A DNA stretch of 64,000 bases, taken from contig JAWCPB010000001.1 in NCBI GenBank assembly GCA_038870455.1, positions 21,449 through 85,448 on the forward strand, written 5' to 3'. Below, piece by piece: positions 1-64,000 of the stretch. Made by a program: the position numbers and the translations under genes. The stretch's first letter is position 1; each line of letters starts with the position of its first letter. The DNA comes from Candidatus Micrarchaeia archaeon (lineage in GTDB: Archaea > Micrarchaeota > Micrarchaeia > Burarchaeales > JACRGF01). Below the pieces are notes generated by a model, which was not told the DNA's origin, did no database searches, and saw nothing but the letters and a program-made list of their open reading frames with translations.

Positions 1-2
1 TT

Positions 3-533
3 CAGCGTCAGCCGATTCCAGCCTGGCCGCTGGTCCGATGGGAAAAGGCTGGCGAGGCATGGGATGCCAGCACGCGGCCGGGCGGAGTTCCTTTCGCCCG
101 CGTGAGCAAAGCCTTCGTCTGTGTGCTTGGTAAAACCGGGGGAGTCGTCGCCTCGTTCATCGACAATGCGCTCTCACTTTCGATAGATGCTCCTTTTCTG
201 GCCTTCAACGAGCTTTGTCACCTGCGCGTGGCGAAAGCGCACACCAAAAGCGAGCTTCTGCTGCGGGAAGAGGGCTCGATGTACGGGCAGACAATCAAAA
301 TCTGTGCGGATGCCGCTGAACGCGTTTTCAAGAAACTATGGAAGAGCGCGCCCCGGCAGGCTCGCGTCGTCCTGTCCGCGTGGCTGGACAGGATAGAGCG
401 CCTGAAAGAATGCATTCCGGAAGCCGTAATGCCGAAGTACGACGGGTTTGAAGTGCGTGCGCGCATGGGGCGCGCACTGCCCGCGAAAGACTTCGCACGC
501 ATTCCGCCCTTGCTCGAGCCTTTTGGCGGCTAA
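3..533 (+). CDS. hypothetical protein, 5'-partial
   Basis: The frame of ORF 102..533 is open from the window edge. No recognisable motif. Its stop overlaps the convergent ftsZ stop. Confidence 0.45.
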   Translation, partial: QRQPIPAWPLVRWEKAGEAWDASTRPGGVPFARVSKAFVCVLGKTGGVVASFIDNALSLSIDAPFLAFNELCHLRVAKAHTKSELLLREEGSMYGQTIKICADAAERVFKKLWKSAPRQARVVLSAWLDRIERLKECIPEAVMPKYDGFEVRARMGRALPAKDFARIPPLLEPFGG

Positions 534-1603
534 ATGTAGTTGATGTCCTCAAGGCCCAGCACGAGCTTCGCGTCCTGCTGCCTCTCGAGCGGCTTTCCGA
601 GAATCTGCGGCGATGTTATGCCGGTCATTATCGCGGTGACGACGACCTGGTCCTCGAGCTCCGGCGACAGCCTCGCCCCCCAGATGACATTGGCGTTCTC
701 GTCGAAAGCCTCGGTCAGCTTCTCCCCTATCGTTGTCGCTTCGCCGAGAGTCAGCGTGGGCGAGCCGGCTATGTGAATGAGCGCGCCCTTGGCCCCCGTG
801 TAATCCACGTCGAGAAGCGGGTTGGTGAGCGTGCTCTTGACGGCCTTCTCCACCTTGTCGGTTCCCTTTCCCTCCCCGACCGCGATCATGGCCACGCCCG
901 CGTTGTTCATGATCGCCTTTACATCCGCGAAGTCGATGTTCACGAGGCTCGGCAGCGTGATGGTGTCGCTTATTCCCTTGACGGCCTTGGCGACGATCTC
1001 GTCCGCGATCTGGAAGGCCTGGTTCATGGGCAGGTTCGGCACGTAGCTGACGAGGCGGTTGTTGTCTATGATGACCACCGTGTCGCAGATTTTCTTGAGC
1101 TGGTCTATTCCCCAGTAGGCCTTTTCTATCCTCGCCCTCTCGAGGCTGAACGGAAAGGTCACCATGGCCACGACAATCGCTCCCTGTTCCTTCGCCACTT
1201 CAGCGATGACCGGTCCGGCGCCCGTGCCCGTTCCCCCGCCCATTCCCGCGCTGAGGAACACGAGCTCGCTGCCAGCCAGCACTTCCCTCAGACTGTCCCT
1301 GCTCGCTTCCGCACACTTCTGCGCTACTTCGGGGAATCCGCCGGCTCCCAGCCCGCGCGTGATGGACTGGCCGATGAGCACTCTCCTGCTCGCCTCGACA
1401 ATACGCAGGTGCGTGGCGTCCGTGTTTATCGCAACCGTGTCCGCGCTGCGTATGCCCATTTTCGTGAGGCGGTTTACCGTGTTGCAACCCGCCCCTCCCA
1501 CGCCAACCACAGCAATTCTTATCCTGTCGGACGAGGTTGAGGCCTCGGGCTGGGGCTGCCCGCTTCCAAGAACCGAGTTAATCAAACTCTCCACTGCCAC
1601 CAC
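530..1603 (-). CDS. ftsZ: cell division protein FtsZ (FtsZ2-like), copy A
   Basis: GVGGAGCN, GLGAGG, tubulin signature GMGGGTGTG, T7 loop LVNIDFADV. Confidence 0.97.
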   Translation of the reverse strand: MVAVESLINSVLGSGQPQPEASTSSDRIRIAVVGVGGAGCNTVNRLTKMGIRSADTVAINTDATHLRIVEASRRVLIGQSITRGLGAGGFPEVAQKCAEASRDSLREVLAGSELVFLSAGMGGGTGTGAGPVIAEVAKEQGAIVVAMVTFPFSLERARIEKAYWGIDQLKKICDTVVIIDNNRLVSYVPNLPMNQAFQIADEIVAKAVKGISDTITLPSLVNIDFADVKAIMNNAGVAMIAVGEGKGTDKVEKAVKSTLTNPLLDVDYTGAKGALIHIAGSPTLTLGEATTIGEKLTEAFDENANVIWGARLSPELEDQVVVTAIMTGITSPQILGKPLERQQDAKLVLGLEDINYI

Positions 1604-1663
1604 CTGCCTCGGGGAAATTCCCCCTCTTCCGGTCGCCTGTAAGGCGAAGCGGCTTTTCCCGCC

Positions 1664-2734
1664 TCACCCGATTATCTCAATGTCGCCGTACGCCACTTCC
1701 TTTGGCTTGTCCTCGAACGGCTTGCCGAGCACGCTCGCGCCCTTCACGCCCGTGACTATGGCGACTATCTCTATCTTCCCGTCATAGCCTGGTATGAGGC
1801 GCGCTCCCCACTTGACGTTCGCCTTGGGATCCATTCTCTCAGTGATTATCTCGCCTGCCTTTATCGCGTCGCCGAGCGTGAGGTCGCTTCCCCCGCTTAT
1901 GTGGATGATCGCCCCGCTCGCACCCTCGAAATCAACGTCAAGCAGGCGGTTCTTAAGCACTCCCTCCGAGGCTCCGGCCACCTTGTCGGTTCCCTTTCCC
2001 TCCCCGACCGCGATGAATCCGACTCCCCCTCCGCCCATGATCGCCCTCACGTCGGCGAAGTCGATGTTGATGAGGCTCGGCTGGGTGATTGTCCAGACCA
2101 AGCCGCCGATGGCCTTGGCGAGAATCTCGTCGGCCACCGAGAAAGCGTCGTTCATGGGCAGGTTGGGCACAAGCTGCACCAGCCTGTTGTTGTCGAGCAC
2201 TATGCACGAATCCACCACTTTCCTGAGATTGGTTATTCCCTCGTCGGCCTTGACTCTCCTCGCCCTCTCGAGGCTGAACGGGTAAGTCACCATGGCCACG
2301 ACAATCGCTCCCTGTTCCTTGGCGATCTGGGCGACGATCGGTGCCGCGCCCGTGCCCGTTCCCCCGCCCATTCCCGCGCACACAAACACGAGGTGTGCAT
2401 TGGAAAGCTCTTTCTCCAAAAGGTGCCTGTCGACCTCGGCCGCCTTCGCCCCGGTTTCGGGATAGCCCCCGGCTCCCAGCCCGCGCGTGATGGACTGGCC
2501 GATGAGCAACTTCTTGGCCGCCTCATTCACCACGCTCAGGTGCTGCCTGTCCGTATTTATGGCCAACAGCTCGCACCCTTTCACGCCCGCCCTCACTAGC
2601 CGGTTGATGGTGTTGTTTCCAGCACCGCCCACGCCGGCGACCACTATCTTTATGCTCTCGGAGCCAAAGTTTTCCTGAGCTGGCCCCTGCTCTCCCATAA
2701 CGCTTTTTATCAAACTCTCCATACTGATCGCCAC
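1664..2734 (-). CDS. ftsZ: cell division protein FtsZ (FtsZ2-like), copy B
   Basis: GVGGAGNN, GMGGGTGTG, T7 loop LINIDFADV. Confidence 0.97.
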   Translation of the reverse strand: MAISMESLIKSVMGEQGPAQENFGSESIKIVVAGVGGAGNNTINRLVRAGVKGCELLAINTDRQHLSVVNEAAKKLLIGQSITRGLGAGGYPETGAKAAEVDRHLLEKELSNAHLVFVCAGMGGGTGTGAAPIVAQIAKEQGAIVVAMVTYPFSLERARRVKADEGITNLRKVVDSCIVLDNNRLVQLVPNLPMNDAFSVADEILAKAIGGLVWTITQPSLINIDFADVRAIMGGGGVGFIAVGEGKGTDKVAGASEGVLKNRLLDVDFEGASGAIIHISGGSDLTLGDAIKAGEIITERMDPKANVKWGARLIPGYDGKIEIVAIVTGVKGASVLGKPFEDKPKEVAYGDIEIIG

Positions 2735-2752
2735 GCCATCTTGATAATGCGG

Positions 2753-2762
2753 TATTTAAATA
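2753..2762. promoter_or_regulatory. putative TATA box upstream of the ftsZ pair
   Basis: Palindromic TATTTAAATA about 20-30 nt upstream of the ftsZ copy B start, in a GC-rich context. Confidence 0.5.
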
Positions 2763-2831
2763 CTTTTCGCTCGCCTCTCGGACGCGCGTGCGCGTGTGCA
2801 GCTATAAAAATTGTGCTGCGCAAACCGCCTC

Positions 2832-3191
2832 ATGGCAGCGGAAAAAAATCCTGCGAAAAAATCTTCCGGAAAAATTTCTGAGAAAGACGTGCTCGGCGCG
2901 CTGAAGGCAGTTATCGACCCCGAGATAGGCATTGACATCGTGGATCTGGGCCTCGTGTACGAAATTAAGATAGACGCGGAAAACAGCGTGCATGTGAAGA
3001 TGACTCTCACCACTCCCTTCTGCCCGCTGGGACCCATGATTCTCAACAACGCAGAGCGCGCCGTGCAGGGAATCAAGGGCGTGAAGAGCGCGAAAGTCGA
3101 GCTCGTGTTCGAGCCGCCTTGGACTCCGGACAGAATGAGCACGGAAGCAAAAAAATCGCTTGGCTTCACGCAGCCCGCGCAGACCCCTTAA
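2832..3191 (+). CDS. metal-sulfur cluster assembly factor (DUF59/SufT/PaaD family)
   Basis: VIDPEIGIDIVDLGLVY, MTLTTPFCP, FEPPWTPDRMS. ATG at 2832 preferred. Confidence 0.92.
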   Translation: MAAEKNPAKKSSGKISEKDVLGALKAVIDPEIGIDIVDLGLVYEIKIDAENSVHVKMTLTTPFCPLGPMILNNAERAVQGIKGVKSAKVELVFEPPWTPDRMSTEAKKSLGFTQPAQTP

Positions 3192-4498
3192 GTCACTCCA
3201 ATCTTCGCCATCGCGTTTCTCGGGTTCTCGTAGTAGGCCTGCGTGAATTCGCTGAGCTGCTTTATCTCGCGGATGCCCGCCCTGGCGAGCGCGCGCAGCA
3301 CCTTCACGCGCAGCGCAAGCTCGTCCATGACTTCCTTGGGCGAAATGCCCGCCGCGGACGCCAGGCGGTCCCTGTAAATCACGCTGGGATGTACATTCAC
3401 CATGCTGCCCGTGTGCGGGTCGAAGGAGCACAGGTCGCTGAGGAGAACTTTCTTCTCAATCCCCCCCGTCTCGGTCACCTGCCCGACCACTCGCCTCAGC
3501 CTGCCATTCACCCAATAGTGCCGCGTGACGATGAAAACATCGATGAGCGGAATGACCTCGGTCGGGACGCTCATGGGAACGTTTTCAAGGCGCATGACGG
3601 CCTCCCTCGCGCTGTTGGCGTGCAGCGTGCCCATGCAGATTTTTCCTATGTTCATGGCGGTCATGAGGTCGTTGGCCTCGTTTCCCCGCACTTCGCCGAC
3701 GATTATCCTGTTTGGGTGCATGCGCATGCTGTTTTTGACGAGGTCCTGCATGGTCAGCTCCTCGGTCGTCTCGAGCCGAGCGGTGTTCTCGTTCGCCTCG
3801 GTGTTCAGCTCGAGCGTGTCCTCGATGACCACGATCCTCTCGTTGGCGGGAAAGAAGGAAAACAGGGCGTTGAGCATCGTCGTCTTGCCAGAGCCGGGCA
3901 TTCCCGCGATGAGTATGTTGGCCGGCTTTATGCGCAGCCCGTCCGCGTACAGCCAGAACTGCGCGGCCAGCTCAACGCTCATGGTGTTGTTTTCGACCAG
4001 GTCGATGAGCGAGAGGGGCCTCTTGTTGAACTTCCTGATTGTAATCTGCGGCCCGAAGGGCGAGGCTATGACGTTCGCCCTGCTTCCCTCCGGCAGGTGG
4101 AAGTTGTTTATGTCGTTCAGCCTGTCTTTTCCTGAGAGCACGAGCAGGCGCTTTACAAACAGGTTGAGCTGTTCGAGTGTTCTGAATTTCCTGTCGGTCT
4201 TGACCATGCCTTCTTTCGTGGAGAACGTGTAGATGGGCTTGAGGCCGTTTATCATTATGTCCTCAATCTCCTCCCTTCTCATCAGGTCGTCGAGCTCCCC
4301 GTAGCTCAGCACGTTCCGGATGAGCGCGTTCTTCTTCTCCTCGCTGATTTTTCCATAAACTTCCCTGACGGCCTCGCCGACGATTCTCTCCTGCTCCTCC
4401 CTCGTCTGCACGAAGGAAAGCCTTCCCACGAGCTTTTCGAGCAGCCTCTCTTCCTTCTCCTCTTCCTCGGTTTTGCTTGTTTCAATCTCGAGCTTCAT
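3188..4498 (-). CDS. type II/IV secretion system traffic ATPase (VirB11/TadA/CpaF family)
   Basis: Walker A GMPGSGKT, Asp box IVVIEDTLEL, Walker B RIIVGEVRG, His box GTLHANS. Confidence 0.92.
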   Translation of the reverse strand: MKLEIETSKTEEEEKEERLLEKLVGRLSFVQTREEQERIVGEAVREVYGKISEEKKNALIRNVLSYGELDDLMRREEIEDIMINGLKPIYTFSTKEGMVKTDRKFRTLEQLNLFVKRLLVLSGKDRLNDINNFHLPEGSRANVIASPFGPQITIRKFNKRPLSLIDLVENNTMSVELAAQFWLYADGLRIKPANILIAGMPGSGKTTMLNALFSFFPANERIVVIEDTLELNTEANENTARLETTEELTMQDLVKNSMRMHPNRIIVGEVRGNEANDLMTAMNIGKICMGTLHANSAREAVMRLENVPMSVPTEVIPLIDVFIVTRHYWVNGRLRRVVGQVTETGGIEKKVLLSDLCSFDPHTGSMVNVHPSVIYRDRLASAAGISPKEVMDELALRVKVLRALARAGIREIKQLSEFTQAYYENPRNAMAKIGVT

Positions 4499-4519
4499 GC
4501 GACTCTCCTCGCGTGCAGT

Positions 4520-5548
4520 CTATATTAATCTAATCAGCCCCTGGGCGATCTCGGCGACGTTCGCGCCCAGCAGGTCGGATAGCTGCTTCACCGCAGTGAA
4601 TGTTACGGTCAGCGCCATGAGTGGGTATATGTAGGCTTCCATGAACATGAAGGGGATGAGCCTGCCCACAGTGGTAAGGTAGGCTATTATTCCAGTGTTT
4701 TTTACCTTCCATATAAAACTCAGCTGCGCGATGCCTTCCTGCGTTGCACACTGCTCCCTCAGCGCCTCCACATTGTACTCCACGCAGCTCAGCAGGTCGT
4801 GCTGGGCCGCCACCGATAATATGAGCGCATAGCTGAAGGGATACACCAGATACATGCCGATGGCCAGCCCCATGAGGAAGGCGCCCGCCCCCCTTGTGTA
4901 AGGCAGCACGCGCAGCACAACGCCGAGGGGCAGGAATATCGTAAACATGGTGTCCGCGACAAAGTTGAGAAGTTGCCTCTGGAAATAGTTAGCGATGAGC
5001 AACCACGTCGAAAGCTGGGCTATCTGATGGGCAATGTTGGAAGGATAGGAGAAGGGCCAGCCCGTGACGGTGTGCACGCCATAGCTCGACAGCGTCACAC
5101 TCGCCATTGTATCCACGACCAGCGCAATGCGCAGCGCCGTGACATAATAACGCCTGAGGCAGTCCAGCGTGCTGTTGAGATAAAAGTGGGTGAGGCTGAA
5201 CGGATTGTCGGGTTGGATGACTCCCGGGGGTATGACCGACAACACTGGGTTATTGACAGCCAGCTCGCGCGTAGTGTTTGCCACGCCGGTGGAGATGAGG
5301 CCGGTGAAGGCGATGAGGCCGAACACGAGCATGGCGCTGGCCATCGCCTGCAGGAATTCACTCCGCGCCCACTTTTTTGCTTCGGGCAGGTCAAAGATGA
5401 CTGAGACCATGTAGGCGAGCGCCACAAGAAATATGGATGTGAGCACAGCCAGCGCGGCGGCCTGCTGCCACACCAGCCCGGCCCCAGTCGTCCAGGCCGT
5501 CGTGACCGCAGCCTGCGTTGCCTGCCCGAAATCCGCCTGCAACATCAT
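4520..5548 (-). CDS. polytopic membrane protein, tandem paralog 6 (CedA/VirB6-like)
   Basis: Shared motifs KKWARSEFLQ, LPLGVVLRVLPYTRGAGAFLMGLAIGMYLVYP and C-terminal QLSDLLG...GLIRLI. Confidence 0.8.
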   Translation of the reverse strand: MMLQADFGQATQAAVTTAWTTGAGLVWQQAAALAVLTSIFLVALAYMVSVIFDLPEAKKWARSEFLQAMASAMLVFGLIAFTGLISTGVANTTRELAVNNPVLSVIPPGVIQPDNPFSLTHFYLNSTLDCLRRYYVTALRIALVVDTMASVTLSSYGVHTVTGWPFSYPSNIAHQIAQLSTWLLIANYFQRQLLNFVADTMFTIFLPLGVVLRVLPYTRGAGAFLMGLAIGMYLVYPFSYALILSVAAQHDLLSCVEYNVEALREQCATQEGIAQLSFIWKVKNTGIIAYLTTVGRLIPFMFMEAYIYPLMALTVTFTAVKQLSDLLGANVAEIAQGLIRLI

Positions 5549-6963
5549 ATCATCCTCGTGAGGTTGGACACATCCACCTCCTCCCCAAAGAACCGCGAGA
5601 GGTCGCGCGCGATGGTTACAAGCAGGATGAAATTAAAAGCCGGCAGCAGAATGGCCCCAATGAGAATATAAGAGGCCACCCGGATAAGCCCAAAGATCGC
5701 GTATGTGCCGCCCACCAGCGCCAGCAGCGTGCCGCCCAGCGCGCCCTTGAGCAAAGCCATTCCACCCAGCCTGCCTATCGCCGTCATCGATGTCAGCACG
5801 GGCGCCAGGTAGGCTACAAGGACTGCCCATACCGTATGCCCAATAATGGCGAGCATTCCCAGCGCGTCCTCTTCGCTCACCGACCAAGCAGACCGAGGCA
5901 CCTTGCAGGACGTGCACACGCCGCCCTCACATTCTCCTGAGAAACAATCGCTGCCCGCGTCACATGCATCGCCAGGATAGCCGAGCTCAAGACATCTGTT
6001 CGGCTGGTTTGGGTCGAACCTTCCAGAACAGCACTCCTGCGCCGTGCTGGCTTCTCCCGCAAAAATACATGGGGGGCAACTCCCATCTGCATCGCATGTC
6101 AGGCCACCACAGCACTCGGTCGTCGAGTAGGGCCTGCACCTGTACTGGGAGGAGAGGGCGCCCATCACGTCATTTGTGGCATCGGCAATCGCCAGCATGT
6201 TTATTCCGAGCAGGATTGGATAGAACACGAACAGCGCCACGGCAATACCCATGAGCGCGCCACCGAATCCGCGCGTGAAGCTGAAGCACCTCAGCACAAC
6301 ACCCACGGGCAGCACGATGTTGAACATGGATACGAGGATGAACTTGAGTATCTCGGCCTGCACGAGGTTGGTTATCCAGGCGATTGTAAAGGACTGCAGC
6401 ATGAGGTTGAGCCCGCTCTCGAGCGCCGAGAGCCCGGCCATGGGCTGGACGCTGACGCCATATCCGCCGGGCTGCATGCCGCTCGCATAGCTCGTGGCGA
6501 TTGCCACGCGCCACTGCAGCACAAAGGCGTGCAACCATCCAGTTATTATTTTTTCATTCAGCCACCTCACATACTCAAAGGCATAGTCATACAGGTTCGG
6601 CGTTGTGCCGGCGGGCATGCCGACGAGGTTTGGGTCGAATCCGAAAAGCGCCGGAAAGCTCGGGCTGCACAGCACGCCCACGGCCAGCACGAGGTTGGCC
6701 ACGATGACCAGGCTCGCCGCCGTTTGGTAAAACTCGTTCTTCGCCCACGTCGCCGCGCCCGCGATGCCCAGCACGGTTGCTCCCATGTACGCGAGCACAA
6801 GGATGAAGAAGGAGAGCAGCGCGCCCAGCGTGGCCCAGCCGGCCCACGAGCCCCAGCTCGCCGTTATGCCGCACGCGTACGCGGCGCTCGTTGAGATGGG
6901 TGGGGATATGCTCACACACCCCGCCAGCGCGAATGCGCCCAGCACAACAAACATCCTGTTCAT
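5545..6963 (-). CDS. polytopic membrane protein, tandem paralog 5, with lipobox and Cys-rich insert
   Basis: ALAGC lipobox, TWAKNEFYQ, LPVGVVLRCFSFTRGFGGALMGIAV, a Cys-rich loop and C-terminal DLSRFFGEEVDVSNLTRMI. Confidence 0.8.
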   Translation of the reverse strand: MNRMFVVLGAFALAGCVSISPPISTSAAYACGITASWGSWAGWATLGALLSFFILVLAYMGATVLGIAGAATWAKNEFYQTAASLVIVANLVLAVGVLCSPSFPALFGFDPNLVGMPAGTTPNLYDYAFEYVRWLNEKIITGWLHAFVLQWRVAIATSYASGMQPGGYGVSVQPMAGLSALESGLNLMLQSFTIAWITNLVQAEILKFILVSMFNIVLPVGVVLRCFSFTRGFGGALMGIAVALFVFYPILLGINMLAIADATNDVMGALSSQYRCRPYSTTECCGGLTCDADGSCPPCIFAGEASTAQECCSGRFDPNQPNRCLELGYPGDACDAGSDCFSGECEGGVCTSCKVPRSAWSVSEEDALGMLAIIGHTVWAVLVAYLAPVLTSMTAIGRLGGMALLKGALGGTLLALVGGTYAIFGLIRVASYILIGAILLPAFNFILLVTIARDLSRFFGEEVDVSNLTRMI

Positions 6964-6967
6964 GTCA

Positions 6968-8170
6968 TCACACTATCTTGGAGAGCGCTTGCAGATTGAC
7001 GTCGGCTCCCAAAATATTTGCCAGTCCTCTTATCGCCGTGAAGGTGATGAGCAGCTGGAGGGCAGGCATGACAAATCCCAGCACGACTGTCATGTAAACA
7101 AAATAGCCAATGAGCATGATGAGAATGACGGTCAGCGCAGGAATCAGCTTTCCCGTGGGCAGCAGGAAGAGCAGAAAGAACACCTCCCCAAGATAGACAA
7201 AACCGCTCGGATTGAGCAGTGTGGACACGGCGTTCACCAGATGCTCGCGCATTGGCTCAGTGATTCTCTCAGCCACATCGAGTGCGGTGCAGCTCGGCGG
7301 AAGCGGCGCGCCGAAGCAGTACGCCCTTGCCATGTGCGCCTTCAGAAATTCGAACGACATGATGTATGTGAGCGGCCACACCACATAGAACCCCACGGCG
7401 ATGGCGATGAGCGCGCCGCCCGCGCTGCGCGTGAATGGGAACGTCCGCAAAAGAATCCCGACGGGAAGAAAGATCGGCATCATGGTGTCACGGACAAACT
7501 TGAGAAAAACCTGCTGCCCTATGATGCTGGCCAGCGCGAGTCCCTGCCCATTAAGCACTATGGCGAGCGCATCCAGGATTGGGCGCAGCGCCACGCCCGG
7601 CTGTATGGTTATGCCCACACGCATGGGCGCGATGGAGACGGTCGAGGAGGCGAGCACCCCAAATGCTATGTTCATGCCGTTGAAAATGATGTAAAATACT
7701 ATCACTATCCTTTGCGCGATGGCGAGAAATTGCTCGGCAACCTGGAATGCATCGTTGGCGGATACGGTGAGGCCCGCCGAAACCCTCTCCAGGTACCATG
7801 GCAGGTAAAACAGCGGGACGAAAACCTGATCGATGAAGCTGATTATGACGAACATCGCGCCAACGAAAATCGCGGTGGCGACGAGCTGGTACAGCTCGTT
7901 CTTTGCCCATACAAGCAAGGAGGGCATGCCGAAGCCGAACGCCAGCATGAACATCACAGCGACAACAAAAGACGAGAGCAGCAGGGCGATCATCGTTGGG
8001 CCATACCAGTTCACTCTCGTCTCGCACGTTCCCGTCTCGGTGAGGTAGGTGCCCGGGCAGCATCCACCTGGCCCGGGCGGCGCCCCCGCGCCCGTGCACC
8101 GCTGTATCGTGCCGAGGCAGCCAGACAAGAGTATGAGCCCGACCAGCGCGAGCGCCCACGCCCTCATCAT
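6968..8170 (-). CDS. polytopic membrane protein, tandem paralog 4
   Basis: LLSGC lipobox, VWAKNELYQ, LPVGILLRTFPFTRSAGGALIAIAVGFYVVWP, GLANILGADVNLQALSKIV. Confidence 0.8.
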   Translation of the reverse strand: MMRAWALALVGLILLSGCLGTIQRCTGAGAPPGPGGCCPGTYLTETGTCETRVNWYGPTMIALLLSSFVVAVMFMLAFGFGMPSLLVWAKNELYQLVATAIFVGAMFVIISFIDQVFVPLFYLPWYLERVSAGLTVSANDAFQVAEQFLAIAQRIVIVFYIIFNGMNIAFGVLASSTVSIAPMRVGITIQPGVALRPILDALAIVLNGQGLALASIIGQQVFLKFVRDTMMPIFLPVGILLRTFPFTRSAGGALIAIAVGFYVVWPLTYIMSFEFLKAHMARAYCFGAPLPPSCTALDVAERITEPMREHLVNAVSTLLNPSGFVYLGEVFFLLFLLPTGKLIPALTVILIMLIGYFVYMTVVLGFVMPALQLLITFTAIRGLANILGADVNLQALSKIV

Positions 8171-9240
8171 ATCAACCTCGTTAGCCCGGCGATCTCAATG
8201 TCGCCGCCGAGATTCTGCGAGAGTATCTTCACAAAAGATATCGTGGTGATGAGGCTCACAAACGGCACGAAGGTGGCATAGATAAGGATTTTGGCCGTTT
8301 TCTCAAACACGCCCTCGTCACCGATGAGCCAGCTTCCACCGGTGAGCGTGCCGGTAATGGCATCCCATAGCCCGAAGTTTTCGGGCTTGTGCGGCACAAG
8401 ACTCTTGCCCAAACCCGTGCCTTGCGCGCTCGTGTATGCCTCCTCCAACGCGCTCGGGTCGATGATGAGCACGTATGTTTTGGCCGTGGTGGCGCCCACC
8501 ACGGCGTGAGCCAGCAGATAGACAATGGGTAGCACGAAATAGACGCCTATGGCCACCGCCATGAGCAGTCCCCCGAGCCTTCGCGTCATGAAGAACGAGC
8601 GCAGCACAATGCCGAGCGCCAGTAGCGTCGGATACAGCGAGAACATCGTCAGATCGAAAAAGACCTCAACGGCCTTCATGACTATCATGACCTTGGTGAT
8701 GAGGTCAAACGTGGTGTTGAGGCTGTCGGTGATGACATGAAAACCTGCGAGCGGGGTGAACATGAAGTTGAGCCACGGTGCAACCAGCCCCTCCCAGCCC
8801 ACGGACATCGATGCCAGCATGAGCAGCCATGAGTTCGTGCGCAGGATGAGTTTGTTCATCTCCCTCAGGTTGGAATACATCGCAGTCGTGTAGTTGCGGG
8901 CCAGCAGGATGTGGCATCCAGTTCCCGTGCAGCCCACATCGGCCGCCAGCGCGGCATCCAAGCTCGTCAGCAGCCCGACGAGCGCGGCCACGATGACGAG
9001 GCTGGCGATTGCCTGGTACAGCTCGTTCTTGCCCCACGTCTTGAGGTGAGCGATGTTGAAACCGAAGCCCACCGCATAGGCTAGTGCTGTCAGCATCAGC
9101 ATGATGAACGCGAGCGTGAGCGCCTCGGCCCGCCAGTCCCACGGCGTGCCGCCCCACAGCGTGGTGATTGGCTTTCCCCCGAGCGTCACACAGCCCGACA
9201 GCAGGAGCAGGGCAAGCACGGCCACAAGCACTTTTTTCAT
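8167..9240 (-). CDS. polytopic membrane protein, tandem paralog 3
   Basis: LLSGC lipobox, TWGKNELYQ, LGIVLRSFFMTRRLGGLLMAVAIGVYFVLP, ILSQNLGGDIEIAGLTRLI. Confidence 0.8.
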   Translation of the reverse strand: MKKVLVAVLALLLLSGCVTLGGKPITTLWGGTPWDWRAEALTLAFIMLMLTALAYAVGFGFNIAHLKTWGKNELYQAIASLVIVAALVGLLTSLDAALAADVGCTGTGCHILLARNYTTAMYSNLREMNKLILRTNSWLLMLASMSVGWEGLVAPWLNFMFTPLAGFHVITDSLNTTFDLITKVMIVMKAVEVFFDLTMFSLYPTLLALGIVLRSFFMTRRLGGLLMAVAIGVYFVLPIVYLLAHAVVGATTAKTYVLIIDPSALEEAYTSAQGTGLGKSLVPHKPENFGLWDAITGTLTGGSWLIGDEGVFEKTAKILIYATFVPFVSLITTISFVKILSQNLGGDIEIAGLTRLI

Positions 9241-9244
9241 CGCA

Positions 9245-10183
9245 TCATCTACCCAGCTTGTGTATGATGACTTTTACGGTTGCCTTGATGAATGTAGTGG
9301 TGATCACCATGCTCAGCGCGGGCAGGAAGACCGCCTGGGGAATGACATGGCTGATGGTCAGAAACGCCTTGCACTGCCTGCGCGGATCAAAATAGCTGAA
9401 AATCCCGAAACGGCTCACATCACCCGGGTTGGCAGGCGTGCCCGGATCGAGCGGCACGCTGCACAGCCCGAAGAGTCCCAGCTTTGCGCTCGGGTCGTTG
9501 ATGTCGCTCCAGATCACATCGGCGACCATGGCGTTCATCACATAAGTGAGCGGAAACACCACGTAGAAGCCAAAGGCTGCTGCCATGAGGAACGCGCCCG
9601 CATCCCTGGTGAAGGAGATGCCTCTCAGCAGAATGCCCGCGGGCAGCACGATTTGGAACATGGTGGCCTGGATGAACTGCAACAGCACCTGCTGCAACAG
9701 CAGGCTTGAGAGAAGGGGCCCGAGGATGTTCTCGAGCAAGTTGATGTTGTTGGCAAGTCCCTTTAGCCCGGCGAGCGGCGCATAGCTGAATCCCCACGCC
9801 GTGGGTCCTATCTGCACCGCGTACTGCCCGATGACATTCGCTTCGTACGCCAACGCAAACAGCTCCATCATGGTGGGCACGGCCTGCGTCCACACCAGCT
9901 CGGTGAGATACTTGTCCGCTATGTCAAACGGATTGCCTCCGGCGAGCTGCAGCGAGAGCTGGCAGGCCAGGCTCGAGAAAAACGCCGCGTTGGCCAGCAG
10001 GAAAAGCGTCAGAAGGACTTGGAAGAACTCCTCCTTCGCCCACGCCTGCCAGCCGGGCCTTGCAAACAGCGGGGCCACCATGTACACCCCGCCGACAAAC
10101 ATGAACACGATGAGCATGGCTACGGCAACGGTGTCGCCAATTCCCGGCAGGGGAGCGCAATACGAGAGAGTTGCGGCAGGCAT
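9245..10183 (-). CDS. polytopic membrane protein, tandem paralog 2
   Basis: AWAKEEFFQ, LPAGILLRGISFTRDAGAFLMAAAFGFYVVFP. Start moved to ATG 10183 (or GTG 10189), next to the upstream stop. Confidence 0.78.
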   Translation of the reverse strand: MPAATLSYCAPLPGIGDTVAVAMLIVFMFVGGVYMVAPLFARPGWQAWAKEEFFQVLLTLFLLANAAFFSSLACQLSLQLAGGNPFDIADKYLTELVWTQAVPTMMELFALAYEANVIGQYAVQIGPTAWGFSYAPLAGLKGLANNINLLENILGPLLSSLLLQQVLLQFIQATMFQIVLPAGILLRGISFTRDAGAFLMAAAFGFYVVFPLTYVMNAMVADVIWSDINDPSAKLGLFGLCSVPLDPGTPANPGDVSRFGIFSYFDPRRQCKAFLTISHVIPQAVFLPALSMVITTTFIKATVKVIIHKLGR

Positions 10184-10185
10184 GC

Positions 10186-11871
10186 TCACACCAACTTGGT
10201 CATCCCAGCCAGCTGCGTCTCTCCACCGAGCGAGCCTGACAACGAGCGGAAGAATGTTATGACGATTATGATGTCGACTACGGTCAGCACAGTCACCACA
10301 AGCAGCTTTCTCACCACAATGGGCAGCGCCCACTCGTCTGGAACCAACCAGGTAAAGGTCGGATTATCGGTGAGGCCGGCGTTGGGGCACAGGGCCGGCA
10401 CGCTGCCTTTGCACGATGAACATGGCTGCTGTGCCGTGTTGGCATCGCACGTGATGTAGTCATACGCAGCGTACACATAATACGTGGGCCAAAGGCTCTG
10501 GAAAGAGCCAGAGCCCACCGCCCCAAGTAGGCTAACCAGTGGCGAGCCCGCCACCACCCCAACGCCCGTGATGCCGGCGAAAAGCAGCTGCCCGCCCACC
10601 GATTTCCACACCTCTCCCGCCCGCTCGTACTCCCGCCTCAGCCAGCACATGACCTGATACCATTTGCACGCGGGCTTCACCGTGACATTGAGGCTGGCCT
10701 CGGCCATGTCCTGGCAATAACCACGCGGGTCACACCCGCCGTAAGACGTGCCATCGGGCCTAACCACTACAGGGCATCCTTCGCTGCAGGGCGTGGCGTT
10801 TATCGTTGTCACCACAACCCCGTACTCAAAAAGACCCTCGCCCGGATTGCTCACGGGAAAGTTAACGGGCACGCCAGCGGCATAAGCCCCTTCACCGAGC
10901 CATACGAAATCCGTAGACGCGCCCTCCTTCCACTCTCTGTACCACACATCATAAGTGCCATTGGGCGCCTGGATGAGAAAAGTGAGGTTGAAATAGCCGG
11001 TCCCGCCGACAGTGCTGAGGGGCGAGAAAAAGGCAATCTTACCAATGCGTCCGAGGTCGCTTTCGACAATCCTCCACTCCGGCGGGATGTCGCCAGCCGC
11101 GCTGTACTGCGCCACAACATCTCTGTCATACTCATAGATGCCCTTATTGAGGGCGAGCGTGAGCGGAAACACGACATACCCCGATATGGCGAGCGCGATG
11201 ATGGTCGAGCCAAGCTTTCGCGTCAGACTGAACGTCCTGAGTATCAGGCCGAATGGCAGGAAAAACGTGAAGAACTGCTCGTATATAAACTCCAGCAGCG
11301 CTTGCTGGGCCATGAGATTGACGATGGTGAGCGCGGCGGCGTCGGCGATTTTTACAATCATCCCGTTCACCATCGTCAGCCCCACCAGCGGGCTGATGCC
11401 CACGTTGGGCATCGTTGTGCCGATGGGAATCCCAAAAAGCTGCGGATAGAGCACGGTGCCCATTGTACCGAGCGTGCCTATGCCGGCATCGAGCGTCAGC
11501 AGGCGGGTATAAACGCGCGTCAGGTCGTTCAGCGTCTCGCTCAGATAAGCATAGCCGAGGCCGATGTGGCTGTAGCCACCCGTCATGTCTGACACAATTG
11601 TGTTAAGCACGGTCAGCGAGGAGAAGACAAGGCCCACCATGAGCGCGCTCACCGCCGCTTCGGCGAGCTCGTTCTTTGCCCATGCCTGCAGCTCGGGCGA
11701 GCGAAGCAGCTCGGACAGCATGTACGCAATTGCCACGAACAGGAACGAGATGGCAACTGCCGTGAGGGCGATCGAAAACCAAAACGCCTCGCCTCCCCAC
11801 GTTGTCTGTATCGACGTTGTCACATTGAGCAGGAACTGCTCGGGCGGCGCGGTCGGGGAAGGCAGGGTCAT
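10186..11871 (-). CDS. polytopic membrane protein, tandem paralog 1, with large extracellular insert
   Basis: AWAKNELAE, LPFGLILRTFSLTRKLGSTIIALAISGYVVFP, SLSGSLGGETQLAGMTKLV. Start moved to ATG 11871 because the longer ORF overlaps leuS. Confidence 0.8.
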   Translation of the reverse strand: MTLPSPTAPPEQFLLNVTTSIQTTWGGEAFWFSIALTAVAISFLFVAIAYMLSELLRSPELQAWAKNELAEAAVSALMVGLVFSSLTVLNTIVSDMTGGYSHIGLGYAYLSETLNDLTRVYTRLLTLDAGIGTLGTMGTVLYPQLFGIPIGTTMPNVGISPLVGLTMVNGMIVKIADAAALTIVNLMAQQALLEFIYEQFFTFFLPFGLILRTFSLTRKLGSTIIALAISGYVVFPLTLALNKGIYEYDRDVVAQYSAAGDIPPEWRIVESDLGRIGKIAFFSPLSTVGGTGYFNLTFLIQAPNGTYDVWYREWKEGASTDFVWLGEGAYAAGVPVNFPVSNPGEGLFEYGVVVTTINATPCSEGCPVVVRPDGTSYGGCDPRGYCQDMAEASLNVTVKPACKWYQVMCWLRREYERAGEVWKSVGGQLLFAGITGVGVVAGSPLVSLLGAVGSGSFQSLWPTYYVYAAYDYITCDANTAQQPCSSCKGSVPALCPNAGLTDNPTFTWLVPDEWALPIVVRKLLVVTVLTVVDIIIVITFFRSLSGSLGGETQLAGMTKLV

Positions 11872-11899
11872 CTCTATCGAGGTTTTTACTTCTCCACGC

Positions 11900-11907
11900 T
11901 TTAAATA
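11900..11907. promoter_or_regulatory. putative bidirectional TATA box between the membrane-protein operon and leuS
   Basis: TTTAAATA in a 57-nt divergent gap, about 25-30 nt from both start codons. Confidence 0.5.
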
Positions 11908-11928
11908 GGTTATCTGTGAAAAAACCGC

Positions 11929-14715
11929 GTGGGGCAATCCATCGAGGAAAAATGGCAGAAAAGATGGGCCGAGGCCAGGCTGTTCGAGGCCGAGCCGCAG
12001 CCAGGCAGGAAAAAGTTTTACCTCACCGCGGCGTATCCCTACCCCAATTCTCCGCAGCACATCGGCCACGCCCGGACATACACGACTACCGACGTTTATG
12101 CGCGGTTCAAGCGCGCCCAAGGATACAACGTGCTTTTTCCCATGGGCTTTCACGTCACGGGCACGCCCATCCTCGCAATGGCAAAGAGGCTCGCGGCCAG
12201 GGAAGAGGAGCTGCTGAGCCTTTTCGAAAAGGTTTTCGGCATCCCGAAAGAAATCTCGCTTTCCCTCGCCGAGCCCACCGCGCTCGTGGCCTTCTTCTCG
12301 CGCGAAATCGAGCAGGGCATGCGCGAGATGGGCTTTTCGATTGACTGGCGCAGGAAGTTCTACACCTATGACCCCGACTACAATGCATTCATTCAGTGGC
12401 AGTTCCGCAAGCTGAAGGAAAGAGGCTTCATCACCAAAGGCGCGCACCCCGTTCCCTGGTGCCCGCGCGACAACCAGGCCGTGGGAAGCCACGACACAAG
12501 GGGAGACATAGACCCTGAGCTCGGCGAATTCACGCTCATAAAGTTCGCCTTCGGCGACGCCTTCCTTCCCGCCGCCACCCTGCGCCCCGAGACGATTTAC
12601 GGCGTGACCAGCATGTGGATAAATTCCGATGCCGACTATGTCAGGGCGCGCGTGGATGACGAGAACTGGATTGTCTCAAAGGAAGGGGCGGAGAAGCTGG
12701 CCGCCCAGGGAAGAAAAGTGGAGGTGCTCGCGCAGCTCAAGGGCTCCGATGTTAAAGGCGAGTGCATTAATCCCATCAACAGCCAGCCCGTGCCGATTTT
12801 CCCAGCTTCATTCGTCGATCCCTCGAACGCCACGGGCGTTGTCATGAGCGTGCCAGCCCACGCTCCATACGACTACTTAGCCCTCCGCGATTACCTCCGC
12901 ACGGCTGGCCAGCTCTCCCGGCTCGAGGCCATGCTCGTTCCCGTGCTGAAGATAGAGGGCTATGGCAGCGCGCCGGCAAAGGAAATCAGCGAGGCCATGG
13001 GCATAGCGAGCCAGAATGACCCCAAAGCCGAGGAGGCGACGAGGGAAATCTACAGGAAGGAGGCGCACACGGGGGTGATGGTCGCCGGAAAATACGCCGG
13101 CGAGCGCGTGCTCACCGCGAAGGAAAAAATAAAGGCCGACCTGCTGGGCGAGGGAAAGGCCTCGCTCCTTCACGAGATCATCAACGGCCCCGTGTATTGC
13201 AGGTGCGGCGCCCGTTGCATCGTAAAGAGCATCAAAGATCAGTGGTTCATTGACTACGGCAATGCCGCCTGGAAACGCGCCGCGCTGGAGTGCCTGCAGG
13301 GCATGCGTGTCATCCCACAGAAAACCATTCCGGAGTACGAATACACCATCGGCTGGCTTAAGGAGAAAGCCTGCACGAGAGCCCAGGGACTGGGCACCCG
13401 CTTTCCATTCGACGAGCGCCAGATGATTGAGGCGCTCAGCGACTCGACCATCTACATGGCATACTACACGGTGGTTCACATACTGCGCCGGGAGGAAATC
13501 CCCTTGTCCGAAGCCGCGTTCGACTACATCTTCCTAGGGAGGGGGAAGGGCTCTCCCGCGCTGGACGCCGCCAGGCGGGAGTTCCTCTACTGGTATCCCC
13601 TCGACTCGCGGCATTCGGCCACCGACCTCGTGCACAACCACCTGACGTTCTTCATTTTCAATCACACCGCGGTTTTCCCGCGCGAGCTATGGCCCAGGCA
13701 GATCGTCACAAACGGCTTTGTGCTCATGGAGGGAAGCAAGATGAGCAAGAGCCTTGGCAACATCCTTCCCCTGCGCCTTGCCATAAGAAAGTACGGCGCG
13801 GACGTCGTGCGCTTCAGCGTGGTCTCGGGCGCCGACCTGGCGCAGGATGCCGACTTCAACGAAACCCTTGCCGAGGCGATTTCCACTCGCCTCAAGTACT
13901 TCGCTTCGCTGGCCGAAATCGCTGCCACCGCGAGTTCCCGCGAGCTCAACCACCTAGACCGATGGATGCTCTCCAGGCTCCACCGGAAAATACGCGACTA
14001 CGAGAAGAACATGGAGGAACTGCGCTTCCGCGAGGTGGCCCAGGATGTCTTCTACAACCTGGCCAACGAGCTGCGCTGGTACGCCCGGCGCACCGGAAAG
14101 GCCAATGGCCGCGTGCTGCGCGAAGTGCTCGAGAACTGGATTCTCCTCATCGCTCCATTCATGCCCCACTTTGCCGAGGAGGCATGGGAGCGGCTTGGGA
14201 AAAAACAGTTTGTCAAGGAAGCGGCGTTCGTCTCGGCAGCCTCCCTGCCCGAGCCCGACGAAACAAAAATAAGCCCGCTGGACGAGCTGGGCGAGGAAAT
14301 AGTCATCAGCACGCGCGGGGACATCGAAAACATTCAGAAAATCACTGGGAAGAAGGCAAAGCGCATTTTCCTGTATGTCGCAGCCGACTGGAAACGCGCC
14401 CTCTATCGTCTGTTGTTTGAAGAAAAGAAGTTCGAGCCCGCCATTAAGCGGGCAATGGCCGACGCGGTCTTAAGGCAACACGCGAAAGACGCGTCCAGGG
14501 TGCTGGCGGCCCTTGCGAAAAACATCGGCGGGCTCTCGCCCGTCTGCCCGAGCCAGGCCGAGGAGGAGGCTGTGCTGCGCGAGGCCATTCCCTTTCTCTC
14601 CGGAGAGTTCGGCGGAGCCGAAGTGGCTGTCGCGAGGGAAGAGGACGCGCCCGCCCCGCACGCGGCAAAAGCCGAGGGGACTATGCCTTTAAAACCGAGC
14701 ATATTCATTGAATAA
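11929..14715 (+). CDS. leuS: leucine--tRNA ligase (archaeal type)
   Basis: YPYPNSPQHIGH, ATLRPET and GVVMSVPAHAPYD editing motifs, KMSKS. Confidence 0.96.
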   Translation: MGQSIEEKWQKRWAEARLFEAEPQPGRKKFYLTAAYPYPNSPQHIGHARTYTTTDVYARFKRAQGYNVLFPMGFHVTGTPILAMAKRLAAREEELLSLFEKVFGIPKEISLSLAEPTALVAFFSREIEQGMREMGFSIDWRRKFYTYDPDYNAFIQWQFRKLKERGFITKGAHPVPWCPRDNQAVGSHDTRGDIDPELGEFTLIKFAFGDAFLPAATLRPETIYGVTSMWINSDADYVRARVDDENWIVSKEGAEKLAAQGRKVEVLAQLKGSDVKGECINPINSQPVPIFPASFVDPSNATGVVMSVPAHAPYDYLALRDYLRTAGQLSRLEAMLVPVLKIEGYGSAPAKEISEAMGIASQNDPKAEEATREIYRKEAHTGVMVAGKYAGERVLTAKEKIKADLLGEGKASLLHEIINGPVYCRCGARCIVKSIKDQWFIDYGNAAWKRAALECLQGMRVIPQKTIPEYEYTIGWLKEKACTRAQGLGTRFPFDERQMIEALSDSTIYMAYYTVVHILRREEIPLSEAAFDYIFLGRGKGSPALDAARREFLYWYPLDSRHSATDLVHNHLTFFIFNHTAVFPRELWPRQIVTNGFVLMEGSKMSKSLGNILPLRLAIRKYGADVVRFSVVSGADLAQDADFNETLAEAISTRLKYFASLAEIAATASSRELNHLDRWMLSRLHRKIRDYEKNMEELRFREVAQDVFYNLANELRWYARRTGKANGRVLREVLENWILLIAPFMPHFAEEAWERLGKKQFVKEAAFVSAASLPEPDETKISPLDELGEEIVISTRGDIENIQKITGKKAKRIFLYVAADWKRALYRLLFEEKKFEPAIKRAMADAVLRQHAKDASRVLAALAKNIGGLSPVCPSQAEEEAVLREAIPFLSGEFGGAEVAVAREEDAPAPHAAKAEGTMPLKPSIFIE

Positions 14716-15253
14716 GCTGGTCAGTATGGTTCTTGAGTCAAAGGAAAGCAGGGCGGGCGCGCTGAGCGCGCTGGGCGCGGTCGTTCTCGCCTACGCGTTT
14801 TACTCTCTGTACCTCGCCGCGCAGGTTCCCGCCTCTTCCTTTCCGAGCATCACCGCGCGCTCGGCCGCGCTCATCGGCAGCGCGGCGCTGCCAGCCGGCG
14901 TCGGCTTCGCGCTCCTGTTTCTCGGAGTCACGATGCTGTTCGCCACCGCGCGCTCGGCCGCTTTCTTCGTGCTCGCGGCCCTCGCGTGGCTCTACGCCGC
15001 CTACAGCCTGCACAGCCTCGGCTCGGTCGCCGCCACGACCGACATCCCGTCCTATGCGACGCACGTCGGGATTCCCGTGGTGGCGTTCGCTTTCCTGGCC
15101 GCCGCGGGCATGTTCGTGGCCGATCGCGAAAGGTCAGCCCGGCTGAAGAGCCTCGAGGAGGAGGTCGCTTCGCTCCGCGCAGCGCTGGAGGAGGAAAAGG
15201 CGAAGCGCGCAGAAGCTGAGAAAAAGGCGAGCCCGTTTCTCATAAAAGAATAG
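14708..15253 (+). CDS. hypothetical membrane protein (about 4 TM helices, C-terminal coiled coil)
   Basis: Hydrophobic segments. Packed between leuS and rps6e. Confidence 0.7.
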   Translation: MNKLVSMVLESKESRAGALSALGAVVLAYAFYSLYLAAQVPASSFPSITARSAALIGSAALPAGVGFALLFLGVTMLFATARSAAFFVLAALAWLYAAYSLHSLGSVAATTDIPSYATHVGIPVVAFAFLAAAGMFVADRERSARLKSLEEEVASLRAALEEEKAKRAEAEKKASPFLIKE

Positions 15254-15293
15254 TTTATTAATTTCTGCGAAGAATATTTTCGGTGGTTCTTCT

Positions 15294-15683
15294 ATGAAAA
15301 TCGTCATCTCCGACCCGAAGGCAGGAAACACTTTTCAGACCGAGCTCGAAAAGAGCAAAGAGGGCGCGCTGGCGGGCTTGAAGATAGGCGACGTTTTCGA
15401 CGGGGCGCTCGTGGGCGCGCCGGGCTACCGCCTGCGCATCACTGGCGGAAGCGACAGGGAGGGCTTTCCCATGCGCGCCGACGTGTCTGGTCCCAGGCGG
15501 GCCAGCGTCCTGCTTTCGGGGCCCCCGGGCTTCCGCCCCTCCAGAAAGGGCGAGCGCGGGAGAAAGAGCGTCAGGGGGAACACCGTCAGCGACGCCATCG
15601 CCCAGCTGAACACCGTGGTCGCCGAGGCCGGCGCCAAGCCGCTCGCCGAGCTTTTCCCGTCCAAGCCCAAGGAGAAGAAGTAG
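15294..15683 (+). CDS. rps6e: 30S ribosomal protein S6e
   Basis: MKIVISDP, LRITGGSDREGFPMR, GERGRKSVRGN. Confidence 0.96.
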   Translation: MKIVISDPKAGNTFQTELEKSKEGALAGLKIGDVFDGALVGAPGYRLRITGGSDREGFPMRADVSGPRRASVLLSGPPGFRPSRKGERGRKSVRGNTVSDAIAQLNTVVAEAGAKPLAELFPSKPKEKK

Positions 15684-16103
15684 ATGAAGCTCATACTCGT
15701 TCCCACAGACGGCTCGCCCGCCGCCCGCCGCGCGCTCTCCAAAGCGCTGGAGCTCGCAAGAAAATTCAAGAGCAAAATCATCGCCGCTAACGTCATCGAG
15801 CCGGTGGGCTGGACCGTCGCCACGGCGGACGCGCTCGTGCTCGAGGCCAGGGCGCAGGAGTGGCAGGCCGGCGTGCTCAAGGAAGCCGAGAGGATGGCGC
15901 GCGGCAAGGGCGCGAGGATAAGGACGGCCGCCCTGCGGGGAGTGGTCGCGGACGAGCTCGTCGCCTATGCGAAGAAAACAAAATGCGACCTCATCGTGAT
16001 GGGCTCCAGGGGCCTCTCGCGCACGGACAGGTTCCTCCTCGGCAGCGTCAGCGACAGGGTGCTGCACCACGCGCCCTGCAGCGTATTGATCGTGAGAAAA
16101 TAA
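15684..16103 (+). CDS. universal stress protein
   Basis: ILVPTDGS, DLIVMGSRG, LLGSVSDRVLHHAPCSVLIV. Confidence 0.94.
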   Translation: MKLILVPTDGSPAARRALSKALELARKFKSKIIAANVIEPVGWTVATADALVLEARAQEWQAGVLKEAERMARGKGARIRTAALRGVVADELVAYAKKTKCDLIVMGSRGLSRTDRFLLGSVSDRVLHHAPCSVLIVRK

Positions 16104-16116
16104 GAGCGGGGAGTTT

Positions 16117-17334
16117 GTGGCACAGGCTGAAGTGAACATAGGAATGCTCGGGCACGTCGATCACGGAAAGACTGCGCTAACCCACGCGCTGACCGGCGTC
16201 TGGACTGACACGCACAGCGAGGAAATCAAGCGCGGCATCACCATAAAGCTCGGCTATGCCGACGCCGTCTTCCGCAAATGCCCCAAGTGCGGCGAGCCCC
16301 AGGCCTTTACAACAAAGGAAAAGTGCCCAAAATGCGGCTCGGCCACAGACGTTCTCAGGCGCGTTTCCTTCATCGACTCGCCGGGCCACGAGACGCTCAT
16401 GACCACAGCCATCGCGGCCTCAAGCGTCATGGACGGGGCGCTTCTCGTCATCGCGGCGAACGAGCCGTGCCCCCAGCCTCAGACGCTCGAGCACCTCATG
16501 GTGCTTGACATCCTCGGCGTGAAGAATGTCATCGTCATCCAGAACAAGATAGACCTTGTGTCGAGAGAAAAAGCGCTTGAGAACTACAACCAGATTAAAA
16601 AATTCTTGAGCGGCACTGTGGCGGAAAACGCCCCGGTCATTCCGGTCGCGGCAAACTATTTCGCGAATCTGGATCTCGTCATCCAGGCCATCGAAAAGCA
16701 CATTCCGACTCCCAAGCGCGACGCGGGCGCGCCCTTCCGCATGTACGTGGCGCGCTCTTTCGACGTTAACAAGCCCGGTACGGATATAGACAAGCTCGTG
16801 GGCGGGGTGGTCGGCGGCTCCATCATACAAGGCACGGTGCGCGTGGGAGACGAGATTGAGCTGCGTCCTGGAATTTCAAGGGGCGCCGAGAAGGAGGGCA
16901 GGGAACCCTCGCACGAGCCCATCGTCACGCGCGTGGAGAGCCTGAGCGTTGGAAGCGAGAGACTGGAGGAAGCGCGGCCCGGCGGCCTCGTGGCCATCGG
17001 CACCCGCCTCGACCCGGCCCTCACAAAAGCCGATTCCCTTGTCGGCAACCTCGTGGGCAAGCCCGGCACGCTGCCCGAGCTCGTCAGTGAGGCGGAGCTT
17101 GATTTCGTGCTGCTCAAGCGCGTCGACCTCGAAAACCCGCCGCTGAGGCAGAACGAGCCGCTTGTGCTAAGCGTCGGCACGACAACAGCCATCGGCTTCG
17201 TGGATAAGATAAAGAAAAACATCCTGTCGCTCAAGCTCAAGCGTCCGATCTGCGCCAAAAAGGGAAGCAAGGTCGCGCTCTCCCGCCGCCTGGGCCAGCG
17301 ATGGCACCTCGCCGGCTACGGCACGCTGCGCTAA
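16117..17334 (+). CDS. eif2g: translation initiation factor 2 subunit gamma
   Basis: GHVDHGKT, RGITIKLGYA, Zn knuckle CPKC...CPKC, DSPGHE, NKID. Confidence 0.97.
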   Translation: MAQAEVNIGMLGHVDHGKTALTHALTGVWTDTHSEEIKRGITIKLGYADAVFRKCPKCGEPQAFTTKEKCPKCGSATDVLRRVSFIDSPGHETLMTTAIAASSVMDGALLVIAANEPCPQPQTLEHLMVLDILGVKNVIVIQNKIDLVSREKALENYNQIKKFLSGTVAENAPVIPVAANYFANLDLVIQAIEKHIPTPKRDAGAPFRMYVARSFDVNKPGTDIDKLVGGVVGGSIIQGTVRVGDEIELRPGISRGAEKEGREPSHEPIVTRVESLSVGSERLEEARPGGLVAIGTRLDPALTKADSLVGNLVGKPGTLPELVSEAELDFVLLKRVDLENPPLRQNEPLVLSVGTTTAIGFVDKIKKNILSLKLKRPICAKKGSKVALSRRLGQRWHLAGYGTLR

Positions 17335-17362
17335 CGCTAATCTCCAATTTTGCAAGCCGACG

Positions 17363-17383
17363 AAGTCATCGTTTGGTTCTGAT
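17363..17383. repeat. short hairpin repeat, module C
   Basis: aagtcatcgtttggttctgat matches the reverse complement of 35823-35843 at 20 of 21 positions. Confidence 0.5.
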
Positions 17384-18054
17384 TAGCAGATGCTCGTGAA
17401 AGTCACGTTCTGCGAATAAGTCCCCGGGGGCGTGCCGGAAGGGGGCCTGAGCTGGAAGTACGCCGTGAAAGAGCCCGAGCCGACGAGCGAGTAGTACACC
17501 GTCGCATCGCTTTCCGCCAGCAGGCTCTTTGAAGCAAACGGTACGCCGCTCTGGTTCGCCCACCGCGTGGCGTTCGCGGGCATGCTTTTCCCCGCATCGG
17601 TCCAGTTCGTTCCCCTAACCAGCACGTCGGCCGCCTGCACCACCAGCCCCGGAACCTCATCGCCGTAGCCCGCGCCGCTCACCACGCTTCCCGAAATCCG
17701 CAAGCCCGCCCCCTTCTCAACGAAAAAAACGTAGGACCACCCGCTCCAGCTTTCAACGCGGGAATTCTCCACGAGCAGGGATGCGTTTCCGGCCACGCTC
17801 ACAGCGAATTCCCCGTCGCGCGATGCATTGACCAGCAGCGTGACGTTCCTCAAAACCAGTTTCCCCGTCACGTTCAGGTTCCCGTTCAGCACCACCCCGC
17901 CGTCCGCGCACGCCTGTTCAGTCGGTACAATCCAATCGCCTTTTTCTGGCGGAGCGCATCCCGACGGCGGAAGCACCGCGGCCGCGTAAACCTTTCCCCT
18001 CGGAGCGGGTTGCAGCAGCCCCGCGCACCCGGCGAGCACGATTGCAAGCGCCAT
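17383..18054 (-). CDS. putative secreted lipoprotein, beta-rich
   Basis: IVLAGC lipobox, beta-helix-like segments, C-terminal TPPGTYSQNVTF. N-terminus uncertain. Confidence 0.6.
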   Translation of the reverse strand: MALAIVLAGCAGLLQPAPRGKVYAAAVLPPSGCAPPEKGDWIVPTEQACADGGVVLNGNLNVTGKLVLRNVTLLVNASRDGEFAVSVAGNASLLVENSRVESWSGWSYVFFVEKGAGLRISGSVVSGAGYGDEVPGLVVQAADVLVRGTNWTDAGKSMPANATRWANQSGVPFASKSLLAESDATVYYSLVGSGSFTAYFQLRPPSGTPPGTYSQNVTFTSIC

Positions 18055-18105
18055 CAGTTCCGCGCGTCCATCGCTTTTCTTTAAATCCTCACACTATATT
18101 TAATT

Positions 18106-20262
18106 GTGCGCAAGAGGTTTGTGGAAGGCGCGAGACGACCCATCTTCTCCAAGTGCGAGGTAGCCGCCGCGCTTTGGAACGTGCTGCGCAACCGCGGGAT
18201 AGAGAGGCTCTACAAGCACCAGGCCCAAGGCATTCGCCTCATCCGGCGAGGCAGAAACGTCGTCGTCACGGCTCCCACGGCGAGCGGCAAGAGCGAGATC
18301 TGCCTCATCCCAGTCATGGAAGCCGCCCTCCAGGGCAAGCGCTCGCTCCTCCTGTTTCCCACGAAAGCGCTGTCGCGCGACCAGCTCGCCCGCCTCAGGG
18401 AATTCTCCATTCTCGGCATCCGCTCCGACGTGTATGATGGCGACACGCCGCCGCACCACCGCGAAAAAATCCGCGCCGACTTCCCCCACATCATCGTCTC
18501 GAACATTGACATGCTCCATCACATGCTGATGAACTCGCGTCTCTTCAACCCCTTATGGAAATCGCTCAAGTTTGTTGTCATCGACGAAGTCCATTACTAC
18601 TCTGGCGCGCTGGGCGCGCACGCCGCAAACATTCTCCGGAGGCTCAAGCGCGCGTTGTCTCGCTTCAAAGCAAAGCCGCAGTTCATCTGCCTTTCCGCAA
18701 CAGTCGGCAACGCCAAGCACTTCGCCGAGTCCCTGGCAGGCGAGCCCTTCTCGCTCGTTGACGCGCGTTTTGCCTCCCGCTCTCCGCTCGAGCACCTCAT
18801 CATCGTTCCCGAAGAGCGCTCTTACACAACCGAAGCGGTTGGCCTCGCTGAAGAACTCCTCTCTAAACGCCACTGCCGCAAGCTTCTCCTGTTCGCGAAC
18901 TCGCACGCTGTTGTGGAGAGGGTTGGGCTCATGGCGAGAGAAAAGGGCCTTTTCCTGAAAGCATATAGGGCCGGCCTCGAGAGGGAAGCGCGCCGCCGCC
19001 TCGAGCAGGAGTTCAAGACAGGCAATCTCAACGCGCTGGCCGCCACTTCCGCTCTCGAATTGGGAATGGACATCGGCGCTGTCGATGCGGTCATCCTCGC
19101 CGGTTTTCCGGGCAGCATCACGCGCGTGCGCCAGCGCATCGGCAGAGCGGGCAGGAAAGGCCAGAAGGCGGTTGCTGCCTACATCGCGAGGGCAAACCCG
19201 CTTGATGTGTATTACGCCGAGCACCCAAAGGAATACCTGCACGGCGAGCCTGAAAACTGTTTCGTGAATGTCGAGAACGAGCACATCCTCAAGCCCCACC
19301 TGCTGGCGGCCGCAAGGGACCACCCACTTTCCGAGGAGGAACTCCCCCTTTTCGGCGAGCCTGCTCCCCGCCTCTTCGCCGAACTCAAGCGCGAGGGCCT
19401 ACTCAAAGAATGGGCGGGCGGCTGGATTCCGACCAAGGAGGGCCTGCGCCTGCTGCGCGCGCTCTCCATCCGCGGCGCAAGTGAGGCCATCCGCATTTAC
19501 GATGTCAGCGCGCAGAAGTTCATCGGTGAAAGGGAAGAAGCGATGGCGCTCGGCGAGCTTTTCCCCGGCGCGATATACCTTCACGGAGGCGAGAAGTTCG
19601 AAAGCGAGCGGCTCGACCTTGATAAAAAGATCGCTTTCGTGCGCCTCATGCGCACCCCGACCACCGAATACACGACGGCCCTGCGCGAACGCCATGCCGA
19701 AATACTCGAGACGCGCAGGCAGCGCCCCGCTCTCGGCTGTAATCTTTTCTTCGGCCGCGTGCACATCACTGACGAAGTGTATGGCTATGTCGTGCGCGAT
19801 TTCTTTCGCGAAGACGTCGCCCGCAAGCACCTTCTGCAAACCCCTCTGCGCCACGAGTTTGACACGCTCGCGCTGTGGGTCGATCTGCCTGAGAAAATTG
19901 TTTTCTCCACCGATAACTTTGGCGACGGCCTTCACGGCGTGGAACACGTGGCCATCGCCATGGCTCCCGCGCTGACAGGGGCTGACCCCGGCGAGCTCGG
20001 AGGCATTTCCTACCCCAGCGGCCGCATGTTCGTTTATGAGGGCTATGAAGGCGGTGTGGGCGCCACGGAAATATTTTTCGACAAGTTCGAGAAAATCCTT
20101 CGCATGGGAGCCGCCCGCCTCTTCTCCTGCCGGTGCAAGAGCGGATGCCCGGCGTGCGTGCTCGACCCTCTGTGCGGCAACAACAACCAGCACCTAGACA
20201 AGGCGGCGGCTAGAGAGATACTGCACAAAATTTTCGGCGAGAGAGGCCACGGCCAGACTTAA
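18106..20262 (+). CDS. DEAD/DEAH-box helicase with C-terminal DUF1998 Cys cluster (Hrq1/MrfA/YprA family)
   Basis: LYKHQ, APTASGKS, DEVH, SAT, QRIGRAGR, C-terminal CRCKSGCPACVLDPLCGNNN. Confidence 0.92.
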   Translation: MRKRFVEGARRPIFSKCEVAAALWNVLRNRGIERLYKHQAQGIRLIRRGRNVVVTAPTASGKSEICLIPVMEAALQGKRSLLLFPTKALSRDQLARLREFSILGIRSDVYDGDTPPHHREKIRADFPHIIVSNIDMLHHMLMNSRLFNPLWKSLKFVVIDEVHYYSGALGAHAANILRRLKRALSRFKAKPQFICLSATVGNAKHFAESLAGEPFSLVDARFASRSPLEHLIIVPEERSYTTEAVGLAEELLSKRHCRKLLLFANSHAVVERVGLMAREKGLFLKAYRAGLEREARRRLEQEFKTGNLNALAATSALELGMDIGAVDAVILAGFPGSITRVRQRIGRAGRKGQKAVAAYIARANPLDVYYAEHPKEYLHGEPENCFVNVENEHILKPHLLAAARDHPLSEEELPLFGEPAPRLFAELKREGLLKEWAGGWIPTKEGLRLLRALSIRGASEAIRIYDVSAQKFIGEREEAMALGELFPGAIYLHGGEKFESERLDLDKKIAFVRLMRTPTTEYTTALRERHAEILETRRQRPALGCNLFFGRVHITDEVYGYVVRDFFREDVARKHLLQTPLRHEFDTLALWVDLPEKIVFSTDNFGDGLHGVEHVAIAMAPALTGADPGELGGISYPSGRMFVYEGYEGGVGATEIFFDKFEKILRMGAARLFSCRCKSGCPACVLDPLCGNNNQHLDKAAAREILHKIFGERGHGQT

Positions 20263-21002
20263 CTCGCTGCGGCAGCGCAGTTCTGCTGGCACTGAGCCTG
20301 CTGGTCCGCTGGCAGCAGCGCGCACGCGCTCAAGCACTGCTGCAGAAGACCCTCGCCCGGCGGCTGGCTCTCAGGCGGCGGCTGTGGCGGCATCAGCCCG
20401 CCCAACAGATCCGCATAGCTGCAAACGCTTCCGGGCGTTGCAAACTTTTCATCGCCGAATACATCGGGATTGCACTGGAAGTTCGTTGGAGGAATGCTCT
20501 CAAGCTCGCTGGCGCTTGCCGCCTCAGCCCCTCCGGCTGGCGGCTGCGCGGCCTCCTGTGGTGTCATTCTCAGCCAATCGCAGTTTTTTCCCATCGCCGC
20601 GAACGCCTGCTTCATCTGCGCGCCGACCTGCAGGTACGTCTCGCCGCCCCTCACCACCGTGATAATGGGCTCAGTCATTTCGGGCGGTCTCGTCTCAGTC
20701 CTGAAGTTGCTTCCCCGCAGCCACAGGTTTGTTGTGATGGACCGGCCGCCCTCTGTCGTTGTAACCGTGCATCTCACCGGCATCCCGAGCGCGACCAACT
20801 GCGCAAAACCCATCCCGAGAAGCGACTGCACCTCCGGTTGAGTGGGGACGCTCGGCGCGGGTTGGGCAGGCGTGGCGGGCTGTGCCGGCTGTGACGGCGT
20901 GGGCTGGCCAGGCCCCGAAACATTCTGCTGTGTCGGTGCGCCCTCACATCCTGCAAGAAGCAACATTCCGAAAACAACCAATGCGGCTACGTATTTCATC
21001 AA
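20259..21002 (-). CDS. hypothetical lipoprotein
   Basis: LLLAGC lipobox, Pro/Gln linker, paired cysteines. Confidence 0.75.
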   Translation of the reverse strand: MMKYVAALVVFGMLLLAGCEGAPTQQNVSGPGQPTPSQPAQPATPAQPAPSVPTQPEVQSLLGMGFAQLVALGMPVRCTVTTTEGGRSITTNLWLRGSNFRTETRPPEMTEPIITVVRGGETYLQVGAQMKQAFAAMGKNCDWLRMTPQEAAQPPAGGAEAASASELESIPPTNFQCNPDVFGDEKFATPGSVCSYADLLGGLMPPQPPPESQPPGEGLLQQCLSACALLPADQQAQCQQNCAAAAS

Positions 21003-21060
21003 CGCACCCCCTTAACTCTTTTTCATCCATGTTTTTAAGCGTAGCGCACAAACTTTCCAC

Positions 21061-21720
21061 ATGGCAAACAATCATCCAAGCCTGAGGTTCATTGAAGACG
21101 TTCTCCTCGCTTCGTTCGGCGTGGCCATCGCTGCGCGCGGGCTCGCTGAACTCTATTATACTCTTTTCAGAACATTCGCCCTAGCGAACGACTCTATCCG
21201 CATCAGCGAAGCGCTTGGCTGGCTGCTCCCGCCCGCAGGCCTGGCCGCCGCCCACATCAGCGTAGGTGTTGCGGCCGCAGTCATCGCCGCTAGGACAGGG
21301 AAATTCGAGGAAACCTCGTCGCTCGTCACGTCGGCCTTCGTGGCGCGCTTCTGGCCCATCCCGGTTCTTGCGGCCGTGGGGGCAGTCGTATCGCTTATTC
21401 TCGGCATTATTGCCAGGGCGTTCGTCGCCCTCCCGCCCGGCTCTAGGCCAGAGACCTTCCTACTGCCCGCCGCCCTGCTGATCACCGGCGGGCTCGGGTG
21501 CATGGCCGGAACTTACTTCGGAGTTTATTTCGAGGCCAAGCCGGATGAAGCCAGGAGGCACAGGTGGTTTGCCATCCCGTACGCGCTCGTGGGAGGATTG
21601 GGCGCAGGCCTCGTGCTCGCCAGCCTGGAGCTGGAATCCGCCCCCCTGCTCCTCTCCGGCTCCCTGCTCCTTGGCCTCTTCCTCCGCTACGCCTTTCTCA
21701 ACTACCTGCACGGGAAATGA
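21061..21720 (+). CDS. hypothetical multi-pass membrane protein
   Basis: About 6 hydrophobic segments. Confidence 0.7.
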   Translation: MANNHPSLRFIEDVLLASFGVAIAARGLAELYYTLFRTFALANDSIRISEALGWLLPPAGLAAAHISVGVAAAVIAARTGKFEETSSLVTSAFVARFWPIPVLAAVGAVVSLILGIIARAFVALPPGSRPETFLLPAALLITGGLGCMAGTYFGVYFEAKPDEARRHRWFAIPYALVGGLGAGLVLASLELESAPLLLSGSLLLGLFLRYAFLNYLHGK

Positions 21721-22258
21721 GCGCAATCTTCCTGAAGTTCTCCTCCATCCTCCTTCTTATTTTCGGAAACCTCATCCCGGCCGCGGGATGAAAGGTGGCA
21801 AAAAATTTTCTCCCTTCTTTCTCGACAACCTTCCCTGCGACCTCCCCAAGTTTTTTCCCAAGCACATCGGCAACCGCCACTTCCCCTAATAATATAATCA
21901 GTCTCGGGTTCACGGCCTCGATTTGCGCCTTCAGGTAAGAGAGGCACGCGGCCAGCTCGTCAGCCCTCGGCTTCCTGTTCTTCGGCGGAAAGCACTTTAC
22001 TGCCGAAGTTATGAATACTCCGCTCCGCTCTATCCCCGCCTTTACCAGCAGTTTATCCAAAAACCTCCCAGCCATTCCCACGAAAGGCTTTCCGCTCTCG
22101 TCTTCTCTCCTGCCCGGCGCTTGTCCCACGAAAAAAAGTTTCGCACCCGCTGGCCCTTCCCCGGGCACGGCCTTTTTCCTTGACTTGGAGAGCCTGCACA
22201 AGGAACACGCCCGAATCTGCCTTGCCAGCTCCTCCAGCCTATTTTCAACCTGCTTCAC
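21698..22258 (-). CDS. uracil-DNA glycosylase family 4 (Fe-S type)
   Basis: CSLCRL, VGQAPG, GKPFVG, KCFPP.NRKP, TFHPAA. Confidence 0.93.
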   Translation of the reverse strand: MKQVENRLEELARQIRACSLCRLSKSRKKAVPGEGPAGAKLFFVGQAPGRREDESGKPFVGMAGRFLDKLLVKAGIERSGVFITSAVKCFPPKNRKPRADELAACLSYLKAQIEAVNPRLIILLGEVAVADVLGKKLGEVAGKVVEKEGRKFFATFHPAAGMRFPKIRRRMEENFRKIALISRAGS

Positions 22259-22698
22259 GCAACTCCACCATGTTTCAAAAAACTATTAGATTTTTCTAAT
22301 AATCTTTTTGCATTTTCAAAAGTAAGCTTCTCCAAAGCCTTTTTGAAAGGCAGCCACTCAAAACCAATATGCTCAAAAGAAAGCTTGACCTCCTTTTGTT
22401 TTGTCTCAGCGAGCTGGAAATAAACAGTCTTGGCAACCGTTTTTCCTTCTCTTCTAAAAAAATATTTGAGCTTCTCGCGAAAACCCGGAACAAATTCCAC
22501 ATCAGTTATTCCAGTTTCCTCCGCGATCTCCCTCCTCGCCGTCTCCTCTACGCTCTCGCCTTTTTCAATCTTCCCCTTTGGAAAATCCCAATGCCCTTCT
22601 TCATAATGCAGGATGAGGTAGAGGATCTGCCCACCTTCTCTCCTGAAGACAATCGCGCCTGAAGAAAACTCGAGCGGCACGTTGCTCTTTTGATTCAT
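22255..22698 (-). CDS. NUDIX hydrolase (Ap4A hydrolase-like)
   Basis: Nudix box WDFPKGKIEKGESVEETARREIAEETG, LSFEH. Confidence 0.93.
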   Translation of the reverse strand: MNQKSNVPLEFSSGAIVFRREGGQILYLILHYEEGHWDFPKGKIEKGESVEETARREIAEETGITDVEFVPGFREKLKYFFRREGKTVAKTVYFQLAETKQKEVKLSFEHIGFEWLPFKKALEKLTFENAKRLLEKSNSFLKHGGVA

Positions 22699-22853
22699 AA
22701 CTTTTAAATTCCTGGATGTCCGCGCTGACAGAAAGTTAGGAAGCTTTTAACACCACTTCAGTAAACTCATTATCAAGTCTGGTTTTTTCAAAACTTCTTA
22801 TGGTTCACTGCTACAGTGTTAAGCGGGTTTTATGGCACGTGGAAGCACGCTTA

Positions 22854-24104
22854 TCAGGTGTTTGAGCTTAAAGATGGGCAATGTCCTTTAATTAGTTTAC
22901 TGATACGGTATTCCCAGGCACATTCAATAAAACGAGCTATAATTATTGCGGAGTTTTGAATGGCCCGTGGAACGAGTACGTTTGCCTGCTTAAAGCATTC
23001 CTCATCGCTTAATTTTCCAATTTTATTTTGATACGGATCAGTGCCGGGCACATCAACGCTCCTGAACTCTTGCGTCTCTCTTGCCATATTGTCAACAAAA
23101 TCAGCGAGTTTTTCCATAGCATTCTCCCAAGTCCAGCTGGGGTTCTCTTTCGGCGGTTCTAGGGGACCGCTATCCCAAATAGTTATGTTCATTTTTCCCC
23201 TTCCGCGCCTAATATCAGGATAATCCCTCTTCTTTAGCCATTGCTCGAGCGAATCGAGTTTTCCAAAAAATACCGTTGGACCATGAACATCATTGTGCAC
23301 ATGGGCGGGCACGTGGAGATCGGCTATAAGATGGAGGATGTGGCCGAGCACGCAAAAGGCCTCTGACTTTTCGCCATTCGCATACAGTTCCATCCCCCAA
23401 TGCCAGAAAATTTTTATCCTGTCAAGCGCGCTCTGGAATCTGATTTCTCCATTTTGAATGTTCAGTCCCCTGTCTCCCTCGGCGCGCATAGGATCGTAGA
23501 AGTGACCCATGTACGGTCTGTTGATGGGATCGGCTTCAATCGCCTCACCTACCATTTTCTTCCATAATTTAGCAATACCCATAAAAATTCCTTGAAGCGG
23601 GCCGATCTTCTGGTTCAAATAGCGCTGAGCAAATTCTCTACCACTTTTGAAAGGCTCAGATGGTGCCTTAACAAACAGATCCTCAAGCTTCTCACCGGGT
23701 CTGAAAATGTAGTCCTCTGCCAGCGCACCCACCATTATCTGCCAGGTGTGCTCAATGGCTTCTGGCTTGCCACTCAGTTTGGCAGCGTGAAAGGCTATGT
23801 ACTCGTGGCAGGCTCCGTCAGCATGGCGAAGTTTTGCCACTTCCCGCTGAGCCGCGAAAATGTTGTATGGAGGAATTTCCTGCCATTTCGCAATCTTTCT
23901 GCTCAATCCATCTGGCAGTGGGCCCGTGCTAAATTTCAACACTGAAGTGAGAGGTCGGCTTTCAACCTCAACAAGGGGAAGGCATTTTGCAAATGCGTGC
24001 GCTGGCTGAAGGGAAGGTGGAAAGAGTCTATCAAAAACTTGGTTAATCTTTCCAACAAAGTTTTCGAATTTTCTATTTACTTTCTGTTTGGCCTCCCCCC
24101 TCAT
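22854..24104 (-). CDS. putative zinc-dependent phospholipase C / P1-nuclease-fold protein
   Basis: CHEYIA, GALAED, GHFYDP, LGHILHLIADLHVPAHVHND, LEQW. ATG 24104 preferred over 24140. Confidence 0.65.
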   Translation of the reverse strand: MRGEAKQKVNRKFENFVGKINQVFDRLFPPSLQPAHAFAKCLPLVEVESRPLTSVLKFSTGPLPDGLSRKIAKWQEIPPYNIFAAQREVAKLRHADGACHEYIAFHAAKLSGKPEAIEHTWQIMVGALAEDYIFRPGEKLEDLFVKAPSEPFKSGREFAQRYLNQKIGPLQGIFMGIAKLWKKMVGEAIEADPINRPYMGHFYDPMRAEGDRGLNIQNGEIRFQSALDRIKIFWHWGMELYANGEKSEAFCVLGHILHLIADLHVPAHVHNDVHGPTVFFGKLDSLEQWLKKRDYPDIRRGRGKMNITIWDSGPLEPPKENPSWTWENAMEKLADFVDNMARETQEFRSVDVPGTDPYQNKIGKLSDEECFKQANVLVPRAIQNSAIIIARFIECAWEYRISKLIKGHCPSLSSNT

Positions 24105-24155
24105 GAAATTATTTTTCTCGCCAGAGTATTTAAAGGACATCCATGATTATAGTGC

Positions 24156-24722
24156 ATGAAGAACTTGCTCATAGTGCTGGCCGTGCTTCCGCTCGCCGGC
24201 GCTTCCGTGAGCGATGTGAAATTTTCGTTCATTGACAGCAGTGGAAACAAGGTTGATTTTTACCCGGCTGGTTATTCTGGAAAAGTTTCGGTCAGGGCTG
24301 AAATCAGCGACGCGGCGTATCCCGAGTGGGTGGCTGGCGAGGTGAGATATACCTTAAGGTGCGAACTCATTGACCAGAATGGAACCAGGCTCAGGCTTCC
24401 GGAGGCGATGATTGGATGCATTGCCATCAGCGGGCCCGGTGTGTTGAAAAACTGCAGGAAGGAAGTCTCTTTCGAATTCAGGGCCGAATACGTGAAAGGC
24501 GGGAGCGTGGAATGCTTTCTTGACGAGCAAAAGGCTTTTTCGAGCACTATCCCGTTTGCGCAGTTTGTCTCCCAGCCGCCCGTACAGCCTCCAGCACAGC
24601 CGGCCGTACAGCCTCCGGCTCAATATCAAACGCAGCAGGGACCGGTCTGCTGTGCTGGCATAGGCCTGCTACTCCTCGGGTTGTTTTTGCTTTGTTCCGG
24701 GGAGGTGGATTGTCCTTCCTAA
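24156..24722 (+). CDS. secreted protein with Pro/Gln linker and C-terminal Cys-Cys membrane anchor
   Basis: Signal peptide, PVQPPAQ repeats, VCCAGIGLLLLGLFLL. Confidence 0.7.
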   Translation: MKNLLIVLAVLPLAGASVSDVKFSFIDSSGNKVDFYPAGYSGKVSVRAEISDAAYPEWVAGEVRYTLRCELIDQNGTRLRLPEAMIGCIAISGPGVLKNCRKEVSFEFRAEYVKGGSVECFLDEQKAFSSTIPFAQFVSQPPVQPPAQPAVQPPAQYQTQQGPVCCAGIGLLLLGLFLLCSGEVDCPS

Positions 24723-26015
24723 AGCGTCCTCGACCGCCTCCTTGAAGGCTTCGGGGAGCGTGGGGTGCGCGTGAATCGTTGAAGCGACGTCCTCTGCTTT
24801 CGCTTTGAGTTTGATCGCCAATGCGGCTTCGGCGATGAGCTCGCTGGCGTGGGCGCCGACGATAAGCGCGCCGCACAACACGCTCTTTTTGATGAAGACT
24901 TTCACAAAACCCATTTTTTCACCTATGCATGCGGCCTTGCTGCTCGCTGCGAAAGGAAACCTCCCCACCAAAACGCCGGTTTTTTCCTCGGTTTTGCCGA
25001 CGCGCGCGATCTCGGGCTGGGTGAAAATGCAGGCAGGCAGCACGACCGAGTCAAAGGTTGTTTGCTCCCCCATGATGTTCTCCGCGGCGACTACTCCCTG
25101 TGCGCTGGCTTCGTGCGCGAGCCTTCCACCCGCGGCATCGCCAATGGCATAGATGTTTGGAATGTTTGTCTGCATGCGCGCGTTCGTTTTGATCCCCCGC
25201 CCGTCGAATGCCACACCAACCGCCCGCAAGCTCGCCTCGTCGATATCTGGCTTTCTGCCGATGGCCACGAGAATCTTCTCAGCCTCCACTTTCTCTCCGC
25301 CAGCAATGATCGTTTCTCCATCAATTTTCTCGACTCTTTTTCCCAACACAAAATGCACGCCCGCGCGCTTGAGGGAGTTGAAGAGAAGCTGGGAGGCTTC
25401 AGCGTCCTCGAAAGGGAGAATGCTGTCGGCCATCTCAATGACCGTCGTCTTCACGCCGAGCGCGCTGAACGCGCACGCGAACTCAACACCTTCAACTCCG
25501 CCGCCGATGACTGCGATGGACTCCGGCTTCTCGCTTAGGCTCCATATTGTTTCGCTCGAGAGAATGTTTCCGCCGAAGCGGGCGAAAGGAAGCTCGGTGG
25601 GCAGCGAGCCTGTTGCGATGACAATATTATTTGTTTGAAGCTGCCTGCCTGCGGCTGCGACAGTGTTTCTTGACTTGATAACGCCGGTTCCTTGAATTAT
25701 TTCGACGCCGTTGCTCTGGAGGAGGAGCTCTACGCCTTTCGAGAGGCTGGCCGCGATGGCACTCGCGCGCTTCATGGTTGCAGCAAAATCAACGGAGGCC
25801 GTTGCGTTGATGCCGAATGCCTTTGCCCTGCCTATTTTTTCGGCGAGCTCCGCCGATGCGAGCAGGGCTTTTGTGGGAATGCAGCCCGTGTTTGTGCAGG
25901 TTCCGCCCAGCTTCGCCCTTTCCACGAGCGCGACCTTTCCGCCGAGCTGTGCGGCGCGAATGGCGCAGACATACCCGCCCGGCCCTCCGCCGACCACGAC
26001 GGCGTCAAAAGGCAA
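24669..26015 (-). CDS. lpdA: dihydrolipoyl dehydrogenase (GCS L protein)
   Basis: GGGPGGY, GGTCTNTGCIPTK, HAHPTLPE. TTG 26015 after a GGTGAGG SD-like motif preferred (ORF track start 26045). Confidence 0.95.
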   Translation of the reverse strand: MPFDAVVVGGGPGGYVCAIRAAQLGGKVALVERAKLGGTCTNTGCIPTKALLASAELAEKIGRAKAFGINATASVDFAATMKRASAIAASLSKGVELLLQSNGVEIIQGTGVIKSRNTVAAAGRQLQTNNIVIATGSLPTELPFARFGGNILSSETIWSLSEKPESIAVIGGGVEGVEFACAFSALGVKTTVIEMADSILPFEDAEASQLLFNSLKRAGVHFVLGKRVEKIDGETIIAGGEKVEAEKILVAIGRKPDIDEASLRAVGVAFDGRGIKTNARMQTNIPNIYAIGDAAGGRLAHEASAQGVVAAENIMGEQTTFDSVVLPACIFTQPEIARVGKTEEKTGVLVGRFPFAASSKAACIGEKMGFVKVFIKKSVLCGALIVGAHASELIAEAALAIKLKAKAEDVASTIHAHPTLPEAFKEAVEDALGRTIHLPGTKQKQPEE

Positions 26016-26026
26016 GGCCTCACCTG

Positions 26027-26746
26027 TTAGACCCTGTTCAGCCACTCCTCCGTGGCGTATTTGGTCTCTGCCAGCTCAGCCGCCCTTTCAAGTTCTTCTT
26101 TCGTGGGCTTGCTGGGCTCGAGCTGCGCGCCGAAGTGCGAGGAGAAGCCCCTTTTCAGCGCTTCCGCGACTTCTCCGAATTCCCTGTCCAGGCCGGTCAC
26201 GCGCTCCTTCACGTTCTGGATGAGCTTGCCCCTCATCTTCTCATCGGGAACCTTGAGGAGGGAAAACATTTTCTCCACATCAACTTTCAGGAGAATCGTC
26301 CCGTGCTGGAGGAGAACTCCCTTTCTCCTCGTCTGTGCATTGCCGGAGAATTTCCTTCCGTTGCAGACCAGGTCGTTCAGGGGAACGAACTGGCCTTGAA
26401 CGCCGATGCCGGCCAAGCCTTTAAGGATGGCGTCGCACACAAGGCGATACGACGCGCGGATGTCAGCCGGATAGCTGCGGGTGATGAATGAGTAAGTGAG
26501 TTCTGCGTCGTGGAAAACCGCTCCCCCACCAGTAATCCTTCTGACGACATCGACTCCAAGTTCTTCGCACTTTGCCACATCAACCTCTTCGGAAAGCCTC
26601 TGGAAATAGCCTATGGAGACAGCGGGCGGGTTCCACGCGTAAAGGCGCAGCGAAGGAACGTCGCCCGCCTGTTCCATCATGGCCTCGTCAAGCGCCATGT
26701 TCCAGAAGGCGTCATGCGAGCCTGTTTCGAGGAGCCTGATTCTCAA
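26027..26746 (-). CDS. lplA: lipoate--protein ligase, catalytic subunit
   Basis: NMALDEA, RRITGGGAVFHD, NDLVCNGRKFSGNAQ, QHGT. TTG start after GGTGA. Confidence 0.92.
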   Translation of the reverse strand: MRIRLLETGSHDAFWNMALDEAMMEQAGDVPSLRLYAWNPPAVSIGYFQRLSEEVDVAKCEELGVDVVRRITGGGAVFHDAELTYSFITRSYPADIRASYRLVCDAILKGLAGIGVQGQFVPLNDLVCNGRKFSGNAQTRRKGVLLQHGTILLKVDVEKMFSLLKVPDEKMRGKLIQNVKERVTGLDREFGEVAEALKRGFSSHFGAQLEPSKPTKEELERAAELAETKYATEEWLNRV

Positions 26747-26750
26747 TGCA

Positions 26751-27023
26751 TCACCTGCAGGCGGCCAGCACGGCCTGCGCCAGCTGCGCCGCATCAAACC
26801 CATACGCTTCCACGCCCGGGCGCTGGAGAAAGGCCTCCGCCTTTTTCTTTATTTCCTCCTCGTTCACAGGCGTTCCCTCAAGCGCCTTCTCCAGCTCGGC
26901 GATGGCGTCCTCTGGGTAGAAAAAGAAGTCTCCAGTGATTTTAATGCGGCGAATGACCTCGTCGAACTCCACGAAAATCTTGAGGAGTTTGCCTGCCTTG
27001 AAAACGCCCTTTCCACTCCTCAT
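26751..27023 (-). CDS. lipoate--protein ligase C-terminal-domain subunit (LplB-like)
   Basis: [24 protein letters not shown]. Adjacent to lplA. Confidence 0.88.
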
Positions 27024-28429
27024 CCCACCTCACCCTGCCATCTGAGGTTCGGCTGTCTCGCCGCGAGCACGCCGTCAAGCCTCCCAACAGGCGTGGTCTG
27101 TGGAGCTTGCCTGAGCAGCTCCGGGTTTGATTCAGCCTCCTGCGCTATTTTAATCATCGCATCCGCGAACGCGTCGAGCGTTGCCCTGCTCTCGGTTTCG
27201 GTTGGCTCAATCATGAGCGCTTCTTTTACAATGAGCGGGAAATAGATTGTGGGCGCATGGAAGCCATAGTCGAGCAGCCTCTTCGCGATGTCCATGGTGT
27301 GAATTCCTTTCGCGGCCTGCTTTTCTCCCGAGAGCACAAACTCGTGGCAGCACACCCTGTCGAAAGGAGGCGCGTAGTGGTTCTTGAGTTTTTGCAGGAG
27401 GTAGTTTGCGTTTAGGATGGAGGCTTCGCCTGCTTCCTTCAGCCTCGGGCCCAGCGCGCGGATGTACGCGTATGCCCTGACCATCACGCCGAAGTTTCCC
27501 CAGAACGAGCGGACTTTGCCGATGGAGTCGGGCTTCCTGTAATCGAATGCGAATCTGTCGCCTTTCCTGACTATGCGGGGAACAGGCAGGTATTTTTCAA
27601 GCTCTGCTTTCACTCCGATGGGGCCCGAGCCCGGCCCTCCGCCTCCGTGCGGAGTGGAGAAGGTCTTGTGGAGATTGACGTGAATCAAGTCAAACCCCTG
27701 GTCGCCCGGCCTGGTAAGGCCGAGCATGGCATTGAGGTTCGCTCCGTCGCAGTAGAAGAGAGCGCCCGCCTCATGCAGGATGCGCGCGATTTCCGAAATG
27801 TTCTCGTCAAAGAGGCCGAGCGTGTTCGGGTTTGTCAGCATAAGCATGGCGGTGTCGCCGTCAACGATGCGTTTCAGCTCAGCGATGTCCACCCCACCCC
27901 TGGCATCGCTCTTCACGGTGACGACCGCGAACCCGCACGTGGCGGCCGAGGCCGGATTGGTGCCGTGCGCGCTGTCCGGCAGGATGACCTTGCTTCTTTT
28001 TCCATTGAAGTGCTTTTTCGCAATCATGCAGGCGGTGAGCTCGCCGTGCGCGCCCGCGGCCGGCTGAAGCGAGAATGCGTCCATGCCGGTGATTTCGCAG
28101 AGATAACGCTCGAGCTCCCACATCAACTCAAGCGCGCCCTGGACTGTTTCTTCAGGCGCGAGCGGGTGGAGGCCGGAAAAGCCGGGCAGGCGGCAGGCGT
28201 CTTCATTGATTTTGGGATTGTATTTCATCGTGCAGGAGCCGAGGGGATAGAAGCCCGAATCCACGCCGTAGTTTTTCTGCGAAAGAGCCAGGTAGTGGCG
28301 GATCACATCGACTTCGCCGGCCTCAGGCATGGGGAGCTTTTCCCGCAGGAGTTCCTTCGGCAGATCAACTTCGTCCGCTTCTGGAACGTGCTCGGCCGGC
28401 TTGCTCTTCAGTTCGAACAGGAGCTTCAT
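27020..28429 (-). CDS. gcvPB: glycine dehydrogenase (decarboxylating) subunit 2
   Basis: [43 protein letters not shown]. Confidence 0.96.
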
Positions 28430-29697
28430 GCAACCGCCTTCTCGACCACCGCAACAAATTCGTCGATGTCCGCGCTGGTCGTGGTTTCAGTTGCGCACAG
28501 CAGCCACTCCCGCCTGCCGAGCGGAATCCCTCCGAGCATGCCTTTCTTCAGCAGAGCTTTGTTGAGTTTCTTTGGCGAGACGGGCGTGCTGGCCGCAAAC
28601 TCGTTGTAAAAAGGCTTGTCATGGAGGAGGGCGAAGCCGAGGGAGGCAAGCCTGCTCTGGAGCTCGTGCGCTCTCTTGAAGGAAAGCGCGGCAACCCTTT
28701 GGAGACCGCTTTTTCCGAGGAGAGCCAGGTAAATCGTTGCGGCGAGCGTGTTGAGCGCGTGATTGGTGCAGATGTTTGAAGTCGCCCTCTCCCTCCTGAT
28801 GTGCTGCTCCCTCGCCTGCAGGGTGAGGATGAAGCCCCTCTGCCCTCTTGAATCGACAGTCATCCCGGCAAGCCTTCCTGGCATCTTCTTTACGTGCTCG
28901 CTCCTCACCGCCATGAAAGCACCGTAGGGGCCTCCGAAATTCAACCCGTTGCCAAAGGCCTGCAGCTCTCCGACAACAATATCCGCGCCATAGTCCCCCG
29001 GGGGCTTGAGGAGCGCGAGCGAAGTCGGGTCAGAGACCGCCACAACCAAAAGCGCGCCCGCCGCGTGTGCGGCTTCAGCGAATTCATCCACCCTCTCAAT
29101 GCAGCCGAAGTAATTCGGATTCTGAACAATCGCGCATGCGGTTTTTTCTGAAATCTTTTTTCCAATCCTGAAGCCGCATGATTTCGCATATGTTCTCAGC
29201 GTCTTTTCGTATTCCGGGTTCAGCGGGTTGGCGATGAACGCCTCGCGCCTGCCCGTTTCCGAGCGCGAGAGGAAAAAGGCTTCGGCGAGCGCAGAGCCGG
29301 TCTCGTAGAGGCCTGCGTTTGCGGCGTCCATGCCGGTGAGCAGACAGATCAGAGTCTGGAATTCGTAGATTGCCTGGAGAGTCCCCTGGCTGACCTCCGG
29401 CTGGTATGGTGTATAAGCGGTGTAGAATTCTCCCCTGAGGAGAAGGTGATTGACTGCGGAAGGAATGTAATGATTATAGGCCCCCCCTCCACGGAAAACC
29501 CGCAGGAGCTTGTTCTTCTCACTCAGGGCCTTCATATGGCTTGCGAGCTCCAGCTCGCTCATCGGCTGCGGGAGGTCGAGTGGCCTGTTAAGCAAGGGAG
29601 CGAGCCCTGCTTTCTGGATGAGCTCATTCACGCTCGCCGCGCCAACTGCAGAGAGCATGGCGCGTTTGTCTTCTTCGGTCAGGGGAATGAAGTTCAT
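28426..29697 (-). CDS. gcvPA: glycine dehydrogenase (decarboxylating) subunit 1
   Basis: [33 protein letters not shown]. Confidence 0.96.
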
Positions 29698-29708
29698 GGC
29701 AAAAACCG

Positions 29709-30083
29709 TTAGTGCTGAGGTGCGCTCTTCGTGTATTCTTCGTACGCCTTTTCATCCATCAGCTTGTCGAGTTCTTTGAGGTTGGCCGGCTTGAGCTTGA
29801 CCATCCAGCCCTTCTCGTACGGGGATTGATTGACCAGTTGGGGAGCAGTGAGCAGCTCGGAATTCACCTCGACTACCTCCCCGGATACCGGAGCGTATAC
29901 GTCGCTGCTCGCCTTCATGGAATCGACAACAGCGATGGAATCGCCCTGTTTGAACTTGGCGCCGACCTTCGGGAGCTCGAGCGAGACGATGTCGCCCAAG
30001 GCCTTTTGGGCGAAGTCCGTGATTCCGACAAACGCAAGCCCTTCCTTGATTTCCACCCACTCGTGTTCTTTGGTGAATCTCAT
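29709..30083 (-). CDS. gcvH: glycine cleavage system H protein
   Basis: FTKEHEW, GITDFAQKALGDIV, lipoyl-Lys DSMKA, VNQSPYEKGW. Confidence 0.96.
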   Translation of the reverse strand: MRFTKEHEWVEIKEGLAFVGITDFAQKALGDIVSLELPKVGAKFKQGDSIAVVDSMKASSDVYAPVSGEVVEVNSELLTAPQLVNQSPYEKGWMVKLKPANLKELDKLMDEKAYEEYTKSAPQH

Positions 30084-30102
30084 CCTACTCGCCTCCCAAC
30101 AC

Positions 30103-31188
30103 CTACTTTCTTTCAATTTTATAAAATCTATGGCTTGTTGTCCTCGCCGGGAAAAGCCTCTCTCTTATTTTGATTTGAATCTGGCTCCCGAGAGGCAAAT
30201 CCACGGGAACAAAACAAAAGCCGATGGGCTTGCCGAGCGTCGGGGAGAAAGTGCCGCTCGTCACCACGTCGAATTGTTTCCCGTTCACGAAAACCTCGTT
30301 GCCATGCCTGGGGACAGCGCGCTCTAGAAGCTCAAACCCCACCAGCTTGCGCTTTGGAGGGTTTGCGAGAAGCGCCCCTTTGCCGATGAAATCCCCTTTG
30401 TCGAACTTGACCGTCCATGCCAGGGGCGCCTCGAGCGGGGTGATGTCATCCGTTATGTCGTTCCCATACAGCATGAGGCCCGCCTCAAGGCGCAGCGTGT
30501 CGCGCGCGCCCAGCCCGCAGGGCTTTATGCCGAACTCCGCGCCGGCTTCCATGAGCGCGTGCCACATCTTTTCAGCATGCTCGGGGGAAAAGTAAATCTC
30601 GAAGCCGTCTTCTCCAGTGTAGCCTGTCCTCGAGACGAGGCAGGGCACGCCCGCGACAGGAAATTCGGCGAAGTGGAAGTAGGCGATGGAAGAGAGGTTG
30701 AAATCGGTGAGCTTCTGCAGAGTCGCCTGTGCCTTAGGCCCCTGCAGCGCGAGCTCCGCTACCTCGCTGCTGATGTTGCGCAACTCCGCCCCCTGCCGAT
30801 TGTGTGCGTTCATCCAAGCCCAGTCCTTGTCGGTGGTGGAGGCGTTTACCACAATGAAAAAATCGTCGGCTTTCCGGCGATATACGAGCAGGTCATCCAC
30901 AACACCCCCTCGCTCGTTGCACATTGGGGAGTAGAGGGCCTGTCCGTCGGCGAGTTTTGAGGCATCGTTTGTGATGATGTGCTGAATGAAGGCGAGCGCG
31001 TTTTCTCCCTTCACTTCAATCTCCCCCATGTGCGAAACATCGAAGAGCCCCACTGCTTTTCTCACGGCATCGTGTTCTTCTATGATGGAGGAATACTGTA
31101 CGGGCATCTCCCACCCGCCGAATTCCACCATCTTGGCGCCCAACGAACGATGGATGGCGTTGAACGGTGTGCTCTTCATCGGAACCAC
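30103..31188 (-). CDS. gcvT: glycine cleavage system aminomethyltransferase T
   Basis: FGGWEMPVQY, FDVSHMGE, SRTGYTGEDGFE, GLGARDTLRLEAG. Alternative ATG at 31179. Confidence 0.96.
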   Translation of the reverse strand: MVPMKSTPFNAIHRSLGAKMVEFGGWEMPVQYSSIIEEHDAVRKAVGLFDVSHMGEIEVKGENALAFIQHIITNDASKLADGQALYSPMCNERGGVVDDLLVYRRKADDFFIVVNASTTDKDWAWMNAHNRQGAELRNISSEVAELALQGPKAQATLQKLTDFNLSSIAYFHFAEFPVAGVPCLVSRTGYTGEDGFEIYFSPEHAEKMWHALMEAGAEFGIKPCGLGARDTLRLEAGLMLYGNDITDDITPLEAPLAWTVKFDKGDFIGKGALLANPPKRKLVGFELLERAVPRHGNEVFVNGKQFDVVTSGTFSPTLGKPIGFCFVPVDLPLGSQIQIKIRERLFPARTTSHRFYKIERK

Positions 31189-31231
31189 GCTCTCGGGAAT
31201 GATTTAAAGTCATTTTTTATAATTACCTGTC

Positions 31232-32581
31232 ATGACCTCGCTCACCTTTTTCGGTGGCGTGAATGAGATAGGCGGCAACAAAATACTCATCGAGGACCGA
31301 GCTACGCGCGTCTTCCTTGATTTTGGCCAGTCCTTTACGCTGCTTGATGGTTTTTTCGTGCCCGAGGCCTTCCTCAAGCCCCGCGAGCGGTTCGGCCTGC
31401 GCGACCTGCTCGCGCTCGGCCTCATACCGAGCCTTCCCGGCCTTTATTCAAAAAAGGCGCTGTCGCACTCAGAACTGAAATTCAGCGACCCCAAGTTCCA
31501 CGGCATCTTCATCACACATGCGCACTTTGACCACGTGGCGCACCTCGAGTACCTGCATCCAGAAATCCCCATTTACCTCGGCGAGTGCACAAAGCTCATC
31601 TTGGACTCGATGCAGCAGACCATGGCCGGCGTGGAGCTTTACTCCGAGGAAAACAAGATTGAAACCTTCAGGACTGGCAAGGAAATCAGGGTGGATTCGA
31701 TTTCCCTCAAGCCTTTTCATGTGGACCACTCGGTCCCGGGCGCATACGGCTACATCGTGGCAACGAGCGAGGGCACGATGGCCTACACCGGCGACCTGCG
31801 CATGCACGGTCCGCGCGCCGACATGACGGGCGAGTTCGTGGAAAAGGCGGGCGAGAGCGATGCCGACGCCCTCATCATCGAGGGCACGCGCGTGCAGCCC
31901 GAGGAAAAGAGAAAGAATCACTCCGAGCAGGTGGTGTTGGAGGAGTCGATGAGGCTGGCGCGCGAGAGCAAGGGGTTCATACTCGCCATGCGCTACCCGC
32001 GCGACATAGACCGCTTCCGCACCTTCTATACGGTGGCTAAGGCGACGGGCAGGCAGCTCGTGATCTCGACAAAAACAGCACATCTTTTGCGCACGCTTCA
32101 GCGAGACCCACAGCTCAGGCTGCCCGACCCCCTCTCGGACCCCAACCTGCTCATCCACGACAGGCGCCTGCTCAGGCCCGGGCTGTGGGAGGAGCCCTTT
32201 CTCCAGCATGCCGTAACCTCGGGTTTTATCCGGGAAAATCAGTCAAAGCTGATTGTTGAGCTTGACTTCTATGCCCTGCCCGAGCTCATCGACATCCGCC
32301 CCGCGGGCGGAGACTGCATTCACTCCATGAGCGAGCCGTTCGAGGAGGATCCCCTCTCTCAAATTTCTGACGAGGTGCTCGACAACTGGCTGAATCTGTT
32401 CGGCTTAAGGAAACACCAGCTGCATGCCTCCGGCCATGCCAGCAAGAGCCAGATTTTCGAGATGATTGAAAGGATAGGGCCGAAGAAAGTCTTCCCAATA
32501 CACACGCTGAACCAGAGCCTATTCAGAGAAGCGAACGAGAAAACAGTGGTGGTGGAAAAGGGGAAAAAATACATTCTGTGA
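31232..32581 (+). CDS. MBL-fold beta-CASP hydrolase (RNase J-like)
   Basis: GGVNEIGGN, THAHFDH, VDHS, YTGD, HASGHA, PIH. Confidence 0.9.
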   Translation: MTSLTFFGGVNEIGGNKILIEDRATRVFLDFGQSFTLLDGFFVPEAFLKPRERFGLRDLLALGLIPSLPGLYSKKALSHSELKFSDPKFHGIFITHAHFDHVAHLEYLHPEIPIYLGECTKLILDSMQQTMAGVELYSEENKIETFRTGKEIRVDSISLKPFHVDHSVPGAYGYIVATSEGTMAYTGDLRMHGPRADMTGEFVEKAGESDADALIIEGTRVQPEEKRKNHSEQVVLEESMRLARESKGFILAMRYPRDIDRFRTFYTVAKATGRQLVISTKTAHLLRTLQRDPQLRLPDPLSDPNLLIHDRRLLRPGLWEEPFLQHAVTSGFIRENQSKLIVELDFYALPELIDIRPAGGDCIHSMSEPFEEDPLSQISDEVLDNWLNLFGLRKHQLHASGHASKSQIFEMIERIGPKKVFPIHTLNQSLFREANEKTVVVEKGKKYIL

Positions 32582-32599
32582 TTTTTGGCGCGACACGAA

Positions 32600-33238
32600 T
32601 TAGGCAGGAACCGTCTCATTCCTGTAAAGAGTCACGCTCCTCGTTTTCGTTACATTGGCCTTCCTGGGGAGCTCAGCGTAATGCACGCCGTCGTGCGGGA
32701 GGATTGTTATCCGCACGTTGCCAAGGTCGATGTAACAGGAGTAGGGTCCGACATACTGCTCGGGCTTGAAGATGCCCGACGGCAGGACCACCTCGCGGCC
32801 AGACAACGCGTACATCTCGGTCACCACGTTGCTCACCCGAAAGTGGAGGTTGTGCTGCGGCGCGCTGTCCATCACGCCATCATACTCAGCATTGAAATAC
32901 ACGTGAAACGGGTTGGGGTTTGACAGCACGAGCGAGGCGGCGCATTCCTCCTCGCTGTCAGAAACGTTCTGCGAGCGCACGATGGACAGGTTCTTCACCT
33001 CCACATTCTGCGGGCCCGCGAGCACGCGCGCCATGAGCTCAACCTCTTCCACATAAGTTTCATTGACTTCATAAGGAACGAGGACCGTGCGCGTGGCCGG
33101 GGTGATGTTTGCAGGAGGCGCGGGCGGGATAATTGGCGGCGTGGCATTCTGCGTGACGTTCGGCGCTGGCGGGGGCGGGAGAAGCGGGCATCCCAGCAGG
33201 AGCATGGCGATGGCAGCCACGAGCGCGAGGCGTTTCAT
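32600..33238 (-). CDS. hypothetical lipoprotein
   Basis: MKRLALVAAIAMLLLGC followed by a Pro-rich linker. Start moved to ATG 33238. Confidence 0.72.
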   Translation of the reverse strand: MKRLALVAAIAMLLLGCPLLPPPPAPNVTQNATPPIIPPAPPANITPATRTVLVPYEVNETYVEEVELMARVLAGPQNVEVKNLSIVRSQNVSDSEEECAASLVLSNPNPFHVYFNAEYDGVMDSAPQHNLHFRVSNVVTEMYALSGREVVLPSGIFKPEQYVGPYSCYIDLGNVRITILPHDGVHYAELPRKANVTKTRSVTLYRNETVPA

Positions 33239-33293
33239 TTTCCCTATTGCACATTGAAAAGCTATCTTTAAATACCAATAACTGCATAAAAAA

Positions 33294-34292
33294 TTGCTCG
33301 TGCAACAAATCACCAAAAGGGAGGCAGCCCGCATCCGCTTCGCCGCGCGTGTTTTTGCCGGTGGCACAAACAAAGATACAGAGGACTTTGAACGCATTCT
33401 GAAAAAGCTCTATGTGGGGGAAGGGCTCGAGAAGAGAAAAACAAAGCCCACTGAGATAGATCCGGACATCGTGGCAGGAAACAAACTTGCTCTGAAAATT
33501 AGAGAACACCCTCTATACGACGAAATTCGTAAGCTTCCCATTGGAAACACAGCGGATCGCGTGACGACTTCTCTTGTTTTTTATTACGGCATTGAAGGCG
33601 AGGATGTTCCGAGGGCCAAAGATTTCGTGAACGCGCTGCTGGAAAAGAACCCGGCCATTAACGAAAGCCCGGCCAAAATCTACGCTGGCTTGAAGTCGCC
33701 ATCGGACGACATTGCCGCGGGTGCGGCCGAAAAGCTCTTTCTCACGCGCTCGCCCAGCGCGCCGCGCATTCTTCTCGCAATGTTGGCCAGCAGCGCCCGT
33801 TCGGGCCGTGCGACGCTGCTTGAGAAGGTCAAGGGCCTGCTGGCAGAGGCTGCGTTGCAGTCAGAAGAAAATTTCAGGAAAATCTCCATAGGGCTGGCGC
33901 GGCTTATTCCAAAAGGAGAGGAAGTCAGGAAGGCCGCCGAGGAAGTGCTGTATGCGCTTTTCTGGCACGACATTCCGGCCTTTCTCACATCGCTTAAGGA
34001 AAGCCGGCTGGCAAAAACGATCATCGCGGGAGGGACGGTCACAGCGCTCGTTGGGCTGGCCCACGCAGGAAGCGAGGGGGTTGAGGCCGCAAGAGCTCTT
34101 TTGGCCAAAAACTTCTGGGGGGCGCTAGCTAACGTCGTCTCGATGGCGCTTAATCTGGTTCCCGCCGCTTTTGGCGCGCTGTTCGCCAACAAATATCTCG
34201 CATCCTACACCGAGCTGGCCAACGATGTACAGACGCTGATAGGCGAGGCCTGGAGAAAAGCGGAAGCGTTCCTTTCCGCCAAAGTCGCGTGA
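33294..34292 (+). CDS. hypothetical alpha-helical protein
   Basis: Long ORF filling the gap, with no recognisable motif. Confidence 0.65.
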   Translation: MLVQQITKREAARIRFAARVFAGGTNKDTEDFERILKKLYVGEGLEKRKTKPTEIDPDIVAGNKLALKIREHPLYDEIRKLPIGNTADRVTTSLVFYYGIEGEDVPRAKDFVNALLEKNPAINESPAKIYAGLKSPSDDIAAGAAEKLFLTRSPSAPRILLAMLASSARSGRATLLEKVKGLLAEAALQSEENFRKISIGLARLIPKGEEVRKAAEEVLYALFWHDIPAFLTSLKESRLAKTIIAGGTVTALVGLAHAGSEGVEAARALLAKNFWGALANVVSMALNLVPAAFGALFANKYLASYTELANDVQTLIGEAWRKAEAFLSAKVA

Positions 34293-34307
34293 GGCGTGCC
34301 GCAAGAC

Positions 34308-35807
34308 CTACTTTTTTCTTCCCTTAAACAACACCGCTAGGTCTTCCTCAATGCTGGCGGTGCTCTTCTCGCTTTCGGTGAGCTTTCCCTCGATTTTCTC
34401 GCGTCTCTCCTCGAGCCTGCGCAGCCTCTCGCCAGCGCTCCTACCGCCCTCCATCTGCTTGAGCAGCTCCTCAAAGCGCGCGCTGATTTCCTTGCTTTCC
34501 TGAATCATCTGCGCCAGGCTCTTCTTGGCAGCATCGGCCTTGGCGTTCAGCGCCTCTTCCTTCTTGAGCACCTGTTTGACCTCGTACTCATGGCTCTCGC
34601 TGAGCTCCTTGAGCTCCTTCAGGTACTTCCGCACGAAGCCCGTTTCCACGGCTTCCCTCAGGGCATTGAACTCGCTCTCGTTTTCCTTCACGTACGCAGT
34701 GAACTCGCCGAACTTCCTCTCGTACTCCTTTTGATAAGCGCTTATCCATTCATCGACCTTGCGCAGCTCGGCGATGGCCTTCTCGAGTTCGGCCACGCGC
34801 GCGTTCTCGCCATGCAGGCGTGCCCTAGCGTCGTCAATGCGCTTCTTGGTTTCGGCCTCGCTCTGCTTGAGCTTGGCGAGCGTTTCCTCCATGTCCTTTA
34901 TTCTCGCGTTCTCAAGCTCGATGCGCTCCCGGGCTTCCTTGATGTGCGCCTTCGTCTCGCGCTCGATGTCGGACAGCCTGGCGAGCGCGTTCTCCATGTC
35001 GTCAAGGCTGGCCGTCTCCTTGGCGATGGTCTTCCTCGCCTCCTCCGAGCTCCTGGTCACGCCGGCCTGCAGCTCGCGCAGCAGGCTCACGGTCTGCTGT
35101 ATCTTGCCGGTGGTCTCGTCGAGCGCCTTCCTGGCCTCCTCCTCCTTCTGCTTCAGCTTGAGCACGTCCAGCTCGACATTGCTTATCATGTCCGGAATCT
35201 CGATGGCCCTCTGGCGCAGGCGCAGAATCTGCGTTTCCTTGGCCTGCAGGCGGTCTTCGAGCGCCTCCAGCTCGGCCTCGAGCCTTTTTGCAATGGGCAG
35301 GTAGGCATCACGCACGAGAGTTTCGCGCTCGCTCTTCAGCTCCTCAATCTCCTTGGCCTTCTGGTTGATTTCGGAAATCTTCGCCTTGAGCGCCTCGGAC
35401 AAATCGACTATCTCCTTGGGCTTGGCCTCGCGCGCCGGCGCGGGCGTCTTGGCCTCAGGCTTTGCCTCCTCGGCCTTGACCGGCTTCTTTATCTCCTGCT
35501 GAATTTCCTTTGCTGACGAGAGAAGCCTCTCGAGCTTTTCCTCAAGCTGCGGCTTTTCCCTCGGCGCTACGGCCTGGGAGAGCGTCGGGAGCCTCGCCTC
35601 GCCCTTCCACACGGCGTAAGCGCGCGTGAGGTGATACTCTATCCTGACGAGGCCCTGTTCCTCGAGCACGCGGCACCACTTCTCGACATCCCTCGTCCCG
35701 AGGCCCGTGCCCTTGGCGAGCTCGCTGACCTCGACGCGTCCCTTTTCCTTGAGCAGCCTCAGCACCCTGTCCACGTCAGTGCTGATGAAAGCATCTTCCT
35801 TCGTCAC
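34308..35807 (-). CDS. N-terminal winged-helix plus long coiled-coil protein
   Basis: TDVDRVLRLLKEKGRVEVSELAK...WCRVLEEQGLV, then about 370 aa of E/K/L heptads. GTG 35807 preferred. Confidence 0.8.
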   Translation of the reverse strand: MTKEDAFISTDVDRVLRLLKEKGRVEVSELAKGTGLGTRDVEKWCRVLEEQGLVRIEYHLTRAYAVWKGEARLPTLSQAVAPREKPQLEEKLERLLSSAKEIQQEIKKPVKAEEAKPEAKTPAPAREAKPKEIVDLSEALKAKISEINQKAKEIEELKSERETLVRDAYLPIAKRLEAELEALEDRLQAKETQILRLRQRAIEIPDMISNVELDVLKLKQKEEEARKALDETTGKIQQTVSLLRELQAGVTRSSEEARKTIAKETASLDDMENALARLSDIERETKAHIKEARERIELENARIKDMEETLAKLKQSEAETKKRIDDARARLHGENARVAELEKAIAELRKVDEWISAYQKEYERKFGEFTAYVKENESEFNALREAVETGFVRKYLKELKELSESHEYEVKQVLKKEEALNAKADAAKKSLAQMIQESKEISARFEELLKQMEGGRSAGERLRRLEERREKIEGKLTESEKSTASIEEDLAVLFKGRKK

Positions 35808-35821
35808 GCAATCCCCCCACA

Positions 35822-36022
35822 CATCAGAACCAACCGATGACTTTTCCGTCAACGCTTTTGCCGGATCGCCGGCAAAAGGGTTGTATCGTTGGTTCCGATA
35901 CCTCCGAACCGCGGGAACCTACGGTTCCCCCAGTTCCAGGTTCCTCCTGACCCCTCCCTTTTCCGTCAACGCTTTTGCCGGATCGCCGGCAAAAGGGTTG
36001 TATCGTTGGTTCCGATACCTCC
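35822..36022. repeat. composite hairpin-repeat cluster: 65-bp perfect direct repeat (35841-35905, 35958-36022) flanking module B (35904-35958), preceded by module C
   Basis: Two identical copies of cttttccgtcaacgcttttgccggatcgccggcaaaagggttgtatcgttggttccgatacctcc, each with internal inverted repeats. Confidence 0.92.
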
Positions 36023-36026
36023 TTTT

Positions 36027-36557
36027 TCATGCAGCGCCCGCAGGCGCGGCGATTATCGAAAACCTCCCGGGAAGCTTGAGCTTTGCCCTCCTCAATGCTT
36101 CTCTCGCGTGGCCAGCTTTCTCGGAAGTGGTTGAGAGGCGAAAGATCACCTGCCCCCTGTGCACCCTCGCCCCCCTGTCCGTGGGCCTGCCGTAAGCATG
36201 ACGCATGCCCTTCTGCAGGCGGTCAGCACCCGCGCCCAGAATCATCTTGTTCTCGCGGATGACGTTATGCGGATAGACATCCACTTTCAAGAAATACCCG
36301 CCCGGAAGCGTCTTCTCCAAGTACTTGTTGGCAGCCTGCCGGGCGCTCTCAAGCGCATTGTCCCTCACCTGCACGCCCTCCTCGGCGACAAGACGGAAGA
36401 GCGAGTCGAAAGCAGGGTTCGCCTGTCCCATGGCATAAATACTGACGGCGTTGTGCGGCAGGGCCTTTACGAAGCTCTTTCTGGGCATTTTCTTGGAGTA
36501 CCTGGTCCAAGCCGCTTTGTTCAAGCTCCTGCAGGTTCTCGCAGGCCGAAGGCCCAT
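36027..36557 (-). CDS. rpl10e: 50S ribosomal protein L10e/uL16
   Basis: MGLRPARTCR, ALESARQAANKYL, RENKMILGAGADRLQKGMRHAYGRP. Confidence 0.96.
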   Translation of the reverse strand: MGLRPARTCRSLNKAAWTRYSKKMPRKSFVKALPHNAVSIYAMGQANPAFDSLFRLVAEEGVQVRDNALESARQAANKYLEKTLPGGYFLKVDVYPHNVIRENKMILGAGADRLQKGMRHAYGRPTDRGARVHRGQVIFRLSTTSEKAGHAREALRRAKLKLPGRFSIIAAPAGAA

Positions 36558-36654
36558 GATAGACACCTCTATTCACAAAAGGCGTGCTAACATTAGCCGC
36601 GAGGCATATATAAAGATAGCGATTTCGTGCGCTTCAAACCACACGGCTCCACCA

Positions 36655-37074
36655 TCACGCTTTCCGTATGCTGGCGATTATCCTCGAGGTCTTGAATATC
36701 CTGCCGTTCAGGCGCTCCCTGATCTTCACGAGCCTTATTCCTTTTTTCCTCAGATTGGCGAAATCGCCTATGGGCTGGTCGTAGCCGAATGCTATTATGT
36801 CGGGCTTAACGCGCCGGACCACGGCGAACTTGTCGCGCGGGCTTCCGATGACGACCTTATCCACGGGCTTCAAGGAGGCGACTATGCGCGCCCTGGCTTT
36901 TGCGGAGTGAATGGGCTGCCTTTTTTTGACGCGCCTAACCGTGGCATCCGCCGCGATGACCACCACGAGGACGTCGCCGAGCTTCTTCGCCTTCTCGAGA
37001 AAGAAAACATGGCCCGGATGCAGGATGTCGAAAACACCGCCCGTGAGTACGACTTTTTTCTTTTTCCCCGGCAT
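36655..37074 (-). CDS. ribL: FAD synthase (cytidylyltransferase family)
   Basis: GGVFDILHPGH, LVVVIAAD, KPDIIAFGYDQ, KTSRI. Confidence 0.8.
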   Translation of the reverse strand: MPGKKKKVVLTGGVFDILHPGHVFFLEKAKKLGDVLVVVIAADATVRRVKKRQPIHSAKARARIVASLKPVDKVVIGSPRDKFAVVRRVKPDIIAFGYDQPIGDFANLRKKGIRLVKIRERLNGRIFKTSRIIASIRKA

Positions 37075-37078
37075 CCTC

Positions 37079-38452
37079 TCAGCCCAGTTTTTTCTTCAGC
37101 AGCCTGGCCACGATGGCCGGGTCCGCTTTTCCCCTCGTCTTCGCCATGACCTTGCCCGCGAGAAAGTTGAGCGCTCTGGCCTCGCCTGCCCTGTAGTCCT
37201 CGCCGGCCTTCGGATGCTCTGCCAGCACTTCCTCAACTATTTTTGCAATCTCGCGCTCGCTATCGATTCTCGCCAGCCCGCCGGCCTCTGCCTCCGCCTT
37301 TGCTGAAGAGATTTTCTTTTCAATGAGTTTGATGAGGAGTTCTTCCGCCACTTTCTCGGTTATTTTTTTGGAGAAAAGAAGCTCGAGGAGCTCGGAAACT
37401 TGTTTTTCGGACAGGCCCGAGTCTTTGAAGGCCAGGTTCCTCCAGTTCAGTTGTTTCTTGAGCGGGCCCCGCATCCAGAAGGCGAGCTCCTGGGGAGGGA
37501 ATTTTTTTGCCAGCGACTCGAATAGATCGGCGAGCTCTTTTTCAGCAACAATAACCCACGCATCCTCCTCCCTTATCCTGTGCTTCCGCGCAATGCGCGC
37601 GCTCCTCTGCCTCGGAAGCTCGGGCAGGCTGAGGGAAGCGACAAGCTGCTGTGGGATGACGAGCGGGGGGATGTCGGGATCCGGGAAGTACCTGTAGTCT
37701 TCGGCGGCTTCCTTCTTCCGCAGGCCGATTGTGATGCCCTGCGCCTCGTCGTAGTGCCGCGTTTCCTGCGTCACCGCCATGCCCTTGGAGAGGAGGGCCT
37801 TCTGTCTGAGAATCTCGTAACTGAGTGCGGTGAATACTCCCTTAAAGGAGTTGATGTTCTTCACCTCGACGCGGCTTCCGCCCGCGAGCGAGATGTTGGC
37901 GTCGATGCGCGTGGAGCCAGCCTCCTCCCTCGCGGCATCCAGGTAGCCGAGTATGGCGGCCAGCTCTTCGAGGAAAGCGCGCGCGGCCTCCGGGGAGCGC
38001 AGGTCGGGCTCGGTGACGATCTCGACGAGCGGAATGCCCGACCTGTTGTAATCCACGAGGCCCTTCTTCAGCTCGTACCTGCCCGGGTCCTCCTCGAGGT
38101 GGAGCTCGCGGATGCGCACGCCCCCGAGCTTTCCATCGACTGCTATGGGCTTGCTGGTTCTCTGGTAGCCTGATGGCAGGTCCGGGTAGAAGTAGTGCTT
38201 TCTCTGAACGTGAATGGGCTTGCCCGTGAATATTTTCGCGCCGAGCGCGCGCGCCGTCCTCAACAGGTTTTCGAGCGCGCGCCGGTTTACGGACATGGGC
38301 TTGGCGCCCGGTTGGCCGGTGCAGACGGGGCAGACGTTCGTGTTCGCCTCCATCCCCTTGTAGCCCGCCCTGCAGGGACAGAATAGCTTGGCCTCGCTCT
38401 TGAGCTGCACGTGAATCTCAAGGCCGATGAGCAGATCTCTTGTTTCAGGCAT
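37079..38452 (-). CDS. gatB: Asp/Glu-tRNA amidotransferase subunit B
   Basis: IGLEIHVQL, RKHYFYPDLP, YNRSGIPLVEIVTEPD, DYRYFPDPD. Confidence 0.96.
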   Translation of the reverse strand: MPETRDLLIGLEIHVQLKSEAKLFCPCRAGYKGMEANTNVCPVCTGQPGAKPMSVNRRALENLLRTARALGAKIFTGKPIHVQRKHYFYPDLPSGYQRTSKPIAVDGKLGGVRIRELHLEEDPGRYELKKGLVDYNRSGIPLVEIVTEPDLRSPEAARAFLEELAAILGYLDAAREEAGSTRIDANISLAGGSRVEVKNINSFKGVFTALSYEILRQKALLSKGMAVTQETRHYDEAQGITIGLRKKEAAEDYRYFPDPDIPPLVIPQQLVASLSLPELPRQRSARIARKHRIREEDAWVIVAEKELADLFESLAKKFPPQELAFWMRGPLKKQLNWRNLAFKDSGLSEKQVSELLELLFSKKITEKVAEELLIKLIEKKISSAKAEAEAGGLARIDSEREIAKIVEEVLAEHPKAGEDYRAGEARALNFLAGKVMAKTRGKADPAIVARLLKKKLG

Positions 38453-39857
38453 GCCTTTCCTCCAGCAGTTTCATCGCCGCAAGAGCCTTTTCATCCTCAA
38501 ACGCCTTTGCGTGGAACTGCGCGCCCACGCTCAGTCCGCCAATTTTCCCGCACGGGATCACGCCGGCGGGAATGCCGCACAGGTTCGCGCTGACAGTGAG
38601 GACATCGGAGAGGTACATCTCAAGCGGGTTGAGCTTCTCCCCGATTTTCCACGGAAGGACCGGCATGGCCGGCCCGAAGAGCACATCGCACTTGGCGAGC
38701 GCGGCCTCGAATTCCTTCTTGAGCGCCGCGCGCGCCCTCAGCGTCTTGCCGAGCCACGCCTCATGGAATTCCTTCATGGTGATGAAAGTGCCGAGGAGAA
38801 TGCGGCGCTTGACTTCCTTGCCGAGTGCCCTGTCACGCACTTCGCTGACCGCAGCGATGAGCGGCTTGGTGAGGTCGGCGGCCGCGCCGTACCGCAGGCC
38901 GTCGTACCTCTGCATGGCGGAAGAGAACTCGGCGAAGTTCAGGAGATAGTAAATGGGAATGGCGTACTCGATGGAGGGAATGGAGACTTCGATGAGGGAA
39001 GCGCCGGTTTTCTCCAGCTTCCCTGCAGCCTCCCTCACGGCCTTTCCGACTTCCGCATTGACTCCTTCGAAAAACTGTTTTGGAACGCCCACGCGCAGCC
39101 TTTCTTGAGCCGCGAGATTGAATTCCCTGGGCTTTACTCCCGCAGTGACAGGGTCGAGCTTGTCCTCGCCCGCGATGACTGAGAGCACCTGCGCGGCGCT
39201 CGCCGAGTCTGCCGCGAGCGGGCCGATCTGGTCGAGCGACATTCCCATGTCAATCAATCCGTAGCGCGAGACCAAGCCGTAAGAGGGCTTGAAGCCGACC
39301 ACGCCGCAGAAAGCCGCTGGGCAGCGGATGCTTCCGCCCGTGTCGGTGCCGAGCGCGGCGTCGCAGAAGCCTGCCGCGACCGATGCGGCCGCGCCGCCGC
39401 TGCTCCCGCCCGGAACGCGCTCTTCATCAAGCGGGTTTCTGGTCGGGAAAAACGCGCTGTGAGTCGTGTCGCTTCCGCAAGCGAATTCGTCCATGTTCGT
39501 GCTGCCGATGATTATTGCGTCCTCGGCGAGAAGGCGCTGCACAGCGGTCGCGGTGTATGGCGCAACGTAGTTTTCGAGCATTTTCGAGCTGCAGGTGGCC
39601 CTTTTTCCTTTCAAGCACAGGTTGCTTTTGATGGAGAAGACCACTCCGGCGAGCCGACCGAGCCTCTCGCCCCTCCTCGCCCTCGCATCAATTTCCCTGG
39701 CTTTCGCCAGCGCGTCTTTCTCAAACACCTCAACGAATGCATGAATGCGCCCATCCCTCTTGCGAATCGCCTCAAGAAAGCCCGCCGTGCGCTCTTCCGC
39801 GGATAGCCTGCCATCCCTCACCGCCTTTGCGGTCTCGAAGACGCCCATTTTATTCAC
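38445..39857 (-). CDS. gatA: Asp/Glu-tRNA amidotransferase subunit A
   Basis: TNMDEFA, PGGSSGG, GTDTGGSIRCPA, EVKRRILLG. Confidence 0.96.
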   Translation of the reverse strand: MNKMGVFETAKAVRDGRLSAEERTAGFLEAIRKRDGRIHAFVEVFEKDALAKAREIDARARRGERLGRLAGVVFSIKSNLCLKGKRATCSSKMLENYVAPYTATAVQRLLAEDAIIIGSTNMDEFACGSDTTHSAFFPTRNPLDEERVPGGSSGGAAASVAAGFCDAALGTDTGGSIRCPAAFCGVVGFKPSYGLVSRYGLIDMGMSLDQIGPLAADSASAAQVLSVIAGEDKLDPVTAGVKPREFNLAAQERLRVGVPKQFFEGVNAEVGKAVREAAGKLEKTGASLIEVSIPSIEYAIPIYYLLNFAEFSSAMQRYDGLRYGAAADLTKPLIAAVSEVRDRALGKEVKRRILLGTFITMKEFHEAWLGKTLRARAALKKEFEAALAKCDVLFGPAMPVLPWKIGEKLNPLEMYLSDVLTVSANLCGIPAGVIPCGKIGGLSVGAQFHAKAFEDEKALAAMKLLEERHA

Positions 39858-40135
39858 TCCAGCGACTTGGGCGCGGAAAGAAACCTGCCCTCCTTCCTGT
39901 TGAAGTTCGCGAGAATACCCTCAACCTCTTCGCATTCCTCCGCCATGTCCTCCCTGAGGGCGTTGGCGAGCTCCCTTCCGTAGTAACGGGCCTCGCCTTC
40001 GCCCATCTTCCGTATTTTCGAGAAATGCGCGAGAATCTCCTCGAGCTCTTTCCTGAATGAAGCCAGCTCGGCCTGCGACAGGCGGAGCCTCGCGATCTCG
40101 GCGACCTTGCGCAGTGTTTCTTCAGAGAATTTCAC
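39854..40135 (-). CDS. gatC: Asp/Glu-tRNA amidotransferase subunit C
   Basis: VAEIARLRL, NALRED. Directly upstream of gatA. Confidence 0.9.
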   Translation of the reverse strand: MKFSEETLRKVAEIARLRLSQAELASFRKELEEILAHFSKIRKMGEGEARYYGRELANALREDMAEECEEVEGILANFNRKEGRFLSAPKSLE

Positions 40136-40144
40136 GGGCTCGCC

Positions 40145-41533
40145 TCACGGCATCCTCTTCCCGAAATACTCACGCAGCGCCAGTGTGCACGCCTCGTTCT
40201 TCAGAGCCTGCGCTCCCTCGAGCACCCTGAACCCCCTTCTCAGCGAAGCCGCGATGTGCGAGGGCAGGGCGTACTTCAGCGGGCGCGCCACGATCTCCTT
40301 CAGGAGTGAAGCCGCGGTGGTGTGCCGCCTTCTCTCTATCGCGACCGCCCTCGTCCCCTCAATGAACGGGCCTCCGAGCGCGCGGCCGTGTGCTGCCACG
40401 AAAGCATCGAGGTCCTGTGCATGCCACACGTCGGGACCCCTGACCTTCCTCGCGGGGGACAGCTCGGCGACCTCGAGCTCGAAGAGGAGGACGCACGATT
40501 TTTTCTCGTCGCTCCACCACCCGCTGCCGATGAGGCGGAAGCCGGCCGCCTCCAGGTGCTTCGAGACTGCATGCGCGGCTTTCTTGAGCTGGGGCCACAG
40601 CACGTCCGGAACGACGCCCGGAGCGCGGAATAGAAGGACGAGCACGTTCTTTCTCTCGGCGAGGGCTTTCCTGAGGCGGGCGGCCGAAATCTCTTTTTTC
40701 GCCGGGAAAAAGAACCTCTCGCTCGGCTTCTTCAAGAACTTTCTCGCCGCGCAGACGAACGTGGCGAGCGAGGCCTCGCTCACCACGGCAGCGACGTTTC
40801 TCTCCCTGTCCACGGGATCAACGGCTATCATCGGTGTGGGGAACTTCTGGCCCAGCGCGCGCTCGTCATAATGCTTTTCCACGTCAATGACGGGTCTCCG
40901 CCACCTTTCGACCGCGGCAATCACGTTGGCGAAAGAACCGTAGTGCGCAACGAGCAGCTCGCACAAGTAGCCCGAAAAGCCTTCGACTTTGAGCTCGGCG
41001 CCGTACGCGTCGATGCCTTTGAGGAAGGCCTTGAGCAGCCGCACGTCATCCCGCTGTTTTTCGGTGAGCCTGGCCTTGACCCACTTGGTGTGCAGCTGGC
41101 TCCTGTCCACGCTCGTGGCCTTCTCGCTGATCTCCTCTATCTTGTAGCTCGGGACGATGTCGGCGTCGCACGCCTCGAAGCTCGCGTGCAGGTAAGGATG
41201 CTCGGCGTAGCCAATCGTCCAGGGGTGGGGCGCGATGGCGGCCTTGGCCCACCGGAGGCCCAGCGTTTCGAGCTGTTTCCTGGAATATGTTTTCGGAAAT
41301 AGGATGAACACATCGAAGTCCCTGTCGCCCTTGAGGTTGGTTTGCTTGGCGATGCTGCCCGCGAGCTCGACCTCGACATCCCCCGGGATGACTGCCTTGA
41401 GCCGCGCCATGATTCTGTCCGCGAGCAGGCGCTCGGCGAACTCCTCGCTCCTTGTCGGTTTTATCTTCCGAAGCACACGCGCGCACACCCGCTCGAGCTC
41501 TGCCGCGGTGGCTTCGATGCCGGTTTCCTTCAC
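40145..41533 (-). CDS. cca: CCA-adding enzyme (class I, archaeal)
   Basis: GSIAKQTNLKGDRDFDVF, YAEHPY, SVDRSQLH, GFSGYLCELL, DPVDRERNVAA. GTG 41533 preferred. Confidence 0.95.
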   Translation of the reverse strand: MKETGIEATAAELERVCARVLRKIKPTRSEEFAERLLADRIMARLKAVIPGDVEVELAGSIAKQTNLKGDRDFDVFILFPKTYSRKQLETLGLRWAKAAIAPHPWTIGYAEHPYLHASFEACDADIVPSYKIEEISEKATSVDRSQLHTKWVKARLTEKQRDDVRLLKAFLKGIDAYGAELKVEGFSGYLCELLVAHYGSFANVIAAVERWRRPVIDVEKHYDERALGQKFPTPMIAVDPVDRERNVAAVVSEASLATFVCAARKFLKKPSERFFFPAKKEISAARLRKALAERKNVLVLLFRAPGVVPDVLWPQLKKAAHAVSKHLEAAGFRLIGSGWWSDEKKSCVLLFELEVAELSPARKVRGPDVWHAQDLDAFVAAHGRALGGPFIEGTRAVAIERRRHTTAASLLKEIVARPLKYALPSHIAASLRRGFRVLEGAQALKNEACTLALREYFGKRMP

Positions 41534-41588
41534 GCCCGTTATTTTACCAATCAATAATATTAATAACGCGTATTGCATAGCTCTCTGC

Positions 41589-42014
41589 ATGAGGGGCCAG
41601 GCGGGCGTAGAGGTCCTCATTGTCGTCGGCATCATCGTCGTCCTGCTCATTCCGTTCATTCTCGGAATCTACGCGCAGGCGCAGACTTTCGGTGACCAGG
41701 TGAACGTCAATCAGGCGGACAGGATGGCGCTCACGCTGTCGGAGGCCGTGGATGTCGTCGTGGCGAGCGGGGAGGGCAGCAACCTGACCGTTTTCGTGAC
41801 CACGCCCGCGAACGTGCAGGAGATTCGGGCGGGCGGCCGCGAGATAGTCATCCGCCTGGCCGTCATAGGCGGAGAGACGGAGATAGTCAAGACGACCAGG
41901 GCGAACCTCACCAGCCAGAACCTGGACAGGATCCGCTCGCCCGGAACGTACAAGGTTTTCGTGGCCGCAGAGCGCTCCCCCGCGGGCGCGCTCGCGCGCA
42001 TAGAGCCCGCGTGA
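41589..42014 (+). CDS. class III signal peptide (pilin-like) protein
   Basis: MRG/QAGVE followed by a hydrophobic helix. Paralog of 52957..53385. Confidence 0.85.
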   Translation: MRGQAGVEVLIVVGIIVVLLIPFILGIYAQAQTFGDQVNVNQADRMALTLSEAVDVVVASGEGSNLTVFVTTPANVQEIRAGGREIVIRLAVIGGETEIVKTTRANLTSQNLDRIRSPGTYKVFVAAERSPAGALARIEPA

Positions 42015-42090
42015 AGGTGGGAGCACGCCGCTTTCAAAGCTCGAGGTTCTGGAGAGAAAGAGAAGGCGCCTGGCTTACTAGCTCGAGAGC

Positions 42091-42372
42091 GTGACGCGAG
42101 AGATCAGCGAGCTCACCCTCAAGGGAGCCAAGGAGCTTGCGAGGGAAGCGCATTCGTTCTTCACCGACATCGACGTCGTCGTGCTCCTGCTGTGGTCGCT
42201 CATCTCGCCCGCGGCGGGGCTCGCCTACATAGCATGGGTGAGGTATCCACGCCTGCGATTTTACGTCATCCCGCCTCTCGCGCTCGTGAGCATCGTGCAG
42301 TTTATCCTGCAGTGGAGCTGGGTGATTTACTTCCTGCTGCGGATGTTCAGAGCCCTGCCTTCGCTGCCTTAA
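42091..42372 (+). CDS. small membrane protein, possibly N-terminally disrupted
   Basis: Two to three hydrophobic segments. Coding-like sequence continues upstream past an in-frame TAG. Confidence 0.5.
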   Translation: MTREISELTLKGAKELAREAHSFFTDIDVVVLLLWSLISPAAGLAYIAWVRYPRLRFYVIPPLALVSIVQFILQWSWVIYFLLRMFRALPSLP

Positions 42373-43459
42373 AGCCCGCTCCCCTGCGGGTTTTTTTCGT
42401 CGCGCGCTCGAGCAGCTTGGCCAGCTCGTCAAGCAGGTTGTGGAAAATGAGCTTTAGGTCCCACCCTTGAATGCTGGCATTCACCCTCTCCTTGGCGGTC
42501 TGCACGCTGCCCGCCAGCGAGTAAAGGTGCCGGGCGCCCCTCACGCGCTGTTTTTTCGCCGCCACGCGCATTTTCTGGATGGTGTAGGCTTTTCCGTACT
42601 TGGCGAGGAACCTGTCCAAGTACCCGCGCAACACGCCAACGCTCTCCCTGTCCTCGGCGTCGAAGCCGCTGAGCTCAGCCCGCGGCTCCTCGACCACCAG
42701 GATGTTTCCGAAAATGTCTTTGGCTGAAATAAGCCCCAGCGGCCTCTCTCCCTCCCCGAGCACAATGAGCGTCGAAACGTTTTTGTCTGCCATGAGCAGC
42801 GCGGCGTCGGCGAGGCTTGCGTCCGGCGGAACCGCATCGACAGGCTCCCTCTTGAGGGAGCTCACGGGCTGTTCGCTGAGCCCCAGCCTTTCCCTGACAA
42901 GCGGGGGCCTGTCCTTCGGCTTGGCGAGCGCGGTGCTGAGCTCGAAAGTGCCTATCACCCCTGAAAACCGCCCGCTCTCGTCCACCACAACGAGCCTCTT
43001 GACCTTTTTCTCCCTCATGCTCGCCCTCGCCGCAGCGAGGGAAGCGCTTTCCGGAATCGTGGCGGCCGGAGCGCTCATGAAGTCAGCCACCCTCCCCTTT
43101 GGAAGGAGGTTTCCCTTCGCCAGCGCAGCGAGCACTTCCGCCCTCGCCACCACCGCGGAGGGTTTTTCCCTCTCAACGACCGGCAGGGCCTTGAAAGGCG
43201 AGTTGTAGAACAGCCTGCAGATTTCCAGCAGGCTGGCGCCCCTCTCCACAGCGGGCGCCGGAACGGCGTACGCACCGGCCTTCGCCTTCGTGGGGTCGGG
43301 CGGCATTCTCGTGATGCACCTGTCGTCGATTATTCCCTCGTACTTTCCGTTCCTCGTGACGACCACGCACGTGCCTGTTTTCGCAAGCTCCGCCGCGACT
43401 TTGCTCAACGGTTCTTCGAAGTCGAACACGACGGGCTTCTGTTCCCTGATCTCCACCAT
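42347..43459 (-). CDS. CBS-domain protein (two CBS pairs) with C-terminal HPF/RaiA-like domain
   Basis: CBS motifs KALPVV, VADFMS, VKRLVVVDESG, LGLISAKDI. The C-terminal ~100 aa show a beta-alpha-beta-beta-beta-alpha pattern ending GWDLKLIFHNLLDELAKLL. Confidence 0.82.
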   Translation of the reverse strand: MVEIREQKPVVFDFEEPLSKVAAELAKTGTCVVVTRNGKYEGIIDDRCITRMPPDPTKAKAGAYAVPAPAVERGASLLEICRLFYNSPFKALPVVEREKPSAVVARAEVLAALAKGNLLPKGRVADFMSAPAATIPESASLAAARASMREKKVKRLVVVDESGRFSGVIGTFELSTALAKPKDRPPLVRERLGLSEQPVSSLKREPVDAVPPDASLADAALLMADKNVSTLIVLGEGERPLGLISAKDIFGNILVVEEPRAELSGFDAEDRESVGVLRGYLDRFLAKYGKAYTIQKMRVAAKKQRVRGARHLYSLAGSVQTAKERVNASIQGWDLKLIFHNLLDELAKLLERATKKTRRGAGFKAAKAGL

Positions 43460-43470
43460 GGCAACCCCCC

Positions 43471-43764
43471 TCATTTCCTCTCGCACGCCTTCTCAAGCTC
43501 GAAAAAATGCTGTTCGGACAGCACGAACCGCAGCTCGTGGCGGTCGCCCATGACGTCGAACGCGGTGAGCTGCGCCTCCACCTTCCCCAACTGCAGCCTC
43601 CTTGAAATCCTCAGCTCCCTCGCGTACCCGAGCGGAATTTTCAGCGACTGGCTTCCCTTCACCGCCAGCCCCCTCTCGCAAACCTCGATAGAGCCCGCCG
43701 GGGAGTCGAACGCGTCGCCGTAAATCGGGATTGACGAAATCGTTTTTCCAAGCAGCGCATCCAT
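43471..43764 (-). CDS. hypothetical protein
   Basis: ATG 43764. Beta-rich with a C-terminal helix, co-oriented with the CBS gene. Confidence 0.65.
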   Translation of the reverse strand: MDALLGKTISSIPIYGDAFDSPAGSIEVCERGLAVKGSQSLKIPLGYARELRISRRLQLGKVEAQLTAFDVMGDRHELRFVLSEQHFFELEKACERK

Positions 43765-43838
43765 TGACAGTCGCCGAAGCCAATTGGGGAGATAGCCTTT
43801 AAATACGCATCTCCCAAAGTTAGGCAGCGAGGTAAAAA

Positions 43839-44417
43839 ATGGCAAGGCGCGTGCGAAAAGGGCAGTCTGCGATGGAGTACCTCATCACCTACGGGTGGGC
43901 GCTGCTCATCATGCTCGCCGTGCTTGCCACGCTCTACTCCATGGGCCTCTTCCGGCCCTCGAGGTACATGCCCCAGGAGTGCGTCTTCCAGCCGAGCTTC
44001 ACGTGCCCCTCGTTCATCCTCAAGCAGATTCCCACCGGGGGATACAACCTGTCCTTCACTGCGGTGAACGGCCTGGGCTTTGACATCATCGTTGATGAAG
44101 CCAACCTGACTACGGAAGACGTGGGCATGCCGGGCAAGCAGGTTTATTCCTCCGCGCTCTGTTCGGCCACGGGCTTGCCGCGGTGCGAGGTTCTCGTGAA
44201 TGGAAACTACCCGCCCACGGGTGTCGTACGGCCGGGCGACGCGGTGGTGTTCTCTTTCCTCATCTTTGAAAACACCGCCGCGCCTACGGTGGGCTCGCTC
44301 GAGCGCGCTCACGTTTCGCTCGCCTATCGCAACTGCGCGGTGGCCACGCGGGACTGCGAGGACGGCACGCCCCACGTCATCAGCGGCAGGATAACCGCGG
44401 TTGTCGAGCCTGGCTGA
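43839..44417 (+). CDS. class III signal peptide (pilin-like) protein
   Basis: RKG/QSAMEYLITYGWALLI. Confidence 0.9.
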   Translation: MARRVRKGQSAMEYLITYGWALLIMLAVLATLYSMGLFRPSRYMPQECVFQPSFTCPSFILKQIPTGGYNLSFTAVNGLGFDIIVDEANLTTEDVGMPGKQVYSSALCSATGLPRCEVLVNGNYPPTGVVRPGDAVVFSFLIFENTAAPTVGSLERAHVSLAYRNCAVATRDCEDGTPHVISGRITAVVEPG

Positions 44418-44478
44418 GGCCCCGCCCACCGCCATATTTTTATATACCTTCAGCGAGCCTATTCTAGGCGACCCGTAA

Positions 44479-47400
44479 ATGTTTATTTCGCGCATCCGCT
44501 TCCGTAACTTCAAGTCTTTCCGCTATGCAGACATTCCGCTCTCCAAGGGCTTTGTGTGCCTGGCAGGCCCCAACGGCTCGGGCAAGAGCAACATCTGCGA
44601 CGCCATCCGCTTCGCGCTCGGCGAGAACTCGCTCAAGGCCATTCGCGCGAAGAAAGTCTCCGACCTCATAACCACGGGCGCGGACAAGGCCGAAATCCAC
44701 CTTCACCTCGACGGCGAGGCGGATTATGAGATAAAGCGCGCCATCCGAAGCGACGGCAAGACCGCGTACAGGCTGAACGGAAAGCGGACCACACGCAGCC
44801 TCGTGCTCGACGCGCTGCGGCCGCATGGCGTGGAGGCGAGCGCGCACAACGTCATCGCACAGGGCGAGGTTGAGCGCATCGTCCAGATGTCGCCCAAAGA
44901 AAGGCGGGAGATAATAGACCACGTGGCGGGCATCAGCGATTACGAGGAGAAGAAAAAGGAGGCACTGAGGGAGCTCGATGCAGTGGAGGGGAAAATCGGG
45001 GACGCAACGCTCATCCTCAAGGAAAGGGAGGGCGTGTTGGCCGAGCTCGAGAAAGAGCGTGATGCTGCGCTCAAGTACCTGGAAATCAAGGGCAGGCTGC
45101 AGCGCCTCAAGGGCTCGCTGCTTTACACGGAGCTGCAGAAAGCTGAGAGGGACCACGCGCGCGCCGTGGAGAAGGGCGTGGCGCTCGCGGCCGAGCTCGA
45201 CAGAATGCAGGGGGAGCTGGCCGCGCTCGATGCGAGGATAAAGGAGGGTGAGGCGAAACGCGATGCGATAGTCTCGAGCATCAACGAGCTTGGCGGAACT
45301 GAGAAGGCGCTGCGCGAGGTGGAGGAACTCAAGCGCGCCCAAGCCCTCGAAGAGAACGAGAGGAAGAACAGGCAGGCCGAGGCGGGCAGGCTGCGGGGAA
45401 GGCTCAGGGAATTCATGGAAGAGGCGGACACGGTGGAGATGAAGCTCGGCGCTTTCGGCAGCGACGTGCGCGCCTGGAGCGAAGAGCTCGCGTCGCTCTC
45501 TAAGGAGCTGGCCGGCCTCGAGGCCGAGCGGGCTCGCCTGGAGGGGGAGGCCGGCGTGGGAACGCGCGCGCTCGAAGCCGCGAGAACCGAGGTCGAGCTT
45601 CTAGGCCAGGCGCTCGAGTCCGCGAAAGACTCGCTCAACTCCCTCGAGCTCGAGAAGGCCAAGGCGCTTCAAGGAAAAGAGGCCGCGGCGCGCGAGCGCG
45701 CGCGCATTCAGGCCGAGCTGGAAGAGGGCGGCGGAAAAATCAGCGGGCTGAAGGAAAAAGCGAGGGAAGCGCTCGACGAAGCCGCCAAAGCAGGAAGGGA
45801 GCTCGACAACCTGTTCGCGAAGGAAAAGGAGTTGAACGCGCGCCTCGTCGAGCTCGAAAAAGAACTGCTTTCCGTGAGGGAAAAGTGGGCGGTCGCGAGA
45901 GCGGCCGCGGGCAGGGAGCCGGCCGCGGACGCCATCGACTTTGTTCGCTCGCTGCGCGACAAGCGGGTTGTCAAAGGCATTCACGGGACTGTCGGCGAGC
46001 TGTGCTCCTTCGCCCCGGACATTGCGGTCGCCGTGGAGGCGGCCGCCGGCCTGCGCCTCAACTACATCATCGTGGACAGCGTTGATGCCGCGAGCGAGGC
46101 CGTCAGGCTTCTCAAGCAGAAGAAGGCAGGCAGGTGCACTTTCATTCCATTGGACAGGAAGTTCTCTGCGGCAAAGGCCGAGGCTCGGGAGGGCGCGCGC
46201 CCGCTCCTCGAACTCATCCAGTTCGATGCCAAGCTTCTGCCTGCCATGCACTATGTCTTCGGCGACACCCTGCTCGTCAAGGACCTCGAGCACGCCAGAG
46301 AAATCGGGATAGGCAGGGCGCGCATGGTCACGCTCGAAGGCGATGTGGCTGAGCCGTCAAGCGTCATAACCGGAGGCTTCTTCAAGAGCAGGCTCGCGCT
46401 CAAGGAAAGGCTTCAGGCCGGCGCCCTCGAGAAGGAGATAGAGCGGCTCAAGACCGAGAAGGACAGGCTGTTTGCCGAAATCACCGGCATCCGCGAGGAG
46501 ATGAACAGGAAGAGGAAAGCGCGCGCCGATGCCGAGGTGAGGGCGAAGTCGCTTGAGATAGAGGTGAGGAGCTGGGAGGCCGCGGACGAGCGGAGGAAGA
46601 AGCTCGCCGCAGCCGCGGGCGAGCTGTCCGCGAAGGAAAGCGAGCTGGAAGAAAAAACGAGGGAATTGTCCGTCAGAGCAGAAGAAAAGGCGCGCGAGGT
46701 GGAGGAAATAGAGGAAAAACGGGCGAGGGCGAAGGCCTCGCTGGCCTCGCTCGAGCGCGCGGCCTCGGGAAAAGCCCTGCTCGAGCTCGGCGAACGCGTT
46801 TCCCAGCTCAAGGAAAAGTACGCAGCGCTCGAAGCCCGGCTGGGCGGCAGGAAGAACGAAATAGAGTTGCTGAGCCAGAGGAAGGCCGCGCTCGAGAACG
46901 ACATCCGCGCCGCGAAAGAGGAGCTACACGCCTGCGAGGCCCGCATAAAAGAATGCGAGGCCTCCCTGGAGCAGAGGAAGGGCCTCATCACGCAGAAGGA
47001 GCTCGCGCTCGCCGCCGCGAGCGACAGCCTGCAGGGCCTGTTCAGGCAGAGGGAAGAGTTGCAGAGGGAGCTCGAGGAGCTGGCGCGCAGCCGCGGCGCT
47101 ATGACCACGAGGCTCGAGAGGCTCAGGGAAGACAGGGCGCAGAGCGAGACCAGCAAAGCCGTTCTCGAGCAGAAGCTGGCCGACCTCAAGGCCGAGTTCT
47201 CGGCCTTCGGCGCCTTCGAGCCCATCGAGGGAAAGAAGGACGAGCTTCAGGCGCAGGTGGTCGCGCTCGAGCGCGAGCTCGAGGCCCTTGGGGCAATCAA
47301 CCTGCGCGCGCCCGAAGTGTATGAAGAGAGGAAGAAGGACCTGGAGGAGCTGCGCGTGAAGGTCGAGAAGCTGGCCGAGGAAAAGAGCGCCGTCCTCCTG

Positions 47401-47886
47401 ATGATTGACGAGCTCGAGGCCAAAAAGCTCGCCATATTCCAGGAGACCTTCCGCGTGGTGGCAGAGAACTTCAGGAAGCTCTTCGGCTACATCTTCAAGG
47501 GGGAGGGCACGCTCGCACTGCAGGTTCCGACAGACCCGTTCAACTCCGGCCTCATGATAAAAGCGCGTTACGAGGGAGGCCGGGAGAGGCACATCGAGGC
47601 CTTGAGCGGCGGCGAGAGGTCGCTGCTCGCCCTGCTCTTCGTCTTCGCCATCCACATGTACAAGCCCGCGCCCTTCTACATCCTCGACGAGGTCGAGGCC
47701 GCGCTTGACAAAGCCAACTCCAAGAAGCTCGCCGACCTGCTGCGCGAGCTGGCCAAAAACACGCAGTTCATCGTCGTCACGCACAACGACACCATCCTCT
47801 CTTCCGCGGACGTGGCGCTCGGCGTCACGATGACCGAGGAAGGCTCGAAGATAGTGGGAGTGAACCTCACCGAAGCAAGGGCGTAG
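44479..47886 (+). CDS. smc: chromosome segregation protein SMC
   Basis: NFKSF, GPNGSGKSN, hinge GRCTFIPL, LSGGE, LDEVEAALD, VVTH. Confidence 0.96.
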   Translation: MFISRIRFRNFKSFRYADIPLSKGFVCLAGPNGSGKSNICDAIRFALGENSLKAIRAKKVSDLITTGADKAEIHLHLDGEADYEIKRAIRSDGKTAYRLNGKRTTRSLVLDALRPHGVEASAHNVIAQGEVERIVQMSPKERREIIDHVAGISDYEEKKKEALRELDAVEGKIGDATLILKEREGVLAELEKERDAALKYLEIKGRLQRLKGSLLYTELQKAERDHARAVEKGVALAAELDRMQGELAALDARIKEGEAKRDAIVSSINELGGTEKALREVEELKRAQALEENERKNRQAEAGRLRGRLREFMEEADTVEMKLGAFGSDVRAWSEELASLSKELAGLEAERARLEGEAGVGTRALEAARTEVELLGQALESAKDSLNSLELEKAKALQGKEAAARERARIQAELEEGGGKISGLKEKAREALDEAAKAGRELDNLFAKEKELNARLVELEKELLSVREKWAVARAAAGREPAADAIDFVRSLRDKRVVKGIHGTVGELCSFAPDIAVAVEAAAGLRLNYIIVDSVDAASEAVRLLKQKKAGRCTFIPLDRKFSAAKAEAREGARPLLELIQFDAKLLPAMHYVFGDTLLVKDLEHAREIGIGRARMVTLEGDVAEPSSVITGGFFKSRLALKERLQAGALEKEIERLKTEKDRLFAEITGIREEMNRKRKARADAEVRAKSLEIEVRSWEAADERRKKLAAAAGELSAKESELEEKTRELSVRAEEKAREVEEIEEKRARAKASLASLERAASGKALLELGERVSQLKEKYAALEARLGGRKNEIELLSQRKAALENDIRAAKEELHACEARIKECEASLEQRKGLITQKELALAAASDSLQGLFRQREELQRELEELARSRGAMTTRLERLREDRAQSETSKAVLEQKLADLKAEFSAFGAFEPIEGKKDELQAQVVALERELEALGAINLRAPEVYEERKKDLEELRVKVEKLAEEKSAVLLMIDELEAKKLAIFQETFRVVAENFRKLFGYIFKGEGTLALQVPTDPFNSGLMIKARYEGGRERHIEALSGGERSLLALLFVFAIHMYKPAPFYILDEVEAALDKANSKKLADLLRELAKNTQFIVVTHNDTILSSADVALGVTMTEEGSKIVGVNLTEARA

Positions 47887-47888
47887 CG

Positions 47889-48836
47889 ATGGAAGGCAGG
47901 CTGAAACGTTTTCTCTCCCCTCGCATTGGCCGCATCGAAAAGATAACCCCGCTCCCCGGAGGAATTTGGAACGATTCTTTTCTAATCGCCGGGGAAAAGC
48001 GTTTTGTGGCGAAAGTGTTTTCCGCCAGGCTTCCGCTCGCGCTATACAGGAACTCGGGCTGGATCGAGTGGAGGACGCTCCGCCTCCTTGAGCCGCTGGG
48101 CATCGCGCCCAAGCCCGTTCTTTTCGCCCCCCGCAGCGAGTTTCCCGCCGGGCAACTTCTCGTGTATGAGTACGCCGAGGGCAGGACGGGCAGGCTGAAG
48201 GGAAGGTTTCTCGAGCTCGCCGCGCGCGCGATTGCAGGCTTTCACTCCATTCACCCAGCAAGGCGCACGCGCTTTGTCTCGCTGGGAGACGACTCCATCC
48301 CGGCAATCCATGCGGCAATCAAAGCCCGCATGAAACGCTTGGAAAACAAAATGCCCGGAAACGAGGATCTCGCGCGCTTCAAGAAATCCTTCGCCCTGCT
48401 TCCTGCAACCGCCTCACCCGCCTATTCCCCATGCCTTCTCCACACCGACCTCGTTCCCAGCAACTTCATTCAAGGAAAAAAACTTGTTCTCATAGACTGG
48501 CAGTCGCCGCGCTTTGGCGACGCGGCCTTTGACGTGTGGGCGTTCTGCTCAGACGCATTTACTCTGTGGGACTTGAAGCAGGGGATGAGCAAAGGCGAGA
48601 AGCGCGCCTTCCTCCGCGCCTACCTCGGCCGCTGCCGCGACGCCACGCTTCCGGCCCGCCTCCGGGCCAAAGCACCCCTTTTCGCGCTGAACGTGGGCCT
48701 GTATTACCTAGAGCGCTTCACTGACTTCAAAAACGGAAGGCTTCCCAGGAAAATAACGAGAGGAAAAGAAAAACTCTTTCAAAGATATGAGAAAGTAAAG
48801 AACGCGTGCCTGCGCGAGCTGGAAAAAACTATTTAA
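47889..48836 (+). CDS. APH/choline-kinase family phosphotransferase
   Basis: GIAPK, LHTDLVPSNF, LIDWQ, GDAAFDV. Confidence 0.85.
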   Translation: MEGRLKRFLSPRIGRIEKITPLPGGIWNDSFLIAGEKRFVAKVFSARLPLALYRNSGWIEWRTLRLLEPLGIAPKPVLFAPRSEFPAGQLLVYEYAEGRTGRLKGRFLELAARAIAGFHSIHPARRTRFVSLGDDSIPAIHAAIKARMKRLENKMPGNEDLARFKKSFALLPATASPAYSPCLLHTDLVPSNFIQGKKLVLIDWQSPRFGDAAFDVWAFCSDAFTLWDLKQGMSKGEKRAFLRAYLGRCRDATLPARLRAKAPLFALNVGLYYLERFTDFKNGRLPRKITRGKEKLFQRYEKVKNACLRELEKTI

Positions 48837-48858
48837 CCCTGCGGCGAGAGGAAAGCGC

Positions 48859-49881
48859 ATGAACGCCCGCCTCAAGCGCTTTTTCGCTTCCTCGAAAGCA
48901 GACGCGCTCCTGCTTTACAACGGGGATGCCGCGCGCTCGCTCGACCCGAACATGCACTACTTTCTGGGGTTTGAGATAGACGCCTCCTTTCTCCTCGCCC
49001 ACAGGGACGGCGGGCAAGTCCTGCTCACATCCCCGATGAACTATGAGTATGCGAAAGAAAACTTCAGCGGAAGGGTCGAGAAGGCGAGGGGCAAAGAGCT
49101 GTGGAAAAAACTGGGGGAAGAGCTGAAGGAAAGCCAGTCGGTCGCGCTGGACAAACAACTTCTGCCGGCATCCACTTACTCCAAGCTGCTACGCGCCAGA
49201 AAACGCTTTATCGACGCTTCCAAAGAGCTATTGAATCTGAGGGCAAAGAAAGACGAAAAAGAAATCGCCCTGATAAAGAAAGCATGCTCCATCTCGAGGT
49301 CCGTCTTTGAATCCGTCTCCTTCCGCGTGGGGAAAACTGAGGAGGCGATGGCGCGCGAGGCCGAGATCGCCCTGCTTGAGCACGGTGCGCACGATGCCTT
49401 TTCCCCAATCATACAGAGCGGACCCAATTCCCGCTTTCCGCATTCGGTTCCAACGCGCAGGCGATGGAAGCATAACGAAATCCTGCTGGTTGATTTGGGC
49501 GCGAGACGGGGGCATTACTGCAGCGACCTGACGAGATGCTTCTTCTCAGGAGAATGCCGGGAGGAAAGAAAGGCGTACGAAAAGCTGATGGAGATAAACC
49601 GCGAGCTTGCAAGAAATCTCAGGCCCGGGGTTCCGGTCAAAAAAATCGCCGCGCTTGCCGCCGAACTCTTCCAACAGGCCGGCCTGCCCCAGATGCCCCA
49701 CTCCATCGGCCACGGCGTGGGGCTCGAGGTTCATGAGCATCCGAGCCTGCGCAAGAACTCGAAGGCAGAGCTCGAGGAATGCAATGTTATTGCGCTCGAG
49801 CCAGCCCTCTATGGAAGGAAGTTCGGCGCGAGGTTCGAGGAAACCGTTCTTGTAATGCGGGGCGGCGGAAGAGCGCTTTAG
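48859..49881 (+). CDS. Xaa-Pro aminopeptidase (M24B family)
   Basis: DLGA...YCSDLTR, HSIGHGVGLEVHEHP, LEPALY, GARFEE. Confidence 0.93.
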   Translation: MNARLKRFFASSKADALLLYNGDAARSLDPNMHYFLGFEIDASFLLAHRDGGQVLLTSPMNYEYAKENFSGRVEKARGKELWKKLGEELKESQSVALDKQLLPASTYSKLLRARKRFIDASKELLNLRAKKDEKEIALIKKACSISRSVFESVSFRVGKTEEAMAREAEIALLEHGAHDAFSPIIQSGPNSRFPHSVPTRRRWKHNEILLVDLGARRGHYCSDLTRCFFSGECREERKAYEKLMEINRELARNLRPGVPVKKIAALAAELFQQAGLPQMPHSIGHGVGLEVHEHPSLRKNSKAELEECNVIALEPALYGRKFGARFEETVLVMRGGGRAL

Positions 49882-49998
49882 GCTTTTAAGTGTGCGCAAC
49901 GGGGCAAGTGCGAGAGAAACGCCAGCACGGCTGGCATAGGGCCATGCTCGTGCTTAAAGGAAAAGCCTGCCGCAAAAAAGAAGAGGAGGTAAGCGGCT

Positions 49999-50967
49999 TC
50001 ACCGCCTTGCCTGCGCCGGCGATGGCGGCTTCGTCGACCCAAGCCTGATGACCGCTCCCTCACCCGCGGCCTGGATGAACGGCGGGGCGGGCTGGTTCAT
50101 CTGCTTGTAGTACAGCGCGATGATTTTCGCGTAGTTCGACAGCACGCGCGACCAGTCGGACTCGCAGTCCTTAAACAGCAGGCGCAGCACCTTCGCGGCC
50201 TGCAGGTTGCCCATCTGGCAGCCGATGATCTCCTGCGTGACGCGCTCCATTTCCTTCAGTTCATCCTCCATCTTCAGGTTGAGAACGGTCGGGTCCCACT
50301 GCCAGTAGAAGATCGAGTAAGCGTACGGAAGCGAGACGAACCGAGCGCGGTCGTCGAGAGCCGGCGCAGCCTCCTTTCTCCTCTCTTTCCCCCTCTCGAT
50401 CGCGGCTTGCGATGGCGGGTTTGCGGGCAGCACCATGCCCATCGCGAGGTAGCTCTCGAGTTTTTTCTGAATGGCCTCCCTGGTGAACATCAGCACGTCC
50501 TTATAGATGGGAATGGGGCCCACGTACTTGAGGAGCTTTTTCTCGCTGTAATGCCGTTCCATGTGGGCCACGAGGTCGGCGAAAGAGAAGGAGCCGGTCT
50601 GCATGAGGTACTTGGCTACGGCAGTGCCGAGCTCTGTCTTCGTCCCCTCCTCCCCGGAGTTCCAGGTCAGCCAGTGCTGCCTCACTTTCTCGTTCAGCTC
50701 TAGGCACATCTTTCCATACGCGTCGATCACGTCATGCGCGTTCTGGAGGAGGAGCGCGTCCTTTGTGGAGATGCTGCCCTCTCTGAGGGTGAGCTCCTGG
50801 ATGTACGCGTCCATGCCCACCCTCACGCCCTTGTGCGCGCATGTATAAACGTACAGCGCGGCGAGGCGCGCGAGCGGCGCATAACGCTCGTCAGCCTCGA
50901 TGAACTTCTTGATTTCTTGGAAGCTCTTCCACTCGTTTTTCGCGGGCGAAATGACGCTCTCCTCCAT
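49999..50967 (-). CDS. hypothetical protein
   Basis: Long ORF with typical codon usage and no recognised motif. ATG 50967 preferred. Confidence 0.75.
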   Translation of the reverse strand: MEESVISPAKNEWKSFQEIKKFIEADERYAPLARLAALYVYTCAHKGVRVGMDAYIQELTLREGSISTKDALLLQNAHDVIDAYGKMCLELNEKVRQHWLTWNSGEEGTKTELGTAVAKYLMQTGSFSFADLVAHMERHYSEKKLLKYVGPIPIYKDVLMFTREAIQKKLESYLAMGMVLPANPPSQAAIERGKERRKEAAPALDDRARFVSLPYAYSIFYWQWDPTVLNLKMEDELKEMERVTQEIIGCQMGNLQAAKVLRLLFKDCESDWSRVLSNYAKIIALYYKQMNQPAPPFIQAAGEGAVIRLGSTKPPSPAQARR

Positions 50968-51048
50968 CGCACCACCTTTGAAAACAAGCAGTGTTTTACC
51001 CTGGTCAGAGTATTTAAACATGTTGCCACCAAAGCCTCTCGTGGTGTG

Positions 51049-51396
51049 ATGGCCTTCAACCTAGTGCGCACGTTCGGCAGCGTGTTCAATGCGGTGGTCC
51101 GTAGAGCGGGCGACATTGGAAAACGGCTTCTGACCATCCCCACCCCGCACCTCGTGCGGGTGGCGAGAGTCTCGCGCGATGTCAAGAGCGAGGCGTTCAA
51201 GAAACTCATGCAGGCGACGCGCGCCACGCAGGAGGAGCAGGCCAAGTTCATGATGGAAATCCCATCCTTTGTCAATTACGTGGCGCGGATAAAAAGAGGC
51301 GGCCGGAACAGGGAGCTGATTGCGAAGAGGCCGCCCATCCGCCTGCCTCCCGGCGTGGCGGCCCGGCCCCCGCCGAAAACGAGGCAGGCTGCCTGA
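51049..51396 (+). CDS. hypothetical basic protein
   Basis: ATG 51049 after GGTG, downstream of a TATTTAAA motif. Confidence 0.55.
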   Translation: MAFNLVRTFGSVFNAVVRRAGDIGKRLLTIPTPHLVRVARVSRDVKSEAFKKLMQATRATQEEQAKFMMEIPSFVNYVARIKRGGRNRELIAKRPPIRLPPGVAARPPPKTRQAA

Positions 51397-51454
51397 CCTC
51401 ATCCGCTGCCGAAAAGCTTTAAAGCTTAAGACATAAATGTTTATGGTGATGTAG

Positions 51455-51658
51455 ATGAAAACCACTTTGATTCTGCGGGATGACCTCTACGCCTTCTTGG
51501 TCAACGCATTTGGAAAACGCGGCATTTCGCGCGCGGTCAACGAAATTCTTTTCGAACATTTGTTCAGGGAGAAAAAGAAGGACATGTTCGGAGCCGATCC
51601 GTGGCTGAAAAAGGCCGGCCTGAAAGACATACGGGATGAGCGTGACCGCCACTTTTGA
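51455..51658 (+). CDS. antitoxin (VapB-like, RHH-type)
   Basis: MKTTLILRDDLY. Overlaps the downstream PIN gene. Confidence 0.8.
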   Translation: MKTTLILRDDLYAFLVNAFGKRGISRAVNEILFEHLFREKKKDMFGADPWLKKAGLKDIRDERDRHF

Positions 51659-52007
51659 CACCTCTGCCTGGCTGGAGTACTTCATGGGCTCGAGTCGCGG
51701 AAGCCGGGTCAAGGAAGTGATAGACAGCACCGAAGCCATCAACACGCCGAGCATTTGCCTGCTGGAAATCAAGTCAAAATACGTCAGGGAAGGCAGGGAA
51801 CCGGCTCAAAGAATTGATTTCGTGTGCAGCAGAAGCCGGATAATTGATTTGACGAAAGACGTCGCGCTCTCTGCAGCCGATTTCATGGCAAAGCATAAAC
51901 TGCACACGGTTGATGCAGTGATCTATGCCGCTGCGAGAAAACACAGCTCAAAATTGCTCACCGGAGACAAGCACTTCAGCGGCTTGGAAGGAGTCGAATT
52001 AATCTAA
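51636..52007 (+). CDS. vapC: PIN-domain toxin, VapC family
   Basis: FDTSAWLEY, CLLEI, VDAVIYA, LLTGDKHF. Confidence 0.9.
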   Translation: MSVTATFDTSAWLEYFMGSSRGSRVKEVIDSTEAINTPSICLLEIKSKYVREGREPAQRIDFVCSRSRIIDLTKDVALSAADFMAKHKLHTVDAVIYAAARKHSSKLLTGDKHFSGLEGVELI

Positions 52008-52519
52008 ACCCACAGAATGATTTTCAGGTCCGCAAGCCCGCTGCCGTATTTTACCACGCGCGTCACGACAACCTGGTTGCGCGAGCCCGCTGCCAGCGCG
52101 CTTCCCATCGTGCAGGGAGCTCCGCCGCAGGTCAGCAGCAGGCCGCCCCTCTCAAGCGTTATGTTGAAGTGATAAGGCGTGCGCAGCAGATGTTCCTTTG
52201 CATAGGTGTAGTCATTTTCGCTCAGCTCCCTGAATTTGGAAAGCTTGCTTTCGGACAGCGTAGCGTTTTTCGCCGAGTCAGCAAATCCCACGAGCGCCAC
52301 GTTCTCACGCGCCAGACTGTTCCAGTAAGGCGGGTTGCCCTCGGTTAGCAGGAAGTCGCTTATCCTGAGCGCATCGCGCAGGAGGTCCTCTCTCTCCGGG
52401 TTGAGCGTTGAGCTCACACCCCACCAGTAGCTCGCCAGAAGGGCGAAGGCGATGACGAAAATCACTCCGCCGATGACGGCGTCGTACGAGAAAAACTGCC
52501 CTTTTCTACTGGTCGACAT
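52004..52519 (-). CDS. class III signal peptide (pilin-like) protein
   Basis: RKG/QFFSYDAVIG followed by a hydrophobic helix, LLTEGNPPYWN. Confidence 0.8.
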   Translation of the reverse strand: MSTSRKGQFFSYDAVIGGVIFVIAFALLASYWWGVSSTLNPEREDLLRDALRISDFLLTEGNPPYWNSLARENVALVGFADSAKNATLSESKLSKFRELSENDYTYAKEHLLRTPYHFNITLERGGLLLTCGGAPCTMGSALAAGSRNQVVVTRVVKYGSGLADLKIILWV

Positions 52520-52964
52520 ACACAACATCCCCCGTTGGAAGCGTCCTGGTGGCCAGCTTCACGTATCCATTCGATGCATTCACAACTATATAACCATCCA
52601 CAACAGCGAGCGTTTGTGTCGCCACGCTGGAGGTGGAGAGCGGGGCCACCACCTCGCGCACCTCCTCCCCCCTGCTCCAGTTGAGCGTGAGGAATCCTCC
52701 TTTTATGTACACGGCGTACTCGCTCGCCCCAATGCGCTTTGGGACGATGACCATTCGCTCATACCCGCCGCCCGCGCGCGCGGCGAAGTGTATCTCGCTT
52801 GCCATACCAAAGGCAAGCTCTCTGGCGAGCGAGTCCTCCCTCTGCCTTATCTCGCGGACTTCGGTGCTCGTGATGTACGCCACGCCCACCACGAACACGA
52901 GCAGGAACAGCGCGAAGTAGGAAACAAACTCGAAAGCCGCCTGTGCCCTGTTCGACTCACTCAT
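52506..52964 (-). CDS. class III signal peptide (pilin-like) protein
   Basis: NRA/QAAFEFVSY followed by a hydrophobic helix. Confidence 0.8.
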   Translation of the reverse strand: MSESNRAQAAFEFVSYFALFLLVFVVGVAYITSTEVREIRQREDSLARELAFGMASEIHFAARAGGGYERMVIVPKRIGASEYAVYIKGGFLTLNWSRGEEVREVVAPLSTSSVATQTLAVVDGYIVVNASNGYVKLATRTLPTGDVVYVDQ

Positions 52965-53385
52965 ACGCATCCACCGAAACGTTCCCGTTCACGCGAGTGA
53001 AGTTAAGCCTTCTCACTCCGGTGCCAAGGCGCGTAGTCCAGTCTGTTCTCGTCGTGAGGTTGGCGACGCTCACCGCCACCGCGTCGCTCCTGCCCGCCGC
53101 GGTCTGGAGCACAAGCGTGACCTCACGGCCGCTCCGCCCGCCTATTATTATCTGTGCAAGGGCGGGCGGGAAGAACACGCTCACGGTCCCCCTCGCCCCC
53201 TCCCCGGCGAAATAAACTTCGTCGGCGCTGTCGGCGATCTGCTCGGCCGCCTTCTGCGCCTGCGCGATGGCCACGTCCTCGCTCGCCACGTTTGCGCTCG
53301 TGAAGAATAGCAGCACGAATGGAATGAGGAACGCTGCGAAGAACGCCACCATGACAAGCATTTCAAGCGCGGACTGGCCTCTCAT
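52957..53385 (-). CDS. class III signal peptide (pilin-like) protein
   Basis: MRG/QSALEMLV. Start moved to ATG 53385. Confidence 0.85.
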   Translation of the reverse strand: MRGQSALEMLVMVAFFAAFLIPFVLLFFTSANVASEDVAIAQAQKAAEQIADSADEVYFAGEGARGTVSVFFPPALAQIIIGGRSGREVTLVLQTAAGRSDAVAVSVANLTTRTDWTTRLGTGVRRLNFTRVNGNVSVDAYE

Positions 53386-53393
53386 TCTCTCAC

Positions 53394-54935
53394 TCAACAC
53401 TCCGCGGGCGACGGCGGGCACAGCAGCGAGGAAGAAATGTTGTAGTAGTTTGAGGTGGCGTGCTGCGCGTCTATGGCAAACCTTCCTATGGTGGAAGCGC
53501 TCGTGCACATGTCCCTGTTCTTGCAGCCCGGCATGCCCTTGACCGGCCTCCCCGCCGCGCTGCTCGTGTAGTACACATGGTCGACTTTCGAGCGCTCTTC
53601 GGTCGCCCACATTCCGATGACGAAGCTCTCTATGCCGAACTGGTCGTTGGCATTCGCCCTCCCCTCGAGCCTGCTCAGGAAATTCGGGGCGTGAGCCCCC
53701 GTCACATTGATGTAGTGGCCGCACACCACAAGGTCGCGCAGCCTCTCGATGTCCCACACCTCGGGCTTGCGCGCTTCCCTCGAGTAATCCCCGTTGTTCG
53801 AGAAAGGCGAGTTGATGAGCACGGGCAACCCGACCGGGCTTGTGGGGGTGATGTTCAACTTTGCCTTGGTGAGCGCGTTCGTGTGCAGGAACGGCACCTC
53901 TACCTCGTTGAATTCCACCCCTCCGGAAGGCGTGCTGCAGGTACAGCACGATGCATTTGTTTCGCTTTCCAGCTCGTAGTAGCTCAGGCAGTCCAGGCAG
54001 GGCTCGGTCTCCCTGACTTCAGCAAAGATACAGGTGTTCGTGCAGCCCGCCCCGCCGCATGTCCTTGTGGCGGTGGCGCCCGTGCGCTGGTGTCCGGGCC
54101 CGGGCGCGAGCAGCAGCACTCCGCCGTAGCTGTTCAGCTGCGAGCAGTCGCCGTTCGCGCAGATGCCCGTGTCCTCGATGACGAGAATGTACCTGTCGTT
54201 TTTGTAGGCATCATTGAACGAGTCGTCAGTCGTTACGCCATACACCCATGATTTTCCCCTTGTTCCGTTCGCAGTGTTTTTCGGCCTGACTTCCTCAATG
54301 GAGAACGGGGAGCGGAACACCTGCCTGATGTTCGCCTCGGAGTAGGGCACGCCGCGGAGCTCGGCATCCTTCACAGAAATCAATGGGTCCTCGAGCCCCA
54401 CAATGGGAATGCGCGCCGAGACGGTGACGATTTTGCTCAAATTCATTTCCTCGGACGAAATCTCTATCCTGATGTCCGTGATGTCCAGATTTATGTCCCA
54501 AGGCGCGACCTGCTTTGCGCTGCACTTATCAGGCCGCACGGCCAGCTTCCATTCAAACCCGAGCGCTCTGCTCGCGTTCGCCATGGCCTCGCCCCACGCG
54601 CTCAGGCTCTCGTTGAAAATGCGCTTGCCGCTGAGGCGCGTTCCGTTGATGAGCACGCTGCACAGCTCTTCGCCAGCCTTCTTTTGCTGAGCAACGCTCC
54701 CTGTGGCAATCACATCGAGAACGAGCGCGCGCAGCGCCCTGTAGCCAAGCAGGGAAACGAGGCGAGCCGTCTCCGCCTCGCTGGAAGCATCGGCTATGGA
54801 GAGCATGGCCTCGAGCTGGAACTTGGCGGGCACCTTCTCCTCCCGCGCCCTGACAACAGCCCCCCACAGCGCGAGCGAGACAAGCATGAACGCCAGCGCC
54901 ACGGCAATGAGCAGAGTGAAGAAAAAGCCTCTCAT
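53394..54935 (-). CDS. large class III signal peptide protein with Cys-rich C-terminal half
   Basis: MRG/FFFTLL, IVGLEDPL, APNFLSRLEG, GIESFV, SKVDH, many cysteines. Confidence 0.8.
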   Translation of the reverse strand: MRGFFFTLLIAVALAFMLVSLALWGAVVRAREEKVPAKFQLEAMLSIADASSEAETARLVSLLGYRALRALVLDVIATGSVAQQKKAGEELCSVLINGTRLSGKRIFNESLSAWGEAMANASRALGFEWKLAVRPDKCSAKQVAPWDINLDITDIRIEISSEEMNLSKIVTVSARIPIVGLEDPLISVKDAELRGVPYSEANIRQVFRSPFSIEEVRPKNTANGTRGKSWVYGVTTDDSFNDAYKNDRYILVIEDTGICANGDCSQLNSYGGVLLLAPGPGHQRTGATATRTCGGAGCTNTCIFAEVRETEPCLDCLSYYELESETNASCCTCSTPSGGVEFNEVEVPFLHTNALTKAKLNITPTSPVGLPVLINSPFSNNGDYSREARKPEVWDIERLRDLVVCGHYINVTGAHAPNFLSRLEGRANANDQFGIESFVIGMWATEERSKVDHVYYTSSAAGRPVKGMPGCKNRDMCTSASTIGRFAIDAQHATSNYYNISSSLLCPPSPAEC

Positions 54936-54947
54936 ATCCACACCACT

Positions 54948-55005
54948 CCGAACCGCGGGAGGGGCTTGCCCCTCCCCCAGTTTGATGGTCCTCCTGACCC
55001 CACCC
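54948..55005. repeat. hairpin repeat, module B variant
   Basis: ccgaaccgcggga...cccccagtttgatggtcctcctgaccccaccc has the same flanks as 35904 and 58509 but a different central hairpin. Confidence 0.75.
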
Positions 55006-55035
55006 CGGCGCTATTGCGAGGAATTCCCCCACGCT

Positions 55036-55692
55036 TCATATCCACACCACTAATCTCACGCTGGTCGGGCCTGCGAGCGTGCCGGCCGCGAAGCCGCTGC
55101 GGTTCCTCGCCTCGCACGGCACCGCTCCCGGCTCTCCCTCGATTCCTTGGCACGAACCGACGTACGCGCCCGAAGTGTAGCTGAAAGGCGATCGGCCGGG
55201 CTCGTCGTAAAACGCGTAAGTCGTTATCACGCGGGAGGCGACGGCCTGCATTCTCTGGACCGAAGCGCCTTCGTAAGGAGGCCTGCCGCTGACCGCCCTC
55301 CAGCCGTTTGCGCCGACATCAAAGTACTCGAACCTGTAGTTGTACTGCGGGGGAATGACTGGGTCGAGCGTGCTCCTGAGAATGAATTCCGCGCTCGCAT
55401 AGTCTCCAGTGGCGGCCAGCCTAGCCAGCTCTTCCAGAACGGAATTGTTCCTGTCCCTGGGGTTGAGCCTGTCCCATACGCCGCTCTGGGGGCTTCCCCA
55501 GATTTCGTTCATCCCCAGCGCATCGAGCGCGTTGAGCGAGTCCCTCGCCAAGTCGTGCGTCTGCTCGTACTGGCCGAGGAAAGCCCTCGGAAAGCTGAGC
55601 AGGGCGATGAGCGCGAACACAGTCAGTAGAACGAGAAGAAGCGCGATGAACGCATCCACGGTGAAAACAAAGCCTCTTTTCCCCGCGCGCAT
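55036..55692 (-). CDS. class III signal peptide (pilin-like) protein
   Basis: KRG/FVFTVDAFIA followed by a hydrophobic helix. Confidence 0.82.
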   Translation of the reverse strand: MRAGKRGFVFTVDAFIALLLVLLTVFALIALLSFPRAFLGQYEQTHDLARDSLNALDALGMNEIWGSPQSGVWDRLNPRDRNNSVLEELARLAATGDYASAEFILRSTLDPVIPPQYNYRFEYFDVGANGWRAVSGRPPYEGASVQRMQAVASRVITTYAFYDEPGRSPFSYTSGAYVGSCQGIEGEPGAVPCEARNRSGFAAGTLAGPTSVRLVVWI

Positions 55693-55740
55693 CGCCTCTA
55701 AATGGTGGGCAGGGTATTTAAATAAACCGCATTTCCCGCG

Positions 55741-56343
55741 CTAGTGCTGGCCCACGCACGCGCCCCAGCCTGTGCCGCACTCGTCGCAAGTCTGCTCTCC
55801 CATCCCGCACTTGTCTGACAGTGTGCAGCCTCTCTTCGCACCCGGCTCGCACACCCTCCCGGTCGGCGAGCACGCTGTGAAAGCGCCGCTGATGCACACG
55901 CGCGTGCCCTCGCATCCGTTGGGAAGGCGGCAGGCTGCCGTCTCGCCGTCCTTCGTGCAGGGCGCGCCGAGTATCCTCACGGTGAGCGCGCGCGTGCACG
56001 AGCCGGCGACAAGCGAAACGTTGTGCAGGCCCGGCTCGAGGTCCCCGCTGGGAACGAACGCGGCGAACTCGCCGTTCTGCACGCTCACGTTCGCGGCAAG
56101 CCTTCCATCGACGAAAATCTCGGCTTCGGGCGCGCACCTTGTCGTTCCCAGCACGCGAATGGCTTCGCCCTGCCTGTAGGAATCGCTTCCCAGCTCGAGG
56201 TTTGTCCTGTAGAGCGAAAGCAGGCCGGCGAGGAAAGGCGGGGGCGCGAAGAAAGAAGTTATGACGAGCAGCGTGATTACGGTGGCTACTCCGATCAAAA
56301 AGCCGAGCACAAACCACTGCAGCTTCTCAGCCCTTCCTCCCAT
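55741..56343 (-). CDS. membrane-anchored protein with Ig-like domain and Cys-rich repeats
   Basis: N-terminal TM helix. Two repeats of the type C..G...C....C.G...C....(F/W).AC. Confidence 0.7.
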   Translation of the reverse strand: MGGRAEKLQWFVLGFLIGVATVITLLVITSFFAPPPFLAGLLSLYRTNLELGSDSYRQGEAIRVLGTTRCAPEAEIFVDGRLAANVSVQNGEFAAFVPSGDLEPGLHNVSLVAGSCTRALTVRILGAPCTKDGETAACRLPNGCEGTRVCISGAFTACSPTGRVCEPGAKRGCTLSDKCGMGEQTCDECGTGWGACVGQH

Positions 56344-56374
56344 GAAATTTTTTTTGCAGGCGGCTATATAAAAA

Positions 56375-57301
56375 CTAGTAGGCCAGCCTGGCCTGCGGAG
56401 GCTTGGGAGCCAGTGCCTGGGCGACCGCCTGCCCGATGCCAGCGGCTGCCTTCTCCACTATCTTCTCCCACCATTCTTTCTTTTTTTCAAGCACGCACTC
56501 GCTGGGCTCGCCAGTAATGTTTCCAAGGGACGCGGCTCTCGCCAGCGCATCTTTCCTGGAGCCCACCGCATCCACCAGGCCGTAGCGCAGGGCCTGCCTG
56601 CCGGTGAGAATGCGCGCATCCAGGATTGTGTTGAAGTTGGCCGCGAAGTTCGGCCTCCCGCTCCTCTCTTTCCACACCGCGTCCCTGAACTCCCCGAAAA
56701 CCTCGTCAATAATTTCTTGAACCAGCCGCTTTTCCTTTTCCGTCATGGGCCTGCTGGGGTCGCCGATGTCCTTGAGCTCGCCGCTCTTTATGATGGTCAC
56801 GTTATAGCCGATTTTTTCGAACAGGCCCGACAGGTCTTCGAAAGTCGCTCGGGCGCCAATGCTTCCCGTAATCGCGTCCGGGTCGCTGATGATCTCATCC
56901 GCCCCAACAGCCGCATAATAACCCCCGCTTGCGGCGACTTCCCTGAAAAACGCAATGGTCGGCTTCTTGAAGTCCCTCACTCCCTCATAAATCTCCCTGC
57001 TTGCCACAACGCTTCCGCCCGGTGAATCGACCTCGACAAGCAGGGACTTGATGTCGCCCCTACGCTCGGCTTCCTTGAGGAGCTCGAGCACATCGTCAGA
57101 GCCTATTGTTCCGGCAGAGAAGAGGCCGGCCTCCTCGCTCGTCGTAGTGATGACTCCCCTGATGGGGAGCACGCCAACGCATGCGGGGGGAAACACGGCA
57201 TTATAGACTGCAAAGGCAACGACCGCGATGACAGCAAGTGCGATCACGCCTGCGGCAAGCAGAGACAGCCCGATGACGATTGCGTTTGCTTGTTTCCCCA
57301 T
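56375..57301 (-). CDS. sppA: signal peptide peptidase SppA (S49)
   Basis: VDSPGGS, AASGGYY, TGSIG, KSGELKD, TGRQA...GLVD. Confidence 0.93.
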   Translation of the reverse strand: MGKQANAIVIGLSLLAAGVIALAVIAVVAFAVYNAVFPPACVGVLPIRGVITTTSEEAGLFSAGTIGSDDVLELLKEAERRGDIKSLLVEVDSPGGSVVASREIYEGVRDFKKPTIAFFREVAASGGYYAAVGADEIISDPDAITGSIGARATFEDLSGLFEKIGYNVTIIKSGELKDIGDPSRPMTEKEKRLVQEIIDEVFGEFRDAVWKERSGRPNFAANFNTILDARILTGRQALRYGLVDAVGSRKDALARAASLGNITGEPSECVLEKKKEWWEKIVEKAAAGIGQAVAQALAPKPPQARLAY

Positions 57302-57350
57302 CCGCTCGCCTCAGAAAACCCATTAAATATTTGCAAATCATTATAAAAGC

Positions 57351-57872
57351 ATGGCCGACCTCGCATATTTCCTCGAACTATTCATATTCATACTCCCCGC
57401 GTACTTCGCAAACTCCACGCCGGTCATCTTCGGGGGAGGCACGCCCGTTGATTTCGGCGTAAAGCTGTGGGACAGGCGGAGGCTCTTCGGCGACGGAAAG
57501 ACGTGGAGGGGCCTCGCGGCCGGCTTCATTCTCGGAACAGCCGCAGGCTTCGTGGTGGCGTCCTACAAGGCGAGCGGTGACTACTTCGTCCTCGCGCCCC
57601 TGCTCGCCGGCGGCGCGCTGCTCGGCGACCTCCTCGGCTCGTTCATAAAAAGGCGCATGGGAATGCGCAGTGGCCAGCCCTCCCTGTTCATGGACCAGCT
57701 GCTTTTTCTCTTCACAGCCCTCGCCCTCGCCTTTCCCGTTCTCGCAAAACCAAGCCCGCCCATCACGCTCACGCCCGAGGGCCTTGTTTTCCTCGTCATC
57801 CTCACCTACGTTCTTCACGTTGGGGCAAACTGGCTGGCGAACCGGCTGGGGCTCAAGAGAGTGCCGTGGTAA
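57351..57872 (+). CDS. carS: CDP-archaeol synthase
   Basis: PAYFANSTP, PVDFG, GDGKTWRG, GDLLGSFIKRR, DQL, terminal VPW. Confidence 0.92.
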   Translation: MADLAYFLELFIFILPAYFANSTPVIFGGGTPVDFGVKLWDRRRLFGDGKTWRGLAAGFILGTAAGFVVASYKASGDYFVLAPLLAGGALLGDLLGSFIKRRMGMRSGQPSLFMDQLLFLFTALALAFPVLAKPSPPITLTPEGLVFLVILTYVLHVGANWLANRLGLKRVPW

Positions 57873-57882
57873 GCCAGGCGAC

Positions 57883-58110
57883 ATGATCCGCCTCCGCAGC
57901 GAAACCGCGGCAAAACTCGCCGCGCTTCGCGAGTACGCCCGTGAGACTTACGACGAGCTGATCAACAAACTACTGGGACTTGTGCCCCTTGGCGATGAAG
58001 AGGGTGCGTCCACCGCAGAATTTCGCGCGAGCTGGATGCGCGCGCACGAGGATTTGAGAAAGGGGCGAGTGGTTTCCCACGCTGAAGTGCAGAGAAGGCT
58101 GGGGTTGTAG
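57883..58110 (+). CDS. putative antitoxin
   Basis: ETYDELINKLL, GRVVSHAEVQRRLGL. Directly upstream of a RelE-like ORF. Confidence 0.75.
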   Translation: MIRLRSETAAKLAALREYARETYDELINKLLGLVPLGDEEGASTAEFRASWMRAHEDLRKGRVVSHAEVQRRLGL

Positions 58111-58111
58111 C

Positions 58112-58354
58112 GTGGCCTTTGCCATAGAGTGGTCCGAAGAGGCTCTTCGGCAGCCGGCTCGAGCACGAAGACGCCGAACGCTTGGTGAAAAACTCGAGGA
58201 AGCTGCGAATCCCCAGCACTTTTTCAAGCGCCTTGCCGGCCGCTCGGAATGGAAGCTGCGGGCTGGATATCACCGGTTGATTGCGTACGTTTCGTTTTTA
58301 AACAAGAGAATTTTCGTAGTGACACTTGGACACAGAAAAATTATATACAAATAG
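58112..58354 (+). pseudogene. RelE/ParE-family toxin, probably degenerate
   Basis: IEWSEEAL, NPQHFFKRL, KLR, VVTLGHRKIIYK. The internal helix reads family-like only in a shifted frame. Confidence 0.65.
58335..58347 (+). promoter_or_regulatory. BRE/TATA promoter of the tRNA gene
   Basis: GAAAAA-TTATATA about 25-35 nt upstream of the tRNA 5' end. Confidence 0.6.
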
Positions 58355-58370
58355 CGTTCATAATAATCAA

Positions 58371-58493
58371 AGCCCCGTCGTCTAGTGGTCAAGGATAGCG
58401 GGCTCTGGAAAACCTTTCGCCGGCGAACCGGCAAAAGCGTTTACGGAAAAACGGTGAAACCCGCGGACATCGGTTCGAATCCGGTCGGGGCTA
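58371..58493 (+). tRNA. tRNA-Gln(CTG) with a 50-nt intron (58409-58458) at canonical position 37/38
   Basis: Acceptor AGCCCCG/CGGGGCT+A (A1-U72), D-arm TAGTGGTCAAGGA, anticodon stem GCGGG/CCCGC, loop CT-CTG-G|A, T-loop TTCGAAT. CCA not encoded. Confidence 0.92.
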
Positions 58494-58508
58494 TTCGAAC
58501 CCAGGGGG

Positions 58509-58563
58509 CCGAACCGCGGGAACCTACGGTTCTCCCAGTTTGAGGTCCCCCCAGACCCCTCCC
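58509..58563. repeat. hairpin repeat, module B
   Basis: 49 of 55 nt identical to 35904-35958. Confidence 0.88.
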
Positions 58564-58571
58564 TTGTTGAT

Positions 58572-58811
58572 TTGATGAAGCAAAACGCGCGGCATCGCTT
58601 CAAAGAACATTGGCTTCGGTCGCTGGTCAAGACGATTACGTACAGGCTCGCGATTCTCATACTCGATTTTGCGGTCGTGTATCTGCTCACCGGAAGGCTC
58701 GAGATTGCGGCGTGGTTCATGCTCGCCAGCAACACTTACACGAGCATAGGCTATTACTTGCATGAGAGAATCTGGGATAAAATAGCGTGGGGAAAAAAGC
58801 GGGACAGTTAG
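58572..58811 (+). CDS. DUF2061-like small membrane protein
   Basis: RSLVKTITYR...YLLTG...YYLHERIWDKIAWG. Confidence 0.82.
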   Translation: MMKQNARHRFKEHWLRSLVKTITYRLAILILDFAVVYLLTGRLEIAAWFMLASNTYTSIGYYLHERIWDKIAWGKKRDS

Positions 58812-58812
58812 C

Positions 58813-59937
58813 CTACTTCTTTTTCGGCCTGCCTCTCTTCGCCTTCTTTTTGGGCCTGAAAACGCTGGGAAGCCTCTTCTCCGGAGGCTTTTTCTCCTCC
58901 TCTTCCTCCTTAACGAGCTCTTCTTCTTTTTCCTCAGGCTCGCCTACTGTAATCCGGAGAATTTCAGTGGGCTTTTCCGGCTCGGCCGGCGGCGTGATTT
59001 CGGCGGCGTCCTTCGCCTTCTCGAATTCTGCTGTAACGGGCTCGTCGGGCTCAGGCTGAGACGAAGACTCGGTGCCCGCTTTTGGGAAGGGTGGCTGCGG
59101 AGGCAACACCGGCGGCTCTTCCTTGGGCCTCGTTGCATAGAAGTAGAATCCCCACACGAGCGCCACGAGCACGAGCAGGGCGAAGGCCAGGAAAAGCGGA
59201 AGCAAATCAACTATCTTGTTCGCTTCAGGCGGGAGGTCTTTCCTCAGCGCGGCGGTTATCGTGAGGGGCGCTTCCGCGGCGGCAACTTTTGTAGTGAGCT
59301 GCCCCTGCGACAGGGAAACGCCGTCGTCCCTCGCGATGTAAGAGTAGAATCCCTCGCTTGAGGCCTTGAAGCTTGCCAAGCCCGCCGGGTTGGTGACCAG
59401 CGTGAAAGTGCTCTCGGGCCCCTGCACTTCGATGCGCGCCCCGGAGAGCGGCGTGCCGTCGAGCGCGCGCAGCTCGAGCACGACATTCCCGCCCAGCTCA
59501 GCCTGCGCAGGGGCCTTCAGTCGCGCGAGGATCGGCAGCGCAGAAACAACGGGGGCCGGCCACGCGCTTTCCGAAACGTTCCTCCACTCGCTGAGCTCGA
59601 AGGCAAAACGCTCGCTCGCGCCCGCCGCGATGTTCGACAGCGTGCAGGAGACGAGGAGGTCAGCCGCAGTGCAAATCGGGAGGACGCTGGCCTGCGAGCC
59701 GGCGTGCTCGGAGGGAAGCGTTTGGTTGATCACGAGCGTTCTCATCGCCGAATCGCGGAGGTTTGTTATCGTGAAGTCAATGCGTGTCTTGCAGACCGTT
59801 TTCGAGGCGTGGGTGATCGCATCGACAACCTGGCTGCAGACGGGGCTTATCGCGCGAGAGACGCCGACATCCGGAGCCGCGTAGGCCAGGCTGGCAAGCA
59901 AAAAGATGAAGAGCGCTGTCTTGGGCAGGCTGGTCAT
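58813..59937 (-). CDS. surface protein (signal peptide, Ig-like domains, TM helix, charged cytoplasmic tail)
   Basis: Signal peptide, beta-rich body, one TM helix, P/E/K-rich tail. Confidence 0.75.
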   Translation of the reverse strand: MTSLPKTALFIFLLASLAYAAPDVGVSRAISPVCSQVVDAITHASKTVCKTRIDFTITNLRDSAMRTLVINQTLPSEHAGSQASVLPICTAADLLVSCTLSNIAAGASERFAFELSEWRNVSESAWPAPVVSALPILARLKAPAQAELGGNVVLELRALDGTPLSGARIEVQGPESTFTLVTNPAGLASFKASSEGFYSYIARDDGVSLSQGQLTTKVAAAEAPLTITAALRKDLPPEANKIVDLLPLFLAFALLVLVALVWGFYFYATRPKEEPPVLPPQPPFPKAGTESSSQPEPDEPVTAEFEKAKDAAEITPPAEPEKPTEILRITVGEPEEKEEELVKEEEEEKKPPEKRLPSVFRPKKKAKRGRPKKK

Positions 59938-59999
59938 GTCTAACTTGTTTGCCGATTCCTGTATTTAAAGATTTGGGGGAGAAATTTTCACGTGGTCGC

Positions 60000-61208
60000 A
60001 TGCTTCTCGTCAAGTACTCCGAGCCCCTGTTGAAAAGCAGGGAAGTGCGCCTGCGCCTCGAGCGCATGCTGTTGGAAAGGATAAAGGCCGCTCTGAGCGA
60101 GGGGGAGGCAGGCGGCGGCGAGCACGGAGACGAGCGCAGGGATGCGAGCAGGAAGGCGGCGGGCGAGGGCGCGCGTGAAAAAACGGCTTTCGGCAGCGTG
60201 AGGATTGAGAAAGAAGGCGGAGTTTTACGCATCGCCTGCGAGAAAGAGGAGGAGGCGGCGCGCAGGCTCCAGCGCGTTTTCGGGCTGGCGAGCATCGCGG
60301 TCTGCGAAGAGGTTCCTGCGGACTTGAAGGCGATGGCGGAAGCGGGCGTGCGGGCTGCGGAAGAATGGCGTGGGCGAGGCGGGCTCGGTAAAGAAGCGGC
60401 CGTGCGGGCTGCGGGAGAGCGGCGCAGCTCTTTTGCTGTGAGGGCAAAGAGGACGGGCGAGCATGCTTTCACGAGCGAGGATGTGGGGAGGGTTGTCGGC
60501 AAAGCCATTGTCGATGCGACGGGCCTGCGCGTTGATTTGGAGAAGCCTGACAACGAGCTGTTTGTTGAGGTGCGGGGCGAGCGGGCCTTCGTTGCAAAAA
60601 AGCTTTTCGACGGGGCGAAGGGCCTTCCCCTTGGCTCTCAGGGAAGCATGGTCGCGCTCCTCAAAGGAAGCGCGAGCGCCCTCGCGGCGTGGATGCTGAT
60701 GAGGAGAGGGTGCGCGGTGATTGCGTTGCATGCGAGGGAGAGCGAGGAGAGCGAGAGGAAGGCGGTCGAGGCGGCGAAGGCGCTGCGCGCGTGGCACATC
60801 GGAAGGAAAATGACCATGCTTGTGGCAGAGGCTCCGAGCTTGGGCGGCTTGGGCGCTGGAGAAAAGAAAGTTGCCTTCAACAGGTTTCTTGCGAGGGTCG
60901 CGTCAGAGATTGCAGGGAAGAAACGCGCGAGCGGAATAATCTCTGGCGAGAGAGTGAAGCTGGATGACAACGCGCTCAAGGCCATCGCGAGCGCAAACAA
61001 CGCGTCTGCGCTTCCCGTCCACAGGCCCCTGTTATTCCTCGAGGATGAAGTCGAGGAAATCGCGGGGAAAGCCGGGCTGGAGGTGGCGCGCGAGCCCGGG
61101 CGGATTCCGCCTTTCGACGAGGAGGCCGTGCTTGCATGGGAGGAAAGAATAAATGCTGAAAAGGCGGCAAAGGAAGCCGCAGCTGGTGCAATGGAGGTTC
61201 TGCCGTGA
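60000..61208 (+). CDS. THUMP-domain ThiI-like protein with degenerate PP-loop
   Basis: LLVKYSE, RVFGL, SFAVRAKR, VDLEKPD, GAKGLPLGSQG, AAWMLMRRG, PVHRPL. SGGIDS absent. ATG 60000 preferred. Confidence 0.85.
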   Translation: MLLVKYSEPLLKSREVRLRLERMLLERIKAALSEGEAGGGEHGDERRDASRKAAGEGAREKTAFGSVRIEKEGGVLRIACEKEEEAARRLQRVFGLASIAVCEEVPADLKAMAEAGVRAAEEWRGRGGLGKEAAVRAAGERRSSFAVRAKRTGEHAFTSEDVGRVVGKAIVDATGLRVDLEKPDNELFVEVRGERAFVAKKLFDGAKGLPLGSQGSMVALLKGSASALAAWMLMRRGCAVIALHARESEESERKAVEAAKALRAWHIGRKMTMLVAEAPSLGGLGAGEKKVAFNRFLARVASEIAGKKRASGIISGERVKLDDNALKAIASANNASALPVHRPLLFLEDEVEEIAGKAGLEVAREPGRIPPFDEEAVLAWEERINAEKAAKEAAAGAMEVLP

Positions 61209-62356
61209 AGCTGGCCGTACTCAGCGACTTTCACCTCGGGTACGAGAGGTTCGAGGAGGACGCGCTCGCGCAGGCCAGCGAAGCCTTTTCCATGGCGCTC
61301 GAGTCCGCTGACCTAATCATCATCGCGGGCGACATCTTTGACTCGAGGACTCCCGGAAACGAGGTGCTGGCGAGCGCGATAAGGCTGTTTCGGAAGGGCG
61401 CGGGAAAAGCCGGGGCAAAGCGCGTTGATGGCAGGGGCCCGCCCATAGTCGCCATTCACGGCACGCACGAGAGAAGGGCGAAAGGGTTGGTGAACCCCGT
61501 TGAAATTTTGGATGCCGCGGGTCTGCTGGTCAATGTTCATGCAGGCAAAGCGGTTTTTGAGAAGGACGGCGGGAGGATTGCGGTTCACGGGCTTGGCGGG
61601 GTTCCGGAAGACTATGCAAGGGATGCTGTCGGGGGCGGGCGGTTCAAGCCCGTTGAAGGGTGCTTCAACGTGTTCGTTTTCCACCAGTCCCTCAAGGAAC
61701 TCCTTCCGTTCAGCGAAAGTTTCATGAGCGTCGAAGACCTGCCGGAAGGATTTGACCTGTACATCAACGGGCACCATCACAGGGCGGAAGTGATGGAGGC
61801 CCATGGCAAAAAGCTGCTCTTGCCTGGAAGCACGGTTGTCACGCGGATGAAGAAGGAAGAAGCCGGCAAAAAAGGATTTTATTTATTCGATACGGCAACC
61901 GGGAGAGAAGAATTCGTTTCGATTCCGGCGCGGGCCTTTTTCTGCGAAGAGGTTGAGGTGAAGGATGCAAAGATAGAGGAGGCGGCAGCCGCGGTGAGAA
62001 AAGCCGCGGAAAGGCTTGCCGCAAAAGCCCCGAACCCGCTGGTGAAAATCTATGTGAAGGGAACGCTTGCGAAAGGCCTCGAGCCGGCAAACCTTGATTT
62101 CAGGTCCATAGAAAAGAGCTTCGAGGGAAGGGCGTACGTGGAAATAGAGTCAGAGCTCGCCTCCGTGTCTTTGAGCGACAGAATTGCGCTCCTGCGGGAG
62201 CTGCGGCGGAAAAAGCTTTCAGTAAAGGAAATGGGCATGGAAATACTCAAGGCGAGGCTGAAGGAAGCGGGCGTGCCGACAAAGGACGCGGAAGAGATTT
62301 TCAACCTGCTTGCAACGAACCCGGAGGCCGCGCTCAAGAAGTTCTTCGGGGAGTAG
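61205..62356 (+). CDS. mre11: Mre11/SbcD-family DNA repair nuclease
   Basis: SDFHLG, AGDIFD, HGTHE, FHQ, NGHHH, LPGS. Confidence 0.85.
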   Translation: MKLAVLSDFHLGYERFEEDALAQASEAFSMALESADLIIIAGDIFDSRTPGNEVLASAIRLFRKGAGKAGAKRVDGRGPPIVAIHGTHERRAKGLVNPVEILDAAGLLVNVHAGKAVFEKDGGRIAVHGLGGVPEDYARDAVGGGRFKPVEGCFNVFVFHQSLKELLPFSESFMSVEDLPEGFDLYINGHHHRAEVMEAHGKKLLLPGSTVVTRMKKEEAGKKGFYLFDTATGREEFVSIPARAFFCEEVEVKDAKIEEAAAAVRKAAERLAAKAPNPLVKIYVKGTLAKGLEPANLDFRSIEKSFEGRAYVEIESELASVSLSDRIALLRELRRKKLSVKEMGMEILKARLKEAGVPTKDAEEIFNLLATNPEAALKKFFGE

Positions 62357-63737
62357 CCATCCTCCCGAGCTTTCTCTGCAAATCCGCAAAGTCAGCGAGT
62401 TTTTCAGCGGCTTTCATGGCCGCGGTGGGCGAGTGGTAGGTGGGAATGCGGTAGCTCTCCAGAATGCGCCTGTGCAGCTCGGTGTACTCCCCGCCCGTCG
62501 AGACCACGATGATGGGCTTCCTCCTCTCATCCGCTGCTTTTGCGATGACATTCACAACGCGCGAGTCGATCGAGACGGTCTGGAACAGAACGGTTATCAC
62601 GAGGATATCAATGTTGTCGTCCGCCATGAGCGCCTCGAGCGCAATCCTGTAGCGCTCGGCGTCCGCATCGCCAACCAAGTCGAGAGGGTTTTTGAGGTTT
62701 GCGTAAGAAGGAAGCGCGGGCTCCAGGGCTTTTTTCGTTTTCTCGCTGAACTCGGCGAGCTCCAGGTGAAACTCCTCAATCGCATCGGCAGCGAGAACGG
62801 CGTATCCGCCCCCGTTTGTTATCACGCCCACCCTCCTCCCTTGTGGAAGAGGCTGGTCGAACGCCTTCGCAAAGTAAAAGAGTTCCATGAGCGTGTGCGC
62901 CTCGATGGCCTTGGCCTGCTTGAAAACCGCCCTGTAGGCTTCGGCGCTGCCCGCCAGCGAGCCCGTGTGCGAGAGCGTCGCCTCCGCGCCCCGCCTGCTC
63001 ACGCCTGCCTTGAGGAAAATGGTGGGCTTTTGTTTGGCGACTTCCTTGAGGGCGGAGAAAAACTCTTTCCCCCTGCGCACGCCCTCTATGTAACCCACGA
63101 TGATGCGCGTCTGCGGGTCTTCGGCGAAATAGCGCAGGAGGTCCGCCTCGTCAATAACGGTGGCGTTCCCGTAGGAAACGAACTTGCTTACTCCAATGTG
63201 GTAGTGCGCGGCGAGGTCGACGATGCAGCTGCCGACCGCCCCGCTCTGGCTCATAAAGCCGATGTCCCCGACAGGCGGGCGGCCCATCTTGAAGAGAGGA
63301 AGGAAAATGCAGTCGAACCTCGTGGCCGGATTGAGCACGCCCAGGCAGTTCGGGCCGATGACCGCAAGCCCGTATTCTTTCGCGATTGAGGCGATTTCTT
63401 CCTCTCCCTTTGTGTTGCCCACTTCGGAAAACCCCCCGCTGATGACCACCGCGCCCCCGAGCCCCTTCTCGCCGCACTCCCGCAGCACGCCGGGAACGGC
63501 GGCAGCGGGCACGGCTATCACCGCGCAATCCACCTTTTCCTTGATGTCCCCGACGCTTGCATAGCACCGCAGGCCCAGCAGCTCTTCCGCCTTTGGATTG
63601 ACGGGAAACACCTTGCCCGCGAAGCCGCCATCGACAAAGTTCTTGAGAATGGTGTGGCCGATCTTCCCGGGATCGCGCGATGCCCCGACCACGGCCACGC
63701 TTTTCGGCGCGATGATCGCCTCAAGATTGTAGTTCAC
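62334..63737 (-). CDS. acdA: acetate--CoA ligase (ADP-forming) subunit alpha
   Basis: VAVVGASR, GGFSE, IGPNCLG, SQSGA, phospho-His SHTGSLAG, NPLDLVGDA. Confidence 0.92.
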   Translation of the reverse strand: MNYNLEAIIAPKSVAVVGASRDPGKIGHTILKNFVDGGFAGKVFPVNPKAEELLGLRCYASVGDIKEKVDCAVIAVPAAAVPGVLRECGEKGLGGAVVISGGFSEVGNTKGEEEIASIAKEYGLAVIGPNCLGVLNPATRFDCIFLPLFKMGRPPVGDIGFMSQSGAVGSCIVDLAAHYHIGVSKFVSYGNATVIDEADLLRYFAEDPQTRIIVGYIEGVRRGKEFFSALKEVAKQKPTIFLKAGVSRRGAEATLSHTGSLAGSAEAYRAVFKQAKAIEAHTLMELFYFAKAFDQPLPQGRRVGVITNGGGYAVLAADAIEEFHLELAEFSEKTKKALEPALPSYANLKNPLDLVGDADAERYRIALEALMADDNIDILVITVLFQTVSIDSRVVNVIAKAADERRKPIIVVSTGGEYTELHRRILESYRIPTYHSPTAAMKAAEKLADFADLQRKLGRMATPRRTS

Positions 63738-64000
63738 TGCGTCACCATTCTCACATCAACGATTTCATAACCCTCTGGGTGCGCGATGACCGGATTGAAG
63801 TCCAGCTCCTTTATGTCCTGGTTTTCCGAGAGCAGCCTGCCTGTTTTCACTAGGAGGTCGGCGAGCGCGGCGAGGTCAATCGGTTTCATCCCGCGCGCGC
63901 CGGACAGGATGGGAAAGCCCTTTATCTCCCGAATCATCTCCTCCGCATCCTCATGATTCACTGGGCAGACGCGTATGGACACGTCGCGCAGGATTTCCAC
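63734..64000 (-). CDS. acdB: acetate--CoA ligase (ADP-forming) subunit beta, partial (C-terminus only)
   Basis: EILRDVS, LSGARG, IKELDFNPV, VDVR. Runs off the window end. Confidence 0.88.
   Translation of the reverse strand: MEILRDVSIRVCPVNHEDAEEMIREIKGFPILSGARGMKPIDLAALADLLVKTGRLLSENQDIKELDFNPVIAHPEGYEIVDVRMVTQ

Follow-up and report, generated by a model that had tools for sequence, protein, structure and literature searches.

What kind of machine is encoded where six related membrane-protein genes and an ATPase gene follow one another in a Micrarchaeota genome? The locus lies in the window (the whole stretch of DNA analysed here, 64,000 nucleotides of contig JAWCPB010000001.1), and a first-pass annotation made from its letters had read it as an operon of CedA/VirB6-like paralogs with a VirB11-family ATPase. 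We found no published description of a six-paralog Micrarchaeota system in the literature. It is moderately probable, in our judgment, that the six paralogs are the platform of a conjugation-related machine, with the ATPase added in one family (f1) alone. If this reading is true, the array and a pilin/VirB4 module elsewhere in the genome of this tiny symbiotic archaeon would make up an undescribed conjugation-like machine that occurs across the Micrarchaeota phylum.

The six-gene array

The ORF list and translations of the window place seven ORFs on the minus strand, namely six paralogs (4520–11871) followed by a T2SSE ATPase (3188–4498). All seven are present, and the paralog genes are consecutive and overlap or abut, as had been described: junctions within the array are 4-nt overlaps or 2–4 nt gaps, and 21 nt separate the last paralog from the ATPase gene. 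A TATA-box-like TTTAAA read from the sequence (11900..11905, minus strand) lies 29–34 nt upstream of the first start codon, within the 57-nt divergent spacer between P6 and a LeuRS gene, and is the probable operon promoter, which would leave a short or absent leader.

The proteins are P6 to P1 in order of transcription, at array positions p1 to p6. P6 (10186..11871; p1; first transcribed) has 561 aa and is, by ORF, translation and alignment, a five-helix VirB6/CedA-like membrane paralog that retains the C-terminal tail; segment composition places between TM4 and TM5 an acidic insert of ~190 aa with 6 Cys, predicted to be extracellular. For P5 (9245..10183; p2) the ORF list has a GTG at 10333 as start codon, inside P6. 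Its true start is likely the ATG at 10183, 2 nt past the P6 stop, from which the gene translates cleanly into 312 aa. P4 (8167..9240; p3; 357 aa) has a lipobox-like N-terminus (LLSGC) and a weak LPAM_1 match in the Pfam search (E 0.021). P3 (6968..8170; p4; 400 aa) carries the same lipobox-like LLSGC and a Cys-rich N-terminal segment, and P2 (5545..6963; p5; 472 aa) begins with a lipobox-like LAGC and has, by segment composition, a TM4–TM5 insert of 139 aa with 14 Cys. Last of the six, P1 (4520..5548; p6; 342 aa) is the minimal paralog and was chosen for modelling.

The six paralogs align end to end at 26–27% identity with 13 invariant columns. The three common motifs listed by the first-pass annotation are present: W[AG][KR]xE[LF]xQ/E after TM1, LPxGxxLRxFxFTRxxG, and a C-terminal LSxxLGxxxxxxLTRLI. 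The tail occurs in five paralogs and is absent from one, P5, as had been noted for the second paralog, and it is likewise absent from position-2 relatives; by profile, 19 of 20 position-2 proteins do not reach it, the one counted as reaching it being P5 of the window itself. A profile built on the six paralogs recovers 2985 representative proteins at E≤1e-3 (528 at E≤1e-30), and thus the motif pattern is not due to chance. Apart from the weak LPAM_1 match of P4, none of the six has a Pfam or NCBIfam match at E≤1, and none of 40 homologues scanned matches a relevant family.

Of 151 genomes sampled across the Micrarchaeota phylum, 135 have the array family (the 151-genome tallies include an unpublished genome, G029). 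From 18 genomes we fetched 20 loci, taken from the best-scoring clustered matches and so not a random sample; 19 carry six tandem members, although in one of them a gene is broken into two ORFs; the twentieth, L046, has a single copy. A tree of 121 sequences sorts the proteins by array position, not by genome. Position clades hold 19/21 (p1), 20/20 (p2), 20/20 (p3), 14/20 (p4), 19/20 (p5) and 20/20 (p6) of their proteins, with supports of 0.90, 0.77, 0.975, 0.887, 0.954 and 0.985, respectively. Number and order of the genes are conserved, and we read the six as ancient, non-redundant paralogs. Six ancient position-specific clades fit the idea of a hetero-oligomeric channel, and the six proteins may assemble as a heteromer.

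Hydropathy and the P1 model give five membrane helices; by segment composition the two short loops have net positive charge and the inserts are Cys-rich and acidic. In the predicted topology the N-terminus is outside and the five TM helices are combined with a helical domain on the extracellular side, with extracellular inserts that vary, and with an amphipathic tail in the cytoplasm. In VirB6 proteins the N-terminus faces outward, the C-terminus lies in the cytoplasm, and a large extracytoplasmic loop occupies the centre.

The ATPase of the operon

The 436-aa product of the gene at 3188..4498 (minus strand) matches PF00437 with 124 bits (cut-off 24.9) and has intact boxes, as had been noted: Walker A (199 GMPGSGKTT), Asp box (222), Walker B (265) and His box (290). 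Among NCBIfam models FlaI scores 218.5 bits, TadA 163.2 and VirB11 127.1, all under their cut-offs; for VirB11 proper (TIGR02788) the cut-off is 249.95, and we rejected that assignment with the FlaI and TadA models scoring higher. The nearest PDB relatives are afGspE (2oap, 198 bits), CpaF (174) and FlaI (138), with VirB11 HP0525 behind them at 84 bits. Thus, of the earlier "VirB11-family ATPase" the T2SSE ATPase stands, but the protein stands closer to afGspE, CpaF and FlaI than it does to VirB11. By its PF00437 match, motifs, PDB neighbours and tree position it is of the TadA/CpaF/FlaI type. It shares the PF00437 core and all four boxes with TadA/CpaF, FlaI, afGspE and VirB11; unlike them it has no T2SSF partner gene, its branch in the tree is long, and it occurs in family f1 alone.

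The annotation had also pointed out that no TadB/TadC platform gene lies beside the ATPase. Indeed, T2SSF/TadC is absent from the whole contig. The genome has 10 T2SSF matches, all on four other contigs (C3, C7, C8 and C35), beside its other five T2SSE ATPases, so that the window ATPase is the only one of six without a T2SSF gene nearby. This arrangement invites a reading in which the f1 paralogs and the ATPase form a self-contained, new type IV filament-like machine, independent of any pilin/VirB4 module, with the paralogs replacing the missing TadB/TadC/PilC platform. In its favor, the ATPase belongs to the TadA/CpaF/FlaI/afGspE group and branches from a pilus-type ATPase clade, and it lies only 21 nt downstream of the array with no T2SSF gene near it, unlike the other five. 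The paralogs, however, match no T2SSF-like family (none of the six has a T2SSF match in the Pfam search), and the array tracks a VirB4-like ATPase across genomes, as set out below.

The distribution of the ATPase bears on the same question. An array-linked copy occurs only in f1, in three arrays (the window, L027 and L028). No T2SSE ATPase follows any of the other 17 arrays with a readable downstream flank, including L058, a second array from the same genus; at L029 the downstream flank runs off the contig. The first-pass annotation had named the lack of a conserved linkage between array and ATPase in related genomes as grounds against its own reading, and outside f1 this linkage is indeed lacking. 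We found no ortholog of the ATPase with >35% identity in five other genomes. Since 17/20 other arrays are without one, the core function of the array is independent of the T2SSE ATPase, and a self-contained filament machine appears unlikely. In the tree, a clade with long branches (support 1.0) unites the three array-linked ATPases, and its sister (0.986) is a clade of shorter ATPases that includes the copy on contig C35, which has T2SSF matches nearby. At 436 aa the window ATPase is shorter than its 458–647-aa relatives in the tree. From its operon position alone, we infer that it is probably an accessory, VirB11-like second motor.

Fold and possible pilin and VirB4 relationships of the array

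The AF2 model of P1 (pLDDT 86.1, pTM 0.80) was compared with 48,161 chains, among which the only near-full-length matches were R388 TrwI/VirB6 (Z 8.6, 229/261 residues aligned) and Legionella DotA (Z 8.4, 287 aligned). Re-ranking of Foldseek's own matches placed TrwI/VirB6 at ranks 1–3 of 957 chains (Z 9.5, 9.2 and 9.0), with 234–254 residues aligned of 260–272 and rmsd 6.1–6.7. The matches have Z 8.4–9.5, rmsd 6–9 Å and Foldseek E 0.37–0.48; below a Z of about 13, all-helical models may resemble each other through helix arrangement only. The published description of R388 VirB6 gives it seven long helices, of which five are hydrophobic (PMC9259494), and the P1 model has the same seven-helix pattern with five hydrophobic. 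Both proteins are 342 aa long, and the match covers nearly the full length of each.

Sequence comparison gives no corresponding similarity. PF04610 is not matched at E≤1 by any of the six, the paralog-family profile found no PDB chains at E≤10, and when the family profile (110 sequences) was compared with a TrwI/VirB6 profile (34 sequences), hhalign returned a probability of 0.18%. The CedA/VirB6-like reading of the annotation stands in part: fold, pilin-like hairpin, synteny and co-occurrence speak for it independently but indirectly, and these sequence comparisons do not place the paralogs in VirB6/TrbL. Homology of the paralogs to VirB6/CedA is suggested by these four lines together. R388 differs further in that its VirB6 is described as a homopentamer (PMC9259494), as opposed to six distinct paralogs in the array, and in working in a bacterial envelope of two membranes together with VirB7-10, of which we identified none here.

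The hairpin may link the paralogs to pilins. A profile of 9 pilins that neighbor or co-occur with the array aligns with the TM1-WAKxE-TM2 hairpin of the paralogs over 44 columns (hhalign 78.5%, E 1.7e-5), although both aligned parts are membrane helices, where composition by itself can produce an alignment, and the probability is only 78.5%. This likeness mirrors the CedA–CedA1 and VirB6–VirB2 relationship that has been reported (PMC9905601). As a further lead, 23% of the members of a nearby Micrarchaeota cluster in the ESM Atlas have Pfam CedA1 (score 0.90).

Gene order in relatives points in the same direction. Arrays of the sister family f2, order-level relatives, stand between pilin genes and a split VirB4, with VirB4-like genes directly downstream in 6/6 loci and pilin-like genes upstream in 5/6 (all but L034); R388 TrwI/VirB6 likewise has pilin and VirB4 gene neighbors. 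At the single-copy locus a pilin-like gene lies upstream, and the downstream gene encodes a 262-aa protein that clusters with a 270-aa protein of the present genome. The pilin-like proteins of f2 and of this locus have Pfam scores below threshold; the present genome's own pilin matches PF18895 (T4SS_pilin) at 29.6 bits, above the cut-off of 26.6.

As the annotation had stated, no VirB4/CedB-like gene is in the window. The genome-wide search it had proposed found both a VirB4-like ATPase and a VirB2-type pilin on contig C3. The module there, which also includes small membrane proteins, is unlinked to the array, which is on contig C1. Its VirB4 is split into the 270-aa protein and a 522-aa CedB/CedD-like ATPase. 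The ten best Foldseek rows of the 270-aa protein are all R388 TrwK/VirB4 (E 1.9e-3 to 3.1e-3; the next listed row has E 0.11), VIA-align ranks VirB4 first (Z 9.1, rmsd 3.4, 161 aligned), and the protein has a VirB4 N-terminal-domain-like fold. For the 522-aa ATPase the highest scores come from CedD (73.6 bits) and CedB (70 bits), values of 70–74 bits that are far under the Ced model cut-offs of 600–700, followed by VirB4-like, HerA and TraC models.

This VirB4-like ATPase occurs in 134 of the 151 genomes, and it and the array are missing together from the identical 16. The sole genome with the array and without the ATPase is G145, which is 89% complete. Among the full-length best copies listed, the ATPase is 55–78% identical to the copy of the present genome. 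The co-occurrence follows family boundaries (f10, f14, f16, f17, f19 and most of f11 are without both), and few independent events therefore lie behind it.

The same neighborhoods can be read in another way, in which the paralogs form a lineage-specific envelope or surface complex (for example an S-layer anchor, or an adhesion or host-recognition display through the variable ectodomains) with no part in secretion or DNA transfer, and the T4SS-like neighbors in some relatives reflect inherited gene order only. The large, variable, Cys-rich extracellular inserts would suit such a complex, as would the lack of membership in known sequence families. Giant Pfam-less proteins also adjoin arrays in other families (one cluster at 9 loci, another at 4, and also at L058), and in most families sampled the array is not adjacent to VirB4-like genes. 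Against this, the best match by fold is VirB6, aligned over nearly the full length, the hairpin resembles pilin, the array and the VirB4-like ATPase are missing from the very same 16 genomes, and the single-copy locus has a pilin-like gene on one side and a member of the VirB4-N-terminal-domain-like cluster on the other. We consider a surface complex improbable.

Solute or lipid transporter or channel subunits unrelated to pili are a far more doubtful reading still: the paralogs are polytopic helical proteins and the fold comparison, which gave TrwI/VirB6 as best matches, has among its weaker, partial rows ABC-transporter membrane domains (ABCD1, Z 7.5–8.2, 95–160 residues), but these alignments span under half of the model at rmsd 8–15 Å, no transporter family is matched by sequence, and the operon is without an ABC ATPase or substrate-binding protein.

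A candidate machine and its relatives

In the conjugation-related reading that we prefer, the six paralogs would most likely come together as a single heteromeric membrane platform or stalk, belonging to a chromosomal type IV secretion or Ced/Ted-like machine kept across most Micrarchaeota. The remaining parts (the VirB2-type pilin, the split VirB4 and the small membrane proteins) would be those encoded on the other contig. Such a platform might draw pilin subunits out of the membrane and raise them into a pilus or conduit, with a VirB4-like hexamer as the driving force. In f1 alone, a fast-evolving offshoot of a TadA/CpaF/FlaI-like pilus-type ATPase would have moved into the array operon. The machine could serve to move DNA or protein, or to make contact with a host cell.

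Two bacterial systems show likenesses. VirB6 paralogs of Rickettsiales are tandem and number three to five. The T4SS of these host-dependent cells with reduced genomes is described as having duplicated, diverged VirB6-family genes, some with very large extensions (PMC7648143, PMC2653234). Duplicated, diverged membrane-protein genes in host-dependent cells are common to both; the Rickettsiales proteins are bacterial and recognisable PF04610 members, and the Micrarchaeota paralogs gave no PF04610 match. In Patescibacteria (CPR), VirB4 is reported in 2,417/3,035 assemblies with VirB2-like pilins nearby, and virB6 as essential for growth in one cultured epibiont (PMC12102498). As proposed for the Micrarchaeota machine, this conjugation-derived, chromosomal system is kept by most members of an ultra-small, host-dependent lineage; it differs in being bacterial, in its monoderm conjugation class (MPF-FATA) and in having only one VirB6.

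The archaeal Ced (Sulfolobales) and Ted (Thermoproteales) systems are described as chromosomal, 'domesticated' T4SS relatives with a VirB2-like pilin, a VirB6-like polytopic protein and a VirB4-like ATPase (PMC9905601). In Sulfolobales, a second VirB6-like paralog, CedE, is reported, VirB4-like functions are spread over CedB and CedD, and Ced acts in concert with pili powered by a T2SSE ATPase (PMC11868833). In Ced/Ted the N-terminus of the polytopic protein resembles pilin, and the N-terminal hairpin of the Micrarchaeota paralogs aligns with pilins at 78.5% probability; CedD and CedB are also the models with the highest scores for the Micrarchaeota VirB4-like ATPase. Ced/Ted have one or two VirB6-like proteins, likened by description and not by sequence, in contrast to six in fixed order. 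The Micrarchaeota VirB4 is, unlike that of Ced, split into a separate N-terminal-domain-like protein and one ATPase. Finally, the hosts of Ced/Ted are Thermoproteota and those of the array are DPANN, and in f1 the T2SSE ATPase is encoded inside the array operon itself.

Organization and conservation of the six-gene array

The window (C1:21449-85448) comes from a genome of 1.04 Mb in 51 contigs that is 90% complete. On its minus strand lie six membrane paralogs, P6 to P1 in order of transcription, which occupy array positions 1 to 6. P6 (10186-11871, 561 aa) is followed by P5 (9245-10183, 312 aa), P4 (8167-9240, 357 aa), P3 (6968-8170, 400 aa), P2 (5545-6963, 472 aa) and P1 (4520-5548, 342 aa), and the series ends in an ATPase gene on the same strand (3188-4498, 436 aa). 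Neighbouring paralog genes either overlap by 4 nt or stand 2-4 nt apart, and the ATPase gene begins 21 nt after P1. For P5 the start was taken as the ATG at 10183, 2 nt past the P6 stop, which is likely the true start rather than the GTG at 10333 given in the ORF list, which would overlap P6. The first-pass annotation had described three motifs shared by all six proteins; end-to-end alignment (26-27% identity, 13 invariant columns) recovered all three.

A TTTAAA box is located 29-34 nt upstream of P6 in a 57-nt spacer, on the other side of which is a divergent LeuRS gene. The regions upstream of P6 (11872-11928) and of a pilin gene on contig C3 of the same genome (L057:7640-7700) share a TTTAAA with a G-rich stretch of similar sequence after it; two short sequences are insufficient for claiming a shared regulatory motif. 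Scans for sigma-70 promoters and intrinsic terminators, bacterial-type models that are inapplicable to archaea, returned counts near those of shuffled sequence. Four sequencing runs contain the stretch or part of it, all of them DNA from one hot-spring metagenome study, with no RNA run listed.

None of P1-P6 matched a Pfam or NCBIfam family, nor did any of 40 homologues scanned. Nevertheless numerous relatives were found: 2985 representative proteins among 1.84 billion searched match the six-paralog profile at E<=1e-3, and the family was matched in 135 of 151 sampled genomes of the phylum (a tally that takes in the unpublished genome G029), usually with 8-18 matches per genome. Rows from the ESM Atlas were exclusively archaeal clusters, mostly Microcaldota. 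We fetched 20 loci from 18 genomes, a non-random sample chosen among the best-scoring clustered matches. Exactly six tandem members are present in 19 of these, among them L036, where one gene is represented by two ORFs; the remaining locus, L046, has a single copy. A second array in a genome of the same genus, G039, also has six genes.

A tree built from 121 sequences and 216 core columns sorts the proteins by array position and not by genome. The largest pure clades (supports 0.77-0.985) hold 19/21 sequences for position 1, 20/20 for each of positions 2, 3 and 6, 14/20 for position 4 and 19/20 for position 5. L038 departs from this pattern at positions 1, 4 and 5, and some swaps occur between positions 4 and 5. 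Therefore, the six-fold duplication and the gene order are older than most of the class. The six-paralog operon is real and ancient, and an ancient positional set is the pattern expected of six non-redundant subunits of one complex.

The positions also differ at their C-termini. The conserved tail is reached at positions 1, 3, 4 and 5 in all cases and at position 6 in 13/20, and is not reached at position 2 (P5 here) in 19/20. This five-plus-one pattern, with position 2 as the odd one, recalls the pentameric VirB6 base. A lipobox-like N-terminus was not conserved by position (0-4 of 19-20 each, a count weakened by automatic start calls).

Arrays in other families are adjoined by giant proteins of ~600 to >1800 aa as read, several of them cut by locus ends (L029, L032, L033, L037, L038, L041, L042, L044, L045 and L058, the last being the second same-genus array). 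One homologous cluster of these proteins is represented at 9 loci; members of a second are encoded immediately downstream of the array at 4 loci. The giant proteins scanned had no confident Pfam match; they may be surface or tip components.

Probable likeness of the paralogs to VirB6 and CedA

The AlphaFold2 model of P1 (pLDDT 86.1, pTM 0.80) consists entirely of helices, about seven of which are long and five hydrophobic. Foldseek returned no PDB match for this model at E<=1e-3, with R388 TrwI/VirB6 at ranks 9 and 15. Exhaustive alignment against 48,161 chains gave just two near-full-length matches, TrwI/VirB6 (Z 8.6, 229 aligned residues of 261) and Legionella DotA (Z 8.4); the remaining top rows were hairpins of 50-136 aligned residues. 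When the 957 chains matched by Foldseek were looked at a second time, the top three were all TrwI/VirB6 (Z 9.5-9.0, 234-254 aligned). All of these Z values fall short of the level at which a shared arrangement of helices can by itself produce a match. The absence of a family from the VIA lists, for example PilC/T2SSF or CedA, does not exclude it. We consider the modelled fold match to VirB6 suggestive, not decisive. A solute transporter can be dismissed, as ABC membrane domains gave just partial, high-rmsd alignments.

Additionally, a profile of nine pilin-like sequences belonging to this system aligns with the TM1-WAKxE-TM2 hairpin of the paralogs (probability 78.5%, E 1.7e-5). The same relationship has been reported between CedA and CedA1 and between VirB6 and VirB2 (PMC9905601). 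The ESM Atlas holds a nearby Micrarchaeota cluster (score 0.90) in which 23% of members carry Pfam CedA1, which we treat as a lead only. At the level of sequence families, the paralogs had no match to PF04610, the family profile matched no PDB chain, and hhalign of the family against a TrwI/VirB6 profile gave 0.18%.

Gene order in relatives places the array beside candidate parts of a conjugation-like machine. All six sister-family loci have VirB4-like genes after the array, namely one or two genes of ~275 aa and a ~512-aa HerA/AAA_10/TraG-P-loop ATPase (the sequence of L035 is cut off past the ~275-aa genes), and 5/6 also have one or two pilin-like genes of ~118 aa ahead of it. At L046, the single member of the paralog family is flanked by a pilin-like gene and, on the opposite side, by a gene of 262 aa. 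The genome studied here carries its pilin/VirB4 module on contig C3, without an array. The module encodes a pilin (Pfam T4SS_pilin, 29.6 bits against a cut-off of 26.6), proteins of 270 and 253 aa, a membrane protein of 119 aa and an ATPase of 522 aa; among NCBIfam models the ATPase scores best with CedD and CedB, then with VirB4-like, HerA and TraC models. For the modelled 270-aa protein (pLDDT 84.1), the ten best Foldseek rows were all R388 TrwK/VirB4 (E 1.9e-3 to 3.1e-3; next listed E 0.11), and the exhaustive aligner also placed VirB4 first (Z 9.1, rmsd 3.4, 161 residues, chain residues 219-380). These fold matches therefore indicate that the system has a split VirB4.

The VirB4-like ATPase was found in 134/151 genomes; identity is 55-78% for those of the listed best copies that are full-length and come from outside the genus. 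Array and ATPase are absent together from the same 16 genomes, and the sole mismatch is G145 (89% complete), which has an array and no ATPase. The pattern runs along family boundaries, so the co-occurrence reflects few independent events. The first-pass annotation proposed that the paralogs are CedA/VirB6-like. Fold, pilin hairpin, synteny and co-occurrence speak indirectly for this likeness; the missing PF04610, PDB-profile and TrwI/VirB6-profile matches speak against family membership. The family probably works like VirB6/CedA and is probably a distant relative of both; we do not assign it to PF04610.

Two further observations concern the module. Immediately upstream of the pilin genes, both on C3 (L057:3613-7703) and in sister-family loci (L031:3378-4913), are genes for PMT-type glycosyltransferases, and on C3 a GT2-methyltransferase fusion gene is present there too; glycosylation of the pilin or of the machine is possible. 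In genome G006 (L030:1485-4628), the VirB4/CedB-like ATPase gene is split by an intein (Intein_splicing 1.7e-20) with a LAGLIDADG endonuclease domain (LAGLIDADG_3 8.7e-24).

The ATPase at the end of the operon

The ATPase encoded downstream of P1 is a T2SSE ATPase (PF00437, 124 bits) with all four nucleotide-binding boxes intact, as first annotated. Its earlier placement in the VirB11 family did not hold. The NCBIfam FlaI (218.5 bits) and TadA (163.2 bits) models outscore VirB11 (127.1 bits), all under their cut-offs, and among solved chains afGspE, CpaF and FlaI are nearer than VirB11. It is 27-32% identical to the five other T2SSE ATPases of the genome, each of which has T2SSF genes nearby, and its best identity to proteins of five other genomes is at most 35%. 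T2SSF is absent from the whole of contig C1, in agreement with the earlier report that no platform gene adjoins the ATPase. C1 is likewise devoid of a VirB4-like gene, which bears out the earlier statement that the window has no VirB4/CedB gene.

In a tree of 28 ATPases rooted on R388 VirB11, the array-linked copies (the window, G039 and G116) form a long-branched clade with support 1.0, and their sister group (0.986) comprises shorter ATPases, among them the contig C35 copy of the window's genome. Linkage of array and ATPase, whose conservation in related genomes the first-pass annotation had made a test of its reading, is confined to the window, L027 and L028 and was found in 0/17 other arrays with a readable downstream flank (that of L029 runs off its contig and is outside this count). 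The tree, the scores and the restricted linkage thus identify the ATPase as a family-specific recruit from pilus ATPases. It is neither a conserved machine part nor a VirB11 ortholog.

Proposed machine and neighbouring features

Taken together, the operon probably encodes the VirB6-like platform of a T4SS/Ced-like machine of archaea that has not been described before, to which a pilus-type ATPase specific to this family has been added. The topology predicted for the paralogs has an external N-terminus and five membrane helices, with a helical domain and variable, Cys-rich inserts on the extracellular side and a tail in the cytoplasm; the WAKNE and FTR motifs would sit in two short cytoplasmic loops of positive charge. 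In R388, a VirB6 pentamer is the base for VirB2 assembly (PMC9259494). By analogy, the six paralogs would form one heteromeric platform that would draw pilin from the membrane and feed a pilus or conduit. The split VirB4 would power pilin feeding and, in the window's family, the extra ATPase would act as a second, VirB11-like motor.

The closest systems are Ced and Ted (PMC9905601) and the chromosomal T4SS of Patescibacteria, the bacterial counterpart of DPANN archaea. The latter system is near-universal in its lineage, and its virB6 gene has been reported as essential in an epibiont grown in culture (PMC12102498). Ced also has a CedA paralog, CedE, and a CedB paralog, CedD, and depends on Ups pili, a recent finding (PMC11868833). 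A literature search, supplements excluded, returned no description of a T4SS/Ced-like system or of this paralog family in Micrarchaeota or DPANN, and the covered parts of PMC9905601, PMC12102498, PMC13705601 and PMC11420986 likewise contain none. The DPANN T4F loci of S10 Fig in PMC13705601, which lie outside this comparison, may be relevant to the ATPase.

We also entertain a broader reading, tentative and on balance improbable. Here the paralogs would build a pseudo-symmetric heteromeric stalk of five tail-bearing subunits and one tail-less subunit, echoing the pentameric VirB6 base on which a five-start conjugative pilus stands. It would be part of an essential T4SS-like organelle common to the whole phylum, the long-sought conduit for DNA, lipids or proteins from hosts into Micrarchaeota and perhaps other DPANN. 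The variable, Cys-rich ectodomains and the giant proteins encoded nearby would set host specificity, and the recruited pilus ATPase would be a second motor in the window's family.

How DPANN archaea attach to hosts and take up host material is largely unknown. A conjugation-derived machine present in roughly nine in ten of the Micrarchaeota genomes sampled would supply concrete targets here. These are its motor, with 55-78% identity across those listed best copies that are full-length, its split VirB4 and its constant complement of six VirB6-like subunits, and they could be approached by cryo-tomography, by proteomics or through heterologous reconstitution. If the proposed platform is real, Ced/Ted-type domesticated conjugation would reach beyond Thermoproteota, and the array would be the first hetero-oligomeric VirB6 platform, bearing on the symmetry of VirB6 relative to that of pilus and ATPase.

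Lastly, several other features of the window were recorded. Just downstream of the operon are two tandem minus-strand ORFs, 530-1603 (357 aa) and 1664-2734 (356 aa), which look by eye like putative FtsZ genes. Their homologues occur near a six-gene array in five places (the window, L027, L032, L037 and L039), which suggests an old conserved gene order. A small FeS_assembly_P gene (PF01883; 2811-3191, plus strand) is convergent to the ATPase gene and ends at the operon end. At 58371-58493 (plus strand), a 123-nt Rfam tRNA match (44.8 bits), uncalled by ARAGORN, is probably an intron-containing tRNA gene. The segment 22001-24000 has a G+C content of 0.47, compared with ~0.56-0.63 elsewhere in the window.

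Follow-up and report, generated by a model that had tools for sequence, protein, structure and literature searches.

A structured cassette forms most tRNA introns of a Micrarchaeota genome and underlies a probable recent intron gain in tRNA-Gln(CUG)

Within the 64-kb stretch of Micrarchaeota DNA analysed here (the window), a tRNA-Gln(CUG) gene is interrupted by a 50-nt intron that consists largely of a structured hairpin cassette, and this cassette forms most tRNA introns of the genome. Taking the account as a whole, we consider it probable that the insert is an authentic archaeal tRNA intron removed by protein-mediated splicing, that it is a member of a lineage-wide family of homologous introns built on one structured cassette of ~41 nt starting at the predicted 5' splice site, that it was gained recently, and that the cassette copies in intergenic DNA were captured from introns. 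The host genome (G000; 1.04 Mb in 51 contigs, 90% complete) belongs to the Micrarchaeota; comparisons below are chiefly with G001, of the same genus, and G002, from a different genus of the same family.

Results

Identity of the tRNA-Gln(CUG) gene and register of its intron

The gene occupies positions 58371 to 58493 of the forward strand and was identified from the Rfam tRNA model, from ARAGORN after in-silico excision and from its syntenic orthologue in G001. RF00005 scored 44.8 bits over 58371-58493 (cut-off 29) with an insert of 53 nt in the anticodon loop, and this was the only gathering-level Rfam match in the window. Removal of 58409-58458, or equivalently of 58410-58459, leaves a 73-nt tRNA-Gln(CTG) with a standard cloverleaf according to ARAGORN, and the mature anticodon loop, CUCUGGA, is the same as that of the intronless orthologue. 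The intron (58409-58458, forward strand; the register 58410-58459 gives an identical mature tRNA) thus lies at position 37/38. It follows a 5' exon (58371-58408, forward strand) that ends with the anticodon CUG and G37 and that, upstream flank included, is 89.9% identical over 79 nt to G001:C1:29602-29679; in the region of the 3' exon (58459-58493, forward strand), positions 58465-58494 match G001:C1:29567-29596 at 96.7% over 30 nt.

Standard annotation handles this gene poorly. ARAGORN at default settings called zero tRNAs in the window, and with the -i option it reported 'tRNA-Pyl (cta) i(37,50)', in which the intron is set two bases early, so that excision of 58407-58456 yields a CUA artefact. 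We rejected this register because the loop of the intronless G001 orthologue is CTCTGGA, which reads CUG. Since the program either missed or miscalled the gene, inventories of comparable genomes probably list too few tRNAs. The 3' flank of the gene holds a second dispersed repeat, unrelated to the first (58508-58564, forward strand), which is 89.5% identical over 57 nt to 35904-35960 and has matches on nine further contigs.

The preliminary description of this DNA had raised the question of a misassembly. A 2243-nt contig covers 57900-58900 without difference at a depth of 10.5; it comes from the probable source run, probably from the same reads, and is to that extent not fully independent. 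Many contigs of the assembly do end in repeats of the cassette family, as they would if a repeat had been collapsed into the tRNA gene, but with this contig in hand we give an assembly artefact almost no credence. Intronless joints (58408>58459) are present in two DNA runs, X1 (depth 3.1) and X2 (depth 13.7), and were considered as a possible polymorphism; they were assigned instead to the tRNA-Gln genes of other community members, with at least 85% likeness. As X2 may be the source of G001, we note that the joints were excluded as independent evidence.

Anatomy and structural conservation of the cassette

The preliminary description had observed that intron positions 58413-58450 match the reverse complements of two intergenic segments, 35842-35879 and 35959-35996. 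Both matches hold at 35 of 38 positions, and none of 100 dinucleotide-preserving shuffles of the window matched as well, so that the resemblance of this tRNA intron to a dispersed repeat is genuine and far beyond what chance would give. A covariance model (R1) built from 26 copies (alignment A2) extends the shared unit to a 41-nt hairpin intron module at 58410-58450 of the forward strand (G000:C1:79858-79898; 51.2 bits, E 2.3e-9). The remainder of about 12 nt reported for the intron is therefore right for the 38-mer, whereas once the outer helix is included the model covers 58410-58450 and leaves a tail of 8 nt.

All parts of the module lie on the forward strand. The 5' strand of its outer helix, AAAC at 58410-58413, pairs with GTTT at 58439-58442, a pair that covaries in the family. 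Above it, by folding, 58414-58437 forms an inner hairpin of the GCCGG..CCGGC subtype with one C.A mismatch, and the module closes with the single-stranded end ACGGAAAA (58443-58450), which is nearly invariant in alignment A2. The gene-specific 8-nt tail ACGGTGAA follows at 58451-58458; its GGTG (58453-58456) can pair with CUCU at 58403-58406, and its AA together with A58459 makes a 3-nt 3' bulge. In general form the cassette reads N-A-A-C (outer helix, 5' strand), a C that faces another C, C-U4 leading into the inner hairpin, A4-G ending it, C, G-U-U-N' (outer helix, 3' strand) and ACGGAAAA. The outer helix is of 4 bp, and the C.C mismatch above it is replaced by a C bulge in the tRNA-Gln copy. 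A-tracts are mirror-symmetric on both sides of GCGUUGAC and face a single U-tract.

Base pairing in the family is maintained through sequence change. The inner hairpin is variable in its distal stem and loop, with 26 distinct versions in G000, all of which fold. Among 34 distinct copies in G000, a count free of model-fitting bias, the first outer pair is C-G in 19, A-U in 3, G-C in 4, U-A in 2, G-U in 2 and a non-pair in 4, one of these last coming from a mis-parsed copy; the second is A-U in 30, G-C in 3 and A.C in 1. The compensatory difference noticed earlier, aaac/gttt in the intron against caac/gttg in the intergenic copies, is thus real and concerns the same pair that varies family-wide; the intron copy is in addition one C shorter, and the aaac/gttt variant recurs in two D-loop introns (C1:20620 and C3:1869). 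Among 39 matches from relatives (37 distinct), in an alignment made with the model and hence biased in its favour, 93.2% of cells pair compared with 80.4% after shuffling, sliding the partner columns lowers the figure to 41-55%, and 9 of 13 pairs vary on both sides. The covariation score in this set is 0.289 against 0.097 for shuffled alignments and was reached by 0 of 500 shuffles.

The tails that follow the module have a common design. In the majority of the family's other introns the bases after GGAAAA are complementary to the cassette's own 5' arm, with a predicted duplex of -5 kcal/mol or better in 24 of 36 clusters. Mean duplex energies are -5.76 kcal/mol for the observed tails, -4.19 after shuffling and -5.56 when the tails of other copies are swapped in; because a copy's own tail pairs no better than those of other copies, this shows a tail clamp that is shared by design and has no gene-specific fit. 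By inspection, the clamp gives a textbook 3-4-3 motif in the T-loop introns; it is missing in the Gln (-3.4) and Cys (-0.9) introns. Six of the eight positions of the tRNA-Gln tail ACGGTGAA equal those of the cassette's last eight bases, ACGGAAAA, a likeness that hints at how the tail may have arisen.

Predicted splicing of the tRNA-Gln intron

The genome encodes both enzymes that protein-mediated splicing would call for. A 387-aa EndA on contig C25 matches PDB 4fz2, the epsilon2 enzyme of ARMAN-2, over residues 3-387 (E 3e-135), and an RtcB ligase (PF01139) is encoded with a score of 477.5 bits. The EndA match agrees with the Micrarchaeota lineage of the genome. In the proposed mechanism the short gene-specific tail would pair with the exon, in tRNA-Gln by GGUG binding loop positions 32-35 (CUCU), and this tail helix would form a relaxed HBh'/BHL motif with the anticodon stem and the AAA bulge; the epsilon2-type EndA should then cut the precursor and RtcB should join the exons.

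The central helix of this motif is imperfect, with C-G, U.U, C-G and U.G followed by the 3-nt bulge AAA, and relatives carry GGAG where the tRNA-Gln(CUG) gene of G000 has GGTG. In the predicted productive fold, the 3' half has the anticodon stem, the AAA bulge and a 4-position helix, and the 5' site lies within a 3 x 10 internal loop. At -18.3 kcal/mol this fold is 5.7 kcal/mol worse than the minimum-energy fold (-24.0 kcal/mol), in which CGGA of the cassette pairs with UCUG of the anticodon loop; as modelled, this alternative pairing is incompatible with a correct 3' cut. The relaxed motif proposed in the preliminary description is therefore borne out as a pairing, CUCU with GGUG, but it is not the pairing that the minimum-energy fold prefers. 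Because the productive geometry is the worse of the two by this margin, we regard splicing of the tRNA-Gln(CUG) intron as plausible only. The minimum-energy fold of the G000 tRNA-Cys precursor is a clean HBh' motif, consisting of the anticodon stem, a UCA bulge and a 4-bp helix CUGC/GCAG, beyond which AGA faces ACGGAAAA and the cassette hairpin closes. The RNA run of the same study yielded no contig on this stretch.

The unfavourable energy of the productive fold and the U.U mismatch would also suit a disrupted pseudo-tRNA that is never spliced, with CAG codons decoded by tRNA-Gln(UUG) or by a tRNA whose gene is missing from the assembly; completeness of the genome is 90%, and a tRNA-Gln(UUG) gene with a D-loop cassette intron is present at G000:C1:14135-14258, 7 kb upstream of the window. 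We hold this reading to be very improbable. The exons are intact and form a standard cloverleaf, the pairing of the outer helix has been preserved through a double change, and by inspection the central helices are equally imperfect in the single-copy Leu GAG and Val CAC genes. The epsilon2 EndA of ARMAN-2, a relative, is moreover reported to cut strict as well as relaxed motifs in vitro (PMC3239211). The preliminary description had also raised the possibility of an intact tRNA-Gln(CTG) elsewhere, and none was found in the 1.04-Mb, 90%-complete assembly of G000. In 357 ORFs of at least 350 codons, a crude set in which some frames may be spurious, CAG accounts for 87% of the glutamine codons (3958 against 598 CAA). 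Since CAG dominates and no other tRNA-Gln(CUG) was found, a functional CUG-reading tRNA is to be expected from this gene.

Copies of the cassette in the genome and in relatives

Anchoring on the conserved 3' part and the 5' C/T run identified 50 full cassette copies in G000, and R1 gave 52 matches at E<=0.01. By contexts assigned from the upstream flank, by eye and with fixed patterns, 30 of the 50 lie inside tRNA genes and all 30 are in sense. Fifteen follow the acceptor/D-arm, eight are in the anticodon loop (Gln CUG, Cys GCA, Glu UUC, two Arg CCG, two Val CAC and Leu GAG) and seven are in the T-arm; the host tRNAs thus differ in identity (Gln, Cys, Glu, Arg, Val, Leu, Lys and Thr among them), and the first module of each intron is placed directly at the predicted 5' splice site. 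The hairpin had been described as a dispersed intergenic repeat, a premise that does not survive this count: only 8 copies are intergenic ones between inverted arms, and the remaining 12 belong to repeat islands, tandem arrays or odd contexts. In this fragmented assembly, where contigs end in repeats, at least one intergenic copy may be an assembly duplicate: C32:38-80 has the same unique flank as C1:57290-57332.

Many of the host genes elude automatic recognition. When introns were excised by brute force, ARAGORN called a tRNA for just 8 of the 34 gene groups, and the Rfam tRNA model matched in only two of 20 fetched contexts; both approaches fail on many genes because these carry two or three introns each, and the context classes given above depend largely on the inspection of flanks. 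No Rfam family matched the cassette at gathering score in the window or in the fetched contexts, and the Rfam matches in three odd contexts were set aside as chance microRNA matches only.

The cassette is present in at least 14 of 29 genomes of the order (R1, E<=0.001), with at least 51 matches in G000, 20 in G017, 16 in G016, 15 in G013, 13 in G025, 11 in G014 and 10 in G001, all of them lower bounds from at most 150 candidates scored per genome. Among the candidates scored in six genomes of one family and in six genomes of one genus from a different family, R1 had zero matches. In an even sample of the phylum, under a stricter threshold and filters (E<=1e-5), 16 of 151 genomes were positive, all from the same class. 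The best 20 matches fetched from ten relatives comprised, from a reading of their flanks, 17 in tRNA genes, in D-, anticodon- and T-loops, 1 in 16S rRNA and 2 in ambiguous contexts; in G001, tandem cassette units stand at both ends of a 23S rRNA interruption.

Sister genomes and the age of the tRNA-Gln intron

The segment C1:28102-31060 of G001 is collinear with positions 56505-59692 of the window. On the upstream side of the tRNA the two are 81.3% identical over 1375 nt, and on the downstream side 79.3% over 1204 nt. The G001 tRNA-Gln(CUG) gene aligns in both exons and lacks the intron; in G002 the corresponding gene has a D-loop intron and no anticodon-loop intron. A pattern search found the GCCGG..CCGGC stem subtype at 16 sites in G000 and at none in G001 (95% complete) or G002 (89% complete). 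In G000 these sites comprise the anticodon-loop introns of Gln, Cys and Glu, a single T-arm intron, two arrays and the eight inverted-arm copies. Because the syntenic G001 gene is intronless and the subtype is distributed 16/0/0, the tRNA-Gln(CUG) intron is, judging from these sequences, most likely a recent gain after the split from the sister species. The gain would form part of a G000-specific burst of one stem subtype that also appears in the tRNA-Cys and tRNA-Glu introns.

An older origin would have the 37/38 intron inherited, removed cleanly from G001 (and from tRNA-Gln(CUG) of G002) and homogenised by gene conversion, which would account for its 92% likeness to other G000 copies, the conserved flanks serving as homology arms. 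This is a serious alternative, though in our judgement an unlikely one. Cassette-type introns do occur at 37/38 of tRNA-Gln in G025, G014, G009 and G006, as well as in tRNA-Gln(UUG) of G002. Those of G025, G014 and G009 have very similar tails, ending in ..GGAAAA(n)GGGAGAA|A, and the G025 tail (..CGGAAAAACGGGAGAA|A) is close to that of the tRNA-Gln(CUG) intron in G000. Orthologous cassettes also carry different inner hairpins in G000 and G001, as at C19:1120 versus C3:81091 and in the tRNA-Thr D-loop intron, and this difference suggests cassette-to-cassette conversion. The inherited-intron reading must however accommodate two precise losses within the family, in G001 and G002, for which no reverse transcriptase that might explain them was found, and a stem subtype that is absent from both relatives. 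One gain on the G000 branch is preferred, since it is more parsimonious than two losses and fits the genome-specific burst.

The preliminary description had also suggested that a MITE- or REP-like DNA element landed in a pre-existing short intron as a safe haven, and had looked to relatives for the short empty-site intron. Such a landing place may exist in another gene: the tRNA-Cys gene of G001 has a 17-nt intron without a cassette, at the same site and with the same GCAG pairing strand, where G000 has a cassette. The tRNA-Glu(UUC) intron of G001, of 22 nt, retains only the outer helix CAAC..GTTG. For tRNA-Gln(CUG) the expectation is contradicted by the intronless gene of G001 and by the lack of an anticodon-loop intron in that of G002. 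The intron is moreover made up of the cassette and 8 nt, with no remnant of an older intron, and it lacks the inverted arms of the intergenic element. By inspection no target duplication was seen at the Gln and Cys junctions, there being no direct repeat at the intron borders, and no partner transposase was found in G000: the Y1 transposase (PF01797) had 0 matches in this 90%-complete genome and the best TnpB match, at 19.9 bits, fell below the cut-off. We therefore think insertion into an existing intron of this gene quite improbable.

Intergenic copies and their carrier element

The two intergenic copies in the window lie on the reverse strand at 35842-35883 and 35959-36000 (R1 matches G000:C1:57290-57331(-) and G000:C1:57407-57448(-), 55.5 bits each). 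Throughout 35822-36022 each cassette is enclosed by two mutually inverted-repeat arms; those of the first copy, read from the sequence and without assigned strand, are at 35822-35841 and 35884-35905. Eight identical copies between inverted arms are present in the genome (two each on C1, C9 and C44, and one each on C18 and C32). At other loci of G000 and in G001 the same arms surround another hairpin, and a junction of similar arm and cassette is found at one orthologous promoter-proximal locus, at C19:1120 in G000 and C3:81071-81133 in G001. Of the three family members searched, G000 alone yielded the arm-cassette-arm composite with the GCCGG stem subtype.

In our reading of this arrangement, a palindromic carrier element acquired a cassette from an intron and has since multiplied; the intergenic repeat would be a cassette captured between the inverted arms of a separate, MITE-like palindromic element and copied with it. 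Although the arms pair, inspection found no 3-4-3 bulge-helix-bulge around the composite. The ORFs flanking the copies at 35822-36022 are both on the minus strand, so that transcription of the spacer, if there is any, would read the intergenic cassettes in sense. The other proposal of the preliminary description, that intron sequence was the source of the dispersed repeat, fits better than the safe haven: the intergenic copies are identical and their subtype is confined to G000 among the three family members, and on these grounds the direction of transfer was likely from intron to intergenic DNA.

A bolder reading, which we offer tentatively and hold to be possible rather than likely, is that the cassette is an active, self-contained mobile intron that brings its own half of a splice motif, creates introns de novo, uses host functions only and is in the midst of a burst. 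It would supply the helix beside the 5' site and usually a 3' arm clamping its own 5' end, so that any tRNA, rRNA or small RNA could acquire a spliceable intron, provided that a few bases of the tail can pair with its exon. Spread might proceed through reversal of the endonuclease and ligase reactions or through hairpin-guided DNA recombination or conversion. The burst would comprise the 16 subtype copies absent from both family relatives, the new Gln intron and the palindromic capture, and the A-tracts that flank GCGUUGAC and face the U-tract may act as a conformational switch or form a triplex.

Discussion

The closest known case is that of the transposed tRNA introns of the Thermoproteales, in which similar introns occur in different tRNA genes and transfer is thought to have taken place at the DNA level (Fujishima et al. 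2010, Mol Biol Evol 27:2233, as cited in PMC4090602). Common to both, as far as the published accounts go, are an endonuclease of broad specificity and a gain inferred to be recent (PMC4090602, PMC3239211). G000 likewise shows near-identical intron sequence across tRNA identities and positions (30 cassettes) and presence or absence relative to the close relative G001 (the Gln intron, with the Cys and Glu introns differing). The Thermoproteales enzyme is (alpha-beta)2, whereas G000 has the epsilon2 type, and the phylum here is Micrarchaeota, of the DPANN. In contrast to the Thermoproteales, the unit here is a defined cassette of ~41 nt that is supported by covariation, conserved across many families and arranged in tandem within introns, and that is also found in rRNA introns and, outside tRNA genes, within a palindromic carrier. 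From the same lineage, and with the same enzyme type, the hBH/BHL introns of ARMAN-2 ('Ca. Micrarchaeum acidiphilum') occupy many positions and have relaxed motifs; that report is not known to describe intron sequence families or copies outside tRNA genes, a point on which its tRNA tables may bear (PMC3239211).

The cassette also resembles REP/REPIN sequences and MITEs in being short, palindromic, multi-copy and non-coding, with its intergenic copies between inverted arms. The RAYT (Y1) partner of REP/REPIN elements was, however, not found in the 90%-complete G000. Unlike a MITE, the intron copy has neither terminal inverted repeats nor a visible target duplication, only the intergenic composite has arms, and a search of G000 for Y1 and TnpB found no related autonomous transposon (no Y1 match, TnpB below cut-off). 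The sense orientation of all 30 tRNA copies and the position of the first module at the predicted splice site point to an RNA-level constraint that REPs and MITEs do not have.

Gain of tRNA introns has been proposed elsewhere. For a tRNA-Thr intron of Caldiarchaeum an integrating element has been suggested as the route (PMC3293823), and a preprint on Asgard archaea describes repeated gains with almost no sequence families shared across tRNA types, and neither a general arrival route nor a mobile-element route, in its census (10.64898/2026.10.13.758758). As far as these sources describe them, both cases share with ours the presence or absence of a tRNA intron between very close genomes. They differ from it in that tRNA-Gln(CUG) has no integrase-borne att site, as against Caldiarchaeum, and in that most introns of G000 share one cassette, as against the Asgard introns described in the preprint. 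No description of the cassette was found in the literature searched, which took in few subscription journals.

The phenomenon is thus of a known type, and what is new here is a well-defined vehicle together with a filled and empty site pair within one genus. The Thermoproteales case left its vehicle undefined; this locus provides one, with a covarying structure, for tRNA intron gain, and it provides the filled and the empty site in two syntenic genomes of the same genus, with a subtype that is seemingly expanding now. For the splicing enzyme type, purification and crystallisation have already been achieved with the protein of a relative. With vehicle, site pair and enzyme in hand, both the spliceability that the cassette may confer and the route of its insertion become testable by in vitro cleavage assays and population sequencing.

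Flanks of the tRNA-Gln gene

The tRNA-Gln gene (58371-58493) is followed on its 3' side by a copy of a dispersed repeat other than the cassette, the ~41-nt structured hairpin module from which most tRNA introns of this genome are built. This copy (58508-58564) is 89.5% identical to window positions 35904-35960 over 57 nt and also matches nine other contigs, where several of the matches adjoin or fall within other tRNA genes. Upstream of the gene lies a 459-nt segment (57873-58331) that has no counterpart at the otherwise collinear locus of the same-genus sister genome G001, in which just 16 nt separate the flanking alignments; the sequence of this segment is unique within the genome under study, G000.

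Cassettes in and beside other known or putative RNA genes

Cassettes were also observed in the rRNA genes of G001. Its 23S rRNA gene is interrupted by a stretch that causes a break in the assembly, and cassettes are arranged in tandem there (G001:C3:1-120 and G001:C11:1-90). A single copy in the 16S rRNA gene (G001:C3:4662-4701) adjoins the conserved ..CCAGTGGCG motif. Within G000, degenerate cassette-like sequence is present at locus L086 (G000:C8:13006-13200). Adjoining it on the other strand, archaeal RNase P RNA is matched in part; this match scores 31.1 bits, below the gathering score, and is clipped by the end of the examined stretch.

At locus L072 (G000:C6:23100-23240, minus strand) the cassette is flanked by sequences resembling an archaeal C/D-box small RNA, in the order GTGATGA, ~12 nt, CAGA, cassette, GTGATGA, ~15 nt and CTGA. 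The bases preceding this cassette (AGGTGAT) recur in the tail behind it, and a TATA-like TTTTTATAT lies upstream of the whole arrangement. This C/D-box-like context returned no match in an Rfam search.

Splicing proteins

The match to RtcB, the RNA ligase proposed to join the exons, is split into two pieces 1.4 kb apart (G000:C16:7577-10399, minus strand). Both pieces share one stop-free open frame of 1087 aa, and on this sequence layout the protein looks like an intein-bearing RtcB. In addition to the gene for the ARMAN-2-type (epsilon2) splicing endonuclease, a second ORF with EndA domains is present at locus L014 (G000:C2:67432-67674); its domains, N-terminal plus catalytic, score 51 and 36 bits, and the ORF as listed carries a long basic N-terminal extension.

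tRNA gene detection and tandem cassette arrays

Standard tRNA finders detected few tRNA genes across the whole G000 genome. The Rfam tRNA model gave 15 matches, and ARAGORN with introns allowed made 25 calls, among which the intron or the identity is implausible in several; in many of the tRNA genes the cassette introns number two or three. At G000:C43:4973-5123 and G000:C19:1120-1223, cassettes form tandem arrays whose period is 61 nt; both arrays begin a short distance past TATA-like boxes, and neither has a tRNA exon upstream. The C19 array has an orthologue in the sister genome (G001:C3:81071-81133), in which the inner stem differs. The two arrays might represent cassette genes that stand on their own, or else split-tRNA halves.
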